Part shown: positions 1 to 64,000 of the stretch, piece by piece
Layout: each line of letters opens with the position of its first letter
How positions within the stretch are numbered: position 1 is the stretch's first letter
Virus record (IMG/VR): IMGVR_UViG_3300021254_000023
Strand: one strand, 5' to 3'
Length of the DNA: 64,000 bases
Source: an uncultured virus (IMG/VR IMGVR_UViG_3300021254_000023)
Taxonomy: Duplodnaviria; Heunggongvirae; Uroviricota; Caudoviricetes
Made by a program: the position numbers and the translations under genes
Notes under the pieces: model-generated
Told to the model about the DNA's origin: nothing
What the model saw: the letters and a program-made list of their open reading frames with translations, nothing else
The model's database searches: none

Positions 1-2013
1 AATGCTTGCCGATATACTACCAAAAATAGAGTAGGTGATGAGGAGGACAAGGCTCTTGGTACTAGTGAAGTGGTTGGAGATGATAGTCATAGGTGGGACG
101 GATCTAATATACACTCATCTAGTGTTGACTTAACTGCAGACGATACTACTAAAGATGGCGCTAGACGAATATCTGATCTCGATTCAACCCTTAAAGCAAT
201 CATGGAAGCTCGTAAAAGTGGAGACTTAAATCTTTACTATACTAACGTCTTGAAATTCGCTCAAGGAAAAACGTTGAATAAAGGTTGGGGTGCTAAAGTC
301 AGTGGTCTTATGTCTTCTTATCTAGTGGGTGATGACATTAGTGAAGGTAAAGCTAGAGAATTTGAAGAGGCGCTAGTGAAGAGTGTTATCCAAGACGACT
401 ATTCTAAAAATTCAGTAAAACTTAAAAATAGTAATCCCCGTGAAGGTTGGTCTAAGAAAGTTGAATCCTTGTCCACAGATACTGTAGATGGAATTGACTA
501 CCATCTTCCCGGTTTTAACTTAATGGGTAATGGCTTGAATCCGAGTGCATACCTTAGGTGGTTAGCTGAGAATACTGTTGGTAAAATTCCTCTCAAAGGT
601 AAATGGAGACAACTAATGATCGACGAAGCACTTGGTCTACTTGTATATGCTCGTGAATTAGCTGAAAAAGCAACAAAAACCAATAGAGACCGACTCCCTG
701 GTGGCGAAGGACTTTTAGGTGATCTGGCTGGTGGACTAATGAATGGTGGTGTAAGTGGATTAGCGAAGGCTGGTGCTAAGGCTGCAGCAAAAGCTATCTT
801 TGGAGGTGGAAGTGTAGATCTAAGTACTCCACAAAATAGACCCACTAGTAAAGGACAACAACCTGGCGGAGATAAAGGAGAAACAAAATACCTTGCTTTA
901 AATGAAAAATCACAGGGTGAAGCCGCGGCCAAGTTAGGACAAGACTATAGCTTCGTAGAAAATTATATAAGCAAAGGTAATAACTTTAAAGGATTTATAA
1001 CAACTGCAGATGAACTTATTGGAGAAGGATCAAAACAGGTAAAAACTGTTGAAGATCTCTATAAGTACTTAAGATCATCTCCGTACATGTCTAATCCTAT
1101 CAAGTTTACCAGTAGTGACTATAATCCTCTTAAAGTTCAGACCCTAGATACAAACACCTATTGGGAAATCATATTTACTCCTTTTGTTGGTATAGAAAAT
1201 GGCAACAAATCATACCTTCCACCAATTACTGAAATTAATACTTGGAATGAAGTATATCATGGAGTAAAAACTGGTTATGGTGCATGGGTACCTATTAATG
1301 GGTTTGAGCTATCTAAAGCTAAGCTCACTACAAAAACACTAGCTCTTTTTGATGGAGAGATAAGTTATCCAGTTTCAATGGAATTTACTAACGAGTTACG
1401 TCTAACTTTCGTTGATGATCAATATAAATCTTGGAGGACATATTTTGAAAGATGTATGGACTGTGCGGTTTATAATAGTCAAATACATATCCCATCTGAC
1501 TACAACGAAGAGGGGGTTGTTGAATTTGACTTATCAAATTATGAAAGGATAGACGAAACATCTCCACTGACTGGGATTGCGGGTGCAGCATACAAAACCG
1601 CAGCGCAAACTCTCAATAAGATCAATAAAATTGGAAAAAATAAATTGCTTGGGAAAGGTTCTAGTGGGTTAACTGCTATTGATAAAAAATACCAATGTGT
1701 TGCTCCATATAAAAACATTACATTCAGATGTACCATCTATTCACTCACTCCGCAATTTAGTACGGTTAGTAAATATGACCTTTTAGTTGTTCTCAAAGAT
1801 TTCGTAGAGGAGCGTTCTGGAGAGATTGATGGAGATCCTGGCGACTTAACTGTCGCATTCTCTATAGTTGGTGAAAACCCAAGTAGTGAACGAAAGAATG
1901 CAAAATCAGTAGGATCATATTTAGATATTACTAAGAAGAATGAAGATGCATCTAGAAAAAATACAGCCTCTATCATTTCTTCTGCAGCTAATAAAGTAAT
2001 AGGACTTTTATAA
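1..2013 (+). CDS. 5'-truncated large tail-associated protein; C-terminal part resembles a tail-tube/initiator fold
   Basis: Frame is open from base 1 to TAA at 2013. The C-terminal 'LRLTFVDDQYKSWRTYFE...DLTVAFSIVG' parallels the tube protein. Lies next to the sheath and tube genes. Confidence 0.5.
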   Translation, partial: NACRYTTKNRVGDEEDKALGTSEVVGDDSHRWDGSNIHSSSVDLTADDTTKDGARRISDLDSTLKAIMEARKSGDLNLYYTNVLKFAQGKTLNKGWGAKVSGLMSSYLVGDDISEGKAREFEEALVKSVIQDDYSKNSVKLKNSNPREGWSKKVESLSTDTVDGIDYHLPGFNLMGNGLNPSAYLRWLAENTVGKIPLKGKWRQLMIDEALGLLVYARELAEKATKTNRDRLPGGEGLLGDLAGGLMNGGVSGLAKAGAKAAAKAIFGGGSVDLSTPQNRPTSKGQQPGGDKGETKYLALNEKSQGEAAAKLGQDYSFVENYISKGNNFKGFITTADELIGEGSKQVKTVEDLYKYLRSSPYMSNPIKFTSSDYNPLKVQTLDTNTYWEIIFTPFVGIENGNKSYLPPITEINTWNEVYHGVKTGYGAWVPINGFELSKAKLTTKTLALFDGEISYPVSMEFTNELRLTFVDDQYKSWRTYFERCMDCAVYNSQIHIPSDYNEEGVVEFDLSNYERIDETSPLTGIAGAAYKTAAQTLNKINKIGKNKLLGKGSSGLTAIDKKYQCVAPYKNITFRCTIYSLTPQFSTVSKYDLLVVLKDFVEERSGEIDGDPGDLTVAFSIVGENPSSERKNAKSVGSYLDITKKNEDASRKNTASIISSAANKVIGLL

Positions 2014-2016
2014 ATT

Positions 2017-4101
2017 ATGTACATCCGATTAGGTAAATCACAAATCTTTTACGAATCACCAGTAGTAGATGACTTCATGACTATTGCTCAAGTTGTCTCT
2101 GCTCCGATGTCGTTTGAAAGACCTGCTATAGTTAGTACAAAAACTCAACTAACAGCGCTCTTCGGAGAATCTTTCCCAGAGAAAGCTTTCTTAGAAGAAT
2201 TGATTGATTGGGGTGCAGTCCTATATCTTTATAGACCTATTAGTACAAAAGATGATCATAATCAAGAAGGCTATATAGACTTAGAAAAATGTAATACCCC
2301 ATCATACTACTTAGAAGAACCTCCTGCCGTCCCACAAGAAATGACCATCTATAAAATAAAAACCCTAGATGGATCGCTTTTAACAGATGAAGGAGAACCA
2401 TACGACAATTATATTTATTATGACGGAGAACTCGTCCTAGTTAACCAACTCCCTCAGATTGTAGGTGGATTTAGGACAGACTCCTTGAACAATCGAGACA
2501 CATTAACTCTTTATAAAAATCAGAGCAAGATCTCTTACTTAAACCCAATGTTTAAGAAGGATTATACTATCTTGCTCAACCCAGTAAATCGTACAAATTT
2601 ATTAGATAGCCTATCCACTATTAACTCAGAAGATATGGTGGATCTCATGGCAAAAATCAAAAAGGGATACAAAACTCTGGCTTTTAAAATAGAATCAGAG
2701 CCGATCGGTCCCTTACCAGACAACTCCTACATAGTAATTCAGACGAATACGAAAGACAGAGTCTTAATGTATGCTGGTGAAGAAGTACCTAACATACCTA
2801 CTCGCTACTATACTAAGACAGAGTCCGTTACATCGTGGGACGATATCCTTAACAAACTCAGACACTATGGATATTTCACTATCCCAGATAAGCCTGATAT
2901 GCTATATGCAAGTTTCCCCGTTCACACTGATTATTTCTATACTATTCCAGACCTATCTTTAGTTCCATCGTATCAAGGAACACACGACCTACTCTCAGAG
3001 ATAATGGAGGATAGTGACATATGTATGAACCTATGGTCTAAGACGATAGGAACAGGTGGAATAGATGGAGACATAACAGTAGCAATAGAACAGCTTGAAG
3101 ATGACCTTCTATATCGCATAACAGTCTCTAGATTTGATTATTCAGAAGTTTTTGAAGGCTATATCGACGAAAGAGAAGGCTATGAAAGATTAGATCGACA
3201 AATAGAGTATGGCTCTATTCTCCTTCATGCCAATTTTATACAAGGAGATACACTCCCAGTAGGAACCTGGACACTGTGTGGAGCCACAAAAGAAGACTAC
3301 ACACAAAGTATGTACCTAAAGTCTCTTGATGTTTTCAGAGACGAAATGGAGACAATATTTCCTGATTTCTTGCTGATCCCAGACATACATGTCTACGGAG
3401 ATGCAACGAAAGCAGATACGGATTACTATAGCGTTTATCTTGACCTCCTTGACTTCGCTAAAGAAACTGGTATTCAAGTACTTGTTCAGAATAATCAATT
3501 CGGTGATAATAAGATAGAAGATTACCTGTACAATTATACAGGAGATAAAGAAAATAGATTAATATATTTCTATCACGGAATGACTATTAATGGATGGGAA
3601 GAACCTGGGTATTATGTATTTTTACGAGGACTCTTTGGAGACTCATATTCACTATCAACGAACCTCGTATTTTATGATAGTCCTATGGGTGATAAGAATC
3701 CCTATACAGAAACGTTGGATAAACTGGAAAACAAGAAAAGTAATTACCTAGTGGATAATAATCAAGTATATTATTATAGCCAACTATTGAGTGGTAAGAA
3801 ACCAGAAACAACAATCTGGATGAGATTCGTCCTGGGAAAAATTCGGAGAGAACTCGAGAAAAACAGATGGTCCTACTTATCTGAACGTATGATAGGTACA
3901 GTTAAGAATAGGATCGATGGTATCCTTAGTAGAGTCCAGACAAGTTTCTCGATTATTAGGAGAATTCAAGTCAGTGAATTTGAGATTGACTACAGTAACT
4001 ATAAAATCAATCTTTCCATAGAAACTTGGATTAGTGATCTCATTGATAATCACATGAAACTGGACATAATGATTAACTACAAAAATTATAATAATTCTTA
4101 A
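2017..4101 (+). CDS. Putative contractile tail sheath protein
   Basis: 694 aa. N-terminal 'PAIVSTKTQLTALFG' and C-terminal 'I..EL...R....IDGIL...INLSIE' resemble sheath proteins. Directly precedes a ~200 aa tube-like gene. Confidence 0.65.
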   Translation: MYIRLGKSQIFYESPVVDDFMTIAQVVSAPMSFERPAIVSTKTQLTALFGESFPEKAFLEELIDWGAVLYLYRPISTKDDHNQEGYIDLEKCNTPSYYLEEPPAVPQEMTIYKIKTLDGSLLTDEGEPYDNYIYYDGELVLVNQLPQIVGGFRTDSLNNRDTLTLYKNQSKISYLNPMFKKDYTILLNPVNRTNLLDSLSTINSEDMVDLMAKIKKGYKTLAFKIESEPIGPLPDNSYIVIQTNTKDRVLMYAGEEVPNIPTRYYTKTESVTSWDDILNKLRHYGYFTIPDKPDMLYASFPVHTDYFYTIPDLSLVPSYQGTHDLLSEIMEDSDICMNLWSKTIGTGGIDGDITVAIEQLEDDLLYRITVSRFDYSEVFEGYIDEREGYERLDRQIEYGSILLHANFIQGDTLPVGTWTLCGATKEDYTQSMYLKSLDVFRDEMETIFPDFLLIPDIHVYGDATKADTDYYSVYLDLLDFAKETGIQVLVQNNQFGDNKIEDYLYNYTGDKENRLIYFYHGMTINGWEEPGYYVFLRGLFGDSYSLSTNLVFYDSPMGDKNPYTETLDKLENKKSNYLVDNNQVYYYSQLLSGKKPETTIWMRFVLGKIRRELEKNRWSYLSERMIGTVKNRIDGILSRVQTSFSIIRRIQVSEFEIDYSNYKINLSIETWISDLIDNHMKLDIMINYKNYNNS

Positions 4102-4103
4102 AT

Positions 4104-4876
4104 ATGGCAACAGTTGCTGAATTGGTACGTGGCGGAAATGATCTACGTGCTAAATTTATTGATTGGACAAATACCTACCACGATAATAACAAGGAGTTTC
4201 TTCGTGGTGATATGTGGGAGTTCAAATTCCTGAACGTTCCCAAGATTGTTTACTACCCTGGTGACGACATTATCAACGCCCGTCTGAACAGTGTAAACGT
4301 TGGTATTGATTACTCGGTAGGTGGTATTGAGAAGCGTATGCGTGGTGGTTGGAATATCTATCAGCGTACCTCTCAGAATACAAACGGTACTCTGACTCTG
4401 TCACTGGTTGATAAAGAAGATCAGGCTATTACCTACTTCATCGATGACTGGCGTCAGAAGATCGCTGACCGCGATACTCGCTACAGCTTCCGTAAGGATG
4501 ACCTGGTGGGCGACTGCCAGCTGTTCATCACGAACTCGTCTCGTATTGACGTTAGAATTTTAACATTCTACAACGTAATAATTCAGGACGGTCAAATCGA
4601 CGAGAACGGAGCCCTAGAGAGCGAGTCTGACCGTGCAGATATCACACTCACAATGCAGTTCGAACATGGCAAATTACCCAAGCTAGTGTTAAGTATAAAT
4701 TATTTTATACGAGAATCCTAATATATTGCTGGAAAATAAAGAAATAAATCAGCAACCTCTCACTTGAGAGGCCTAACGACTATGTTTAAGATGCCCTTGA
4801 AAAGGACAATGATATAGTCTAAACAAAGAAGAAATTCTCTGTAATATTGTACTCAAGAGAGTTTAAGAACCTGTAA
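4104..4876 (+). CDS. Putative tail tube protein, spliced: join(4104..4667,4850..4876), 196 aa ending ...MQFEH|YSREFKNL
   Basis: Tube-like motifs 'GTLTLSLVD', 'DWRQKI', 'ITLTMQFEH'. Codon usage (CGT, CTG, TTC, AAC) suggests high expression. Removing the intron joins the exons in frame. Confidence 0.75.
4668..4849 (+). mobile_element. Group I self-splicing intron, 182 nt, no internal ORF
   Basis: P1 AACAU/GUGUU with U.G at the 5' splice site; P2 GUAUAAA/UUUAUAC; P3 AUCCUAA/UUAAGAU; P4 UUGCUG/CAGCAA; P6 CCUCUC/GAGAGG; P7 GACUAU/AUAGUC; P8; P9 with GAAA loop; terminal G at 4849. Confidence 0.92.
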
Positions 4877-4912
4877 TTGTAAGTGTAGAAAATAAATTCT
4901 ACGTTTTCTCCT

Positions 4913-4955
4913 GGGATGGTGGGAAGAGGGCCCAAAACTTCTCACCCTCCCTTTT
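4913..4955 (+). terminator. Intrinsic terminator-like hairpin after the tail tube gene
   Basis: GGGATGGTGGGAAG/CTTCTCACCCTCCC followed by TTTT, enclosed by an outer stem TTCTACGTT/AACGTAGAA (4897-4964). Confidence 0.6.
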
Positions 4956-4994
4956 AACGTAGAAATCAATAATTTATAAAACTAAACTTAAATT

Positions 4995-6464
4995 ATGCGA
5001 GAGAAGGCGTGGAAACGTTACGACAATAAGAAAACACCTTTTACAGAAGAGGAGATAAAAGACATCATTGAAAAGAAATACCACGACTGTTTACCAAATA
5101 CGAAAAAATATATAGCAACTGGTTTAAAGACAATAGGGCCAAAATTTAAAGCTAATATTTGTATAATGGTAAAAGAAGATTTTATAAATATCTTCAACGA
5201 AGCTTTCAACAGTCTTGAAAAATACAAATTTGATTTCTCTAGAGTCCCAGATATTATCAAAAATACACACGAAAAGATTACTATAATATGCAAAGAGACA
5301 ATCTGTGGAGTAGAAATAGGAGAATTTACAGTAACCCGAAACTCTATAACAAAGGGAGAATTAAACCCTTTGTCAAAGTTTGAAAAATTTCTCTTAAAAG
5401 ATCTTCAAGAAAATGTGGAAACTAAGAATAAATACTTACCTCTTCTAGAAGAAAAATTCCAAGGTGTGTTTGATTTTTCAGAGTCTAAATTTGTAAGTAC
5501 AGAAATACCGCTTAAATATAAATGTATTTCGTGTGGTCAAACCTATTGGGATAACATAATAAATCTTCTATACTATAGAAAAGCTGAATGCAAAAACTGC
5601 GCTTCTATTCAAAGAGAAAAAGAATATATAGAAGAGGCTGGAAAAAAGTGGTTAGAAGAAGCCAAAACCCTACATTCAAATAACTGTGATTACACAAATG
5701 CTGTATATAGAGGTCACAATAAAACAGTAACTGGATTAAAGTGTAAACTATGTGAGAATACTTTCGAGCAAAAACCAGACAGCCATTTACAGTCTCCCTA
5801 TGGTTGTTGCTATGAGTGTGCTAAGAAATTAGCTGGTGCAAAAAGTAGATCAAACATAGAAAATGTTAAGGCTAGGGTTGAAGAAATTCATGGGGTAGGA
5901 ACATTCAATTGGGAAAAAGCTGTCTATGTAACTAATCAAACCCCAATAACTCTAATAGATGTTGCAACAGGTATAGAGTTTCAATCTACACCCAACAGAC
6001 TAATGTCAATCGGAGAAGGTTTGCCATTTACTCACAAACATTCACTTGGAGAAAGAAATACTGTCAAATGGCTTGAAGCCAATAAAATAGCCTATATTTC
6101 AGAGAAGTTTTACCCAACGACCGAAATACAGGGAAAAGGTGAAAGGGGCGTTAGAATAGACTTCGAAATAGAAATGAAAGATAAGAAAATTTGGATAGAA
6201 TGTAATGGTAAACAACACTATGAATACTGTCCGATTTTCTACAGATGGCTTGAATACTACTCTGAAGAAAGCAAAGAACTATACAGAAAACAATTAAGTA
6301 GAGACGCTAATGTAAGAAATTATAGTAAAGAACATGATATATTACTTGTCGAAATTCCTTACACTAGCTATGCATACGACAAAATAGATGATATATTAAC
6401 TAGGATCATCTTAAACAACGAATCTCCGGATTTTATTGAGATACCGGAAATTAAATACTGTTAA
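4995..6464 (+). CDS. Free-standing homing endonuclease-like protein (DUF723-like/Zn-finger repeats plus C-terminal Vsr/DUF559-like PD-(D/E)XK nuclease)
   Basis: Four '(F/C)(D/N)(F/Y/W)...' repeat units and several CxxC pairs. C-terminal 'SLGE...RIDFEI...IWIECNGKQHY...SRD'. More A-rich than its neighbours. Confidence 0.8.
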   Translation: MREKAWKRYDNKKTPFTEEEIKDIIEKKYHDCLPNTKKYIATGLKTIGPKFKANICIMVKEDFINIFNEAFNSLEKYKFDFSRVPDIIKNTHEKITIICKETICGVEIGEFTVTRNSITKGELNPLSKFEKFLLKDLQENVETKNKYLPLLEEKFQGVFDFSESKFVSTEIPLKYKCISCGQTYWDNIINLLYYRKAECKNCASIQREKEYIEEAGKKWLEEAKTLHSNNCDYTNAVYRGHNKTVTGLKCKLCENTFEQKPDSHLQSPYGCCYECAKKLAGAKSRSNIENVKARVEEIHGVGTFNWEKAVYVTNQTPITLIDVATGIEFQSTPNRLMSIGEGLPFTHKHSLGERNTVKWLEANKIAYISEKFYPTTEIQGKGERGVRIDFEIEMKDKKIWIECNGKQHYEYCPIFYRWLEYYSEESKELYRKQLSRDANVRNYSKEHDILLVEIPYTSYAYDKIDDILTRIILNNESPDFIEIPEIKYC

Positions 6465-6466
6465 TT

Positions 6467-6883
6467 ATGACACAATTTAAACAAAAAACATATTCCGAGG
6501 GTGACAAAACTGTCTTCCTCAATTTTATTGGAATATTAGCTGGCTTTATTGTACAGACTAAAAATCTTCATTGGGCTGCTCCTAAGAAAAACATTCATGT
6601 TTACTTGGACGAATTCCATGATATCCTCGGCGACTATCAAGACGCCCTGGCGGAGGGTTATATGGGTATTCTCGGTCAGATGGGCCCTAACGATGTTCCC
6701 TACAAAGAGTGCAGAGATGATAATGCCAACTCTTTCATTGAGAGCGTCCTAACTGCTACAAAGGAATTTTATGGACAAATTCCCGAAGGGAGTGAATTCA
6801 AGGGCATTACTGGAGAAACCGAGAGTTTCATACAGAACGTTAACAAGTATAATTACTTGTTCCATTTGTGCGATGCCATATGA
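6467..6883 (+). CDS. Ferritin-like/Dps-like protein (DUF5856-like)
   Basis: 'KNLHW...HVYLDEFHD...DALAEGYMG' matches the Dps-type H-W/H/D/E pattern. Confidence 0.7.
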   Translation: MTQFKQKTYSEGDKTVFLNFIGILAGFIVQTKNLHWAAPKKNIHVYLDEFHDILGDYQDALAEGYMGILGQMGPNDVPYKECRDDNANSFIESVLTATKEFYGQIPEGSEFKGITGETESFIQNVNKYNYLFHLCDAI

Positions 6884-7344
6884 TTTGCTTGAGAGATAAA
6901 TCTTTCTGCATCATAGAATCTAAAGAACAGGTAGCGAAATCCCTTGGCCAAGATTGGGAACATGAAAAGCTTATCCCGTCTATTATCTGGTTAAGAAGTA
7001 ATGCTAAACCAGATTTAGTCTTAGGAAGAAAAGAAATATATAACCTAACCGGCGGTCGTCTTAGTTATGACAACTTGAAAAATTTCAAAACCTATACACA
7101 AGGAGTGGAGGGTTTCTGGAATGATTTCATAATAGTCAAAGATTCTGAAGGCTCAATAAGAGTCTATTGCATTCTTCACTTTGGAGCTAATGGTCCGGGG
7201 AACTGGACAAAGAAAGACTTGAAAGATGCCAAGAAAGAATATGAAAAGATGATCGCTAATGGTGCAGAAGATGTTAGTTTTACTATGGCCCAACGTGACC
7301 TAGCCGATGACGTAACTGACTGGGGCACCACTTTTACAATATAG
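6880..7344 (+). CDS. Hypothetical protein
   Basis: ATG at 6880 overlaps the upstream TGA (ATGA), so it is preferred over the ORF-track start at 6868. Confidence 0.7.
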   Translation: MICLRDKSFCIIESKEQVAKSLGQDWEHEKLIPSIIWLRSNAKPDLVLGRKEIYNLTGGRLSYDNLKNFKTYTQGVEGFWNDFIIVKDSEGSIRVYCILHFGANGPGNWTKKDLKDAKKEYEKMIANGAEDVSFTMAQRDLADDVTDWGTTFTI

Positions 7345-7345
7345 G

Positions 7346-8758
7346 ATGATGGAGAACGATAAAAATATAAATGACTTTTTCACAGGTGCTGGAAATACAA
7401 TTCCAGAGCTATGTTTTATCAAGTCATTAAAGATATATGGGGAGGATAAATTCCCTCTCACTAACAAAGACCTTGTTGGAGAACCTCTTCCAGACGAGGG
7501 TATATATTCAGGAGACTATGACCTGAGAAAAATTAACGAGAAGCGTTTAGAAGAGGCCCTAGCTAATGGTGAGTCAAACATTACCATTGATGGTGTGATC
7601 AGTAACATAAATATACCTGTTACTACATCCACCACAAAAATTACAGCAGAGCTTGCTTCCACTACAACGGTCTATACTGATACTAATAAATTAGTGTACC
7701 TGACTAATACTTCTGATAAGCCAGTCGACCTACTCAAATTGAATACACCTAACGTGTCAACTGTTTACTTAAGTGGTAACTTTGAAACAGTCAAAACAAA
7801 TACATCAATCAAGAATAACGAAGGTACAATCAGTGACATTGTAATTGCTGATGATGTAAAGAAAAACATCAGCGTTAATACTGCCTTCGATTCTGAGGCA
7901 TCTATTACATCAAAAACAAGCAACAATATCAGCATTAACACAAGCAGTGTTGGTAGTAACCTAATCCTTGAGACACCTAATTCTAAGGTTAGCTTGAATA
8001 ATGGTACTTATAAAGTAGTAACTTCTGAGGTTGGTGATAACACGCTCGTTGTCGGAACTCCTACTGTTATAGAAACACTCAAAGTAATCAAGGGCAATGT
8101 GATTGTTAATGATGTAACAGTTGAGAATCACATTCACAATATAATTAATGATACAGCCTACACAGTAAGTCCAGCTACTCATGAAGCCTCTACGTGGGCT
8201 ACATTTAAGTCAGTAGGTACTAAAGTCGGTATCACTAACGTAACGGCAGATCTCGAGGGTACTGGTTCAGCATCATTCTCAGTAATTAGTACTGGTAATT
8301 ACGAATGGAACTTTGGTGAACATAATGTAAATGCAGGAAGTAGTTCAGCAGGCATATTCTTCGTACGTGGCGGTAGTGTAAAGCTTACTATTAACTCGGA
8401 TGGAACTTTCACCAACAACGCAAACAGCTACGGCCTTTGGGTTAGCGGTGGTTCTACAGTTAATGTAATGGGTGGTACATGGAACGCTTACACTCATGTT
8501 CTGTATTGTGAAAAAGGAACGATTAATATATACGGTGGAACTTTTAATTGCTTGAGCGATGATAAGAAGTTTACAATTAACTGTCTTGACGCTAACTATA
8601 CTGCAGGGACTGCTAAAATTAATTGCTTCGGTGGACGATTTATTGGATTTAATCCGGCAGAAAGCATGAGCGAGCCCGGTGGTCCTATTAGCTTTGTAGC
8701 AGAAGGTTATAAGTCAGTAGAAGTTGAAAGTGGAGTTTGGGAAGTAACAGCAGAGTAA
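7346..8758 (+). CDS. Hypothetical beta-solenoid-like protein
   Basis: 470 aa, rich in N/T/V/I, with repeating 'V/I-N-I-x-GG-T-F/W-N' turns in the C-terminal half. Confidence 0.55.
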   Translation: MMENDKNINDFFTGAGNTIPELCFIKSLKIYGEDKFPLTNKDLVGEPLPDEGIYSGDYDLRKINEKRLEEALANGESNITIDGVISNINIPVTTSTTKITAELASTTTVYTDTNKLVYLTNTSDKPVDLLKLNTPNVSTVYLSGNFETVKTNTSIKNNEGTISDIVIADDVKKNISVNTAFDSEASITSKTSNNISINTSSVGSNLILETPNSKVSLNNGTYKVVTSEVGDNTLVVGTPTVIETLKVIKGNVIVNDVTVENHIHNIINDTAYTVSPATHEASTWATFKSVGTKVGITNVTADLEGTGSASFSVISTGNYEWNFGEHNVNAGSSSAGIFFVRGGSVKLTINSDGTFTNNANSYGLWVSGGSTVNVMGGTWNAYTHVLYCEKGTINIYGGTFNCLSDDKKFTINCLDANYTAGTAKINCFGGRFIGFNPAESMSEPGGPISFVAEGYKSVEVESGVWEVTAE

Positions 8759-8788
8759 CGACCTTATTAATATAAAAAGGAAAAGTTA

Positions 8789-9049
8789 ATGAACGTAAAA
8801 GATTGCGAACTTCTTGATTCAACCTCAAGACCTGGTTATAGAAAATATAGAACGAAAAGTGGATTTGAATTCTGGGCGAGAATTAAGACTGAGCCAGATC
8901 CACCGGGAACAGAACACGTGAAACTCAGTTTCGATTACTTAAAGACTATAGGCTGTTTAAAAGGAATGAAACCAAAATCATTCTCTGAACTAACTGAGGA
9001 AGAGCAGAGGTTATATACAAATTTCGAAGATGATAGTACTGAGGAATAA
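8789..9049 (+). CDS. Small protein with acidic C-terminus; candidate antitoxin
   Basis: 86 aa; overlaps the downstream YoeB-like gene by 20 nt. Confidence 0.45.
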   Translation: MNVKDCELLDSTSRPGYRKYRTKSGFEFWARIKTEPDPPGTEHVKLSFDYLKTIGCLKGMKPKSFSELTEEEQRLYTNFEDDSTEE

Positions 9050-9509
9050 GTTCTACTCTAGACGAGATTTCTTGCCTGAAAAAGATAGATTCTTACCCGA
9101 TCCAAGTGTAGAACGAGACTTGGGAAAAGACGTAGACTTAGTGATAGAAACTTCTAAAAAGAAATGGGAAAGTGATGTAAATAGTTTTCCAAAGGGATCC
9201 GAAATACGTAAGAAAATCAATCAATTAAAGAATGATATTAAGAACGGATACTATTACATAGATGGACCCTCTGGTGGAGACACCCATTGGTTAAAAGACT
9301 TCTCTCACAAAGATAGTCACTTAATGTCGAAAGCTATTGATAAAGACAATAGACTTAATTATAGAGTTTATCCACCTGCAATAATTACATCAAGTTCTGG
9401 AGAACTTATATACCAACAGAGAATTGTATTAGAGTCTTGTAAAGGACATGAACGAAATGGTGCCGCTAATTATAGTGAAATTGGTGGTAATGATTACAGA
9501 TTTCTGTGA
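9030..9509 (+). CDS. YoeB/Txe-like (RelE superfamily) RNase toxin with N-terminal extension
   Basis: 'KKINQLKNDIK...G...LK...SKAIDKDNRLNYRV...IVLESCKGH' parallels YoeB/Txe 'KIN.LI.DI...G.PE.LK...SRRI...HRLVY...I.SCR.HY'. Confidence 0.75.
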   Translation: MIVLRNKFYSRRDFLPEKDRFLPDPSVERDLGKDVDLVIETSKKKWESDVNSFPKGSEIRKKINQLKNDIKNGYYYIDGPSGGDTHWLKDFSHKDSHLMSKAIDKDNRLNYRVYPPAIITSSSGELIYQQRIVLESCKGHERNGAANYSEIGGNDYRFL

Positions 9510-9536
9510 TCTTTTAATTTTCAAACTAAAACTACT

Positions 9537-9998
9537 ATGAAATTACTCCTAAAACGAATCGCACGTCGGGAAAAGTATACAATTGGGAAACTATATATTG
9601 ATGGGGAATATTTCTCAGACACGATTGAAGACAAAGATCGTGGTCTTACTCAGGATATGCCCCTTGAAGAGATTAAGAAGATCAAAGTTCCTAATGAAAC
9701 TGCTATCCCGGCCGGGACTTATAAGATCACACTCAACGTGGTAAGTCCTAAGTTTAGTAAATATAATGCTTATAAGTATATTGGCGGAAAACTTCCTCGA
9801 CTGCTTGATGTTCCTGGATATAGTGGTGTTCTCATACATATTGGAAACACGGCAGAAAACTCCAGCGGCTGCCTGATAGTAGGGCAAAACACACAGGTAG
9901 GAAAGGTCTTAAACAGTACAGTTACATTCAAGAAGTTATACGCCAAACTCCAAGAAGCAAATAAAAGAGGTGAAGTAATAACAATAACAATTGAATAG
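9537..9998 (+). CDS. DUF5675-like protein (L,D-transpeptidase-like fold), putative peptidoglycan-acting enzyme
   Basis: 'LKR...YTIGKLYIDG...TIED...TAIPAGTY...DVPGYSGVLIHIGNT...SSGCLIVG' with the His/Cys pair. Confidence 0.8.
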   Translation: MKLLLKRIARREKYTIGKLYIDGEYFSDTIEDKDRGLTQDMPLEEIKKIKVPNETAIPAGTYKITLNVVSPKFSKYNAYKYIGGKLPRLLDVPGYSGVLIHIGNTAENSSGCLIVGQNTQVGKVLNSTVTFKKLYAKLQEANKRGEVITITIE

Positions 9999-10005
9999 AA
10001 AAAAT

Positions 10006-10073
10006 AAAATCCCATGACTCAGGAGAATAGCCTGAAACCATTCGTTTGGATCATGGGAACCGAAACAAAGAAA
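10006..10073. repeat. 68-bp structured direct repeat, copy 1
   Basis: AAAATCCCATGACTCAGG...TGGATCATGGGAACCGAAACAAAGAAA; near-identical to 12754-12821. Confidence 0.95.
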
Positions 10074-10548
10074 ATGCGGACAGGAAAAAAGGAAAATCCT
10101 ATTAATGAGAAAAAGATGATAGGAATGGATATGATTGAATTTTATGTCCGTTTATTTTTGAATCAAATAGAATATAATTTTTCCATAACGAATAAGGGGT
10201 GTCTGGATAAAATCCTAACGTCTATAACCACTTGTGAAAGCAGTTATAGATCTATGGACACTAAATTATGCAGTAAAATTCTGGCGTGGCCGTGTTATAA
10301 CACGGAACCTCTCGACCTACGCCAAGGGAAACAAGCCCTGGCTCGGTCTCGGTCGCTTCGCTCTTCGGTTCTTTACTCAGACTGATCTCTAAAAGTAATT
10401 ATGGAAAAGTTATGCACTAAAATTTGAATAAATATTATATTATTGAACTTGTAGTGGTTTTATCTAAGATAATATTTCATGGCTCGGGTGAACCTTGGCC
10501 TTGGAAAATGGTTCACCCAGTTCCAAACAATATAAATTAAATTCGATT

Positions 10549-12624
10549 ATGGAAAAAGAAAAGTTAGTTGTACCAAAAGGAATACGGTATATTAGTCAAT
10601 GGCAAGACTTTAAATTAGCTAAATATCCACACATAGTAAACAAACAAATTCCAGGATGCGGTTTTACGGAATGGTGTTTAGTTAATGAAGAGAGTGTTAT
10701 TCTTTGTTCTCCTAGACGGATCTTGCTCCAAAACAAACGGGATCAGCACGAAGAAGATGTTTTCTTGGTTATGAATAATCAGGAGGATAAATTTTCTCCG
10801 GATAAAGATCTTTCTAGAAAAAAGAAATTGAGTTCCGAAGAAGAATCTTCTATTTCAGAGGTTTTATTGCCTACTAAAACAGAGACTGTAGATAAAAATT
10901 TCTATCAGAAATTGAAGGAAGCCCTTCGTGGATACATTATTTCTCGTAAGATTGAGAAAAAACCAAGCAAGATTCTCGTTACTTATGATTCTTTTGGAAT
11001 AGTAAAGGACATTCTCCAATCTTTGGGATATCTTTTTGAGTTTCAGGTGATAGTAGATGAATTCCAAAGTATTTTTGTAGATTCTCGATTTAAACCTTCT
11101 ACTGAGATCAAATTCTTGACATACCTAGAGAATATCGAACAAGTTTGTTATGTATCAGCAACACCTATGATGGAATCTTATCTTGAAATGATTCCAGAGT
11201 TTAAAAACCTACCTTATTATGAACTGGATTGGGAAACAGCCCAACTAGATCGAGTATCTAGACCAAACCTGAAAGTTAGGTATACTAGATCTGTTACTGA
11301 AGCTGCCAAAAATATAATAATTCCTTACAAAGAGGGTAAATTTGATGTCAAGTATGTTAGGAAAAATAATCAACCAGTAGCAGTAGAATCTAAAGAGGCT
11401 GTTATTTATGTTAATTCGGTTAATAATATTATCAGTATTGTTAAAAAGTTTGGGCTGAAAGCTGACGAAGTAAATATTCTCTGTAGCAACACTTATGACA
11501 ATTTTAATAAAATTAAAAATAAACTTGGTCAAGCTTTCCTAATTGGTCGTGTCCCTTTGAAAGGCGAACAGCATAAGATGTTTACCTTCTGTACTCGTAC
11601 AGTCTACCTCGGCGCTGATTTTTATTCAACTACTGCCAGGACGTTTGTTATATCTGATGCTAATATAGAAACATTAGCTGTAGATATAAGCTTGGATCTC
11701 CCTCAAATCTTGGGGAGACAGAGGTTAACAGAGAATCCTTGGAAAAATGAAGCTGAATTTTATTATAAACCATTAGCAACTAAGAAGAGAGTTGAGAAGG
11801 AAGATTTTGATAAAATAATTAAAGCCAAAGAGACAGCTACTCAAAATTGTATTGACATTTTTGAGAATACTAAGAGAGATACTTCTCATGCTTTGAACGA
11901 CCTAATAAAGAGGTTTGCTACACTTATAGAAGTAAATAATTATAGTGAAGATTATCTATCACTTAAGTCTGTCCAGGAAGAAACCGTGGACTCTACTACT
12001 GGGGAAGTAAAGGTTATAAATAACATAGTCCCAGTTTTCAATAATCTTGTTCGTGTATCTGAGCTCAGGGCTTTTGAGATACAGCAAGTGGATTATAAAG
12101 ACCGGTTTCACATATTCAGTAACTTGGATAGTTCTCTTGGTTTAGGAGGAGAGAACCAAGAAGTTAGAGAATTTTTGGTCGAATATCAGTCGCTGCCCAA
12201 ACTATATGATAAGCTTAAGTATCTTTGTGACTTAGACTTTCAGGGGAGACTGTCTTCAGCAATTATGGCTCAGGTATCAGAGAAACATTTTCAAGAATAT
12301 TTTACAGTCCTTGGATCTGAAAGAATAAAAGCCTTGGCCTATAATACATCGCTATTGAATAAAGAGCTAGGTATCTTGACTTTTGACAACACTATACTTT
12401 TAGAGAGAGTATATAGTATATTTATACCCGGAAATAGGTACTCACTTGTAGACATTAAACAGATGTTATTAGATATCTACCAAGACGTGGGTTATAAGAA
12501 GACGCCCGTTGCTACTGACTTACAAGAGTGGTTCAATATAAAAGGCGTTCAAATAAATACAAAAATCTCTAAAGGGAAATACAAAAGAGATCAAGGATTT
12601 GAAATTTTATCAAAAAAGAAATAA
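10549..12624 (+). CDS. SF2 helicase-like protein with degenerate Walker A, possibly origin-binding
   Basis: 'NKQIPGCGFT' (motif I-like), 'ILVTYDS', 'VIVDEFQS' (II), 'VSATP' (III), 'GADF' (V), 'QILGRQR' (VI). ATG at 10549 preferred over TTG at 10495. Confidence 0.75.
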   Translation: MEKEKLVVPKGIRYISQWQDFKLAKYPHIVNKQIPGCGFTEWCLVNEESVILCSPRRILLQNKRDQHEEDVFLVMNNQEDKFSPDKDLSRKKKLSSEEESSISEVLLPTKTETVDKNFYQKLKEALRGYIISRKIEKKPSKILVTYDSFGIVKDILQSLGYLFEFQVIVDEFQSIFVDSRFKPSTEIKFLTYLENIEQVCYVSATPMMESYLEMIPEFKNLPYYELDWETAQLDRVSRPNLKVRYTRSVTEAAKNIIIPYKEGKFDVKYVRKNNQPVAVESKEAVIYVNSVNNIISIVKKFGLKADEVNILCSNTYDNFNKIKNKLGQAFLIGRVPLKGEQHKMFTFCTRTVYLGADFYSTTARTFVISDANIETLAVDISLDLPQILGRQRLTENPWKNEAEFYYKPLATKKRVEKEDFDKIIKAKETATQNCIDIFENTKRDTSHALNDLIKRFATLIEVNNYSEDYLSLKSVQEETVDSTTGEVKVINNIVPVFNNLVRVSELRAFEIQQVDYKDRFHIFSNLDSSLGLGGENQEVREFLVEYQSLPKLYDKLKYLCDLDFQGRLSSAIMAQVSEKHFQEYFTVLGSERIKALAYNTSLLNKELGILTFDNTILLERVYSIFIPGNRYSLVDIKQMLLDIYQDVGYKKTPVATDLQEWFNIKGVQINTKISKGKYKRDQGFEILSKKK

Positions 12625-12753
12625 TAAAGTTATATTGTTTATTCATAATTTTGTGTTTATTAGGTTATGCCTGGAATTTCCTAAACTACATAAGTGGTCT
12701 GAGAAGATAGCTTATGAAGCTATGGGCATTAATTTTATGAATAAACAGGTAAC

Positions 12754-12821
12754 AAAATCCCATGACTCAGGAAAATATCCTAAACCATTTCATTTGGATC
12801 ATGGGAACCGAAACAAAGAAA
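12754..12821. repeat. 68-bp structured direct repeat, copy 2
   Basis: Matches 10006-10073; differences are confined to the central arms and loops. Confidence 0.95.
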
Positions 12822-12847
12822 TTTTCAGAAACACAATAATAACAAAT

Positions 12848-12890
12848 AAAGGAACCACCTTTAGTGACAAACTAGGGCGGTTTCCTTTTT
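12848..12890 (+). terminator. Terminator-like or 5'-UTR hairpin
   Basis: AAAGGAACC...TAGT-GACAA-ACTA...GGTTTCCTTT ending in a T run, 14 nt before the ATG at 12905. Confidence 0.5.
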
Positions 12891-12904
12891 AACCCAAAAA
12901 TAAA

Positions 12905-13669
12905 ATGAACATAGATGTATCACTTTTACCGAGCGGGGGCTATGGATATGGCTTTCCCAGCATTAATGTCAACCCTATGGTATTTCAAGACATAGTCGAC
13001 TATACGACTAACTTGCCTGAGGATGATCCGCTTGGCCGTTATTTTTTCGACGTGGAAATGCTCAAACAAGACGACCCGAAGGTGGTTGATCTCTACGTTA
13101 TGGACATTGATTTCTTGATTTTCTATAAGAAACTAATTACGGTTTCTGAGGACCTCTCTTATCAAGTAGAGATTAAATGTCCTTATTGTGGAAAACCAAT
13201 TAAGAAGACTATTTCCTTTGAGCGTGATATTCACTTCAAACAGATTGACCCCAAGATTATGGAAGGGGCCAAGATAAACTTAGGGGGACATACGTACGAA
13301 ACGATTGTTCCCACATGGAATGACTTTATTAAAGTATTCCAACTCTACCTCAGAATTCGAAAGGTGCATGATTTGAAAATGATCAAGACTATTTCTCTCA
13401 TTAAGGACTGGGATTATGCCAAGAACCAAATAGAGCACGATATCCTAGAGGCAACTCATTCGGATATCTCTCTTCTCATGGCCTTACGAGAACTTTATTT
13501 TGACAGAGTAGATCCAATTACAGTTTATTGTCCCGAATGTAACAAAGACCTGGAACCAGGCGAAGAAAGGAGGAGTGTGGCAGTGAGCGTGGATTCTCTC
13601 ATTGTCGATTTCTTTCGAGACCTCTATATCAATTGCCCAATTGATGGATCTAAAATTTTATTTAAATAA
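12905..13669 (+). CDS. Putative baseplate hub/tail assembly chaperone (T4 gp26-like)
   Basis: 'LPSGG.GY' start, CPYC and CPEC zinc knuckles, 'DFF' near the C-terminus, position before the tape measure gene. Confidence 0.65.
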   Translation: MNIDVSLLPSGGYGYGFPSINVNPMVFQDIVDYTTNLPEDDPLGRYFFDVEMLKQDDPKVVDLYVMDIDFLIFYKKLITVSEDLSYQVEIKCPYCGKPIKKTISFERDIHFKQIDPKIMEGAKINLGGHTYETIVPTWNDFIKVFQLYLRIRKVHDLKMIKTISLIKDWDYAKNQIEHDILEATHSDISLLMALRELYFDRVDPITVYCPECNKDLEPGEERRSVAVSVDSLIVDFFRDLYINCPIDGSKILFK

Positions 13670-13922
13670 ATTCCTGAAGGTAGATAACATAGAGAAGTAT
13701 ACCCTGAAGACACTTTTTAAACTTAGGGAGATTTATGATAAATTCCTTGAGTCCAGTAAAGGTGTCGATCCTGATTTCCCAACCATCGATTTTAGTGGTA
13801 AGGGAGAAGCAGTGAAGGGTGTTAATAAGACAAAAGTACTCGGTGATGATCCTGGAGATAACTCTGTTTTCGGTTATGATGACAACAATGGTCCCGCCGA
13901 GTCTTTCACACTAACTAAGTAA
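13644..13922 (+). CDS. Small tail assembly chaperone; independent start at 13644 or +1 frameshift extension of the previous gene
   Basis: Frame is open 13587-13922, overlaps the previous gene, and ends 5 nt before the tape measure ATG. Confidence 0.55.
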   Translation: MDLKFYLNKFLKVDNIEKYTLKTLFKLREIYDKFLESSKGVDPDFPTIDFSGKGEAVKGVNKTKVLGDDPGDNSVFGYDDNNGPAESFTLTK

Positions 13923-13927
13923 AATTT

Positions 13928-16900
13928 ATGGCTGCCAAGACAGACGATATTAATAAGAAAGCTGCTAAACTTGCCGAAAAACAGACAGAGAAGGGCAAAG
14001 AGATGCAGCAATATGAAGAGGCTAAGTCACAACTCCAGACTATTATGTCGGAGCAACAAAATAATCTTGCTCTAGAGAAACAAGACGCGGGTAGTCAAGA
14101 TCAGATGACTGAAACCTTAGGCCAGGCTGGTGCTATGGCGGCTGCAGGAGGTGTAGGGGGAGGTATAGCTGCTCAACCACAGGTAGTAGGTCCTTCCACG
14201 GCTGAGACTCTGCAAAAGTTCGGTATGAAACCTGGGACAACCGTGACCCACGGACATAATGTACAAATCCAGCCAAATAAAATCACGGTAAATAATACAT
14301 ACAATAATACTACTACAAATAATATAAGCAATGGGGCAGGTCCCTTACAAGGACGACCAGTACAATTCCAGCAACCAGCAGCTGCTAATACAGAAGCACA
14401 AAGTCAGGCTAGGTTTAAGACTTGGCTTGGAAATCTATTTGCCCAGCAGAAAGAAGCAAACCAGAAGAGGTCAAAGGAGTATGAAAAGCGTGAATGGTCA
14501 TTAACCCGAAGCGCTAATAAGATGCTCCGAAAGATGGAAGCTACGGGAAAGAATGTAATGGATGCATTCAATCCTCAGAGGTTTGGCCAGACTGTGGGGA
14601 GTCAGTTAAAAATACTGATGACCCTGTTTGCAATCAAGTTTCTTGCCAAAAACTGGGATAAAATAATCAAGATAGGCGGTAACATAGTTAAGTTTGTTAA
14701 GGATGGTATTAGCTATTTTGGAATTGGACAGGAAGGCAAACGTCTTGTTGCAAACGGTGGTGGTTTTCGCGGAGACTTAATTCGTTTCTTGGGAGGTAAT
14801 CCTAGAGATCCTAAGACAACTCTCTTAGGTGTCCTAAAAGATGTCTTCAAGGAGTTTGGCGATCACATGAGGCTATATCTGGAAAAGCAGATGGCTCTTC
14901 GTGGTATGGCTATGAAATCCATAAAATTTCCAGATTTAAAGTTTGACGGAAATTCATTTGGATCAGATTTCCTTGGAAGAATGCTTTCTGGCTTAGGGAG
15001 TGTTTTCACGAAGGCGTTCTCTGGGGTTACGACTTACTTAGGTGATATCTTAACTGCATTAGTCGACCCTAAGGCTGGTGTTGGTAGAGGCGTAGATAAG
15101 GCTGTTGAGGCTCAGGCAAACCAGAGTAGCGATCAAGCCCGTCGACGTGAGAAGCTAAACATGTTTGATTCTGTTGGGAATAATACCATGCGTGGTGAAT
15201 ATGCCCTTGAGCAGAAAAAATATGCACTCCTCAATAATGCGCTTGATGAAAGTGGAAAATTAACTGGTTCTGCCGGTAGTACTATTTCCCAGGGTCGTGA
15301 TATTCTAGGTTCATATCAAGACGCTAAGAATTATGGAGCTATCGATGTAAGTAGGGTTTATACTGGTCTCCAAAGACTTCAGGATGCTGCTAATAGACAA
15401 GGGTATGTCTATCTCGATGAAGAATTCGTGAGAAAGATGTTCCCTCGTGGTGCAACTAATGGTCTTGAGAGAGTACCAATGAAGTACGTCAGAGTAGAGA
15501 ATGACGGAAACTTGAATGCTCTCCAGCACCAGTATATGATGAACGACACTGGTTGGGGTACAGCTGCTGATGCTATTGGCTACGGTGTTGGTGCCGCTGA
15601 GTTGGTTGGAACTACTATAGGTACTGGCGGTGTTGGTCTTTTCAGTAAGGGTGCTCAAGTAGCAAAAGCTGTTAAGGCTGGTCAGGCTGGATTTGGTGCT
15701 AGCCGTATGGCTGCTGGTGTAGTCAAGAACGGTTTTTCTTGGAAGAATGCTGCAAAGGGTGTAGCCAAAGGTTGGCTAGGAAAAGCTATAGGTACCGGTA
15801 TTGCTGAACTTGGCGCAGGATTTGCTGAGGATGATAACCATCTCGAACTTGTTCCTGCTTCTGATCCACGTCCAGCTGCTACAGTTAATGGCAAGCCGAC
15901 TAGAGAAGTCTACTACTATAGAGTTAAGCCAGAGGCTGTTGATCAGTTAGTTAAGCAATTTGATCCTGAAGGAAAAGGCAATCGTGAAATTATTCTCGGT
16001 AACATTCAGAATCACATAGTTAATAGAGCTGGTGGTAAGACTGCAGTTAATAGGGCTTGGAATTTACGAGGCAAAGATTCGGGCTATTGGCAGAATCAAA
16101 ATGTAACTGACGTTGAAAGTCAATTATCTGAATATCGTCGCCTTGACAATATAGAAAGATCCTATGATGATAGGTTAAATAATGATGCATGGTCTAGAAG
16201 AAAGGTTGTAATTGAAAACAATACTCTTGGTGCTATTAATGGAGTAGTGAATTTTGCCGGTGATCTTATGTCAGGGGTTGGTCAAGCTCTTGGTATAACT
16301 GGGAGCACTAAGAAGATCACAAAAGCTGAATCTAAGAAAAATGCCGTTTATATAATGAATGACCTTGTTAAGAGAGGTCTTCAACCACATCAAGCTGCCG
16401 GTATTGTAGGTAATTTGATGGCTGAATCCGGACTTAATCCAAGCAGTAACGCTATAGATACTAATGGTTTGAGGGCCGGCGGCTTAGCTGCATGGAATGG
16501 TCCTCTTTGGGAAAAGCTTCATGCTTTTGCTAAACAACAGGGACGTCCATGGAATGATATGAATCTTCAGCTTGATTATCTTTGGTCGCTTTTAAATAAT
16601 CCCCCCAAGGGGATGGAAAAGCAGATGGCTAATGTACGAGATCGTCTAAGCAAGGCCAAAACTCCTTATGATGCATCTGATGCGTGGGCATATTATGAGC
16701 GATATGCTGGTTATAACTATGACCCAAGAACTGCTAGACAGGCTCGTTGGAGTCCAGCCAGAATTCAACAGGAACATGATAATCGTGGAGCAAATGCAAA
16801 CGGCGTCATGGCTGTTTGGACTGAGGCCAGTGGACAAGAAGGTGGTATTAGTAAATACTTAGGTTCCTCATTCCCAAAGAGTGGTTTTGCAGGTCAGGTT

Positions 16901-19816
16901 GGCCAAATTGCACCTAACTTTACTAGAGGTTCTGTCGTTCCTGAAGTAACTAGTGAGTTTTCTTATACGTATACTCCGGCTACTAATCCTATTTCAGTTC
17001 AGAGCATATTATCTACAAGTAGGAATGTTTCTGCTACTGGTAGTGTGGTTGTTGGACAAGAGCCCGGTGTTCCTGGAGATATAGAGACTAGATATACCGG
17101 TAAAGGTGAAGCATTTGATGTTCCTAAGGGGTTTGTTGCCTTAGTTGGTGATTCATATGCTGTCGGTATAGCTCCTCATTTTATCAGAGAATTGAAGGCG
17201 AAAGGTGCTAAGGGTAAGGCTACCAGTTGGACAGGAAAGAATGACAAGAGGCTTTGTTACTGTGTATCAGGGGCTACTATTCAAGCTATTACTGGACAAG
17301 TGCAAAATGCAATGGGTGATGATGCATCGGTTATTGTTATTCATGCTGGTCTTAATAATGCCTCGCAAGATGAACAGGTTATTACTAATCTTCTTTTAGA
17401 TTGTGGTAAAGTAGCTGCAACTGGTGGAGCTAAAGTTTTCTTCATTGCACCAATTACAAATCAACCTGGTAAGTTTAATACTAAGGGTGCTGCTAGCAAA
17501 GTAGCTAGAGCCGTTCGCTCTGCCTGTGCTGCTGGTGGATTTGGTCTTATTGACCTAGAGCCTAGTAGTCCTAGATATGTTACTTTTGATAAAGAAGGTA
17601 TACATCCTACTGGAGATGGGTATTCAAGACTTGCTAAAGATGTAGTAGAGCTTCTTTGGAGAGGCGGTGGTCGTGTAACTGCTGTTGCTGCAACACAAAC
17701 CGAGACCCCTGAAACCCAAGGTTTAATAGATAATGGCAGCTTCTTTGTACCAAACAGCGAATATAGTCCACAAGGTGGATTTGGTGATGCCTGGCAGACA
17801 GGAGCGGATGCTCTTTCTAATGCCAAACTGGTAGATACTCAGAGTCCAGAAGAGATAACTAAAAAGCTCCGTACAATGAAAGAAAACGAGCAGATAGTTA
17901 AGTGGTATCAAGCTAAAGGATTTAAAGAAACTTGGGGTGAGAACTATGAAGATTTTAAACAGAATTTTGGTTCTCTTGATTCGAATGAGAAAAACACTTT
18001 CATAACTGCTAGAAATTTATGGTACTCTAAGTGGCCAAAAGATTTCAGAGAAAGATTTGTTCAGCAAAAGACGTTTGAAGATTTTTATAAAATGTTTGCT
18101 GGGATGTCTAATGATATGCAGAAGTCATTCGTAGAGGAAATGCAAAATAAGCTTACCTACTTTAGAGCAACAAATTTAGAAGCTCTTGAGAAAAAATATG
18201 GATCGGAGAAATTTGATAAATATTTTGGATATACTAGAGACTACTTTGGAAGAATAGATAGAACAGCAACTCAAAAACGCTTAGAAGGTTTTGGTTCTGC
18301 GGAAAGAGATACTTCTATGGCTGGTTATTCTAGAAATGAAAATAGAAAATATCAGCAAGCTATACAAACGTATGGACAAGAGGTTGTTGATCTTCTAGAG
18401 AAGAAAGAACAGCTTGAAGCTAAACTAGGTAAAGCTAGCGGAAAGGAAAAAGAAGATCTCACTAGACAGATTAATTCTGTCGTTAGTAAACTTAATGATA
18501 GGCAATCTAATGCTGAATCTATTATTGGATCTTCTCGTATAGATAAAGGAGTTATCTCTGCATCTAAGTATGGTCAAGCAAAAACAGAGAATGATACGAC
18601 TGAAGCTCTTTTGAGTAAGCAGCTGGAGATAAATAAACGTGGTGCTAACAGAATTTCTGCGATAGACTCGAAAATGAAAACCGAGCTGTTTAATGCTCGT
18701 GCTTTAGGAAGTTCTGAATCTGAATTAGATAAAATCCGAGAAAAATATTCCAAGCTTAGGAAGAAAGCTGAGAATGATCTAGCAAAAGAGCTAGAAGCAT
18801 TTAACAAGACTATGAATAAGAGACTTGATAGAATGTCTTCTGGTGTAGCTCTCACTACATTGATTAATTCTGTCTCATTAGCTATTGCTAGAGGAGAGAA
18901 AAAGAAAGCTAGGGAATTAATTGATGAATATTGTAAAAATCATAAAGTCAATAAACGTGATCTTATAGCCAGAATAGGTATGAGTAATGACAGTATTTAT
19001 GATGCGCTTGGTGAGAAGAAAGAAGATTTTGCTAAGGAGGTAAAGAAAATAAAGAACAACTTTAAGACTTTCGGAAACGATGGGCTAGAGTCTAAAGCTG
19101 GGTATAAATATAAAGTGGCTGGCCAGGATTCTGACGTAGGTGACCAAATTAGAAGTTTCTTAAAGAACATATTTGATTTTAATCCTAAGGATGGGTATGG
19201 AAACGTATATGTTGCAGAGAACGGTATGGAACGTCTTGTCTGGAATCATGCAGATGGCAAACAAAATGTCATAGGTGTTAGATATCCGGGTAGTAAAAGA
19301 TGGGTAATAACTTCTCCTTGGTTTAATAAGAGAGCAAAAGAGATTGCTGAAAAGAGAGGAGATAAACCACCAGTTAATAAATCTGGACAAGTACTTGTAG
19401 AATCTAAGTTTGCAGAGGGTGGTTGGACTGGAGAAGGTCCTGCTAATCAAGAGGCTTTTAGCGAGAAAGAGACTACTACTAGTTTTGAAAAGGTTTTCCA
19501 CAGTGGTGAATATGTTGTTCCTAAATTTATGGCTCACGATCCTAAGTGGAGACCTGTCATAGATTCTATGGAAGATGAACGTAGGAATGAACTAGGTTCT
19601 AATAAGATGGGAAGTAGCCGTGTTAAAGAACCTACTGACTATACTACTATTATGCTCGCTGAACAACGCAGAACTAATGACCTTCTCGAGCTTTCTATTA
19701 AGACTGATGCACAGGCTTATGGAGACATAGTTAATGCAACATTGACTGGTGCTATTTCACGTAAACCACAACCTAGTGGCACATTACCACGACGTCAATT
19801 CTCATATCAATCATGA
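13928..19816 (+). CDS. Tape measure-like protein with phage tail lysozyme and SGNH hydrolase domains
   Basis: 1962 aa with helical/coiled regions. 'AAGIVGNLMAESGLNP...GLAAW...QLDYL' (~16330-16810). 'VGDS...SGAT...HAGLNN...EGIHP' (~17130-17660). C-terminal 'FAEGGWTG...HSGEYVVP'. Confidence 0.8.
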   Translation: MAAKTDDINKKAAKLAEKQTEKGKEMQQYEEAKSQLQTIMSEQQNNLALEKQDAGSQDQMTETLGQAGAMAAAGGVGGGIAAQPQVVGPSTAETLQKFGMKPGTTVTHGHNVQIQPNKITVNNTYNNTTTNNISNGAGPLQGRPVQFQQPAAANTEAQSQARFKTWLGNLFAQQKEANQKRSKEYEKREWSLTRSANKMLRKMEATGKNVMDAFNPQRFGQTVGSQLKILMTLFAIKFLAKNWDKIIKIGGNIVKFVKDGISYFGIGQEGKRLVANGGGFRGDLIRFLGGNPRDPKTTLLGVLKDVFKEFGDHMRLYLEKQMALRGMAMKSIKFPDLKFDGNSFGSDFLGRMLSGLGSVFTKAFSGVTTYLGDILTALVDPKAGVGRGVDKAVEAQANQSSDQARRREKLNMFDSVGNNTMRGEYALEQKKYALLNNALDESGKLTGSAGSTISQGRDILGSYQDAKNYGAIDVSRVYTGLQRLQDAANRQGYVYLDEEFVRKMFPRGATNGLERVPMKYVRVENDGNLNALQHQYMMNDTGWGTAADAIGYGVGAAELVGTTIGTGGVGLFSKGAQVAKAVKAGQAGFGASRMAAGVVKNGFSWKNAAKGVAKGWLGKAIGTGIAELGAGFAEDDNHLELVPASDPRPAATVNGKPTREVYYYRVKPEAVDQLVKQFDPEGKGNREIILGNIQNHIVNRAGGKTAVNRAWNLRGKDSGYWQNQNVTDVESQLSEYRRLDNIERSYDDRLNNDAWSRRKVVIENNTLGAINGVVNFAGDLMSGVGQALGITGSTKKITKAESKKNAVYIMNDLVKRGLQPHQAAGIVGNLMAESGLNPSSNAIDTNGLRAGGLAAWNGPLWEKLHAFAKQQGRPWNDMNLQLDYLWSLLNNPPKGMEKQMANVRDRLSKAKTPYDASDAWAYYERYAGYNYDPRTARQARWSPARIQQEHDNRGANANGVMAVWTEASGQEGGISKYLGSSFPKSGFAGQVGQIAPNFTRGSVVPEVTSEFSYTYTPATNPISVQSILSTSRNVSATGSVVVGQEPGVPGDIETRYTGKGEAFDVPKGFVALVGDSYAVGIAPHFIRELKAKGAKGKATSWTGKNDKRLCYCVSGATIQAITGQVQNAMGDDASVIVIHAGLNNASQDEQVITNLLLDCGKVAATGGAKVFFIAPITNQPGKFNTKGAASKVARAVRSACAAGGFGLIDLEPSSPRYVTFDKEGIHPTGDGYSRLAKDVVELLWRGGGRVTAVAATQTETPETQGLIDNGSFFVPNSEYSPQGGFGDAWQTGADALSNAKLVDTQSPEEITKKLRTMKENEQIVKWYQAKGFKETWGENYEDFKQNFGSLDSNEKNTFITARNLWYSKWPKDFRERFVQQKTFEDFYKMFAGMSNDMQKSFVEEMQNKLTYFRATNLEALEKKYGSEKFDKYFGYTRDYFGRIDRTATQKRLEGFGSAERDTSMAGYSRNENRKYQQAIQTYGQEVVDLLEKKEQLEAKLGKASGKEKEDLTRQINSVVSKLNDRQSNAESIIGSSRIDKGVISASKYGQAKTENDTTEALLSKQLEINKRGANRISAIDSKMKTELFNARALGSSESELDKIREKYSKLRKKAENDLAKELEAFNKTMNKRLDRMSSGVALTTLINSVSLAIARGEKKKARELIDEYCKNHKVNKRDLIARIGMSNDSIYDALGEKKEDFAKEVKKIKNNFKTFGNDGLESKAGYKYKVAGQDSDVGDQIRSFLKNIFDFNPKDGYGNVYVAENGMERLVWNHADGKQNVIGVRYPGSKRWVITSPWFNKRAKEIAEKRGDKPPVNKSGQVLVESKFAEGGWTGEGPANQEAFSEKETTTSFEKVFHSGEYVVPKFMAHDPKWRPVIDSMEDERRNELGSNKMGSSRVKEPTDYTTIMLAEQRRTNDLLELSIKTDAQAYGDIVNATLTGAISRKPQPSGTLPRRQFSYQS

Positions 19817-20895
19817 TTAGTAAAACAATAAATATATCAGATAAGACTAAGGCATTTTATTATGATGAGCAATTGACTAATAAGATGACCTTAGTTTCCC
19901 TTCACGCTAGTACTGAGCCCGGCCCGCCACCTAAGTATAGTAAGGCTTGGTCTGGTAAAAAACTAGATGATGATGGGTTTTATGGCGAGGATCCAATCTG
20001 TAAATCAGTAATTGCAGAAGATTTTACAGTATCTATCAATAATACTTTTTCTGAGTTCGGTGGTGATGCAATAGGACAGGCATGGACTAGTTTTGTACAA
20101 CCTCTTGCTCCATATGTTGGAGCTGTTGGAAACGACATAGAAAAGATAGCACAGAAGGCTGCTGGTCTTGCAAATGATCTTGCATCTAAGTCTGAGTATG
20201 AGTTTGTAAAGACTGGTGCAAAAGGAATACAGAAAATAGCAGACTATATTACCGGAAAAGATGCAAACGATGGTTTAACGGCTACACAACGACTTCAATC
20301 TGTTATGTCACGTAAACTTATAGTTCAAGGAACTATGTTTTCGTACTATGGAGGTACTGGAATCGATTTTGGAAATCTATCCATGAAGTTTAATGTATTC
20401 TCTGGGTATGATGAGAATGGATCTTACAAGACCGTAAAAGAGCAAGTAGATAAGTTTATGTGGTATGTTATGGGCGATTTCAAGCCTGTTACTGAAATAG
20501 GTGATGTTGGTAAACAGTTTGCAAACTGGCAGATAGCCCCTGGTGGTTATATGTCAGAAATCAGAGACATTGACCAATGTCAGTGGGGTACTCTTAAGCT
20601 ATTAGTAGGTCCATATTTTGCAGTAGAGGGTCTTGTAATTAAAGGTGCTCAGCTTCAGTATTCAAAGGCTCTAGCCAAGAATCCGAATGTTGGAGATACC
20701 ACGCAGTTAGAGCCTCTCTGTTGTGAAGTCACTTTACTTCTAGCTCCTGCTTCTAAATCTTCGGCGGAGCGTCTTAAGAGGTTTGCATATGGTAATGCTT
20801 CGTTGCAGTATCGTCAGAAATTTGAGAAGGAAGTGGCTGGAAGCTTGTCTGCTCTTAAAAGTATTAATAATGATTTAGGTATAGATAAAATGTAA
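19813..20895 (+). CDS. Putative tail tube initiator/baseplate protein
   Basis: Follows the tape measure gene (ATGA overlap); beta-rich C-terminal half. Confidence 0.45.
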   Translation: MISKTINISDKTKAFYYDEQLTNKMTLVSLHASTEPGPPPKYSKAWSGKKLDDDGFYGEDPICKSVIAEDFTVSINNTFSEFGGDAIGQAWTSFVQPLAPYVGAVGNDIEKIAQKAAGLANDLASKSEYEFVKTGAKGIQKIADYITGKDANDGLTATQRLQSVMSRKLIVQGTMFSYYGGTGIDFGNLSMKFNVFSGYDENGSYKTVKEQVDKFMWYVMGDFKPVTEIGDVGKQFANWQIAPGGYMSEIRDIDQCQWGTLKLLVGPYFAVEGLVIKGAQLQYSKALAKNPNVGDTTQLEPLCCEVTLLLAPASKSSAERLKRFAYGNASLQYRQKFEKEVAGSLSALKSINNDLGIDKM

Positions 20896-20901
20896 AGAGA
20901 G

Positions 20902-21219
20902 ATGTATAAGAAAAAGAAAAATATAAGCACATATTCTTTGGAACTAGGAAATTACATAGAGGGCTTCGACCTATATAATGCACAAATCGTGGATATGCTT
21001 CGTGACAAATATAAAGAGAGAGTTCCCTATGAAATTAGAACCTATGAATATAGGCCGGACCTAATTGCTAAAGATATATATGGTTCTGAAAATTATACTG
21101 GATTATTCCTGCTAACTTGTGGGGTTGGTTTATCTGGCCTCAAAAAAGGAGCCGTTTTATCTATCCTACCAAAAGATGTAGTAGATAATATAATAGCAGA
21201 AATTCAAAGATATGGCTAG
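20902..21219 (+). CDS. LysM-like baseplate wedge protein (T4 gp53/P2 gpX-like)
   Basis: 'YEYRPDLIAKDIYGS...LKKGAVLSI'. Confidence 0.7.
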   Translation: MYKKKKNISTYSLELGNYIEGFDLYNAQIVDMLRDKYKERVPYEIRTYEYRPDLIAKDIYGSENYTGLFLLTCGVGLSGLKKGAVLSILPKDVVDNIIAEIQRYG

Positions 21220-22345
21220 TATTCAAACAGATGGTATAACACTATCTAATGGAATACATGTCAACTTTCAACCGTGGTTTGCCAGTGGTTACCGTTTTAC
21301 TAGTCTTCACATATACGAAGAACTCGGCGGTTACTTAGCAGATGGGCAAATCGACTTGCAGATAGATGGTACAGGACCTTCCCTTGATCTTCTACAAAAT
21401 CAGAAGACTGGGAACCTGTCCATCTCGCAAGTGACGGGTGGATTTTCATATGAAATTCCAGTTTCAGTAACTAATGTTATTCATCATAAGAATTTTGTAA
21501 CTCTAGAATTTAAATGTATATCTTTACTTGATTTTGCTCAGAAAAACCAAACAGTGATCTGGGAGAAACCGATTAAGGATACTATTAAGGCTCTGTATCC
21601 TGGAAAAGTAGATATTAGAGATGGGTGTGAACCTGATTTAAACCCAGATCCATCTTTCTACTGGCAAGATCACGAAACTAATCACAGTCTTTGTACTAAA
21701 TTGTGTTTTGCCTATAAGAAGGATAGTGTATTCTCCTTTGGTTGGGAAGGTCTTTTAATTAAAGATACTATGGGTAATAAGAGCAGTTGGGGTAAACCTG
21801 ATGGTCATATCGAGTTTCGTGGTGACACCGCTGAAGCAACTCAGGATAATGATTATGCACGCCCCCATCAACCGTATATCTATAGACTTCCCATTAATGT
21901 GTGGGAAGATACTAAACCAGAAGTAGCTATTAAGGACTATACTAAGTATGAGTCCGTTAATTTCAGAGTTATTAAAAAATATGATAAATACTATTATATG
22001 CACAAAGATTATTATCAGATGGATTATAACATGTCATATAATAGTGATTATTTAAGGTCAACATATTTTCAAGAATTACGTATAATGAATGATTCTCTTC
22101 CGAACTATAAGATAGGAGATGTTCTCTGGTACCAGAGAGAACCTATCATTCAGGAACAATTATCTTGGCCGTGGAAGTATTACCTAGTTAGATCAAATGA
22201 ACTTTTTATAGCTACAGATTCATCAGAGGTGTTTGATGAACATGGAGCAAAGTTTGGTTTTGTATCTAGAATTCTCGCCCTCGAGGAAGACGGTTCTATT
22301 GCTTTCGGTAAGGATACTGATCCGATGGAAGAGGTTTCGGTTTAA
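21212..22345 (+). CDS. Putative baseplate hub (gp27/gpD-like)
   Basis: Size and position between the LysM-like and spike genes; 'WQDHETNHSL' resembles the Q..ETD motif. Confidence 0.55.
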   Translation: MASIQTDGITLSNGIHVNFQPWFASGYRFTSLHIYEELGGYLADGQIDLQIDGTGPSLDLLQNQKTGNLSISQVTGGFSYEIPVSVTNVIHHKNFVTLEFKCISLLDFAQKNQTVIWEKPIKDTIKALYPGKVDIRDGCEPDLNPDPSFYWQDHETNHSLCTKLCFAYKKDSVFSFGWEGLLIKDTMGNKSSWGKPDGHIEFRGDTAEATQDNDYARPHQPYIYRLPINVWEDTKPEVAIKDYTKYESVNFRVIKKYDKYYYMHKDYYQMDYNMSYNSDYLRSTYFQELRIMNDSLPNYKIGDVLWYQREPIIQEQLSWPWKYYLVRSNELFIATDSSEVFDEHGAKFGFVSRILALEEDGSIAFGKDTDPMEEVSV

Positions 22346-22351
22346 TAAAGA

Positions 22352-23062
22352 ATGGAAACATATTTTGGAGTAATAGCAAAAGTTCTCGATCCAGATTTAT
22401 ATACGGTCGAAGTAGACATCCCAGGTGAACAAGAACGTTTAAAAGCGTTTCCGTTTCGTGGAGAGGTTGATGAACCCCGTGTTGGTGATGTTGTTTTTCT
22501 AAGGGAGTTTGATCCAATATACCATTCCTATTACTTATACGAAAAGCTCAAAGAAAATGACTTTATTGGTATTCGGGCAAGGGGTAAGAAGATTTGGATG
22601 AAAGAGGATTTTATTCAGATCGGCATTATCCCTCCTGATGCTAATAATAGTGTTGATGCTAAGAGCTTTCCAGATACAGTAGCGGGAGAATGGTATGATG
22701 ATCAGTCAGGGGCTGACAAAACTCCGAGTTGTACCTCCTGGGTAAAAATAGACAAGGAGGGTAACATTGATATTGAAATGGAAGGAAATGGTCACATGCA
22801 CATAACAGGTGACCATAAAGTTGAAATAGATGGTGGATTAACCGTAAAGATAGGAGCAGACGCTAAAATTGAAGTCGGCGGTAGTGCAGATGTGACCGTT
22901 AGTGGGTCTGCTAAATTAACCAGTCCAGACGTAACTATAACAGGTGGTCAACTCACAGTGAAAGGAACAGCAGCACCGACGTCTCAGGGCGGATTTTGTG
23001 CTCTTCCTGCCTGCTGCTTAACGGGAGCTCCTCATATTGGGCATGTAATTTCAGGAACTTAA
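22352..23062 (+). CDS. Baseplate central spike (gp5/gpV-like)
   Basis: OB-fold-like 'EPRVGDVV', 8-residue beta-helix repeats, and a Cys/His tip 'FCALPACCLTGAPH'. Confidence 0.75.
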   Translation: METYFGVIAKVLDPDLYTVEVDIPGEQERLKAFPFRGEVDEPRVGDVVFLREFDPIYHSYYLYEKLKENDFIGIRARGKKIWMKEDFIQIGIIPPDANNSVDAKSFPDTVAGEWYDDQSGADKTPSCTSWVKIDKEGNIDIEMEGNGHMHITGDHKVEIDGGLTVKIGADAKIEVGGSADVTVSGSAKLTSPDVTITGGQLTVKGTAAPTSQGGFCALPACCLTGAPHIGHVISGT

Positions 23063-23065
23063 GAT

Positions 23066-23566
23066 ATGGCAATGACCCCAAAAGGTATGGCTCAGTCTAT
23101 AATTAGTGAGACTGACCAATGTACAGATCCAGCTGAAGCTAATAATAAATTTTATAAAGGGATCTGTAATCATGTTGAAGAGGCAGCTCAGGCTATATAT
23201 GCTTGGGCAGGTGTTAATCCCTCAGGTACCCCTGATCCACAGGTAGTATTAGATTGCAAAATCAAAACTTCAGGATCTCTTAGTCCAAGTGGAGCAACTG
23301 ATTGTACATCAGCTCTAGCAGCTTTAAGTGCTGCACTTAATGCAGCAGCTTCTACCTGGATTGTTGAGTTTCCTGCAGGTTTTTCATTAAGTCCTGCTTT
23401 CGTTATACCTACTATTTCACTATCACCTTCAATGGCAACTGATAGAGACTCAGCAATTGAAGCTATTTGTGCTCAAATTATTGCTGGTCTAAAATTATGT
23501 ACCCCTACAGCGGCTGGTGCTCATGCCGCATATACAGGGACAGCTACATTTACGCAATTAATATGA
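23066..23566 (+). CDS. Ala-rich baseplate-associated protein
   Basis: 166 aa ORF tightly packed after the spike gene. Confidence 0.55.
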   Translation: MAMTPKGMAQSIISETDQCTDPAEANNKFYKGICNHVEEAAQAIYAWAGVNPSGTPDPQVVLDCKIKTSGSLSPSGATDCTSALAALSAALNAAASTWIVEFPAGFSLSPAFVIPTISLSPSMATDRDSAIEAICAQIIAGLKLCTPTAAGAHAAYTGTATFTQLI

Positions 23567-23904
23567 CGAAATACCTACTTAGTACTGGGAAAAGTACAAC
23601 CCAGGTTGAGAAATATATCCTCGACCTATTTAAGTTAAATCTGAAAATATGGCCTGGAGATATTCCCGGTCTCCCAAAAGTCGGATTTGATTTTATCCTA
23701 ACCGATACGAAGAAAGATGAAATTATTGATGAAGTTAGGTACAGAGTAAGAACTCTAGTGGACAGACTTAAGGAGAGATTCTCGAATCAAAAAATTGATA
23801 TAGAAGTTTCCTCCATCGACTTGATTGATTCTGAGCGTGTCAGCGTGGTTATCAATGTTGGTGACTATTCTGATGAAACTACAGTCAATTTATATAATAA
23901 TTAA
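23563..23904 (+). CDS. gp25/gpW-like baseplate protein
   Basis: ATGA overlap start at 23563; 'PGDIPGLPKVG' resembles the gp25 'GE....P.FG' motif; precedes the wedge gene. Confidence 0.6.
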   Translation: MTKYLLSTGKSTTQVEKYILDLFKLNLKIWPGDIPGLPKVGFDFILTDTKKDEIIDEVRYRVRTLVDRLKERFSNQKIDIEVSSIDLIDSERVSVVINVGDYSDETTVNLYNN

Positions 23905-23907
23905 AAC

Positions 23908-25788
23908 ATGAAAAGTGTACAAGACTATATAGATAGATATAAAGGTGTTGTTAAGAACCTTGGGTATGCTGGAGAAAGTGCAGATATCCTCATACAACTT
24001 TTGGCCAATGCTTCTTGGATTAGCGAAGTAGAGAATGCTTCTTATATGGCAGAGTCCTCTTTGGAGAAAGCATCCTTAGTTAATTCGAAGATTCAGCATT
24101 GTGTCGATATGATGTATTCGGTATATCGAGGAGCATGTCCAAGAGTGATAATGAAAATAAAACCCACCAAGTATCTAACGTTAAATCCGTATGACCCCAT
24201 TATTGAATCTTCTAATTTTAGGATTCACTATTTGGGATACTATAAAGTAGTAGATCAGAACGGTAATGTAGTTAGGGGAAGTAATGCAGCAGGATCTTCA
24301 GCTGGTTCTGACTCATCAGAGGGTGATGATCCCACTGAAGATGAGAATGTAATAAAGATTATCCCCTCTAGTAATATTATGGACGTCACTAACCCAACGG
24401 GGACGGTAGATCCAGTTACTCCGGATGATGACGAAACTTATGAATTTGATGATGATGAGATAAAACATGCCACCATCGATGAGCTTATTATGGACCATCG
24501 TTTTACTGGTTCTTGGGAGTATTCTTCAGCTACGTTTTATCCTGTCTTAGAGGAAGATGATCCCGAGACTGATATAGATGATACGGTTGATGGTATTCAG
24601 ATTATTATTGGTTTCATTGCTCCAAAACGAATGGGTGAGGAAAATAACCTACAAATAGATAAAGTGATTAGCACGGCAAACGACTACTATGTAGACTGTA
24701 CTGCTGAAAATTTAAGTGATGATGTCTTTATCCAGGTAGGTGCCATAGACGAGCAGACAGGTCAGGTATCTGATATGAGCATACAGCCTAAAACTCGTAT
24801 TTTTGCTGAACATATTTTGGAGCATAAAATCTTCGACCTTACTATTCCTTCCTTTGGTTCACGTTTGTATGTAGCAAACTTTTATAAAGATGTGATTGGG
24901 CGTGATTCACAGGAGGTAGAAGGAATAACCAGTAGTGCAAAGATAACGGCCCAATACTATGGATACTCTGAGTTAGACGATTACAATGAGTCAGAACTTA
25001 GGAGAATATCTCTTAAGGGTGCTGAGTTACTTCACTTTTCTGATATACAGGATGAAGAGGGGAATGTGTATACAAATCCTTTCCTTGTACAGAATTCTTT
25101 AGTAGAGTATGATAATGTGGAAGGACTTTGTTATATTGATGCAGTCCCAAGAGACGATCTCAATACAATCCATTATAAAGCAAACCGAGACCGTTACGTT
25201 AATTCTATTCTTCGTAGTAATTCAGATATTGGTACTGTTCTAGAGGAAACATATCCTAGTGTAGTTAAGAGTGGAGGTACTTCGTATATTTTCAATGCTA
25301 ATACAAGCTCCGCTAGATACAGTACGATCAATCTTTATTATATCCCAAAGCAAGAGAACGTACTCTTGACAGAAGAAGAGATTGAGAAATTTAAGAAAGA
25401 AAAGCGTGCCTATTATGTTATTACCTCTGTCATTAATGTGGAACCTGGTCATAAATTTGTGGCAACGTTTGATATTGCTTTAGATCTTTTCAAGGGATCT
25501 ACTGAAGATTGGGATCAATTAGTTGGACAAGATATTCTTGTATCGGGCTATGAGAAAAAGTTTGGCGTAGTTTTTGATGACTCTACCAAAAAAGATATAG
25601 AGGCAGTAATTAGTAAGATATCTAACGTAAAACGAATATCCTCTTTAAATGTGACCTACACAGATGGAGGTCGTTCAGTTACCGCCGACTATATTGCTGA
25701 AAAATACAATGTTAATGCGTACTATGAAATTAAGTACAGTATAACTACCTCAGTTAATTCTATGGGGGGGGGGGCAAGTAGTATATGA
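23908..25788 (+). CDS. Baseplate wedge subunit (T4 gp6/gpJ-like)
   Basis: N-terminal 'GESADILIQLLA...ESSLEKA...S' resembles gp6; gene order fits. Confidence 0.65.
   Translation: MKSVQDYIDRYKGVVKNLGYAGESADILIQLLANASWISEVENASYMAESSLEKASLVNSKIQHCVDMMYSVYRGACPRVIMKIKPTKYLTLNPYDPIIESSNFRIHYLGYYKVVDQNGNVVRGSNAAGSSAGSDSSEGDDPTEDENVIKIIPSSNIMDVTNPTGTVDPVTPDDDETYEFDDDEIKHATIDELIMDHRFTGSWEYSSATFYPVLEEDDPETDIDDTVDGIQIIIGFIAPKRMGEENNLQIDKVISTANDYYVDCTAENLSDDVFIQVGAIDEQTGQVSDMSIQPKTRIFAEHILEHKIFDLTIPSFGSRLYVANFYKDVIGRDSQEVEGITSSAKITAQYYGYSELDDYNESELRRISLKGAELLHFSDIQDEEGNVYTNPFLVQNSLVEYDNVEGLCYIDAVPRDDLNTIHYKANRDRYVNSILRSNSDIGTVLEETYPSVVKSGGTSYIFNANTSSARYSTINLYYIPKQENVLLTEEEIEKFKKEKRAYYVITSVINVEPGHKFVATFDIALDLFKGSTEDWDQLVGQDILVSGYEKKFGVVFDDSTKKDIEAVISKISNVKRISSLNVTYTDGGRSVTADYIAEKYNVNAYYEIKYSITTSVNSMGGGASSI
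25764..25774. repeat. G11 homopolymer tract
   Basis: TAT-GGGGGGGGGGG-CAAG in an AT-rich genome. Confidence 0.85.
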
Positions 25789-26315
25789 GACTATTTATTA
25801 AAGAAAATTTACGGGCAATCCCCATTATAAACCAACTATATAACATAGTAAGAGCTTACAGTTTAGCTTATACTGGGGAAGACGATAAGGACTCAATGGA
25901 GGATTATAAATATTCTCTCAGAAACGATTATGTTCAAAGATTTATTGATTATGTTACTTTAGGAGAAACGGACCTTGTAGTGAGAAAAAATAAGATTACT
26001 TACCTAACTGCACTGTTTTATAATGTAAAAGGAACTTATAAAGTTTTTGACTACATAATAGATTATTCTCTAGTAGATGCTGATATAACTTATACAGCAA
26101 AGAATATTTCTATTTCCATTAATACTATTCCAGAGTCTCTTGATCGTGACTTGTTCTGTACTTACTTGGAGAAGTTTTTAGCTACTCTTCTCTACTTTGA
26201 GTCCTTGGATATTACAATCTCCTCACTTTCTATTAGTGTGGTAGATAACACTACCGCTTCTCTAAATCATGGAAAAGCATATTATCAATATTATGAAGCA
26301 AGAGAAGAAGAATGA
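25785..26315 (+). CDS. Baseplate wedge protein (gpI/gp7-like)
   Basis: 'LFYNVKGT' resembles the Y..KGT motif; follows the gp6-like gene. Confidence 0.55.
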   Translation: MRLFIKENLRAIPIINQLYNIVRAYSLAYTGEDDKDSMEDYKYSLRNDYVQRFIDYVTLGETDLVVRKNKITYLTALFYNVKGTYKVFDYIIDYSLVDADITYTAKNISISINTIPESLDRDLFCTYLEKFLATLLYFESLDITISSLSISVVDNTTASLNHGKAYYQYYEAREEE

Positions 26316-28381
26316 GAATAGAATATGATAATTATCTAGATAGAACCACAGAGCTTGATCCACTACCATATTTTACTACTATTAATAAGATTGTTTTAAA
26401 AGGTGAATCGCAGCCAGATATTACCATGTACTATGGAAGCGATGAATCTCTTTTAGGACTTTCTGACATAAATGAGTATGGTTGGGAGTTTTTGGTTAAT
26501 AAGTATAAATATGACGATACCGATGTCCTATCGCTTCTTCCTTTTGCAGTAAAAAATAACATAGGGACATCAATGTCTGACATAGAGACATTAAGGAAGG
26601 CTTTATTTCCGACCATTGCTGGTGAAGAAACTAGAGTAGGGTCGGATTCAATCGAGTATTTTGGAACGCTTTCTGTTGGTAGGCAAAAATTGCTTATCGT
26701 ACGTATTCCACCTAAGTATTCTATAGCTGAACTTTGGGATACGACTGATATTATGCAAAGAACAGATTACATAGATCCAGATACGGGTGAAATTAAATAC
26801 AGCGAGTACGAACGATTTGTTAATAATAGCTCAATTGATGATTCTAGTGATAGAAGGTCAGCACCTGTCGATGGTTTAGATGCTATTGTTACGCTTCTCC
26901 CTAAGATAAAGGTGAGTATGGATGGTGATGAAATTACATGTACTGATCTAGTTTGGTTTGTTATATCAACAGGAACCTCTGGGCAGAGTAGCGTTTCTAA
27001 CATTAATTTGTCTTTTCTTTCATGGGAAGGTGTTAAAAATCCACACAGAAATCTTCATGAATATCTTTTGAGAAACGATGATAAAGCTTTTATCGAAACT
27101 ACTACGAAAGTTGTTGAATATGATTCTGTGTTGGATCAATATATGGATAAAGCATCTGGTACGTTAGTTGGTAATAAAAAAATATACAATCATCCACTCC
27201 TAGATAAAGCAATTTTCCTAGCTAACACAAACCAAGACTGGGATAGAAATGCAATTTACGATCGTGGAGAGAAAGCTGTATGTAAGGGAGTAGAGTATGT
27301 ATCACTAGTTCCTAAAAATCGTGGAAACTATCCTCTCTGGAATCCATCACTCTGGATGAAATCTGATATAATGCCCTCCCGACAGGAGTGTTTTGGTGCA
27401 AAAATTATATCTCTAAGAACATCCGGAACGGGTATGAATGTTGTTGGTAGTATACAACCCTCTAATGTAATTGTTTCTAGTGATGTTGAGAGAGGTAGTT
27501 ATAAGAAGTTTAATATTTCTTACTTAAGCTGTGGAGTTTTACAAGAGAATTCTTTAGTTAAGTTTAAAGATAACTTAGGAAATATTGTAGAAGGCCTTCT
27601 TAAAGAGAAAGAGTATCAAGCTTTTCGATATAATAATCGTGAGCAAGAAGTGTGGATAGACCTGTATGATCTGATAAATAATGTTGATTCATCTAATTCC
27701 ATTACTATGAATTTTGTACCAACTGATTGTCAGGTTAAGGGAATAGTAATAAATGAAGAAACAGGGAATAGGACAGACTTATCAGCCTCTAGTTTTAGTT
27801 TAGGTGGGGACTATACATACTATAAAGACTTACAGACTGGTTTTACGACCACAGTTAGCAGAGTAGTTAAAAATTACTACATCAATGGGACTTTCTTGGG
27901 GAGCGTTGATCTCCCTGAGTCTAAATATTATTTAGCTGGCGAAAGTACAATCATTATTAGTGATACTATGGATATCCCTGCATCAATAGTGTATGAGGTA
28001 TATGCAAGGCGCCTTCAGCATTCACTCTTAATCTCAGAATATCCTGGATTTATTGTGGACTACGTTGAAAGAAAAGTAAATGTCTCTGATATAGCGGACG
28101 AAACTCCATCTCCTGCTTCTATTAAATTTAGACCAGTAGATGGTGATTTTGAGAAGATTGTATCTGTTAGTGCAATGTGGGATGATGTGTGGCACGAATC
28201 TATTCTTAGTACTGTGTCTATAGAGCGTATGAGTTATACGGCCCAAAGCTACGCACCAGCAGGCCAACCCGTTGATACTTGGGTTTTGAAGAAGAAATTA
28301 GATCAAGTAACAGGTCTTCCTAAGTACTATGAGGTTGAAATTCCGAACGTTATTAAAGATATTACATTTGCATTAGTATGA
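26312..28381 (+). CDS. Baseplate/tail structural protein with a CBM5/12-like motif
   Basis: 'WDRNAIYDRGEKAVCKGVEYVSL...N.G..P......W' at ~27239-27355. Confidence 0.5.
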   Translation: MRIEYDNYLDRTTELDPLPYFTTINKIVLKGESQPDITMYYGSDESLLGLSDINEYGWEFLVNKYKYDDTDVLSLLPFAVKNNIGTSMSDIETLRKALFPTIAGEETRVGSDSIEYFGTLSVGRQKLLIVRIPPKYSIAELWDTTDIMQRTDYIDPDTGEIKYSEYERFVNNSSIDDSSDRRSAPVDGLDAIVTLLPKIKVSMDGDEITCTDLVWFVISTGTSGQSSVSNINLSFLSWEGVKNPHRNLHEYLLRNDDKAFIETTTKVVEYDSVLDQYMDKASGTLVGNKKIYNHPLLDKAIFLANTNQDWDRNAIYDRGEKAVCKGVEYVSLVPKNRGNYPLWNPSLWMKSDIMPSRQECFGAKIISLRTSGTGMNVVGSIQPSNVIVSSDVERGSYKKFNISYLSCGVLQENSLVKFKDNLGNIVEGLLKEKEYQAFRYNNREQEVWIDLYDLINNVDSSNSITMNFVPTDCQVKGIVINEETGNRTDLSASSFSLGGDYTYYKDLQTGFTTTVSRVVKNYYINGTFLGSVDLPESKYYLAGESTIIISDTMDIPASIVYEVYARRLQHSLLISEYPGFIVDYVERKVNVSDIADETPSPASIKFRPVDGDFEKIVSVSAMWDDVWHESILSTVSIERMSYTAQSYAPAGQPVDTWVLKKKLDQVTGLPKYYEVEIPNVIKDITFALV

Positions 28382-29502
28382 TAATAAATAATAAAAGCAT
28401 TAGAGGTATATTTGTCTATACGCCGGAAGCTGTCTTTGAACGAGCTGATTATGTTATAGAGGGAATATATATCTATATATGTGAAGCGGATCGTGTTTCT
28501 GGGTTTAAACCTTCTGAAAACCCAGATAAATTCTCTTTGTATGTTGGAGGAGAATTAGCAACATTAGAGGATTTTACTAAGTATGCATTACAAGGAGATT
28601 CAGATTCAGGTAATAAGTTGGTGTCTGCTTATCTTCTTGGACAAATACTTAACACGTACCAGTCTGGTTACAATGAGTCTGGAATTATAACCAATTCAGT
28701 TGCCGCTGATGGTGAGATCTTCATGTCTGAATATTTTGGTATAGATACAGGCCATAATATAACTGGAACTAAATATCTAGATCCACTAAAAGAGATTATG
28801 ATTCAGCCCGGCCTTAATAGTGCTGTTTTTACAGTTCATAGAGACATAGCGAATCGTATTTTTGGTCAGTTCTCGAAAGATAACTTAGCAACAGTTATTC
28901 TTCGGCAGTATACGTATAAAGAACAGGGGGTAGATAATAGATATATACGTGTCCAGGAGATTGTTGATCAGGAGACTGGTTCAACTAAGTTTAGATATCT
29001 AGTTGTGGATGATCAAGATTACTCTGGAGTAGTTTCTGCTTGGGTAAGTACGAATGTATCAGAAGGTGTTGCAGATCAAGTCGACGCCATAGTTAATTAT
29101 TATATAGCTGAAAATGAACGACTTAGATCTAAAGAGGCGGGTCTTCAGAATATGTTTAGGTTCGCAGAGTTAGGAATAAGTTCTAGTGGATTGGAAGTTG
29201 ATATAGCAGGACTTGATGATTCTGATTACGTAACTGTATGTTTATATAAAAATGATAATGTATCAGGTTCTACTATAATTAGGTCTAATGAGACATTGAC
29301 TATTCCTCTTTCAGATTTTGTAGACTCTTTAACGAGAGTATATCAGGTATTTTCTGCTTATCGTGCGACGATTAACAGGTCTCCTAGTAAATTAACTTTT
29401 ACATTTACATCCTCGTCTACCCAGGGCGCATCTGTAAGAGTAGGAAATGCGTATTATAGACAGTCTTATCCAGATTATCAACAATGGCTCAGTCAAAATT
29501 AA
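28378..29502 (+). CDS. Hypothetical structural protein
   Basis: 374 aa ORF, translationally coupled within the tail operon. Confidence 0.6.
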   Translation: MIINNKSIRGIFVYTPEAVFERADYVIEGIYIYICEADRVSGFKPSENPDKFSLYVGGELATLEDFTKYALQGDSDSGNKLVSAYLLGQILNTYQSGYNESGIITNSVAADGEIFMSEYFGIDTGHNITGTKYLDPLKEIMIQPGLNSAVFTVHRDIANRIFGQFSKDNLATVILRQYTYKEQGVDNRYIRVQEIVDQETGSTKFRYLVVDDQDYSGVVSAWVSTNVSEGVADQVDAIVNYYIAENERLRSKEAGLQNMFRFAELGISSSGLEVDIAGLDDSDYVTVCLYKNDNVSGSTIIRSNETLTIPLSDFVDSLTRVYQVFSAYRATINRSPSKLTFTFTSSSTQGASVRVGNAYYRQSYPDYQQWLSQN

Positions 29503-30314
29503 ATATAGCTTCTACTTACGGAAACTCTGATTTATACCTAGACAATCAAGGTAATTCTACAGAATCTCCAAGTATCTGGATTGGAACTAGTTGGGAAATT
29601 GAAACTGAAGCTGGAGTTTGTCAAAATGAATCATCTTTAGAAGGACCCCTTACGGTGATTGAAGTATTCTCTAGACTCAATCAAAGACGTTTTCATAATC
29701 CCCTTAGAAAAATCGTTCATGGGATTAATACATCAGAGCCGTCTCTTCGACTGATTAGAGATGATATTCAGGCTAGTCCATTTAAAATAGATAACCACTT
29801 ATATCCAGGCTCATATCAACGAGGACCTGAAACAGTTTCACTAATGAGTGATTCGTTAAGTGAGGAAGAAGTTAATAGAATAAATGAAATATATAACATG
29901 ACAATATTAGACGATAATAGTATTTCTCTTTACAATGCTGCTAAACTAGAGGTTGATCTAGACCGTGGTTCCATAACAATTAATATGGTTGGGGATAAGG
30001 ACTATACCAACACCATATCTTTAAAGAGTGTTGAAAAGAAGTATGCCAAAGCAAATATTTCAGGGAAAGTAGATCTTACTGTTAAGTATACTAAAAGTGG
30101 TCTTACTTATACTAAAGATCTTTCTTTCGAGGCTTTTAAGTATAGCAGCAATGAATTTAGACCAGAATCAACAAGTAATTCCTATGTTAGTCCAGTAGGA
30201 AATGTTGATGTGGTAGTAGAATACTTAGGTGGGATTGTAAGAGTTATACCAGAATCTGAAGATATTGATGAATGTATAATCAGTAGCTGTGTAGTAACTT
30301 ATGGTCGCATCTAA
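29484..30314 (+). CDS. Hypothetical structural protein
   Basis: 276 aa ORF overlapping both neighbours. Confidence 0.6.
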   Translation: MAQSKLNIASTYGNSDLYLDNQGNSTESPSIWIGTSWEIETEAGVCQNESSLEGPLTVIEVFSRLNQRRFHNPLRKIVHGINTSEPSLRLIRDDIQASPFKIDNHLYPGSYQRGPETVSLMSDSLSEEEVNRINEIYNMTILDDNSISLYNAAKLEVDLDRGSITINMVGDKDYTNTISLKSVEKKYAKANISGKVDLTVKYTKSGLTYTKDLSFEAFKYSSNEFRPESTSNSYVSPVGNVDVVVEYLGGIVRVIPESEDIDECIISSCVVTYGRI

Positions 30315-32067
30315 GAAAACAGAGATTTTAGGAACGAAATCTCTTAATCAGTGTGATAGTATTAGGCTATACAACACTGAGACTTTTAAGAACCCTAGTA
30401 TCGTATCGGGATTTGGATTATCAGAAAGCGAAGTAGTATTACTCAGATCCATTCCCGATGCTACTAAGGTGATAGAAATAAATACAATTCTATCAAGATT
30501 TACTGAATATGATGTTATCAAACCGTCCAAGGATTTAATATTTACATTTAATAATAATATACCCGGTCTCTTGAATGGACAGGGATTTGATACAATCATT
30601 TTCCTCTTTATGGGGGAGGTTTTGGGTTATATGAGTCTCTTGAATCCCGTCGGAAAAACAGTTAGTCAAAACGGGGAGACATATGACTTAAAAAGATCTT
30701 ATACAGTAAATACGATATACTTAACTTTGACCAGTGATGGCAACGGAATTTTGGTTAATAAAGACCTGATAAGTCTTTTAAATGAACTTATACCTATTGC
30801 AGAAACCACTGGGCGAGACTTACGAGGGGAAGAGAATTATAACTTCGCCACGGTAAAAGATATTGAAGGTAGTGTAAATAGACATTCAAATTATACAATT
30901 CATACAGAAGAGTTTTTATCAGGGAGAGATATTTTTACTGATACTACTATAGCATCAAATCTTGGTGTTAATGGCGAACTGACTATGTATAAACTAGGAA
31001 TTAAGAGGAACTTAATATTGGACAATGTATACTCTTCTTTCGAACACCATCAAATAGGTTACTATAAAGGTGATCCTAGCTTATATATTTGGAATGACGA
31101 TGGTAGGTATTCAATATTCTCACTAACTAAACTCTTAGGTGAATATTTTGATGATTCTAATACAAGACCACTTTCATATACAATCAATAATGAGATTTCT
31201 AAATCAGAAACCTTCCAAGTACCATATCTTCTTATGGGACAGGTACGCCCGACAATAGTTGGTTTTGCTGGAAAATATCTGATATGTAGGCTTTCAGGAA
31301 AACAATATCTTCTAGATATTGATAGACAGTCCGGAGAAGATCCTTATAATCCACTATATGAAAAAAATAAAGGTTGGATTAAGTGGAAAGACCCTGATAC
31401 TGGTACTATGATCCCGATAACTGATTTCCTAGTAGATCGAACGGATCCCTACTGTAAAATCATTCTTCCGGAAAAAGATACCTGGGAGTGGACACATTGG
31501 ACAGATGTCGTTGAGAGTGTTAAATCTCTTAGTGATACCTACTCTGATTCTAGTGTTGGCGTAGTAGGGTATAATAAGTCCTTTACTGCTAAATATGGTC
31601 AGTGGCATGTAACGGAAGATATGATTACTAAAACCTATTCGGGGATGACTAGATCTTTGGTTATGGCTATTGAGGAGAATGATCCTTTTGTCTTAAATGA
31701 CAGAGCCCTAATCACTTGGTCAGAAGGAGTAGACTCTGACGGTTGTAATACAATAACCTACACTCTTTATAACAATGATGGGTATTATATGACTCAACGA
31801 TGTTATGATAATGGAGCCTCCTCTTCAGATGGAGAGTCTTTTGGTGAAAATTACATAGTATATCCAAGTAATTCTACTAAATCGGTAACGTTTAGAGTAT
31901 CTTCTACAAATGATGTAGCCGCTAGTAGTCCATTGGATATTCAGAATAGCTTTTTTGCTGGATATCGGAGGGGAAGTCTCCCTATTACTATGGATGGATT
32001 TAAAGTAATTGGGGCTTTAGCTGGATTGATATTCTATAGAATTGGTAATACTATAAATTATTTATAA
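30301..32067 (+). CDS. Hypothetical structural protein
   Basis: 588 aa ORF in the tail operon. Confidence 0.6.
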   Translation: MVASKKTEILGTKSLNQCDSIRLYNTETFKNPSIVSGFGLSESEVVLLRSIPDATKVIEINTILSRFTEYDVIKPSKDLIFTFNNNIPGLLNGQGFDTIIFLFMGEVLGYMSLLNPVGKTVSQNGETYDLKRSYTVNTIYLTLTSDGNGILVNKDLISLLNELIPIAETTGRDLRGEENYNFATVKDIEGSVNRHSNYTIHTEEFLSGRDIFTDTTIASNLGVNGELTMYKLGIKRNLILDNVYSSFEHHQIGYYKGDPSLYIWNDDGRYSIFSLTKLLGEYFDDSNTRPLSYTINNEISKSETFQVPYLLMGQVRPTIVGFAGKYLICRLSGKQYLLDIDRQSGEDPYNPLYEKNKGWIKWKDPDTGTMIPITDFLVDRTDPYCKIILPEKDTWEWTHWTDVVESVKSLSDTYSDSSVGVVGYNKSFTAKYGQWHVTEDMITKTYSGMTRSLVMAIEENDPFVLNDRALITWSEGVDSDGCNTITYTLYNNDGYYMTQRCYDNGASSSDGESFGENYIVYPSNSTKSVTFRVSSTNDVAASSPLDIQNSFFAGYRRGSLPITMDGFKVIGALAGLIFYRIGNTINYL

Positions 32068-32076
32068 TAGAAAAGT

Positions 32077-35000
32077 ATGACGTTAAAATTTAGCGACAAA
32101 TTTAAAAAAGAAATACAAGAACTTGGCAATGCGGTACTCTTAAATGAGGCAACTCTTTATGGACCTAATTTCCCGTATGAAGAGACTTATATAGAGTTTC
32201 AGTCATTGTGGAACGAAGAGACTAAGACACTTAATATGACCCTAGACCTGTCAGAATTTGAACCAGAAGTTCTAAAGGGAGTAACTATTATTCAGGTTTA
32301 TTATAGTGACTTGAATGGAGAAAGATTGGGAGAAGCTTTTCAATTAAAGTCTCCTGACGATATGCTCCTCTGTCATAAGAAGAGAGATCCAGCTAACTAC
32401 AATGATCCAGTTACTTATCTGACCCGAGATCTAAATCACATTACAGTGTACTTCCCGTCTACTACTGTAGCAGATATAAAAACTCTTTTATCAGATGATA
32501 ATACTAAGTTCTTAGAAAAATATGCTGGTATGCAAGGTGTTAATACGTTTCTCGCCAAAGAAGGTCGTTATGAGGAAACTGATTACTTAACAAAAGATTC
32601 CTATAAAGCCTACATTAGAGATAGAATTTCGCTTACGAATTCAATTCCACTATATATTGATAAAAATGGCGAGAAAGTAACTAGCATATCAACATACAAA
32701 CACTATAAAAAAATAGAAATTCGCTCAGAAGGTGATACCCCTCAGGGTACTAGTGGATCCAAGACTAAGTACACTATAAATAATGGTGGAACAGCTACTA
32801 TTATTGGAACCGTATTCTATGACCTGTATACTGTTAGTAATGGCATATATACTCTAGAGAAAGAAAATCTTCGAGAGGATCTTTCCACAACTACATTAGT
32901 TCAGTTAGATTCGACGACGGGGGAACCTTTAGGAAATACTACTTCATCTGTTGAGATTAATTCTTTCCAGAAGACTATTACTTTCAATAGTGATCAAACC
33001 ACAGAAACTAATGATTTTGCTTGCCTCCTGATGTTTACTCCGGAAATAACTGATCCGGACCTAGGCACGGTAGCAGGTAATTCGTTTACCATTAAATCAA
33101 ATATAGTAGAGTATGTTACCTACTTAAGATGGAATGTTGAGTATGGTTCATCTCTATATGATAATGGTATTGTTGTTTTGGTTTTTGATTCCACTAGGGG
33201 ATCTGGCTTATGGAATTATGAATCAGATGAAGAAGGTCGTAAGACTTGTATATCTGTTTTCAGTGAGTCTAATATAAATCCTCAGACGGATATTATAATT
33301 ACCCCAGAGGACGAAGAGCGATTCTATAACTATTTTGAAATTATTTTCCCGACGGAAGGAGTTTTTGAAACTTTGAATAAACGTTGGAGATATGATATAG
33401 AAATAGTAACTATTCAAGATAATCTTAATGATAAGTGGTGGTATCCGTTGGGACCTGATGGAAAGGGGTCTATGATTCTTTCTAAGATTCAAGTAAACTC
33501 AGGTACGAAAAATGCGGAAGCTGATATACGGTTTTATTGTGTTCAGAGACCAACGTATCCATTAGTTATCGCTGGTAGTGAGGATATTTCTTCTCTCTCA
33601 TTCCCAACTAACTTAGGACCAAAAGAGATTAGATTCTACCTAGATAGACCTGTAGATAATTATACCTCTTGGGAAGTAGATATGACTGGGTTGGATTCAG
33701 ATCTCTTAATAACTTCTCCATCAAATAACCTAGTAGATTATAGCTCGGGAACTGTAGTAAGTCCTACGTCTGCAATTACTGCAATAACAGCAGTATCTCC
33801 AGCTTATAGTAGCACAGTAAATTTAGGAAATATAGTATTTCGGAGAAGAGATAAGGATGGCTCTGCAGATTTTTCATACTGGAAAGATCTAATCTATTGT
33901 CACCCGATTAATGATATTTCCATAAATTTCTCTATTGAGAGATTAGATTACGAATCTGAATCTGTAGTAGTTGATCCCCAAAGGATAAATTATCCAGATA
34001 CTCCGGAGGTTCCTACTAAATATTATTATCCTGTAGGGGATGAGTATAAGAGACTGTATATATTTAACCCGCAGGAGACGAAGAGTTTTATATTAAACAC
34101 GACACTAACTTCGGAGTTAGCTGTCAATATGAATTCAGAATTTCGTAGTATCTTTGAACAGTTTTTCACTACGTCTGTAACTAAATTAGATGATGGGTCG
34201 TATAGAGTAGAGATAACATCTAAACCGAGAAACCCAGAGTATGATTGGTCAAGTTGGTGGCCGAAAACTTCTGAGTCTACTCCGATTGAACTTTATGTTG
34301 GAAATGAGACATTCTATTGTGTAGTAAAGCCTAATCTTCCTGATCTTAAGTTTTATATAAAGGAAGATGACTCTTATAGAGTAGTTACTGAGGTTGAGAT
34401 GAACTCTGAGAAAAACCAGATCGAAGGACCAAATAATACTATTGCACATCGTCAGATTGTGTATGTCACCTCTGATATGTTAAGTTCAGAGTTTCCCGGG
34501 TGGACAGTATTCTCAAAGGATAGTGAAATAGAGATCTCTTCCGTAGATCCATCTAATAATTCTGGTTCTTCTATGTCTGGGTTTATTCTTGATGGTAATA
34601 TTGACAATTGGCCAAGTAGTGGACAACAGTATACAATGATTACTACGACTACTCTTCCCTATGGTGTATCGCCTGTCAAGTTCGATGATCTAGTTGTTCG
34701 TCGTACGGCTGGTAGTAGCCTAGTGGATACTGTAGGTGGTCTATTTTCAGATTGGAGGAATCAATTAGTTGATAGTAACTTCTCACTAGGTTTATCTTTA
34801 GCACCGACAGGGAAATCAGATAAGATAGATGTTCAATATCTAACACCGACCGGGAATAGAGTAGACTATATTGAAGGGTATCCGCTTGAACTTGATTATA
34901 TTGGTTTATACCGGATATATGTAAAGAGTGAGGTGGGATTCCGTGTTTCCTTGCCTAGTAGCAATAAGAGAGATGGATTCTACTTCTTTGATCAATCTGG

Positions 35001-38000
35001 GAACAAGATCAAATGGGACGTATTAACGTTAGACGAAGGATCTTTCGATAATGTTACTGGTCGCGAGATATGTTTTGCTTTTATTGGCCATGAACCTGGT
35101 ACTTTTAGCTGTAAAGAACAGACCCTAGAGACATCGATCAGAATAACCAGTTTTGATGATGGAAGTTCTGTAATAATTCCACTTCATAGAAAATACTTTA
35201 ATCAACAATCTAGTACTCTAAGCAATCAAGTCCTGGATACAAACATTGTTCCAACAGTCAAACAAGATAGTATTGTTTTTGTCAAGCCTAGTATTCCAGG
35301 AGAATTGAATCTTCAATTCGTTTCTAATCTAGAGACTATTACTGAATATACTCCACTTGTCGAGGGATGTACTACATCAGTAGTTATTAAATATCCGAAG
35401 GGAAATCCATCGTTTGATTACGGTTCTTACCTGGCACAGTCTATTGTTAAAAGAGGTACTAAGATTACAACTATTGGTTCTCGTGGATATATTAGTTCTG
35501 AATCAGGCGTGTCTTATGTACCTGGTTCAGTATTAGATAAAACCTATCCTATTTCTCCAATGGGACTGGTTGAAGTAAAAAATCCAGGTGCTCTATCGCA
35601 GGTTAATGGAGAGTCTATAAAAGTTACATTATACCAACTAATAGATGCTCCTAAAATAACTACAAACTACGAAACAGAGGGACGAGTTGTAGCGCTGTCT
35701 AACCGATTAGGGAATTCAAAAATGCTCTATGTTAAGGCCGAGAATACGGTCTATGACATCTATTATATTGTAGGAAATAGTAATGAGTATACGAAAGTAG
35801 AGAGAGATTCTACCGGTTATGCAGATTTTATTGTTCCAGATTCAACAGGCACTAATCAAGTTCGAGTAGTTCGTATGCCTTCTGAAGACAGTGATCTAGG
35901 GGAGGCGTGGAAAATAACTACCGAATGTGAGTATCCCGCTGAGATAGACGATCTAGTTTTTGGTGGACTTAGGTTTGTAACATATGTTCCTTATGGGGAA
36001 TTTATACAAGACTCAGACGGTAATAAGATTACTAGTTACGATCAGTCAACTGTAAACGATATGGTCGGTACTAACAGGGCTATAGTTAGTCTTAAGCGTC
36101 TTAGTAAGAAAAATTCTGAGTCTTCTATTGAAGGCGGAAATCCAGAAGAAACTATCAGCAGGTATGGAGAAGTCAGAGAATATACTGTTTCTCTTATAGA
36201 TCCTTCTGCCCTAATTGATGTTAATGCTTATAAGGATTCTTGGAAAAATCATATAAACTCTATAAGTATAGATGGAACTGCTCTTAGTGTATCCTATAAG
36301 AATCGCCTAACTAGGTTTGGTGTTAACTATAGTGGTACATATTATACTAGTTTTATTGGTTCTTCTTACGTTCAATACGTTAGAAGAGTTGTGGAAGGAG
36401 AGTATAAGTATGTTTTTAGCGATACTGGTCTTTTAAATAAGATGGTAAGTATAGCTGGTGGAAACATTGATTCTAATTTCTCCATATCTGTTGGGGGTAA
36501 ACAAGTTTCATCAAATGGTATTACACAAGATCCTTGGGAATATGGAATAATGTTAGACGGCTACCTGTTTACTGGAAACAATAACCAGACATATTCTAGG
36601 TACTTAAGCTACGATGGTGACAGTACGCAATTTTATGCTTGTAAAGTAAAATTTCCAAAGACTAATAGTAATGATGATACTGAAGATGCTAGATTAATTC
36701 CTATTGAGGGACATCTGACTGTTAAAGTAACCGATGCTAGTAATTCTGATTACGATTTCTCAAAGATAGGGTCTTTTGTTGATAGAACTGACCAAGGTCA
36801 AGCTACTACAACAGGAGAGCTCTGGGAATTTACTAAAGACTCGCAGGGTGGTTCTAGTACTCTATACTATACTGTAGAAATCTCGGATGATTACGATAAT
36901 AAAGTTTCTTTTGATATAATTCAGGAACCTAAAGATACCTTCAAAGTATATCTTTATAGTCACTATGACGAAGAGGAACATATATGCTATGAATCAGATA
37001 GGTTAAAAGGAATCATTTTTAATACACAAGGTACAGTCTACATTGGTAATGATAATGGTGATAGCATTTACATGTTAACTGACTATGGTGTTAATGGTGA
37101 AACTGGATATAATCCGAATTTTTTCAACAGTTCCTATACATATAGTGTTAGGGATGAAAATGGAGCCTCTATATCAGGAACCTACAATTTTAGTGAAAAT
37201 ATGGACTATAGATTGATGTCTTCTGAAGGAATTCATAGAGAAAACGACAGCACCAGTTATGCACTATATGAACTAACTCCTTTCTCTAAACTTATTAGAG
37301 CTACTAATTATAATAGTAGTGGAGGTCCTGCAAGAATGCCTGGTCATATTAGATTTATTAGAACCGTTCAGATAGGCATTAATGATAATTCATACACTGA
37401 AGTTACTGCTTATTATGGAAGCTCAACACTTCAGCTTGTTAATCCCGCTAAGACATATGTTTCAGTAAAGGAAAAAGAAGATGAAGATGGGTACGGCACT
37501 GGAGAATATTATGATCCTAACTATATTATAAACTTTTACGAAAATGATAATGAAGAGTTTAATAAATATACAGCAAATGGATCTTACCTGATGTCTGATA
37601 CAAGACCAAATAGCGGAACATCAGTCATTCCTGTAGATGGAGGCATTCATATATCTTATGCCGAGTTTACTTCAACACCCGCAGATTCCTTAAAGTTCTC
37701 TAAGTATTTCAATAAATATGGTTATTTTGAGGGATGGGGATTAGAGTTTTCTAGGTATGAGTGGGAATTCGATGATCAATATCAACCGGTGCCAACTTAC
37801 GAATGTTGGTTTAGAGAGTCTGGTAACGACGGTTATAAGATCATGCGAGTAAAAAGCTCCTATGGTGCTGATGTCTTGAATGTAGAGAGTGAAGACGATC
37901 TAGTTCCAGTCGATTATTATCCAGAAAGTACCTCTTCAATAGATATTAATATAGCTCCGTACACAGAATCTTCAGATTTCTTCGTAGAGGATGGTAGATA

Positions 38001-38163
38001 TCCAGCTCTGAGTTTGATACTACCAAAAAGTCTATTTACGAGTAATGGAAATAATCATGTACTAAAAAATAATATATCAGTAGATATAGTAACCGAAGAT
38101 AGAGGAACAGTTAGTTTCTACGTAGATGCTGTTCTTAATTTAACAACGGTTTCTTCTACATAA
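32077..38163 (+). CDS. Giant acidic beta-rich protein, likely tandem Ig-like domains
   Basis: 2028 aa, rich in S/T/D/E/Y, with a visible internal duplication (FYCVQRP/FYCVVKP). Confidence 0.55.
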   Translation: MTLKFSDKFKKEIQELGNAVLLNEATLYGPNFPYEETYIEFQSLWNEETKTLNMTLDLSEFEPEVLKGVTIIQVYYSDLNGERLGEAFQLKSPDDMLLCHKKRDPANYNDPVTYLTRDLNHITVYFPSTTVADIKTLLSDDNTKFLEKYAGMQGVNTFLAKEGRYEETDYLTKDSYKAYIRDRISLTNSIPLYIDKNGEKVTSISTYKHYKKIEIRSEGDTPQGTSGSKTKYTINNGGTATIIGTVFYDLYTVSNGIYTLEKENLREDLSTTTLVQLDSTTGEPLGNTTSSVEINSFQKTITFNSDQTTETNDFACLLMFTPEITDPDLGTVAGNSFTIKSNIVEYVTYLRWNVEYGSSLYDNGIVVLVFDSTRGSGLWNYESDEEGRKTCISVFSESNINPQTDIIITPEDEERFYNYFEIIFPTEGVFETLNKRWRYDIEIVTIQDNLNDKWWYPLGPDGKGSMILSKIQVNSGTKNAEADIRFYCVQRPTYPLVIAGSEDISSLSFPTNLGPKEIRFYLDRPVDNYTSWEVDMTGLDSDLLITSPSNNLVDYSSGTVVSPTSAITAITAVSPAYSSTVNLGNIVFRRRDKDGSADFSYWKDLIYCHPINDISINFSIERLDYESESVVVDPQRINYPDTPEVPTKYYYPVGDEYKRLYIFNPQETKSFILNTTLTSELAVNMNSEFRSIFEQFFTTSVTKLDDGSYRVEITSKPRNPEYDWSSWWPKTSESTPIELYVGNETFYCVVKPNLPDLKFYIKEDDSYRVVTEVEMNSEKNQIEGPNNTIAHRQIVYVTSDMLSSEFPGWTVFSKDSEIEISSVDPSNNSGSSMSGFILDGNIDNWPSSGQQYTMITTTTLPYGVSPVKFDDLVVRRTAGSSLVDTVGGLFSDWRNQLVDSNFSLGLSLAPTGKSDKIDVQYLTPTGNRVDYIEGYPLELDYIGLYRIYVKSEVGFRVSLPSSNKRDGFYFFDQSGNKIKWDVLTLDEGSFDNVTGREICFAFIGHEPGTFSCKEQTLETSIRITSFDDGSSVIIPLHRKYFNQQSSTLSNQVLDTNIVPTVKQDSIVFVKPSIPGELNLQFVSNLETITEYTPLVEGCTTSVVIKYPKGNPSFDYGSYLAQSIVKRGTKITTIGSRGYISSESGVSYVPGSVLDKTYPISPMGLVEVKNPGALSQVNGESIKVTLYQLIDAPKITTNYETEGRVVALSNRLGNSKMLYVKAENTVYDIYYIVGNSNEYTKVERDSTGYADFIVPDSTGTNQVRVVRMPSEDSDLGEAWKITTECEYPAEIDDLVFGGLRFVTYVPYGEFIQDSDGNKITSYDQSTVNDMVGTNRAIVSLKRLSKKNSESSIEGGNPEETISRYGEVREYTVSLIDPSALIDVNAYKDSWKNHINSISIDGTALSVSYKNRLTRFGVNYSGTYYTSFIGSSYVQYVRRVVEGEYKYVFSDTGLLNKMVSIAGGNIDSNFSISVGGKQVSSNGITQDPWEYGIMLDGYLFTGNNNQTYSRYLSYDGDSTQFYACKVKFPKTNSNDDTEDARLIPIEGHLTVKVTDASNSDYDFSKIGSFVDRTDQGQATTTGELWEFTKDSQGGSSTLYYTVEISDDYDNKVSFDIIQEPKDTFKVYLYSHYDEEEHICYESDRLKGIIFNTQGTVYIGNDNGDSIYMLTDYGVNGETGYNPNFFNSSYTYSVRDENGASISGTYNFSENMDYRLMSSEGIHRENDSTSYALYELTPFSKLIRATNYNSSGGPARMPGHIRFIRTVQIGINDNSYTEVTAYYGSSTLQLVNPAKTYVSVKEKEDEDGYGTGEYYDPNYIINFYENDNEEFNKYTANGSYLMSDTRPNSGTSVIPVDGGIHISYAEFTSTPADSLKFSKYFNKYGYFEGWGLEFSRYEWEFDDQYQPVPTYECWFRESGNDGYKIMRVKSSYGADVLNVESEDDLVPVDYYPESTSSIDINIAPYTESSDFFVEDGRYPALSLILPKSLFTSNGNNHVLKNNISVDIVTEDRGTVSFYVDAVLNLTTVSST

Positions 38164-38180
38164 AACCCAAACTAAATATA

Positions 38181-38873
38181 ATGTTCATTATAAATGCTTT
38201 TAAAGATCTTGCGAACTGTTTAATTGCCCTAGAAAAAAACTTAGGGTTTAGGATGTTCGTTAAATACACCCTATACCTGTTGTTAATAGTGGTGGTATTA
38301 AATTATCGCACAGTTGTTAAAGAAGCCGTTGAGTTTGTCGCAGAAATTAACTCGGAAATACACATTGAGAAGATGAAGCTACAAGACAGTTACTATAGAG
38401 ATCTGACCCCACTTCTAGCTGAGTTTAGAGCCGAAGTTGGTGCAGATCGAGTAATGTATTTTGAGTTTCATAACTCTGTTGAGACATTAGAAGGACTTCC
38501 TTTCAAGTTTTTTGACTTAGTTAAGTGTGTTCCTGCATATGGTATCCCTGAAGTACAGGGAGATGTATACAAGAATGTAAATGCTGCTATGTATTCTGAG
38601 CTGTTTTTTGACATAAATAATGGTAAAATTTTAACTTGTCATGGAGTCTACGATAAAAGTTTTAATACAACTTATCGAGGGATTTATAAACTAATTAATG
38701 AGTCAGACCACACAGAACAGATGGTTATTTTTAGTGTCCCTGGTATACGCAGACCGATCGGTTTCATTATATTAGAGTGGATGGATCATACAGAGGATAT
38801 TAATGTAGATCCTAAAGTTATAAATAAGTTTCTCCCAAGAATAAATGCTATCTCGGCACATGTTCGAAATTGA
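38181..38873 (+). CDS. Putative T4 gpT-like holin (single TM plus GAF-like domain)
   Basis: N-terminal TM 'YTLYLLLIVVVLNY', then 'GADRVMYFEFHNS...PIGFIILEW'. Confidence 0.55.
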   Translation: MFIINAFKDLANCLIALEKNLGFRMFVKYTLYLLLIVVVLNYRTVVKEAVEFVAEINSEIHIEKMKLQDSYYRDLTPLLAEFRAEVGADRVMYFEFHNSVETLEGLPFKFFDLVKCVPAYGIPEVQGDVYKNVNAAMYSELFFDINNGKILTCHGVYDKSFNTTYRGIYKLINESDHTEQMVIFSVPGIRRPIGFIILEWMDHTEDINVDPKVINKFLPRINAISAHVRN

Positions 38874-38916
38874 TATTTTGCGTTCAGGAAGACACTAATA
38901 CCTAATAGGTGTAAAG

Positions 38917-38987
38917 CGGAAAGAATATTTTTTGAGATATAAATAATTTTGGTTGTTTGGTTTTTATTGATGAAGGTATTCTTTCCG
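38917..38987 (+). promoter_or_regulatory. Long intergenic stem-loop upstream of the appendage gene block
   Basis: CGGAAAGAATATTTT pairs with AAGGTATTCTTTCCG; followed by TTTCTTT. Confidence 0.5.
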
Positions 38988-39010
38988 TTTCTTTAACTAT
39001 TAATAAATTT

Positions 39011-40555
39011 ATGGCAACAAACAAGAAAGCAAAAATACAGATAACCCGAGGGGCACATATCGAAGTTAGTAGAGACATTGCTTACTTGAATCTTACCAGA
39101 AATCATAGATTTTCAAAAGGTGAGATAGTAATGATGCAGTACTATAAGCAACCTGATGTTCGAACCGATGTCAGTGTTCTTATGGCTATTGGTGTAGGGG
39201 AAGGTACTGGTGAAGAATTTTTCCGAATCATAGAGGCAGGTGCTCAAGTACCTGTTAGAAAAGTAGCAATTGGAAATGAAAATCTCCCAGATACCTCACT
39301 TCTTGAGCACGGCGAGATTTATGTCTGGTATGGCGATGCTGACCTAAGGGATGATGAAGAAGAATTTGCTTGGTACTACGTTGACCGTCCAGAAACTTCT
39401 CGTAGAATTCGAAGAATTACAGAAGGCCCTTTCATATTTCTTGACTTAGAGACCGGCTATAGGTGGTTCTATAAAGATCAAGAATGTAAGAGAGAGGATG
39501 ACTTCTTTACAGTAGAGACTATTGAGGCTATGATGCAGCTCTTGATAGATTCTAAACCAACTATTACAGTTAAAGCATCTAACAATAGTAGTCTCTTATT
39601 TGAAGTTGGTGATGTCAAGAATATTACTCTTGATATTAACGTAAAGGATGTTCTTGGAAAAGACATTACGAGCAAGTGTTTGTATTTCTATGACGGAGAA
39701 GAGATCTTTCTTGATAGAAATGGCCGATACACGGTCACTAATATCAATAAAGATACGACGATTAAGATTGAAGCTCGTCAACCTATTACCAAGAACGTAT
39801 TTGTTCCCGTTACAGGACAAGTTGCTGTTAAGTTTGGTCATTTCTTCTATTTTGGGCGTGTTCCAGGGAACTGGCATCCAGCAGATGGCGGAGAAATTTC
39901 TAGACTTGAATATAAGAAGCTTCACTATAAAGCAGATTTTACTTGGGAAAGAATTAAACTAACTGGACAGAAGATAGCTTTTGCTTATCCTAAACTTTAT
40001 GGTGACTTATCTCATATCTTTGATGATCATGGACTCGATTATTTGAGAACTTATGATCATTATGAAGAAAACTATTTTATTAATGACATTGAATATACCG
40101 TTTACATCAAAAAAGATGTAGTCGATATCGATGGTCTTAAACAAAAATTTGTATTCATTGAGCCTGATGAACTGGACCTAGAAAGTGCTACCATGCTTGA
40201 TATTATTACGGCTTGGAAAATTAGAAATACAACTAGTGGTTTTGTTCAGCTTGATGAAAATGGTAAAATCCCAGAAGGACTTTATAACCTAAATGCTGCG
40301 TCATCTTTTATTCCCTTAGCAGGAATTGTTGATGACTATCCAGAATCAGACATGGTTCGCGATGAGTTGTACTATGTCACGAGTACTGGTAAACTTTATA
40401 AAGCGACTTCTGATACACAGGGAAGTATTGAGGATGTTAATCCTGGGTTTATCTACACTTATCAGAATAATTTCTATACATGGACTGGACTATCATTAAG
40501 ACCTTTTGGTAGACTCTTAACTCGTGATATAGAAGATATAACAGAAATATTTTAA
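39011..40555 (+). CDS. Tail appendage/structural protein
   Basis: ATG at 39011 preferred. Shares the 'FAYP..YG.LS.I.D..GL.YL' domain with 55204 and an N-terminal module with 58509. Confidence 0.55.
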   Translation: MATNKKAKIQITRGAHIEVSRDIAYLNLTRNHRFSKGEIVMMQYYKQPDVRTDVSVLMAIGVGEGTGEEFFRIIEAGAQVPVRKVAIGNENLPDTSLLEHGEIYVWYGDADLRDDEEEFAWYYVDRPETSRRIRRITEGPFIFLDLETGYRWFYKDQECKREDDFFTVETIEAMMQLLIDSKPTITVKASNNSSLLFEVGDVKNITLDINVKDVLGKDITSKCLYFYDGEEIFLDRNGRYTVTNINKDTTIKIEARQPITKNVFVPVTGQVAVKFGHFFYFGRVPGNWHPADGGEISRLEYKKLHYKADFTWERIKLTGQKIAFAYPKLYGDLSHIFDDHGLDYLRTYDHYEENYFINDIEYTVYIKKDVVDIDGLKQKFVFIEPDELDLESATMLDIITAWKIRNTTSGFVQLDENGKIPEGLYNLNAASSFIPLAGIVDDYPESDMVRDELYYVTSTGKLYKATSDTQGSIEDVNPGFIYTYQNNFYTWTGLSLRPFGRLLTRDIEDITEIF

Positions 40556-40562
40556 CTGAGAA

Positions 40563-43500
40563 ATGGCAGAAATTAAAGGTACTAACCTAGCTGCGCCGAT
40601 AGTTCCGTTTACAGATCAAGATGTCTATGCTACCCACGAAGCTAAGTATGGTAAGGGCGGTTATAGAACAGTACAAAACATGACTGAGCTTAGGGCAATT
40701 CCTACCCCTCGATTAGAAGAGGGCATGCTCGCTTATGTTATAGAAGATGAAACTGGTGTTCATACTTACCAGTATCTTGGCGGAAAATGGGTTCGTAACA
40801 GAATTGGCAATGGTATTCCTATTTATACCCAGGAACTTATCGAAGACTTAGGAATTAACCCTAAGGAGGATGAATACATCTCTATCCCAAGTCTTGATAC
40901 TGATCTTGATGGGGAAGTAGAAAATAAAACTTATACAACTACAGAGAATGGTACATATGTAGATGTTTTATTTAAAGCCATACGTTCTTTACAGTCAGAA
41001 GTAGCTAGATTAAAGAATTCATTCATCTATGGAATAGAATCCTATACTGGCAAAGTAACCGCTATGTCTAGGATTGAAGGTGATTATGACATTGATGTAG
41101 AGGAAGAGCCTCTTTGGGCAATTGATGAGGATGGTCTTAGCCAGCTTGGTGATGATATTACTCTCGGTCCGGGTGGTGAAGCGGACTTTGACCCATCAGA
41201 TAACGTAACTGCAACTGTAGACGAAGGCGACTCTTATGATTCGTTCCTAACTTTTACAAACAGTGCTCTTTGGACTGTAAAGGATTCAGTGGGAACTGGA
41301 AGAAGCTCTCAAATCTATAATTGCACGGACAATAAGATATTCCTATACTTCACTACTAATGCAACTAAAATAAAACTTAACCTTGATGGTTATGTAGAAG
41401 ATATAACAAAAGTTGATGATGATATTACTCCTCTTGAACTTGACTTAAATAAAATTCAATTATCTAGAGCATCATCTCGTGGATTTTATAATATACTTGT
41501 TATAATATCTAGAAATCAGAAGCTGACCAAAACAGATTCTGCTGGCCTTCCAGTTTATAGCTGGACTAGTGGCCAGAATTTTATTTGGATATCTATAGGC
41601 GATCCACATACAGATCAAACCCTAGCAGAAGGTTATTGGAGCGGCGATAAGCTCTTTACATCTAAAACTACTCTTGATAAGAGATATACATTAGCAGGGG
41701 TTATATTTACGGATCTAACTCTAAGTAAATTCAATATTTATTCTAAGTGGCAAGATTTTAGTCGTGAGATTACAGGTTCTAAGCCCAGTGAAGAGGATTA
41801 TAAATTTAAAGCTGCCCATATTACGATTAGGTCAGTAGATAAACAGGCTGACCTGGTGAGCGTAAAAGATCAGATCATGAATAATGAGCTTATCTGGGTA
41901 GAGGAGACAAATCGACTTTGGATTAAAACAAAAAACGCCCTTACCATAATTGGTGGTGGCAATAATGACGATATTGACGATACAGGTATGACACAAGAAG
42001 AAATGATTGCCGCGTTGAGAGATATGGGTATTGTCCAAGAGACTAACGGTGACCTTAAGTTATCTAATCTCGCTGTTGACGATATTACCTTTATTCATCA
42101 AGCGTCTGGCCGTCGCTTTAAGTTTGACATTGACGAGTCTGGTGAACTCCATAGTCAGGAGATTGGAAAAGACTCCGACACATTTGCTAATAGAATTGGT
42201 ACCGGTTCAAGTGCACGTACTCTTACAAAGAACGTTCGTGGTTTTATTGGCCAACTGAATGTTGTTGAAAAGAATCTTACCGCCACTAAAGATATTAAGC
42301 TTGATAGTGACCGCTTGAAGATTGGATCATTCTATGCTCCCCTTAGTACGGATATTGTTCATGGTTGTTCTCACTCTTTCATTGAGCTTGAGAATACGTC
42401 AGACCGTGACTACGCATTGGAGGGATGTTACTTGCATTTGACGCGTCCTGATTCCGCTGGTAATCAGAAGGTATATCACCTAGCTCTAACTGGTGTTATT
42501 CCTGCTGGTGGTACCTATCTAGTGAGGGGCGCTAAACACGCTGAACCTGATGATCCAAACGTATATCTGAAGGTTACAGAATATGACCAGGAATGGTATA
42601 ACTTTGATATTCCCGCAGAACCAAAACTTCTCTCATTTGAGGTTGACATGTCACTGGACTATACTGGCGGTCATAAAGGTTACGGTTTTGCTCTAACTTA
42701 TGGTAATAAGTTCGGAACGAGCGAGGACCCGACTTCCTGGACGGAGCCTTTGAGTGCAACGTATGCCCTCTATGAGGCTTCTAAGTTAGGAGAAACTATT
42801 GGCGGTATTGCTATTACATCTAGTAATAAATCTAAGTTCCCATATAAGATGAATCCATACTTCATTGATGGACTGTACTACAAGTATATGGTAACTAATG
42901 ATGCTGGTACTGGTTTATGGTCTTCAATCGCCGTAGATATTGTTAGCAACTCTATTTATCGTAATACATTTGAGCTTGATCCCGCTAAACAGGCTTTCCA
43001 AGCTTTCACAACGGCAGATAGTTCTCGAGCTAGATGGGCTAATATTGCAAATGATATTCAGGTAGTTGATCTTACTAATGAATTCATTACATTCCCTCAC
43101 AGCGAGGATAAATATGCAATCTCTAATTATACACCGAAAGCATCTTACCAACACCGTAATGTTAGTACTGATAAAACCAAGTTGAGTACGGAAAAACCCA
43201 ACATGGTAACAACTTCATTCGGTATTGATGTATATAGGACACGTACATTTAACTGGATTAGTGTAGGCTACTTTGATGAATTTGTTTGGATCAAGCCTAG
43301 CACGGCAGTAACCTGGTCAAAACGTATTCAGTCCTACATTCCTATAGTAGAAACTAAGCTAGTTGATAAAAGACCAAATAACACTACAGACGCACAGGGT
43401 AATGTGACTGCTTACAACACCATTCTTACATTTAGTGTATCTAATCTTGGTGGCGTAGTAGGTGATTTATCCGAATATACACTGCTCTTGGATGCAGAAC

Positions 43501-45386
43501 ATAATAGTGTTGGCAGTGTCACTGTTAATACAGCTAGTAATGCTTCTTACATAGTTCAGATTAGTGGTCAGGCTACAAATCTCGGAATTGGAGATACATT
43601 CTTCCTCGTACATCCGGACGATGATGTTAATAGTAGTGATTACCCGAAGAAGAAGTTCTTCAGTGGGGACATTACTAACAACATCTATGCTCGTTTGACA
43701 GGTCGATTCCCTGGAGATAATAGTTTCTATTGTTCGCATAAGGTCGTAGCTGATATTGTAGGTGCTGCAGTAGCAAGTCCCACTGAGTATACTTATATTG
43801 TGGGCCGTGCAGATAAGAATGGTAATCCTGATTTGGAACACTGTTCTGATCCTATGAAGTTTACACTTTACCCACAGTCATATACTCCTCGAGTATATCA
43901 GGTAACAGACCAACAGGGTTTCCACTGGATTGAGTATCAGGTTTGGAGTGCGGTTGCTAGTTCATTAAATGAAAAGATTGCCGCAGATCAATCTCGTTCT
44001 CAGATCATTCCTATCTTAGTTAATACAGGTGATATGACCCAAAATGGTACCCGTATTAATGAGTGGTTTGACTATTATCAGGCTGGTCGTTCATTATTCG
44101 ATCACCTTGAGCAGATGAACGTGGTTGGTAATAATGACCTTTGTGGAACTAATCCATTTGTACTTGGAACTGGTGACGATGAAGGAAAATCTAACTCTTT
44201 CTACTTCCATCTCTTCTACTGCTATGAAGTTAATCCTACCCTGTTTACTCCGCTCTTACGCAATCTAACAGGTGCTGCTAAAGCTCCTAAGTACGTTCCT
44301 TCACTTTACTATTTTGATACGGTTTCAGATCGTTTCTTGGCAGTAAATTCAGAATTGACAGAAGAGACTTGTAAGAGTTGGTTTAATTTAGTTTGGAATG
44401 GTAAAACTGTAAATGCTTATACAGGCTATACGATTGACTCTGATCGTGCATACTGTACTGATGGTAAGTTTACATCCATATATACAATGCTTTGGCGTAC
44501 TCTAAATGACGCTAAAACAAATAATAAAGACACTTTGGTTCTTTGCCATGAGATGCCTTTCACTGTAATCACTAATGAGTCGCTTCTTAAAACAGCTGCT
44601 CAGTATTCTCGTAGTATGTCTAATGCTGGAGCACTGGTAGGTTCTCATACTAATCAGATTAGTCCCAACGAGGCTGATACTAGCGAGAATCCAAAGACTG
44701 GTGGTCTATACTGGTTCAGTCGACTCTTAGAGTACTTCAAGGTTCGTCTTGTAATCGGTGGACATAAACATACTTACGCTTGTACTTACCCTGTTCGTGA
44801 GAACTATAACTACATGAAGAACGGTACAAGTACGAGCTCAAGTGGTGGTCCAATGGATATGCCAGAGACCCTACAGGATGATTATGTTAATTTCTATTCT
44901 ATCGGAAGCGGTCAGAACAGTACTAAGTTCCCATACGTTAAACGTGAGGCTATTGGTGATCGCACTGACGAAGGATTCTATCCTGCAACAGTTGTAAATA
45001 CCCTAACTGGTGGTGTAGTTTACTTTATGTGTCAGGCTTCAGGTTATAAATTGACCTCTAATAAAGAATTGCCTTCACAGAATCAGAAATACTCTCGTAT
45101 CCTGCCTAGAACGGCTACTACATACAGTAATGGTACTTACTCTGATAAAGCTAGTGATGAACAGAAGTATCCTATGTTCTCTATTATTGAGCTTTCTAAG
45201 TCTAATAATACTACGAGATATAGAATTCGTCTTGCTCGTGTAACTAATATTATGAAGAAATTTAAGTTTACACAGACGAACTATGAAACGAAAGCTATTA
45301 AGATTCAGTGGCTTAAAGAGAATACAACGGATAACTTTGGTACTTGGCAAGATACCGAGGATTACTTATTCTCAGATCAAATTTAA
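40563..45386 (+). CDS. Giant protein with a lamin-tail-like domain and a purple acid phosphatase-like metallophosphoesterase
   Basis: LTD-like 'SFIELENTS....LEGCYL...L.G.IPAGGTYLVRG'. MPP motifs TDQQ, TGDMT, GNND, CHE, GGHKH. Confidence 0.75.
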   Translation: MAEIKGTNLAAPIVPFTDQDVYATHEAKYGKGGYRTVQNMTELRAIPTPRLEEGMLAYVIEDETGVHTYQYLGGKWVRNRIGNGIPIYTQELIEDLGINPKEDEYISIPSLDTDLDGEVENKTYTTTENGTYVDVLFKAIRSLQSEVARLKNSFIYGIESYTGKVTAMSRIEGDYDIDVEEEPLWAIDEDGLSQLGDDITLGPGGEADFDPSDNVTATVDEGDSYDSFLTFTNSALWTVKDSVGTGRSSQIYNCTDNKIFLYFTTNATKIKLNLDGYVEDITKVDDDITPLELDLNKIQLSRASSRGFYNILVIISRNQKLTKTDSAGLPVYSWTSGQNFIWISIGDPHTDQTLAEGYWSGDKLFTSKTTLDKRYTLAGVIFTDLTLSKFNIYSKWQDFSREITGSKPSEEDYKFKAAHITIRSVDKQADLVSVKDQIMNNELIWVEETNRLWIKTKNALTIIGGGNNDDIDDTGMTQEEMIAALRDMGIVQETNGDLKLSNLAVDDITFIHQASGRRFKFDIDESGELHSQEIGKDSDTFANRIGTGSSARTLTKNVRGFIGQLNVVEKNLTATKDIKLDSDRLKIGSFYAPLSTDIVHGCSHSFIELENTSDRDYALEGCYLHLTRPDSAGNQKVYHLALTGVIPAGGTYLVRGAKHAEPDDPNVYLKVTEYDQEWYNFDIPAEPKLLSFEVDMSLDYTGGHKGYGFALTYGNKFGTSEDPTSWTEPLSATYALYEASKLGETIGGIAITSSNKSKFPYKMNPYFIDGLYYKYMVTNDAGTGLWSSIAVDIVSNSIYRNTFELDPAKQAFQAFTTADSSRARWANIANDIQVVDLTNEFITFPHSEDKYAISNYTPKASYQHRNVSTDKTKLSTEKPNMVTTSFGIDVYRTRTFNWISVGYFDEFVWIKPSTAVTWSKRIQSYIPIVETKLVDKRPNNTTDAQGNVTAYNTILTFSVSNLGGVVGDLSEYTLLLDAEHNSVGSVTVNTASNASYIVQISGQATNLGIGDTFFLVHPDDDVNSSDYPKKKFFSGDITNNIYARLTGRFPGDNSFYCSHKVVADIVGAAVASPTEYTYIVGRADKNGNPDLEHCSDPMKFTLYPQSYTPRVYQVTDQQGFHWIEYQVWSAVASSLNEKIAADQSRSQIIPILVNTGDMTQNGTRINEWFDYYQAGRSLFDHLEQMNVVGNNDLCGTNPFVLGTGDDEGKSNSFYFHLFYCYEVNPTLFTPLLRNLTGAAKAPKYVPSLYYFDTVSDRFLAVNSELTEETCKSWFNLVWNGKTVNAYTGYTIDSDRAYCTDGKFTSIYTMLWRTLNDAKTNNKDTLVLCHEMPFTVITNESLLKTAAQYSRSMSNAGALVGSHTNQISPNEADTSENPKTGGLYWFSRLLEYFKVRLVIGGHKHTYACTYPVRENYNYMKNGTSTSSSGGPMDMPETLQDDYVNFYSIGSGQNSTKFPYVKREAIGDRTDEGFYPATVVNTLTGGVVYFMCQASGYKLTSNKELPSQNQKYSRILPRTATTYSNGTYSDKASDEQKYPMFSIIELSKSNNTTRYRIRLARVTNIMKKFKFTQTNYETKAIKIQWLKENTTDNFGTWQDTEDYLFSDQI

Positions 45387-45395
45387 TAAATATAC

Positions 45396-48300
45396 ATGAA
45401 ACATAACGGACAGAATATTATCTTCGACGAAGATGTTACACTGACCGGCAGTCTCGCAGGCCAAAAGCTCTCTGATATAATCAGAGAGCAGGCCGAAGAG
45501 ATTGAACGTCTTAAGAGTAACCTCAAGTGGATCTACAAATATGGTGGTGTTGGAGGTAGTGGTGGCTCCGGTGGCGGAGGGGGTAGTGCCAGTGGCTATG
45601 TGCTGTTTGCATCCCTCGGTTCTGTCCAAATGAGCAACCAAGGCGTAGCATTCAATGGAGAAGGTAACTATGATCTTTATATCAAAATTACTAGACCTAA
45701 CGGAGCTTCGTTTAGAGTAACCTACTCCTATGAGGTACTAAATAGTAGTGGTGTAAGGACAACGGCTTCGACCACCGTAACACTTGACGTTTCGAGAAAT
45801 TACGAATATTCAACAACTATTAATCTGAACTGTAATGGTCGTATAACAGTTACTGCAGTTGACTCTATTTATAATGAAACAAAAGCCAATTACCTAGATT
45901 ACATTATAGAGTCTTATTCTGTAACAGGCTCTTTGGTAGATGATACTGGTAAAGTCTACGATTCTACTGAGATCTTCACCAGTGAGGCTGCAATACGTGG
46001 TTTAAGATATAGAGTTTCTTATGATATTGCTGTTGAATCTAATGATAACTCTTGCTACTTCGTTTTTAGTAAAGGTAATGAGATTCACACTGCAACGGCT
46101 AGTCTAGAGGGTTCAAGGGGGTATTATGATTTTGATATAAAGGATTTTATTGCCCTTAATGAATCTAACTCAGGTTATTATTCGATCACGGCAACAGTTA
46201 ATCTGAACCTGGTTGGTCAAAGAACGGATCCTATTGTTATGGTAACATCGTTTAACCTTGTTCCACAACAGTTATTCCTTTTAGTTCAGCCAAGTACTGG
46301 CTCTATTTATACGGAACATCACTCTGATTATGATACTAATCCTGATGTTTATAAGTATGGAGCTGGTTTTATCAGCTTTAATGTACGTCCTTACTTGGGT
46401 TCAGAAACTTCGGCTACAGCTGAAATTAAGTATTTTGTAATTGATGCAGAGGGTAATCGTACAAACGACTTTACCGGAACTGGTATTAGTACGAAACTTG
46501 GTTCACAGACAGAAATTTCGATTTATGCTGGAACACCAGGACATTGTCAAATTCATTTTCAGGTAACTTCTTCAGGTACTACGTATCCAACGCCCGGTAC
46601 ACCAGGAACAGTAGATGGTTATGTTGTATATCACTTCTATATTGAAGCCATGAGTGCTAATATTGATTGGTACTCTGATGATATAGCAAGAACCGCTACT
46701 CAAAACTATTGGCGTTTGGCAGAGCATACGAGCTCAATGCAAGCCTTCGAAGATCTGGCTAAGAGCAATATCTATCAGCAAACAGCCAACAAGGGAGATA
46801 TTACATTAAGTAATCTTACTCTTCCTGCCAATATAACTGGTGGTGCTTCATATAATAGTAATATAGCGATCGGCATACAGTTTAATGAGGTTAACTCTGA
46901 GACAGCCCCTATTCTAACTGGTAAGTACAGAGGGACTACAGCACTAGTATTAACCCAGAATTCTGTAACAATCCATAATACTACTTTCCCGTACTTCCTA
47001 CCGAAGATTCGTAATTATAATAAATCTGACAATCAGAATTATCATCTAGTTAATATTATTTCTAGAAAAGTTAATAGAATAGGTAACTTTGATTATTTTG
47101 AAGTAGCTATCTATGTGGATGGAATCCTAGAAGGAGCTTCTCAGACATTTACGTCTCAGGCTCTGATCATAGATCAGCTTATTCTCGGTCAAACTAATTC
47201 TTATATTAACTTACTAGAATCTACATATCTAGTAGCTCCTGAGGTATCTGTTCCTTTGGATAATGATATTTACAGATATTATCTAAAATATAAAAATAGA
47301 ATTATCCTCAGTAACGTAACAGATGATGAGTTAACTCTCCTAACCTACAGTGATAAATTTACTCTTGACGGGAATGATGTATATTGTACATCTTCTGATG
47401 TCATTGAAAATATTGCTAAAGTCTTAGATGTTCCAACTCTCGTACTAACGATGGCTCAGGACTATAAAGCAATTTTGGATGCAGGTTATAATGAGAATGA
47501 TGAGATTGATCCTATCGAGGTTAGTATTCGATATGCTGCCGCTCATGGTAACTTACTGCCCATTGAATTCCCATCAGAATTTATGGGTACGGCATACTTC
47601 ACAATCCAAATTCAAGGTTCGTCTACTAAAACCTATAAGTGTAAAAACTATACGTTAACCTTGAACAACCGTGATGAATCCGAAACTGCTTCTCATTTCG
47701 TTTATTCTCCAAACTACAAGAGTGTATCTGGACTGACTGGAGATGCTGTAAAAGAGGCATACAAGACATTCCTACCAGAGGAGTCGTTTACTCTGAAAGC
47801 CGATGTTGTAGACTCTAGTCACAGTAATAATACCTCTATTGGTAGATTTGTAAATGATGTAACGAAGGATTTTGATACCACATCTTATACGAACTCTCGT
47901 AACAACTTAATGGGTTATACGAAAAACTGTCTTGATGGTTTCCCCTGCGTTGTCTACTTGAGTATTCCTCGTGTAGAAAATGGTATAACTACAACATACT
48001 ATTACTACCAAGGCGTATATAATTTTAACCTTGGCCGTGAGTCTTTCTACAACCTTGGTTATAAGGATGCTTCTGTCTTTTGTGATGCTGCAGGAACTCC
48101 TAAACTGAAGGATGCTGGAACAGGATTCTGTTTCCATCGAGTAGAAAACTCTGAAAACTATTCACTTAAGAACGGTCTAGTTGTAGCTGAAATTCAAGGT
48201 AATAGTCCATATTTCGATTTCTCACAGTGGGATAGCACTATTCTTTACAAGAGCTTAAGTTCTGTATCGAAGGATAATGAAACCTACATGTTTGATGATT

Positions 48301-51300
48301 TCGTAACAGGCTCTGACTTGAACGAAGCAAGTGCAAAGACGATTCTTCAGAACTTCGTTAAGAATGTATCACTAGCTGGTGGTTATCTCTTCAACGAAAT
48401 CAAAAAGAAATTTGGTGATTCTTCTAGTGGCTATGGTTATCGCGATGGATATTCTAGCTTAAATGAACAAGGAAATCCTGCTAACCAGGTTCCTAACTAT
48501 AGAGTTCACATTAAGAAGTCACTATCAGGAGAAACTCAGGTCTTCGATGTTGACCCAAGTGTAACAATAAATGCTGGTGAACTTAACGATCTATCAGCTT
48601 TAATTCTTGGTAGTAATGGTGATGATGGTTTCCTAGATTTCCAATCTCTCAGTGAATACTATACTATCTGTATGGCCTTTGGTCTAGTAGACTCTGTTCA
48701 GAAAAATATGAACCTTAAGAGCTGGAATGCTAATTCTGGATCTGGTCATGCTAAATTCTATACTGCGTTCTATGATATGGATACCTGTCTTGGTATTAAC
48801 AATGCCGGTAAGGATGTATCATATTTTGCATTCAGTGATTATTGGAAATATGACGACAGTAATGTTGACTCAGAAGGCACAGTTACACCAACTTCAGTAA
48901 CTATTTATCGTGATTTTAGCCCTAAAGCATCTAGTGGTTCTGGCGTTAATACGGCGGACTTTTATGATACTCCTAGCTCTTATCTCTTCGCCGTAGCTAA
49001 GTATGCTCGTCTTAGAGCAGCTAATATGTCAATCAACGGTGAAACACTTGGTATAGCTGCAACAGCTTTATTCCCGCAGGAACTATGGGCTAAATGGCGT
49101 GCAGGAGCAACAGACGATAAGGATGCAACGGTCGGCTGTTTGGTTAGTGCCGAACATTTCATGAATAACTATTTCTCGAATAATCTTGGTAAAGTTGGTA
49201 TCCCAATGGTAAACTTGAACTACCGTAATAAGTATTTCATTAAATCTACTAACAAGGATATAAGTCAGACTACAACAGGTTATTCTGCCCTAAACTTTGC
49301 GAAGTTTAATGGTACTCGTATTGCAAAAGCAACAGATTGGTTGGATGGTCGTTTCCATATTTTGGATGCATATTTTAACCTTCCCAAGTCAACGTCGTCT
49401 TTCCAATACTACAATGAGAATGGAAATTACGTGAATGTTCCTATTGCTGGTACAACAGATCAGTTCCTAGGAGAACCTACATATGAATCGTCTGCATATA
49501 ACCTTGCAGATAACTCTGATATTTTTGTACTTCAGGATATATTCGCTGGACAAGGAGGTGTAAACCAAACTGCAGGTGATCTTGATATTAACGTAAAGGC
49601 TAAAGAATATAGCCCACTTATCATTAATACTGCTAACTCAGGTACTCGTTACTTGTTGGGAGGTAATGATAGGAAATATCACATTCGTGTTCCACTATCT
49701 GGTAACCAAACGTATTCATTTTATGGCTCTGGTTCATGGACGGATCTTGATAGTATTAATACCTTTAATTTTACTACCCTCAATGTAAGTACTAAGTACT
49801 TGGAAAATTTGAGTGGCGATAGTACAAGAACAAACATGGTGATAGGTACTATTGACATGCCTTCTTTGAAAAATCTTAGCCTAACATCTCGTACGTATTC
49901 TGGTGAACTTGTAATAACAGGTGAAAAGTATCCTAACTTGGGTTTAGTTAATGTTAGTAACTCTCAGATCAAACTTGATATTCAAAACTCTACATTTACT
50001 AATCTAAATATTAGTAATATGACGACGGAGAAGGTAAGTGTTCTTGGATGTACTAACCTTCAGAATGTTGTGTTTGGTACTGGTGGATCTGGTACAGTTA
50101 GTACGACTATCGATGAACTTCAGATTCAACCTATGTCTGCTAGTCAGCTTAGAAATGGAGTAACTATCAATAATAGTCGTATCAAAAACTTGACAATGGT
50201 TAATACAACCTATACAGGTAATAGAACGAAGTTAGTTATTCAGAATGACGAAGCCCTAACAACTCTTAGTGTACGTGGTATATCTGATGTAGAAGTAATT
50301 GGGTGTCCTAATCTGACAAACTTGTATGTACAAGATCCTGCTACTCCGGTAAGTGGAAATCCTAACGGTGACTACTTAACAACGATTATCGTTAGAAATT
50401 GCGGTACAGTTAATACAGATTTCAGAGTAGGTAGTGCTACTACTACTACTGGTGTTGTTGATTTGACTAATTTTGCTCATTTAAGTGTTGCAGAGTTCCG
50501 TAATATTCCTGGAATGTATGACTGTAGGCTGTCTACTACTAGTACAGTTACTTTGGGTAACAATGCCTTCTCAGATAGTAGTAATATGAGAACCCTTAGT
50601 GGTCAGAAAATTATCCTGAACGGTACAAGTATCTTTAGTAATTGTGGAGCTTTCACAATGAAGACTGAGTCTGGTGCTTGGACTAATATGGAAATTTCTA
50701 ATTCACTCACCTCTCTTAGTAGTATGTTCTCGACAAATGTTGGTTCTGCAATCACATTAGAGGCTGCAAAGAGATTTATAACCAACGTAGTTGGTAGTAA
50801 GGCTTCTCAGATTACTAATATGTCTAATACTTTCCATGGACAAAGTCAAATAGTCTATGGACAAAGTCAATTAGCTGCAGACCTTCGTGGTAGCAGTAAC
50901 TATATTGACTTAAGTGGATTTGTGAATTTGAGTAATGTATCTGGTCTTTTCTCTTGGTCAGGTGTACATGCTATCCACAAAAAGATGGTCGCCTTCGGTA
51001 CAAATGTTAGCGCTATATCCTTTAGTAGGTTCCTATTCTATGGAAATACCTATATGGAAATAGATGCATTGGCTAATATTATCGATAAGATTGATTATTT
51101 GTGGGATAGTAGTCCTGATTATCAAAGATACTTATCAACTCTATATATAGTCGATTCTAATGGTACTGTAAGGACGGATACTATTCCTCTTAAAGAATTC
51201 TTCCATCCTGGAGGAGATAAACATCCAACTAGGTTAGTTGAGTTGTCTCGATTTGAGCTAGCTAAGAGTCAGACCTTCGATATGACGGATGTCTTTAAGA

Positions 51301-53360
51301 ATTGGCCTGCCCTAACTACTCTCTATGATGCATTTTATAATGAACATGCTCGTTTAGTTAATCTTAATGGACTGTTTAAGTATGCAACAGGTTTGAGATA
51401 CGTATATGATTCACTTCGTATATCAAATGCTTCAGAACCGATAGATCTTATTGAGTTCTTTAATTGGGATGTCCTGATTAATAACAACTCACGTGATATC
51501 TTTACGGAAGCTGGCTCATACCGTGGTGAGGGTAGTTTTGCTATGGTTAAGTACATCAAGAGCTTGAATGAATTCGAACTTCTTGTTAGAAAACTCATAG
51601 GTCCTAGCACATCAACACCAACTAGATTAACTGGTATAAGTAATATATTCCGTCAGTGTACTGTATTCATCAATGATCCGAGTCAAGCGCATCTAAACTT
51701 AGAGGCTTTATCAATCAATAATAATATTGTTTCGATGAACTCTACGTTCCGCGACTTTAAGATGATTGTTCCAGCTAACCCCATTACAGAAGATAATGTA
51801 GTTAGTGAGTTGGGTGGTACTCCAGAGTTTATTACTCTTAAGGAAGGTCTCTTTACGTATATTCCAAAAGTAGCTTACCTGAATCGTACCTTCTTGAATA
51901 CATATATAGCTAATTCGATTCCTTATAATTTCTTCGGTCTTCGTAGAATTAAGAGGTATCAGTACTATATAAAAGACGGTGATAACTACTTAATCGGTAA
52001 TTACTATAACCACACATACGATGCTCAACTTGTCGACCTTAGTTGCATGTTCATGAATGTTAGGTGGTATAGTGATAATGGTGGAGTAAATGCTAGATTC
52101 TTCCAGGGCGATCCTACGTTCCTCAGTGCAAATCGATTTGAAGTACTGAAAGTAGAAGGTGATACAGTAACCGATGAGGTTATTAGAACTATTACTGACC
52201 CAGACGTAGCTTATTATCAGAAGAAAGAGGATCCTATCTATGATGATCAAGGAAATCCGACTGGTGAAGTTAGCATTAGATACGTTCAGGCTGGTAAAAT
52301 CGGTAGCAATACTGAAATTACTGATACAGAAAACCTGAGAGGTAATTACAAGCATGACTTCTCTATTTCTCTTAGAACATCTGGAGGTTCAGACTTTGTG
52401 AACTTGTTTACGAACTTTGGTGTAGATGATGCTGCTATAAACTCTTTGTTTATTGCTCCAGACTTCTTCTATGGATGTAAGTCAACTGCATCAATCTCTT
52501 ACTGCTTCTCTAATAGTGCTGGTTATGACGATTATTGTTTAGAAGGTATTATTCCTGAGCACCTGCTTAAGAATTGTCCGAACGTAAACCTTACTCATCT
52601 TTTCCAGAATCTCCACATAATTCCAAGATATCTTTGGACAGTTGGTACAGAGGGTAGCGATAGAGAAATCTACAATGTTTATTACTATGTTCCAAAGAAC
52701 TTTACTAAAGCTACAGACTTGTCTAATGCATTTACCTTTAACTTCATTGCCCCAGAATGTGCAAGCACAGATGGTAATGGTGTAACAAGGTATAATAAGT
52801 ACTACGTACTCCTAGATATGTCTATTAGTAAAGATGTTTCTTCTCTGAGTAATGCTCTTCCAAGTAGAGGCTATGGTGGTCTTACTCACGACTCAGTTAA
52901 TGGTCTCTGGCCTAATTCTCATACCTATGATTATGCTATTCATTACAATATAATGTATAACATAGCAGATGATAATGGTAACGAGTTGACGACCGGTAGT
53001 GACGGTATCGATATGAACTACTTCAAATCGCTTCGTATTGATAACCTGGTTCCTGCTATCATCAGCTTCTTCGGAGAGGGTGATCTATTCAATGGAACTA
53101 CGTTCACGATTAATAATGCTGCCAAAACTGATACAGCCTATGCTATCACGGCTTTTAATCAGACGAACAATGTTATTAGTCGAAATCTTAAACTCCCTAG
53201 AGCTACTGGTTCTTGGGAAAATAAGAGACTTATTAACTGGACAGGTGATACTCTAAGTCTACCTCTGTGGGATTTCCAGATTCCTACCGATTCAATAAGT
53301 TCATATAGAACTATGGAGAACGGCTCTAGTCGTAGAGTTGTTGTTGAAAGTTCTCAATAA
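45396..53360 (+). CDS. Giant protein with a CotH-like kinase domain and LRR/BspA-like solenoid
   Basis: 'QGSST..YKCKNY...LKAD..DSSHSNN...DGFP...GVYNFN...DSVQKNM...FYDMDTCLG', followed by 'L..L.l.....l' and 'l..l...F' repeats. Confidence 0.7.
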   Translation: MKHNGQNIIFDEDVTLTGSLAGQKLSDIIREQAEEIERLKSNLKWIYKYGGVGGSGGSGGGGGSASGYVLFASLGSVQMSNQGVAFNGEGNYDLYIKITRPNGASFRVTYSYEVLNSSGVRTTASTTVTLDVSRNYEYSTTINLNCNGRITVTAVDSIYNETKANYLDYIIESYSVTGSLVDDTGKVYDSTEIFTSEAAIRGLRYRVSYDIAVESNDNSCYFVFSKGNEIHTATASLEGSRGYYDFDIKDFIALNESNSGYYSITATVNLNLVGQRTDPIVMVTSFNLVPQQLFLLVQPSTGSIYTEHHSDYDTNPDVYKYGAGFISFNVRPYLGSETSATAEIKYFVIDAEGNRTNDFTGTGISTKLGSQTEISIYAGTPGHCQIHFQVTSSGTTYPTPGTPGTVDGYVVYHFYIEAMSANIDWYSDDIARTATQNYWRLAEHTSSMQAFEDLAKSNIYQQTANKGDITLSNLTLPANITGGASYNSNIAIGIQFNEVNSETAPILTGKYRGTTALVLTQNSVTIHNTTFPYFLPKIRNYNKSDNQNYHLVNIISRKVNRIGNFDYFEVAIYVDGILEGASQTFTSQALIIDQLILGQTNSYINLLESTYLVAPEVSVPLDNDIYRYYLKYKNRIILSNVTDDELTLLTYSDKFTLDGNDVYCTSSDVIENIAKVLDVPTLVLTMAQDYKAILDAGYNENDEIDPIEVSIRYAAAHGNLLPIEFPSEFMGTAYFTIQIQGSSTKTYKCKNYTLTLNNRDESETASHFVYSPNYKSVSGLTGDAVKEAYKTFLPEESFTLKADVVDSSHSNNTSIGRFVNDVTKDFDTTSYTNSRNNLMGYTKNCLDGFPCVVYLSIPRVENGITTTYYYYQGVYNFNLGRESFYNLGYKDASVFCDAAGTPKLKDAGTGFCFHRVENSENYSLKNGLVVAEIQGNSPYFDFSQWDSTILYKSLSSVSKDNETYMFDDFVTGSDLNEASAKTILQNFVKNVSLAGGYLFNEIKKKFGDSSSGYGYRDGYSSLNEQGNPANQVPNYRVHIKKSLSGETQVFDVDPSVTINAGELNDLSALILGSNGDDGFLDFQSLSEYYTICMAFGLVDSVQKNMNLKSWNANSGSGHAKFYTAFYDMDTCLGINNAGKDVSYFAFSDYWKYDDSNVDSEGTVTPTSVTIYRDFSPKASSGSGVNTADFYDTPSSYLFAVAKYARLRAANMSINGETLGIAATALFPQELWAKWRAGATDDKDATVGCLVSAEHFMNNYFSNNLGKVGIPMVNLNYRNKYFIKSTNKDISQTTTGYSALNFAKFNGTRIAKATDWLDGRFHILDAYFNLPKSTSSFQYYNENGNYVNVPIAGTTDQFLGEPTYESSAYNLADNSDIFVLQDIFAGQGGVNQTAGDLDINVKAKEYSPLIINTANSGTRYLLGGNDRKYHIRVPLSGNQTYSFYGSGSWTDLDSINTFNFTTLNVSTKYLENLSGDSTRTNMVIGTIDMPSLKNLSLTSRTYSGELVITGEKYPNLGLVNVSNSQIKLDIQNSTFTNLNISNMTTEKVSVLGCTNLQNVVFGTGGSGTVSTTIDELQIQPMSASQLRNGVTINNSRIKNLTMVNTTYTGNRTKLVIQNDEALTTLSVRGISDVEVIGCPNLTNLYVQDPATPVSGNPNGDYLTTIIVRNCGTVNTDFRVGSATTTTGVVDLTNFAHLSVAEFRNIPGMYDCRLSTTSTVTLGNNAFSDSSNMRTLSGQKIILNGTSIFSNCGAFTMKTESGAWTNMEISNSLTSLSSMFSTNVGSAITLEAAKRFITNVVGSKASQITNMSNTFHGQSQIVYGQSQLAADLRGSSNYIDLSGFVNLSNVSGLFSWSGVHAIHKKMVAFGTNVSAISFSRFLFYGNTYMEIDALANIIDKIDYLWDSSPDYQRYLSTLYIVDSNGTVRTDTIPLKEFFHPGGDKHPTRLVELSRFELAKSQTFDMTDVFKNWPALTTLYDAFYNEHARLVNLNGLFKYATGLRYVYDSLRISNASEPIDLIEFFNWDVLINNNSRDIFTEAGSYRGEGSFAMVKYIKSLNEFELLVRKLIGPSTSTPTRLTGISNIFRQCTVFINDPSQAHLNLEALSINNNIVSMNSTFRDFKMIVPANPITEDNVVSELGGTPEFITLKEGLFTYIPKVAYLNRTFLNTYIANSIPYNFFGLRRIKRYQYYIKDGDNYLIGNYYNHTYDAQLVDLSCMFMNVRWYSDNGGVNARFFQGDPTFLSANRFEVLKVEGDTVTDEVIRTITDPDVAYYQKKEDPIYDDQGNPTGEVSIRYVQAGKIGSNTEITDTENLRGNYKHDFSISLRTSGGSDFVNLFTNFGVDDAAINSLFIAPDFFYGCKSTASISYCFSNSAGYDDYCLEGIIPEHLLKNCPNVNLTHLFQNLHIIPRYLWTVGTEGSDREIYNVYYYVPKNFTKATDLSNAFTFNFIAPECASTDGNGVTRYNKYYVLLDMSISKDVSSLSNALPSRGYGGLTHDSVNGLWPNSHTYDYAIHYNIMYNIADDNGNELTTGSDGIDMNYFKSLRIDNLVPAIISFFGEGDLFNGTTFTINNAAKTDTAYAITAFNQTNNVISRNLKLPRATGSWENKRLINWTGDTLSLPLWDFQIPTDSISSYRTMENGSSRRVVVESSQ

Positions 53361-53372
53361 TATAAAAAAATT

Positions 53373-53413
53373 ACTCTAGGCCTTGGGCTTAAAAACTCAA
53401 GGTCCAGAGTTTT
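53373..53413 (+). terminator. Terminator-like hairpin
   Basis: ACTCT.GGCCTTGGG/CTCAAGGTC.AGAGT followed by TTT. Confidence 0.55.
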
Positions 53414-53429
53414 ATAAAACAAAATAATA

Positions 53430-54608
53430 ATGTTTCATATATCATCGAACTTTTCGTATAAGTCAACTGACTGGCTTGATGCCAGACAAGGACAAGCTAA
53501 AACTAAATCAGATCTTCTGCACTGGGATATTCCGGTTCCAGAAGGATTTATGGGCTGCTTGGATGGTATTTGGTACTATTACGATTCTCTGAAATCTGAT
53601 CCTGAAACTGGTCACTGGGTTCCCTACGTGGTAGGTAATATTAATGAGGTTACACCAGAGGAAGACTTGAAACGTGCAGTTGCTGTAGGAGTTATCCGTG
53701 GGCTCAACAATGATGTTATTGTCCTTAAGAAACAGACGAAACTTATGGATAATGTGTTGTTTCCAGTTCAGATTGTTTCTGCAAAAGCTGATACAACATA
53801 CAACAGTTCTCAAGGAGATCAACTAGAAGAAGATTCTGCCCTCATTCTTCCTATAATCCAGAACTTAATAACAAGTGGTCAGTATAAAGAGGAATATGAC
53901 ATTAACGATGATGGCATAATTAATACGGATGACCGTGACGCATGGGCAAACTTATTTAATAATTGCCGTAATTCCTATACCTACTTATCGGCAGGTACTG
54001 GATCAGCTTACTGGCTTGAAGTAGGTTCGTTTATTCGTCCTAAGGTAACATGGAATGTTAAGAAACAAGGCTCTAGTGTTGTCCCTGAGATAGAAACATC
54101 TATTGTCAGTGGGCCCACAAACGGAGTAATAGATGGTTTTACTTGGACAAGTAAGACCGGGCTGAGCAATAATTCTGTTGCAACTTATAAGTATAACATC
54201 ACGTCCATCGTAGATGAAGATATTTGGGCCGAAGCATCAGTTAGCTATAAATTCGGTTACAAAACCTACACTGGTACTGGAAATGAGGCTTTTGGGGAAA
54301 AGTTATGGTACACTATGACTGATCTGGCTGATTTTGATAGTACTTTTGTTGAAAATGGTAAGATGTCAGCCAAAACATTCAACTGCTCTGGTGGTAAATA
54401 TCCTTACATCTTAATCCCTAAAATTTACTACAGTCCATCTAATAAAACCTATGTAAATGATAACTTGATGTCTGATTTTAAAGTAGTTGGTGTTAATCCG
54501 GGTGAAATCGTTCAAGTTAAAAATAATCGCGGTGTCAATATTCCATATGTTCTTTTAAGAACTACTTATATTCAGACAGGTAGTGCAATTAAAATAGATA
54601 TAAGATAA
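53430..54608 (+). CDS. Structural protein with a dockerin/EF-hand-like motif
   Basis: N-terminal 'NFSY....LDAR' module shared with 56170; 'YDINDDGIINTDD'. Confidence 0.55.
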   Translation: MFHISSNFSYKSTDWLDARQGQAKTKSDLLHWDIPVPEGFMGCLDGIWYYYDSLKSDPETGHWVPYVVGNINEVTPEEDLKRAVAVGVIRGLNNDVIVLKKQTKLMDNVLFPVQIVSAKADTTYNSSQGDQLEEDSALILPIIQNLITSGQYKEEYDINDDGIINTDDRDAWANLFNNCRNSYTYLSAGTGSAYWLEVGSFIRPKVTWNVKKQGSSVVPEIETSIVSGPTNGVIDGFTWTSKTGLSNNSVATYKYNITSIVDEDIWAEASVSYKFGYKTYTGTGNEAFGEKLWYTMTDLADFDSTFVENGKMSAKTFNCSGGKYPYILIPKIYYSPSNKTYVNDNLMSDFKVVGVNPGEIVQVKNNRGVNIPYVLLRTTYIQTGSAIKIDIR

Positions 54609-55198
54609 TGGTAAAAGTACTAATTGATAATGGACATGGACAAGGAAGTCCAAAAGGTTCCCCAGATGGAAAGCATAAAGAGTGGAAATGGGCTAGATCC
54701 ATGGCAAAACGCCTGGCTATTCGTCTTGCTCATTATGGCATTCCATCACATATTCTAGTTCCGGAGGATACAGATATCAGTCTAAAAGAAAGAGCTGCCA
54801 GAGCAAATACAATTGCTGCTAAAGAAAAATGTATCTTAGTCTCTATCCATTGCAATGCAAGTGGAGCAGATGGTAAGTGGCACGATGCTCACGGTTGGTC
54901 TGTATTCGTATCACTTAATGCTTCTGGTAATTCGAAGGCCCTTGCTTCTATGATGTCTGTGTGTGCAGAAGGTTCTGGCATTAAGGTGAGAAAACCTGAT
55001 CCACAGCACGGCTACTGGAAACAAAACCTAGCCATCTGTAGAAATACGTCCTGTCCAGCAGTACTTGTAGAAAATATGTTCCAGGATAATAAAGAAGATG
55101 TAAAATATCTTCTCTCTGAGGAAGGACAAGTTAATTTGTGCGAAATCATGGTAGAAGGTATATGTAATTATCTTGGAATTCAATATAGTAATGATTAA
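54608..55198 (+). CDS. N-acetylmuramoyl-L-alanine amidase (Amidase_3), endolysin
   Basis: 'LIDNGHG...E...ERAARAN...VSIHCNA...PAVLVEN' zinc-binding and catalytic motifs. Confidence 0.92.
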   Translation: MVKVLIDNGHGQGSPKGSPDGKHKEWKWARSMAKRLAIRLAHYGIPSHILVPEDTDISLKERAARANTIAAKEKCILVSIHCNASGADGKWHDAHGWSVFVSLNASGNSKALASMMSVCAEGSGIKVRKPDPQHGYWKQNLAICRNTSCPAVLVENMFQDNKEDVKYLLSEEGQVNLCEIMVEGICNYLGIQYSND

Positions 55199-55203
55199 TT
55201 ATT

Positions 55204-56166
55204 ATGGGATCTAGATTCAAAGTTCAACTTGATGAAGAGGGTCATGATTATTTTCCAGTAACCCTCACAGATGGAGTTGGGCACGAACAAACTAAAACAT
55301 CCCTGACGAAACTTATTAAAGTATACGATCTAACCACCATCTGGCCCACCGAAGGAATTAGAGGTGGTATGTTTTATGACATCACAAAAGCCATAGAGGT
55401 CCTAGATGAGCACCTGACAGAGGAACAAAAGATTCCTGGAGTAAGAGCCCAATTCTTGAATAACGGAAATCGTTTAGAGGAATGGCAATTCTTTGGGAAT
55501 AACTATAACTTTACCAATGAACTTGGTTGGGGTCAGGTTGATTCTAGCGTACTGAATGAATTAAGTGCAGCCGTATTTCCTCTATCAGTGACGCTAAACA
55601 TAAGTCAAACTCTCCTTCAGACGGGTAATGTCTATGACATTAATTTATCTTGGGGAGTATTCAGAAAAGGAGTTAATGTATCTATCAATGCAATGAAGTA
55701 TTTGAATGATATAATGACTCTTAAAGTTGAGGAAACAGTTCGTATACAAGAACCAAGTGCAACTACATTATCTTATAAATTTCTAGCTACGTATCAAGGA
55801 CTAAGCGATAGTGTAACAAAAACTATCAAAGTAGTAGATCCATCTTACTCTGGAATCTTAGAGCCGACGGATGGAACAGATACAGTTGCTATAGGAAATG
55901 CTATTTATGCAGGAAAACTAAAACAAACTAGTTCTCTATTACCTAGTCGTAGTTATACTTGGTCTGGGATTAATTTAGTTCACCAGAGATCATGTTTCGT
56001 GTACCCAGCCGCTTTTGGTAAGCTCTCGAGCATACGAGATGCTAATAATTTTGAATATCTCGGTTCCTATACTCAAACCGACGTAGTAGTTAATGGTGTA
56101 CAATATTACGCCTATACTTTAACAGACCCTGTAACAGTAACGGGATTCAAACAAACCTTTAGTTAA
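55204..56166 (+). CDS. Structural protein
   Basis: C-terminal 'FVYPAAFGKLSSIRDANNFEYL' domain is paralogous to 39011. Confidence 0.55.
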   Translation: MGSRFKVQLDEEGHDYFPVTLTDGVGHEQTKTSLTKLIKVYDLTTIWPTEGIRGGMFYDITKAIEVLDEHLTEEQKIPGVRAQFLNNGNRLEEWQFFGNNYNFTNELGWGQVDSSVLNELSAAVFPLSVTLNISQTLLQTGNVYDINLSWGVFRKGVNVSINAMKYLNDIMTLKVEETVRIQEPSATTLSYKFLATYQGLSDSVTKTIKVVDPSYSGILEPTDGTDTVAIGNAIYAGKLKQTSSLLPSRSYTWSGINLVHQRSCFVYPAAFGKLSSIRDANNFEYLGSYTQTDVVVNGVQYYAYTLTDPVTVTGFKQTFS

Positions 56167-56169
56167 GTT

Positions 56170-57990
56170 ATGGCACTAAAAGTAGGTGATAATTTTAGTT
56201 ATAGAGGCCAGAAACCGAATTTCGAAAGAGATACGTTTGCAACTCTGGCTGCAATGAAAAGTTTCCCTACCACAAGTATAGACGAAGGTCACATATCTCT
56301 ATGTCTTGAGGATGGAAAACGATATAAATATTCTGCAAGTTTCTCTGTAGATCCTACCTTGGGGAAATGGAGAAGAGTTATTGATTCTGTATTGGATGCC
56401 TCCTCTGAAAATCCAGTTCAAAATAAAGTAATATTATCAAAGTTTAGGGAAGATGAAGCCGCCTTTGCCCAACAACTAGCAGCTCTTGCACAAAGTACTG
56501 CTACAAATTTGGAGGGAACAAGGCAGGCTTTACTCGAAGAAGACGCAAGAAATAGACGTGAGATAGAAGCTCTTATTCAGGCTGGTTCTACTGCAGCCTC
56601 TGAAGCATTAGCCAATCTAAGAAAAGACGTTGAAGATGATGAAGCTGCTACGGCTGCATCTCTTAATGATAAAGTTGGCCAAAGTAGAACTATTAATGGG
56701 CATGACCTAAGTGAAGATGTTATCCTAAGCAAAGCTGATGTTGGACTTAGCGAAGTCGATAATACGAGCGATGCTGACAAACCCGTCTCCACTTTGACAC
56801 AGTTAGCCCTTGATAAAAAAGTTGATAAACAGACAGGGTATTCTCTCATATCTAATACAGCTCTTACCAAATTAAATAATCTCCCATCACAGTCAGAACT
56901 TTCGGGAGAACTACAAACACTTAGTGGAAATCTAAGTAGTCATGTAGATAATAAAGAAAATCCTCACGAAGTAACAAAAGCTCAGGTTGGTCTAGGGAAC
57001 GTAGATAATACTAGTGATGCTGATAAACCAGTGTCTACAGCTACCCAGACTGCTTTAGACGAAAAAGTTTCTAAGACAACTAAAATTAATGGTCATGCTC
57101 TAGATACAGATATTACTATCCTGAAAAGTGATATAGGTCTAGGGAACGTAGATAATACTAGCGACCTCGATAAGCCTGTGTCTACTGCACAGCAGGAAGC
57201 TATAAACGAGCTTGGTCGAAACACTAGTGCTGCGTTGAATGACTTAAAGACGGCAGTCGAATCTGTAGAAACCTCTCTTAATGATAGCAGTGAAGCTTCT
57301 GCATCGGCAATAAATGAGTTGGCAGGTGTCCTGAAAAACCTAACCATTAATGGCAAGCCGATGGATGGAACAAACTTTACCATTACGAAAGAGGATGTTG
57401 GTCTAGGAAACGTGGAGAACGAAAGTACTTCTTCTATGCCCGTTAGTACGGCTACGCAAGAAGCTCTTAATGCCAAGGTAGATAAAACTACTTCTATTAA
57501 TGGTCACCTCTTATCAACCAATGTAACCATTACGAAAGAGGATATTGGTCTAGGAAATGTTGATAATACTAGCGATCTTAACAAACCCATCTCGACGGCT
57601 ACACAAGAGGCTTTAGATGGAAAAGTAGAAACTAGTACAACAGTAAACGGCCACGCTCTTAGTGGAAATGTAGAAGTTACAAAAACCGATCTTGGCCTAC
57701 AAGACCTAGAGTCTGTCGTTCTTCAAGGACGAGTTACTGCTGCACTCACGGAAATCAATGCAGATGTTCAATCTCTTACGACAACAGTAACAACAAATGA
57801 AGGTGTTGTTGCCGCTGCACTGAACGAACTTATACTGCCACATGACGTATTAAAATTCTGGATAGGTACAGAAACTCAATATGCAAATTTAGAGGGGTAT
57901 TCTGATAACACCCTTTATATAATTACTGAAGATGTTGAGGTTGAGCCTACTCCAGCATCAGATTCAGAAAACATAGATCCAGAAGGATGA
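56170..57990 (+). CDS. Tail fibre-like protein with phage tail repeats
   Basis: Five 'GLGNVDNTSDxDKPVST'-type repeats, 'INGH.L..DV' repeats and coiled-coil segments. Confidence 0.75.
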   Translation: MALKVGDNFSYRGQKPNFERDTFATLAAMKSFPTTSIDEGHISLCLEDGKRYKYSASFSVDPTLGKWRRVIDSVLDASSENPVQNKVILSKFREDEAAFAQQLAALAQSTATNLEGTRQALLEEDARNRREIEALIQAGSTAASEALANLRKDVEDDEAATAASLNDKVGQSRTINGHDLSEDVILSKADVGLSEVDNTSDADKPVSTLTQLALDKKVDKQTGYSLISNTALTKLNNLPSQSELSGELQTLSGNLSSHVDNKENPHEVTKAQVGLGNVDNTSDADKPVSTATQTALDEKVSKTTKINGHALDTDITILKSDIGLGNVDNTSDLDKPVSTAQQEAINELGRNTSAALNDLKTAVESVETSLNDSSEASASAINELAGVLKNLTINGKPMDGTNFTITKEDVGLGNVENESTSSMPVSTATQEALNAKVDKTTSINGHLLSTNVTITKEDIGLGNVDNTSDLNKPISTATQEALDGKVETSTTVNGHALSGNVEVTKTDLGLQDLESVVLQGRVTAALTEINADVQSLTTTVTTNEGVVAAALNELILPHDVLKFWIGTETQYANLEGYSDNTLYIITEDVEVEPTPASDSENIDPEG

Positions 57991-58077
57991 AATTAAAATT
58001 AGGACAAGAGACCCCGAAGACAATTCGCCTAGGGACTCTTGAGGTAAAAAAACTCTTCTTAGGAAGAATGCTTATTT

Positions 58078-58506
58078 ATGCTGAAGCTCAATAGATTTAT
58101 ATCAATGACTTCTCCGGTGGGTACATGGGAACCTTCTCAACTCATCGGAGCTAGAGTCAAAATAAAATCCATGTCTCTTCGTTCCTCACTTTTTGGTTTC
58201 GATTCTGATTCAATCTACGTAATTTCCGATATAGGTTTCCGAATGTCAAAGCTCGGAAAAGCCTATGGGATAGTTTACTTGGAGGGTTTTGGTACGAAGG
58301 AGTTTGTGTGGAAAGACTTAGAGATTTTAAGTCTAGATACTACACTCCATAAAAAGGCCATCTGTGGACAATTCTGTTGCGGCGGTTCATTAGTAGGTTG
58401 GCAAATTACACTGGATGATTTCTACGACAACATGTGGGATGATGGTGATGACTTGACTAACCCAGAAGAGAATGAAACTGGTGAGGATGGAGATTTACTT
58501 GATTAG
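58078..58506 (+). CDS. Hypothetical protein with acidic tail
   Basis: 142 aa; 'ICGQFCCG' motif. Confidence 0.6.
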   Translation: MLKLNRFISMTSPVGTWEPSQLIGARVKIKSMSLRSSLFGFDSDSIYVISDIGFRMSKLGKAYGIVYLEGFGTKEFVWKDLEILSLDTTLHKKAICGQFCCGGSLVGWQITLDDFYDNMWDDGDDLTNPEENETGEDGDLLD

Positions 58507-58508
58507 TT

Positions 58509-59102
58509 ATGATTTTAAGGTATACACGATTTGAAAAAATTTATAGTTCTCGGGAAGAGGCTATAACCAAATTAAATAACACCTCCCGATACTATGCCGA
58601 AAATGTAGCAATCAGGTATAAATCGGGCGAAAAGATATGTACTATGCTTGCCCTTTATCAGAGCACGACAAAGGGTGACTATACTATCAATTACGATTCT
58701 GGTGGTTCTTCTAGCGGAAGCAGTAGCTCAATAGGTTCTGGAGCAGTTAAGGAAGTGACTCGTAGAAATACGACGGAAACTGACTTGGATGCACTTAATC
58801 GAGCTTACTTTGGAAGTACACCAGGAGAAGGAGACATGGTTATTATTAACACTAGGGGAGTTGACTACAAAGCTATCTACTTTTATCACGGAAGTTCTTG
58901 GGTATGCTTATCTGGGACGGATGAGATAAAAGGTAGGAGCTCATCTACGCTAAACCTATCTGTCAATACGGATAAAATAACTGGCCTAACTACAATTTAT
59001 GGTGAAGTTCCTATTGACAATAGTTCCATAGTAGTAGACACAGTTACAAAGAAACTTAGAGTTAATATAATTGATGGAGGAAATTTAAGCGACCTGATAT
59101 GA
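58509..59102 (+). CDS. Tail fibre-associated protein
   Basis: N-terminus resembles that of 39011; Ser/Gly linker. Confidence 0.5.
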   Translation: MILRYTRFEKIYSSREEAITKLNNTSRYYAENVAIRYKSGEKICTMLALYQSTTKGDYTINYDSGGSSSGSSSSIGSGAVKEVTRRNTTETDLDALNRAYFGSTPGEGDMVIINTRGVDYKAIYFYHGSSWVCLSGTDEIKGRSSSTLNLSVNTDKITGLTTIYGEVPIDNSSIVVDTVTKKLRVNIIDGGNLSDLI

Positions 59103-59440
59103 AAAATTCTTATAAAAAGACAAAGTGGGTCGATAATAAGACTCCAGTCTGCGCTCAAAACTTAAATAAAATTGAGAATGCGCTCTCTGAGATATATGAA
59201 AAATGTCCAGAGAGGGATTCATTTAGGGAAGGAAATGGAATTCTTTTTGATAACGACAACGAAGGAAACACCGTAATTGGTGTAGACAGTACAGTCTTAA
59301 CCTCTATCACTTGTACTGGAATCGAAGTTGTCACAGAAGAGCCGCTAAATCCCATAAAAAATAAAATGTACTTTGTGCTCAATCAGGATATGTACCTGAG
59401 CAAGGTACAGATGAATGGTATAACATTATTTGAAATCTAA
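59099..59440 (+). CDS. Small tail fibre-associated protein
   Basis: 'YKKTKWVD..TP..AQNLNKIE' motif typical of fibre N-termini. Confidence 0.55.
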   Translation: MKNSYKKTKWVDNKTPVCAQNLNKIENALSEIYEKCPERDSFREGNGILFDNDNEGNTVIGVDSTVLTSITCTGIEVVTEEPLNPIKNKMYFVLNQDMYLSKVQMNGITLFEI

Positions 59441-59446
59441 TAAATT

Positions 59447-60031
59447 ATGCCAGCAGAGATACAAAGAATCAAACTCCTAAAGGGTACAAGAGGATCCCTT
59501 GAGGAAAGTGAAGTAATCCTCTTAGATGGTGAACTGTGTTTGGTGAACTCTGAGGGGACCGGATATGATTCTCTTGTAATCGGAGATGGCAGGACTGAAG
59601 CAAAGTCTTTAACACTTATACCATTGAATGTAGCCCAAGGTTCTGTATTCTTAGGGCGAGCACATCCTACTCTTATCCCAGGTACACCTACTGGACCTGT
59701 TTTTTACCTGGCAGATATTGCTGGGGAATATACAGGATTTGGTAATATGGTAATAGATGAGGGAGAAACTGCTTTTATTATGTATAGATATGGTGGTTGG
59801 TCTAAAATCACTATCAATACTAAACAAATAATTGATACAGAACTTTCGGATACTTCAGAAAATCCGGTCCAGAACAAGGTAATCTATAAAGCCTTGAAGG
59901 ACTTAAAAAATGAGATATTTGAAGGTAAAGTGACTATCGACTCCGAATTTTCCGATAGTTCAGAGAATCCAATCATGAACCGTACCGTCACTCAAAAATT
60001 CAATGAGTTTGATTGGTACACAGGAAACTAA
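59447..60031 (+). CDS. Tail fibre adaptor-like protein (Mtd/hyaluronidase N-terminal-like)
   Basis: 'IKLLKGT...ILLDGELCL...IGDG' and two 'DxE.S..SENP..N' repeats. Confidence 0.55.
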   Translation: MPAEIQRIKLLKGTRGSLEESEVILLDGELCLVNSEGTGYDSLVIGDGRTEAKSLTLIPLNVAQGSVFLGRAHPTLIPGTPTGPVFYLADIAGEYTGFGNMVIDEGETAFIMYRYGGWSKITINTKQIIDTELSDTSENPVQNKVIYKALKDLKNEIFEGKVTIDSEFSDSSENPIMNRTVTQKFNEFDWYTGN

Positions 60032-60044
60032 ACAAATTTAAATT

Positions 60045-62351
60045 ATGGCAACAATTAATAGTAAATTTCATTTTTACGATTCAATTGCTAAATTCAACAC
60101 TGCAAAAGCAACCGGTATTCCAACAACATCTATTGTTTTTGTAGATCAACCCTATGTAGCAGCCAAAGGCACTAAAGGTGAAGCTGGATATGAAGAAGCT
60201 ATTCCGGCTCAACAGTTTATTTACACCAATACTAAAACTTTTGCTACAAGTTTTGACCCTGCTACTATTAATGCCGCTATTGATGCCCTTGATGGTCGTC
60301 TTGATACTCTTGAGGGTGGTGCATCTGTAGAAGGTTCTGTCGCTTATGCTGTTAAAACCTTGAGCGATACAATTATGGACCTCCTTGGTGATGGATTTGA
60401 TACGACAAATACTGTCACTAAGAAAGTTGGTGATAATGCTAGTGCTATTGCTACATTAAATGGTGACAATACTACTGCCGGATCAGTAGCTAAATCTATT
60501 AAGGATGCCATTGATGTACTTGATTTCACTGAAGTTGATGCTACTACTACTGGTGAAGCTATTGTTAAAGTATCTGAAGCCAATGGTGTCGTTTCTGCGA
60601 CTAAGGGAGATATTGCTGCTGCACACGTAACTGTTGCTGATTCAGCTGAGAAGTTTACTGCTACTACTGTAGAGGCCGTTCTTGCTGAAATTGATACGGC
60701 TTATAAAGCTGCTATTACTGCTCTTGGTTCTGGTACTGCACAAGGAACTTCAGGACAAGCTATTACCTCTATTACTCAATCTGCAGGCGTTGTTACTGCT
60801 ACCGCTGGAGATATCCAGGCAGCTCACGTAACTATTGCTGATGCTGACAATAAGTTTACTGGTGAAACAGTTGAGGCTGCTTTACAAGAGCTCGGTAGAG
60901 GAGCTAAATCTTACTCTTTCACTAAAGTTACCTCAGGTCTTGAAGCTAATATAAAAGAAGCATACCAGCTTGTAGAAACAGTTAACGGTACGTCTACTGA
61001 TGTTAGTGGTGCCCTGATACCTGTTTACAAAGATAGCGCACTTCAGAGCATTAAATTGCTCCATGCTACCAACGATACTAAGCCAACATACTCTAATGGA
61101 GAGTGGACTGATATCGCCGCCGCATCTCAGACCGAAGCTAACTTGGCTCTTTGCTATGCTTACCTGAATGTAAATGGTCAGACGGTTATTGAGGCAGTCC
61201 CTGTTGGTAGTTTCCTCCGTGAATCTGAATTCAAGAACGGTCTTGAAGTTTCTGGTGGAGAAGTTTCAGTAAAGAAAGACTCTGCTAGTGAGGACTTCTT
61301 GTCAATTAGTGCTGATGGTGTAAAGATTAGTGGTATCGCTAATGCTATTAGCACTGCTGTTAATGCATTAAATGCAGAAATAACAAGTACTGGTGGTAGT
61401 AAAGTTACTGTAGCTGTAACTGAGGCTAATGGTAAAATCACTGCCGTAACAGTATCTGAAACTAATATTGCTAGTAATACTGATCTTAACAGTGAAATTA
61501 CTGCTCGTAAGGCTGTAACTGGTATTAATGCTGACACTTATAGTGCAAATACTAATGCCAACTATATTAACGATGCTACCTCATTAAAGGATGCAGATGA
61601 TAAGCTTGATACTCAAGTTAAAGCTAATGCTGATGCCATTGATACTCTTGATGGTGCTGCTATTAAGAGCATTGCTGTAAACGGTGTAGATGCTACTGTA
61701 AATGATAACGCTGCTTCGGTTACTATTGACGGTGCTGATATTGCTCTGACAGGATATGCTAAGGGAAGTAGCAATTCTGCAGTTGCTGCTACTGATACGG
61801 TTAATGCGGCTGTTGGAAAACTTGAAAATCAGGTTGATAAAGCTCTGGCTGATGCTAAAGACTATGCCGACGATATTACCGTAAACAGTAAAGGTAAAGG
61901 TCAAGACACTCAGAATATACTTATCGATGGTTCCGACATCGCCTTGACCGGATATACTGCTAAATCAGGTGCCGGTAATGGTGATGTAGCTGCCACAGAT
62001 ACAGTGAATGCAGCCATCAAGAAAGTCGAGACTAAAGTAGATAATCTTGATACTGCTAGTCCATTTGAATATGCTACCAACCACGAATCTACCAAGTCTA
62101 CTGTATTGAAGGGTGAGAACCTGACAGCTCAAAATGAGGGTGAGGTTGCCATCGGTAAATGGAATCACTCAGAAACTGGTGCATCTGGTTCTGCTAAGAC
62201 GGCATTCTCTGTTGGTAACGGTACTCAGGGTGCTCTTTCTAATGCATTTGAAGTTCGTGAAAATGGTGATATTTGGATCAATATGGGAAACAACTATCAA
62301 ACACTTCAAAGCATTCTTAGTAACGAGATTGACTGGTACTACGGAGACTAA
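60045..62351 (+). CDS. Tail fibre protein
   Basis: Ala/Thr-rich with internal repeats; C-terminal 'AIGKWN...AFSVGNG...NAFEV..NG' adhesin-head-like segment. Confidence 0.7.
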   Translation: MATINSKFHFYDSIAKFNTAKATGIPTTSIVFVDQPYVAAKGTKGEAGYEEAIPAQQFIYTNTKTFATSFDPATINAAIDALDGRLDTLEGGASVEGSVAYAVKTLSDTIMDLLGDGFDTTNTVTKKVGDNASAIATLNGDNTTAGSVAKSIKDAIDVLDFTEVDATTTGEAIVKVSEANGVVSATKGDIAAAHVTVADSAEKFTATTVEAVLAEIDTAYKAAITALGSGTAQGTSGQAITSITQSAGVVTATAGDIQAAHVTIADADNKFTGETVEAALQELGRGAKSYSFTKVTSGLEANIKEAYQLVETVNGTSTDVSGALIPVYKDSALQSIKLLHATNDTKPTYSNGEWTDIAAASQTEANLALCYAYLNVNGQTVIEAVPVGSFLRESEFKNGLEVSGGEVSVKKDSASEDFLSISADGVKISGIANAISTAVNALNAEITSTGGSKVTVAVTEANGKITAVTVSETNIASNTDLNSEITARKAVTGINADTYSANTNANYINDATSLKDADDKLDTQVKANADAIDTLDGAAIKSIAVNGVDATVNDNAASVTIDGADIALTGYAKGSSNSAVAATDTVNAAVGKLENQVDKALADAKDYADDITVNSKGKGQDTQNILIDGSDIALTGYTAKSGAGNGDVAATDTVNAAIKKVETKVDNLDTASPFEYATNHESTKSTVLKGENLTAQNEGEVAIGKWNHSETGASGSAKTAFSVGNGTQGALSNAFEVRENGDIWINMGNNYQTLQSILSNEIDWYYGD

Positions 62352-62360
62352 TCTATATAT

Positions 62361-62399
62361 GGTGTGTAGAGGAGACTAATCCTCTCCCTACCACCTTTT
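62361..62399 (+). terminator. Terminator-like hairpin
   Basis: GGTG.GTAG-AGGAG...CTC...CTAC-CACC followed by TTTT. Confidence 0.5.
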
Positions 62400-62416
62400 C
62401 TATAAAACAGTAACAA

Positions 62417-64000
62417 ATGGCAAGTGAACTTATTCCTAATAAATTTATATGCTACCAGACTGAGGCTGCGTTTCTCGTAGACAAAAACGCTGGTTATATC
62501 TCGAATAGATCTATTGCATTTGTTCTTGACAAAGAGTATATTTACTTTAGTGGAAAGACCTTTTCTGGTGGTCTAGACCAATCTGCAGTTGAAGCACTTA
62601 TTCCCTCGTCTCTACCTGATCCGAATTCATTAACGGTTCAGCAAAATGCTACCAACGTACTTACGTTCAACGGTTCCGCTGCACAGACACTTAATTTTAA
62701 AGATGGTACTAATGTAACCATAACTGAGGACGCTAACGGAAATATTGTTATTTCTGCAACAGATACTACATATACTAATATGTCAGCTGACGCAGGAAAA
62801 ACTGGGATCGATACTACGGGAAGACTGATTAGTGCTGCTACTTTAAAAGCTATTATTGATGATCGTGGTTATATAACTACTTCTGCTTTAAGTGGTTACC
62901 TACAGAGTGGAGATGTTTCGGTTAGTAAGAGTGGACAAACCCTGACCGTCACTGTTGGTTCTACCAGTGAATCGCTTACTAATACTACCTATGATACTAT
63001 GACTACGGCGGAAGGAACAACTGGCACAGGAACATCCCCTCGTGTCATTACCCCTGCCGTTCTCAAAGCTATTATAGATGATAGAGGATTCTTAACATCC
63101 CACCAATCGTTAGCTGGTTATGCACAAGAAGCCAATCAAAGTGTTTCTAAGTCAGGACAAACACTGACAGTTAAAATAAATGGAACCACAGAGTCCTTAA
63201 CTAACACAGATACTTCCGTTACTTCTGCAGCCAATCACTACACACCATCGAAGAATAGTGATTCGACTCTTACTGCATCTGGTGGAGAAGTGGCTGGTGT
63301 AGGAACAGAGGTTCAGGTAATTACAGGAATAGAGCGTGATGCAAAAGGACACGTGACCGGTATTACAAGTGCTGGTGTAAAAAATACTAATACTGTTTAT
63401 ACTCACCCAACTTTTACAGCTATTACGGGTAGTCCTACAGCAAATCAATCTCCTGGATTCGGTGGTACATTTACTGTTAATCAGGTTAGTCGAAACACTG
63501 AAGGTCACGTATCGGGAATCACAGAACGTACTATCACCATCCCCTCTGCCACAGCTACTACCTCAGCTGCGGGTCTTATGTCTAGTGACGATAAAACAAA
63601 ACTAAACGGTATTGCTGAGGGGGCTCAAGTTAATTCGATAACTGGTGTAAAGGGTAATGCAGAATCCACTTATCGGACAGGTCAAGTCAATATAACTGCT
63701 GCTAACATAGGATTAGGTAACGTTAATAATACAAGTGACGCCAATAAGCCAGTCTCAACAGCTATGAAGGCTGCCCTCGACCTTAAAGTAGATAAAGCAA
63801 CTTTAGATATCTGGGAAGAAACAACTGCAGCAGCTATTAACGATATCCTAGCTGATCCGTTCTCTGAAGTATATAAAGCTATTGATGAATTTAAAGATAA
63901 CTACTATACTGCAGAGGATGTATATGCAGCCGGTCTTAACGATCTGAGGGCCATGATTCTAAACTTACAAGAACAAATAAATAAATTGAAAACAACATGA
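62417..64000 (+). CDS. Tail fibre protein
   Basis: Repeats 'LKAIIDDRG', 'VSKSGQTLTV', 'GHV.GIT'; also 'AGLMS..DKTKLNGI' and one GLGNV repeat. Confidence 0.7.
   Translation: MASELIPNKFICYQTEAAFLVDKNAGYISNRSIAFVLDKEYIYFSGKTFSGGLDQSAVEALIPSSLPDPNSLTVQQNATNVLTFNGSAAQTLNFKDGTNVTITEDANGNIVISATDTTYTNMSADAGKTGIDTTGRLISAATLKAIIDDRGYITTSALSGYLQSGDVSVSKSGQTLTVTVGSTSESLTNTTYDTMTTAEGTTGTGTSPRVITPAVLKAIIDDRGFLTSHQSLAGYAQEANQSVSKSGQTLTVKINGTTESLTNTDTSVTSAANHYTPSKNSDSTLTASGGEVAGVGTEVQVITGIERDAKGHVTGITSAGVKNTNTVYTHPTFTAITGSPTANQSPGFGGTFTVNQVSRNTEGHVSGITERTITIPSATATTSAAGLMSSDDKTKLNGIAEGAQVNSITGVKGNAESTYRTGQVNITAANIGLGNVNNTSDANKPVSTAMKAALDLKVDKATLDIWEETTAAAINDILADPFSEVYKAIDEFKDNYYTAEDVYAAGLNDLRAMILNLQEQINKLKTT

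Follow-up and report, generated by a model that had tools for sequence, protein, structure and literature searches.

We interpret positions 4668–4849 of the window (the whole 64-kb stretch of phage DNA analysed here, 37.7% GC) as a group I intron that is spliced out of a tail-tube gene, and put the probability of this reading at roughly 0.92. The gene belongs to a large phage of the mammalian gut. Three independent lines of evidence support the group I reading: the C-termini of intronless homologues, RNA contigs in which the two exons are joined, and a covarying core shared with introns that pass the Rfam cut-off.

Interruption of the tail-tube gene and joined RNA contigs

The open reading frame called from the DNA (4104–4721, 205 aa) extends into the insert and ends GKLPKLVLSINYFIRES, its stop codon, UAA 4719–4721, sitting in what we assign as the 5' strand of helix P3. 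Removal of the 182 nt, which lie between a His and a Tyr codon, gives a product of 196 aa instead. This latter ending is the one seen among homologues: of the 120 best-matching homologue clusters, 114 have a C-terminus of the form FEH[Y/M/H]x[R/L]..N[L/I/V], and the GKLPKLVL tail of the called frame is found in one cluster of the 120, the window's own. The tube proteins of P0007 and of L001, a relative 98% identical to the window, end QFEHYSREFKNL; L001 has no insertion, and its protein closes with FEHYSREFKNL. The 182-nt insert is likewise absent from L002, L003 and L007, and four of the seven IMG/VR tube loci hold uninterrupted frames of 195–196 aa. Because homologue C-termini match the joined exons, the intron borders are fixed to the base: with T at 4667 and G at 4849, the sequence 4850–4876 translates as YSREFKNL and a stop, and moving the borders by +1 or −1 puts H-D-S or Q-Y-S in place of H-Y-S. 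The first nine bases of exon 2 hold six synonymous differences from L001, and the next 98 hold three.

The gene product was assigned to tail tubes through fold prediction. The structure model of the intact 196-aa homologue from L001 (pLDDT 72) gave 56 Foldseek matches in the PDB at E ≤ 0.001, with TM scores of 0.44–0.67; leading the list were a T4 tail complex chain (9mkb_AC, E 4.7e-7), the AFP and PVC tubes, the P1 inner tube, the T4 tube (5w5f_A, E 3e-5), Hcp, and chains from phiKZ that are tubes or resemble them. On this model, 4104–4876 is predicted to encode a contractile-tail tube fold, and a tube paralogue (initiator or terminator) is also possible. The putative sheath, a 694-aa open reading frame upstream, had no Pfam match at E ≤ 0.01 and no PHROG match, and a tblastn search of 50,697 GenBank phage records with exon 1 found nothing.

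Precise excision of 4668–4849 and joining of the exons are observed in gut RNA samples. Two metatranscriptome contigs, one from run X3 (study P2; 468 and 70 nt on the two sides) and one from run X6 (study P3; 159 and 126 nt), join 4667 directly to 4850, skipping exactly 182 nt with no mismatches and an unambiguous junction ('both' = 0). Apart from the joint, gaps in RNA-contig cover across 4200–5400 were not counted as evidence. Run X1 covers 4200–4279 only, short of the junction, and run X15, of unrecorded kind, contains the unspliced sequence (4505–5178) with two variants in the intron, T4765C and G4799A, which fall in the hairpin loops of P6 and P8, respectively.

These contigs would have a different meaning if the 182 nt were never removed and the joined sequences stemmed from RNA or contaminating DNA of an intronless strain present alongside; the tube would then carry the GKLPKLVL.. 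tail or be defective. Intronless alleles do exist, as the four genomes above attest, the contigs are assemblies rather than reads from libraries that may hold DNA, and a DNA allele that lacks the intron but has the same exons is conceivable. Such an allele, however, would have to match the window without a mismatch even through the nine-nucleotide stretch in which L001 differs at six positions, where both joined contigs carry the window's exon-2 codons and not those of L001. It would also have to share the flank of the downstream cassette, since the X6 contig extends to 4975, 19 nt inside sequence that L001 lacks. Both contigs cover the flanks and not the intron, in two separate studies, and the aberrant tail, confined to the window's own cluster, would replace the last β-strand. 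We therefore regard this explanation as very unlikely. Homologues and RNA joint thus agree with the preliminary description, which had placed a 182-nt insert eight codons before the end of the tube gene, with its terminal G at 4849, had made the tube C-terminus depend on splicing, and had predicted the junction GAACAT/TACTCA and FEHY.R-type endings in homologues: the RNA joint skips 'GG..TG' exactly, the predicted junction is present in contigs from both studies, and the intronless homologues end as the joined exons do.

Fold and covariation of the intron core

Table 1. Window coordinates of the intron, its helices, the host exons and the downstream insertion
Feature	Position	Strand	Details
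Exon 1, tail-tube-fold gene	4104..4667	+	188 codons, closing with ..QFEH and U4667 as final base; 374 homologues found at E ≤ 0.001
Group I intron (our interpretation)	4668..4849	+	182 nt, 31.9% GC, ends G4849; no own ORF; skipped in RNA contigs
P1	4663..4690	+	Exon AACAU 4663–4667 and GGC 4668–4670 against GCU 4682–4684 and guide GUGUU 4686–4690; MFE
P2 hairpin	4693..4710	+	GUAUAAA / UUUAUAC, loop UUAU; MFE and centroid fold
P3 5' strand	4716..4721	+	UCCUAA, pairs with 4786–4791; family alignment
P4	4726..4755	+	UUGCUGG 4726–4732 / UCAGCAA 4749–4755, closes A-rich 16-nt loop 4733–4748; MFE
P6 hairpin	4756..4771	+	CCUCUC / GAGAGG, loop ACUU; MFE, covariation
P7 5' strand	4776..4783	+	GACUAU 4778–4783, with A4776 and bulged C4777 ahead; MFE
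P3 3' strand	4786..4791	+	UUAAGA, pseudoknot with P7; covariation, family alignment
P8 hairpin	4792..4808	+	CCUU 4795–4798 / AAGG 4802–4805, loop GAA; MFE
P7 3' strand	4814..4819	+	AUAGUC, pairs with 4778–4783; MFE
P9 hairpin	4824..4841	+	CAAAGAA / UUCUCUG, GAAA tetraloop 4831–4834, one A.C mismatch; MFE
Exon 2	4850..4876	+	YSREFKNL and stop; predicted last β-strand of tube fold (strand 188–193 in model)
Insertion absent from L001	4957..6462	+	With free-standing homing-endonuclease-like gene
Endonuclease-like ORF	4995–6464	+	489 aa; 145 nt downstream of intron; PHROG endonuclease matches

The four elements that had been proposed as the core, P (ATTGCTGGAAA, 4725–4735), Q (AATCAGCAA, 4747–4755), R (CCTAACGACTA, 4772–4782) and S (GATATAGTCT, 4811–4820), are all present and in order, and a pattern combining P, Q and R matches the 64-kb window a single time and none of 100 shuffles. 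The segment 4660–4856 has a minimum free energy (MFE) of −41.5 kcal/mol (z = −3.51), which none of 200 shuffles equalled, and the MFE fold recovers P1, P2, P4, P6, P7, P8 and P9 (Table 1). At the 5' splice site, where a P1 U.G pair at 4667 had been anticipated, the exon sequence AACAU is complementary to the guide GUGUU; by group I convention U4667 forms a wobble with G4686 and A4685 is bulged, whereas the MFE fold pairs U4667 with the neighbouring A4685; we read the helix in the U.G register, which is just as possible. P10 was sought and amounts to 2 bp at most. P3 contains a single mismatch (C4718/A4789), and the place of P5 is taken by the A-rich loop, with two A-U pairs at most, both features as first described. 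Among aligned relatives the P5 stem ranges from 0 to about 5 bp, and judging from these alignments the small-intron family can probably do without P5.

Within P7, the pair G4778-C4819 adjoins the bulged C4777, followed by A4776-U4820; a G-C pair next to a bulge fits what we take to be the pattern of the guanosine-binding site. P8 is extended by G4793-C4807 and, across a C.A mismatch, by U4792-A4808. Hairpins of at least 4 bp stand at the P2 position and 3' of S in all 79 parsed relatives, and the intron of a second tube locus, L004, has the same P8 stem with two extra complementary pairs and the same P9 hairpin, likewise two pairs longer and closed by a GAAA loop. No + strand open reading frame of at least 30 aa starts inside 4668–4849. 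One terminator-like match on the minus strand (4773..4754) was rejected, being the P6 hairpin read in reverse.

Covariation was assessed in two alignments. In the first, of 32 small relatives, pairing is seen in 93.8% of cells, as against 74% in shuffled and 28–45% in slid controls. For 92 distinct relatives the proportion is 94.5% and the covariation score 0.715 against 0.172, a value reached by none of 500 shuffles, with the reservation that this alignment (A3) was made to the model, which biases the pair counts in favour of the structure; slid controls across both alignments gave 28–48%. Changes on both sides of the pair are seen at five of six P3 pairs with 32 relatives and at six of six with 92, and at all six P6 pairs in both alignments. 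In P4, 100% of cells pair, and a single position shows a compensatory change from G-C to A-U, in 9 of 32 and 14 of 92 sequences; P7 was fixed by the search patterns and is thus invariant and uninformative for covariation. When metagenomes were scanned for close variants with a P8-specific pattern, the only matches were L004 and L247, a copy with 100% identity; for its own helices, the window intron therefore depends on comparison with the wider family and with L004.

The standard covariance model, a check that had been suggested at the outset, does not pick up the window intron at its curated threshold. With the gathering cut-off of 50 bits, RF00028 (Intron_gpI) has no match in the window, scoring 21.8 bits (E 0.0024) on a 551-nt stretch; the window intron lacks the long P8 and the roughly 100 nt of P5/P6 that the model looks for, and none of 12 small-type loci passes. 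The cut-off is passed, on the other hand, by all eight larger phage loci that share the P/Q/R core (60–104 bits) and by nine of the ten bacterial loci examined (57–79 bits), six of those ten also matching 23S rRNA. This common, covarying core upholds the original group I identification. R1, a family model whose seed includes the window, gives the intron 102.7 bits, and its search of the 64-kb window at E ≤ 1 returned only 4668–4849.

The sub-threshold RF00028 score, the missing P5 and a catalysis that is only predicted are what might be said for removal by a route other than group I splicing, whether as some other intervening sequence or through translational bypassing as in T4 gene 60. Bypassing, though, leaves the RNA intact, and the RNA contigs lack the 182 nt. 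A different class of intervening sequence would have to reproduce the hallmarks of group I introns, namely U at position −1, the terminal G, the guide pairing, covarying P3, P4 and P6 and the P3/P7 pseudoknot, together with a Q-R-S core shared by introns scoring 57–104 bits with RF00028; no other Rfam family reaches better than E 0.18 on the window. We find this route scarcely credible.

Taking the segment as a group I intron, we envision that 4668–4849 of the pre-mRNA would fold into a reduced core with the P3/P7 pseudoknot and an A-rich loop replacing P5, P1 presenting U4667 opposite G4686. From its family membership, the intron would be removed after G4849 by two-step, guanosine-initiated transesterification, and autocatalysis is predicted for 4668–4849. 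Joining of CAU to UAC would produce a protein ending FEH-YSREFKNL, the putative last β-strand of the tube; failing this, translation would stop at UAA 4719–4721, and the 205-aa product would end in 17 foreign residues. The tube protein of the window phage is accordingly mis-called, as 205 aa with a false tail, and the same mis-call is expected wherever one of these small introns interrupts a gene, since they escape the curated Rfam threshold.

A family of small introns and its published counterparts

More than 145 stretches in IMG/VR hold such small introns. Two other intron sites are known in the tube gene itself, one with a 203-nt intron (L004) and one with a 156-nt intron without P8 (L005/L006), and about 40% of parsed small-intron members lack P8. 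In calling the window intron near-minimal, the preliminary description was right about its small size, but the intron is neither unique nor minimal, given the 156-nt relative in the same gene. It is possible, though on the doubtful side, that the window intron belongs with its relatives (156–203 nt in the tube gene) to a separate, strongly reduced group I subclass that has no P5 and, in about 40% of parsed members, no P8 either, representing either a minimal natural catalytic core or one whose folding is partly handed to a phage or host protein. Members of such a subclass would undercut every textbook self-splicing group I ribozyme in size and be missed by standard models, and the 182-nt and 156-nt introns could serve as test cases for the minimal group I scaffold or for finding a protein helper. 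Our search of the literature on the smallest group I introns found nothing relevant, and blastn with 4600–4990 had no match in the 50,697 phage records.

The textbook small group I ribozyme is the Azoarcus pre-tRNA-Ile intron (IC3), of about 205 nt, in which P5 receives the L9 tetraloop. In both introns P1 is short, a GAAA tetraloop caps P9, and the P1–P9 core is compact, with no large peripheral domains attached. The window intron differs in being shorter (182 nt), in having no real P5, in its 32% GC, in lying in a protein-coding late gene and in being a putative ribozyme. Staphylococcus phage Twort carries three introns in orf142, of the larger IA2 type and with a solved structure. That gene, too, is a tail-tube gene with group I introns (PMC11878797), and Cluster J mycobacteriophages have introns in capsid and tail genes (PMC3706429); phage structural genes with introns have precedents.

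Nor is the element of a new kind, since small gut-phage introns and tail-tube introns have already been published. The Jug gut phages (Sci Adv 2026) are reported to hold 2513 group I introns in 136 of 139 genomes, with a mean of about 206 nt, 37 of 76 introns being supported by metatranscriptome mapping, and to have abundant stand-alone homing endonuclease genes (PMC12880540). They are, like the window phage, huge gut phages, with many small group I introns in their genes, and set beside theirs the window intron has the anatomy of ordinary splicing introns. The window tube protein has a homologue of 196 aa in Jug beta, and IMGVR 3300045988_180488, with more than 12 small-intron matches, is listed as Jug alpha; GC content differs, at 37.7% in the window against about 30% in the two Jug alpha genomes examined. 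In look-ups of supplementary tables ST1–ST4 of that paper, the closest relative of the window, L001, appeared only in the huge-phage catalogue (ST2), the sheet of Jug genomes (ST3) giving no match. The split genes named in its main text are terL, nrdD and DNA polymerase, and the term 'tail tube' has no occurrence there (PMC12880540).

The downstream endonuclease gene and possible intron mobility

Beside the ORF-less intron stands a free-standing endonuclease gene (Table 1), the layout of a collaborative homing pair. The 489-aa protein has a Vsr/EDxHD-fold, I-Bth0305I-like nuclease domain, with only 14–20% identity to I-Bth0305I (of the EDxHD family, and, in contrast to the window gene, intron-encoded) and to Vsr; repeated Cys pairs occupy its N-terminal two thirds. 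It had no Pfam match at E ≤ 0.01, and among PDB sequences only an unrelated match (E 0.77), while relatives carry precomputed PF05265 and PF14311 assignments. In the known case of cyanophage S-PM2, the psbA intron is paired with the free-standing F-CphI, which cleaves alleles lacking the intron at the point of insertion and from which the intron gives protection (PMC6083498, PMC3984707). The likeness lies in intron and endonuclease being absent together from a close relative, and the difference in the nuclease family, an Endo VII motif in F-CphI against the Vsr/EDxHD-like fold in the window.

By analogy, the endonuclease may cut intronless alleles near the insertion site, with the intron protecting its own genome. 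We tentatively suggest, at a little under even chances, that the intron is mobile by collaborative homing with the 489-aa endonuclease. An even chance may be given to the two being independent passengers, so that the intron is real while the endonuclease targets another nearby site and the intron spreads otherwise or not at all. The distribution of the two elements bears on both. They occur together in the window and in L004, in each case with the intron in the C-terminal part of the tube gene, and both are absent from L001, L002 and L007; against L001, only 107 bp of shared sequence separates the two insertions. The synonymous differences from L001 noted above, at six of the first nine exon-2 bases and three of the next 98, also speak against independence. 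Pointing the other way, L003 has a 43-aa endonuclease remnant and no intron, L005/L006 have a tube-gene intron and no homologue of the window endonuclease in the 2.2–2.8 kb downstream, and the co-occurrence count is 2 loci against 3. The endonuclease family is moreover very large, with at least 598 IMG/VR stretches. Searching with the window protein gave three weak loci only, and none of 80 loci around distant relatives found with P0133 has an R1-type intron within 2.5 kb.

Together with the window's pair, the near-identical empty site in L001 and the second pair in L004 offer a clean natural system in which collaborative homing could be examined outside cyanophages. In L004 the cassette lies at the same intergenic position, the intron/endonuclease pair is shifted by 6 bp, and the two endonucleases are 29% identical.

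Borders of the tube-gene intron and its excision from RNA

Our reading, at a probability of about 0.92, is that 4668–4849 is a genuine group I intron and undergoes splicing in the RNA samples. The odd tail of the called ORF, the four conserved core elements in their order (P, Q, R and S; see the table) and the in-frame YSREFKNL end were all found as the preliminary description had them; a pattern combining P, Q and R has a single match in the window and no match in 100 shuffles. The CAT codon (His) ends at 4667, and the unspliced frame continues as GKLPKLVLSINYFIRES to a TAA at 4719–4721. A search with the 188 aa of exon 1 gave 374 homologues at E<=0.001. Among the 120 best homologue clusters, 107 are 195–197 aa long and 114 show the C-terminus [F/W]E[H/T][Y/M/H]x[R/L]..N[L/I/V] (cluster P0007 ends in QFEHYSREFKNL), in line with the FEHY.R ending expected of intronless homologues; the GKLPKLVL tail is in no cluster except the window's own. 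Uninterrupted tube ORFs of 195–196 aa are present in four of the seven IMG/VR loci that encode relatives (L001, L002, L003 and L007), and the L001 protein, 98% identical to the window's, ends in FEHYSREFKNL. These homologue ends set the intron borders to the base, because a shift by one base either way alters His-Tyr-Ser. The six clusters that depart from the standard terminus are the window's own, P0008 (L004 type), P0058, P0071, P0080 and P0085; the last four have odd or cut ends (..FEHYSRETLTIK, ..FEHYSR, ..TISLTLNKLRG and ..FEHYSR, respectively), which may mark further tube-gene intron sites, or contig ends.

Fourteen sequencing runs recorded as RNA contain part of 4300–5000, and four runs were compared over 4200–5400. 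In two metatranscriptomes, run X3 of study P2 (contig of 2674 nt) and run X6 of study P3 (contig of 285 nt), 4667 is joined directly to 4850, each time with a 182-nt skip, ends GG..TG, a single placement and zero mismatches on both sides. The predicted GAACAT/TACTCA junction is thus present in metatranscriptome contigs and agrees with the homologue ends; the intron had been correctly delimited. At the joint, exon 2 begins with TAC TCA AGA as in the window, where L001 has TAT AGT CGT, and the X6 contig reaches 4975, 19 nt past 4956, where the alignment to the cassette-free L001 ends; this assigns the joined RNA to a window-type allele. Excision is observed in assembled contigs, from RNA libraries that may include DNA, and so has strong support short of formal proof. 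Run X15 (kind not on record) carries the unspliced form over 4505–5178 with six variants, two of them within the intron (4765 and 4799, in the L6 and L8 loops), and the cover of run X1 is limited to 4200–4279.

The structure predicted for the uninterrupted L001 protein (pLDDT 72) has 56 matches at E<=0.001 and matches contractile-tail tube or tube-like chains of T4, AFP, PVC, P1, phiKZ and Hcp; exon 2 is predicted to encode the last beta-strand of this fold.

Reduced anatomy and class

Features of the tube-gene intron and its surroundings, in window coordinates; helices are from the fold of 4660–4856, except P3
Feature	Position	Details
Called ORF	4104–4721	205 aa; departs from conserved protein after ..QFEH
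Core element P	4725–4735	
Core element Q	4747–4755	
Core element R	4772–4782	
Core element S	4811–4820	
P1		exon AACAU + GGC vs GCU.GUGUU
P2	4693–4710	
P3	4716–4721 / 4786–4791	one C.A mismatch; pseudoknot partner, invisible to MFE fold
P4	4726–4732 / 4749–4755	encloses 16-nt A-rich loop
P6	4756–4771	
P7	4778–4783 / 4814–4819	
P8	4792–4808	
P9	4824–4841	GAAA loop
Exon 2	4850–4876	YSREFKNL + stop; same frame resumes after G4849
Cassette	4957–6462	no counterpart in L001; carries ORF 4995–6464 (489 aa)

The fold of 4660–4856 has −41.5 kcal/mol (z = −3.51), a stability equalled in none of 200 shuffles. U4667 is able to face G4686 and the last intron base is G4849. The U.G pair, the terminal G and the once-mismatched P3 of the preliminary description have their counterparts in the sequence; likewise, the A-rich loop said to replace P5 appears inside P4. 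The Rfam search of the window gave no match at gathering level. In a 551-nt search, the Rfam group I family RF00028 aligned over 4696–4841 at 21.8 bits (E 0.0024), with a good match at the S element and P9 and about 100 model positions skipped; the proposed covariance-model search thus returned a group I hit, but one under the 50-bit cut-off. With exon 2 included (4832–4864), AAAUUCUCU, from the region of the P9 3' strand, pairs with AGAGAGUUU of exon 2 in a 9-bp helix that is favoured over P9 itself (−8.1 kcal/mol); this may reflect competing base pairing at the 3' splice site, or the Arg-Glu-Phe codons may produce it by chance.

A population of small introns

The closest relative is a homologous 203-nt intron in L004 (1974–2176; 77% protein identity); its insertion site in the tube gene (FEHYS/REFNNL) lies 6 nt 3' of the window's, and the two introns are 74% identical over 129 nt. 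Between the two, the P2 and P6 hairpins are kept despite different sequences, and P8 and P9 each differ by two additional complementary pairs. L005 and L006 (71%) each have a 156-nt intron (3499–3654) at another tube-gene site, ..DAPLD/ENG..; the base at −1 is U, the intron ends in G, and P1 is a hairpin of 6 bp. Only 15 nt separate R and S there, so P8 has no space, and this intron, if spliced, is smaller than the window's. The near-minimal size claimed for the intron holds in a relative sense: with a P8-less relative in the L005/L006 tube gene, the window's intron is neither unique nor minimal.

In IMG/VR, the P-Q-R pattern matched 93 stretches and the R-S pattern with short spacer at least 145, many in 200–400-kb contigs and several per contig. 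A larger intron kind has additional helices between P3' and P8 and scores 60–104 bits with RF00028 in all eight tested loci; for the small kind, like the window's, the cut-off was reached in 0 of 12. Loci L008–L245 show a large family of ~150–200-nt group I introns in contigs of 200–400 kb from gut phages, where a single genome often has many (>12 in ~15 kb of IMGVR 3300045988_180488).

From 136 distinct R-S matches among those listed, 79 were parsed by anchors, and 32 of these 79 were hand-picked for diversity to give alignment A1. Here 93.8% of cells pair, vs 74.0% when shuffled (reached in 0 of 500) and 28–45% with the partner slid. Two-sided changes affect five of six P3 pairs and all six of P6, and one P4 pair switches from G-C to A-U in nine sequences; P7 is invariant because the search patterns fixed it. 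The covariance model built from A1 (R1) has 171 matches at E<=1e-5 in 100 sources (311,795 bases). An R1-guided alignment of the 150 best of these (92 distinct rows) pairs in 94.5% of cells, with a covariation score of 0.715 vs 0.172 shuffled (0 of 500) and two-sided changes in 13 of 18 pairs, counts that lean towards the model to which it was fitted. The R-S spacer of the 79 parsed introns is bimodal (14–17 nt, n=31; 24–36 nt, n=48); P8 has no room in 31 of the 79, and P5, read by eye, ranges from absent to ~5 bp.

Outside phages, 31 stretches of bacterial genome contigs (L251–L281), mostly Patescibacteria MAGs, share the Q-R-S core and its short spacer. RF00028 gives 57–79 bits in nine of ten loci examined, six of the ten also matching 23S rRNA, which hints that the small introns of phages and the rRNA introns of CPR bacteria have a common origin. 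L277 and L268 (370,971 and 208,376 bp; 'Mycoplasmatota bacterium' and 'Gemella sp.' bins), which carry the small-intron core, could be contigs of huge phages that were placed in bacterial bins.

The window's intron adds a new member to a population of small phage introns whose description is recent. In the Jug gut phages, 2513 group I introns (mean ~206 nt) are reported from 136 of 139 genomes, with metatranscriptome support for splicing of 37 of 76 and many stand-alone endonucleases (PMC12880540). The multi-intron contig IMGVR 3300045988_180488 is a Jug alpha genome in that report; the window (37.7% GC) differs from the 30%-GC type of Jug alpha and has the tail module in common. Introns in structural genes have precedents in Twort orf142, long known for introns and a tail-tube gene (PMC11878797), and in capsid and tail introns of mycobacteriophages (PMC3706429). 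Worth keeping are the reduced anatomy, the smaller P8-less relatives, the failure of the RF00028 threshold on small introns, and the pairing of intron and endonuclease, for which a natural empty site exists.

The adjacent endonuclease cassette

The cassette ORF is annotated by PHROGs as an HNH/homing/intron-encoded endonuclease; Pfam and PDB sequence searches gave no match. L004 encodes a homologue (2372–3859, 495 aa, 29% identity) at the matching intergenic position; no homologue was found in L001, L002 or L007. With its displaced intron, L004 thus provides a second pairing of intron and endonuclease. In L003, the intronless tube gene is followed, ahead of the DUF5856 gene, by an ORF of 43 codons (3743–3871) that shares 40% identity with the N-terminus of the window's endonuclease and, judged from sequence, appears to be a degenerate endonuclease gene at a position matching the window's.

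Intron and cassette are separated by a 107-bp spacer common with L001. The first nine bases of exon 2 (4850–4858) differ from L001:3565–3573 at six, all synonymous (Tyr, Ser and Arg codons); the following 98 bases have 3 differences, and the 564 of exon 1 have 29. The six could mark where the endonuclease recognises its target, be left over from co-conversion, or be needed for splicing. By analogy, the layout resembles cyanophage S-PM2 psbA and F-CphI, the precedent for collaborative homing (PMC6083498, PMC3984707), and suggests such an arrangement here. Against a general link, an R1-type intron lay near distant endonuclease-family members in 0 of 80 loci.

The gene after the cassette (6467–6883) is a homologue of DUF5856/'starvation-inducible transcriptional regulator' (Dps-like by PHROG name), and its adjacency to the tube gene is conserved in L001–L004.
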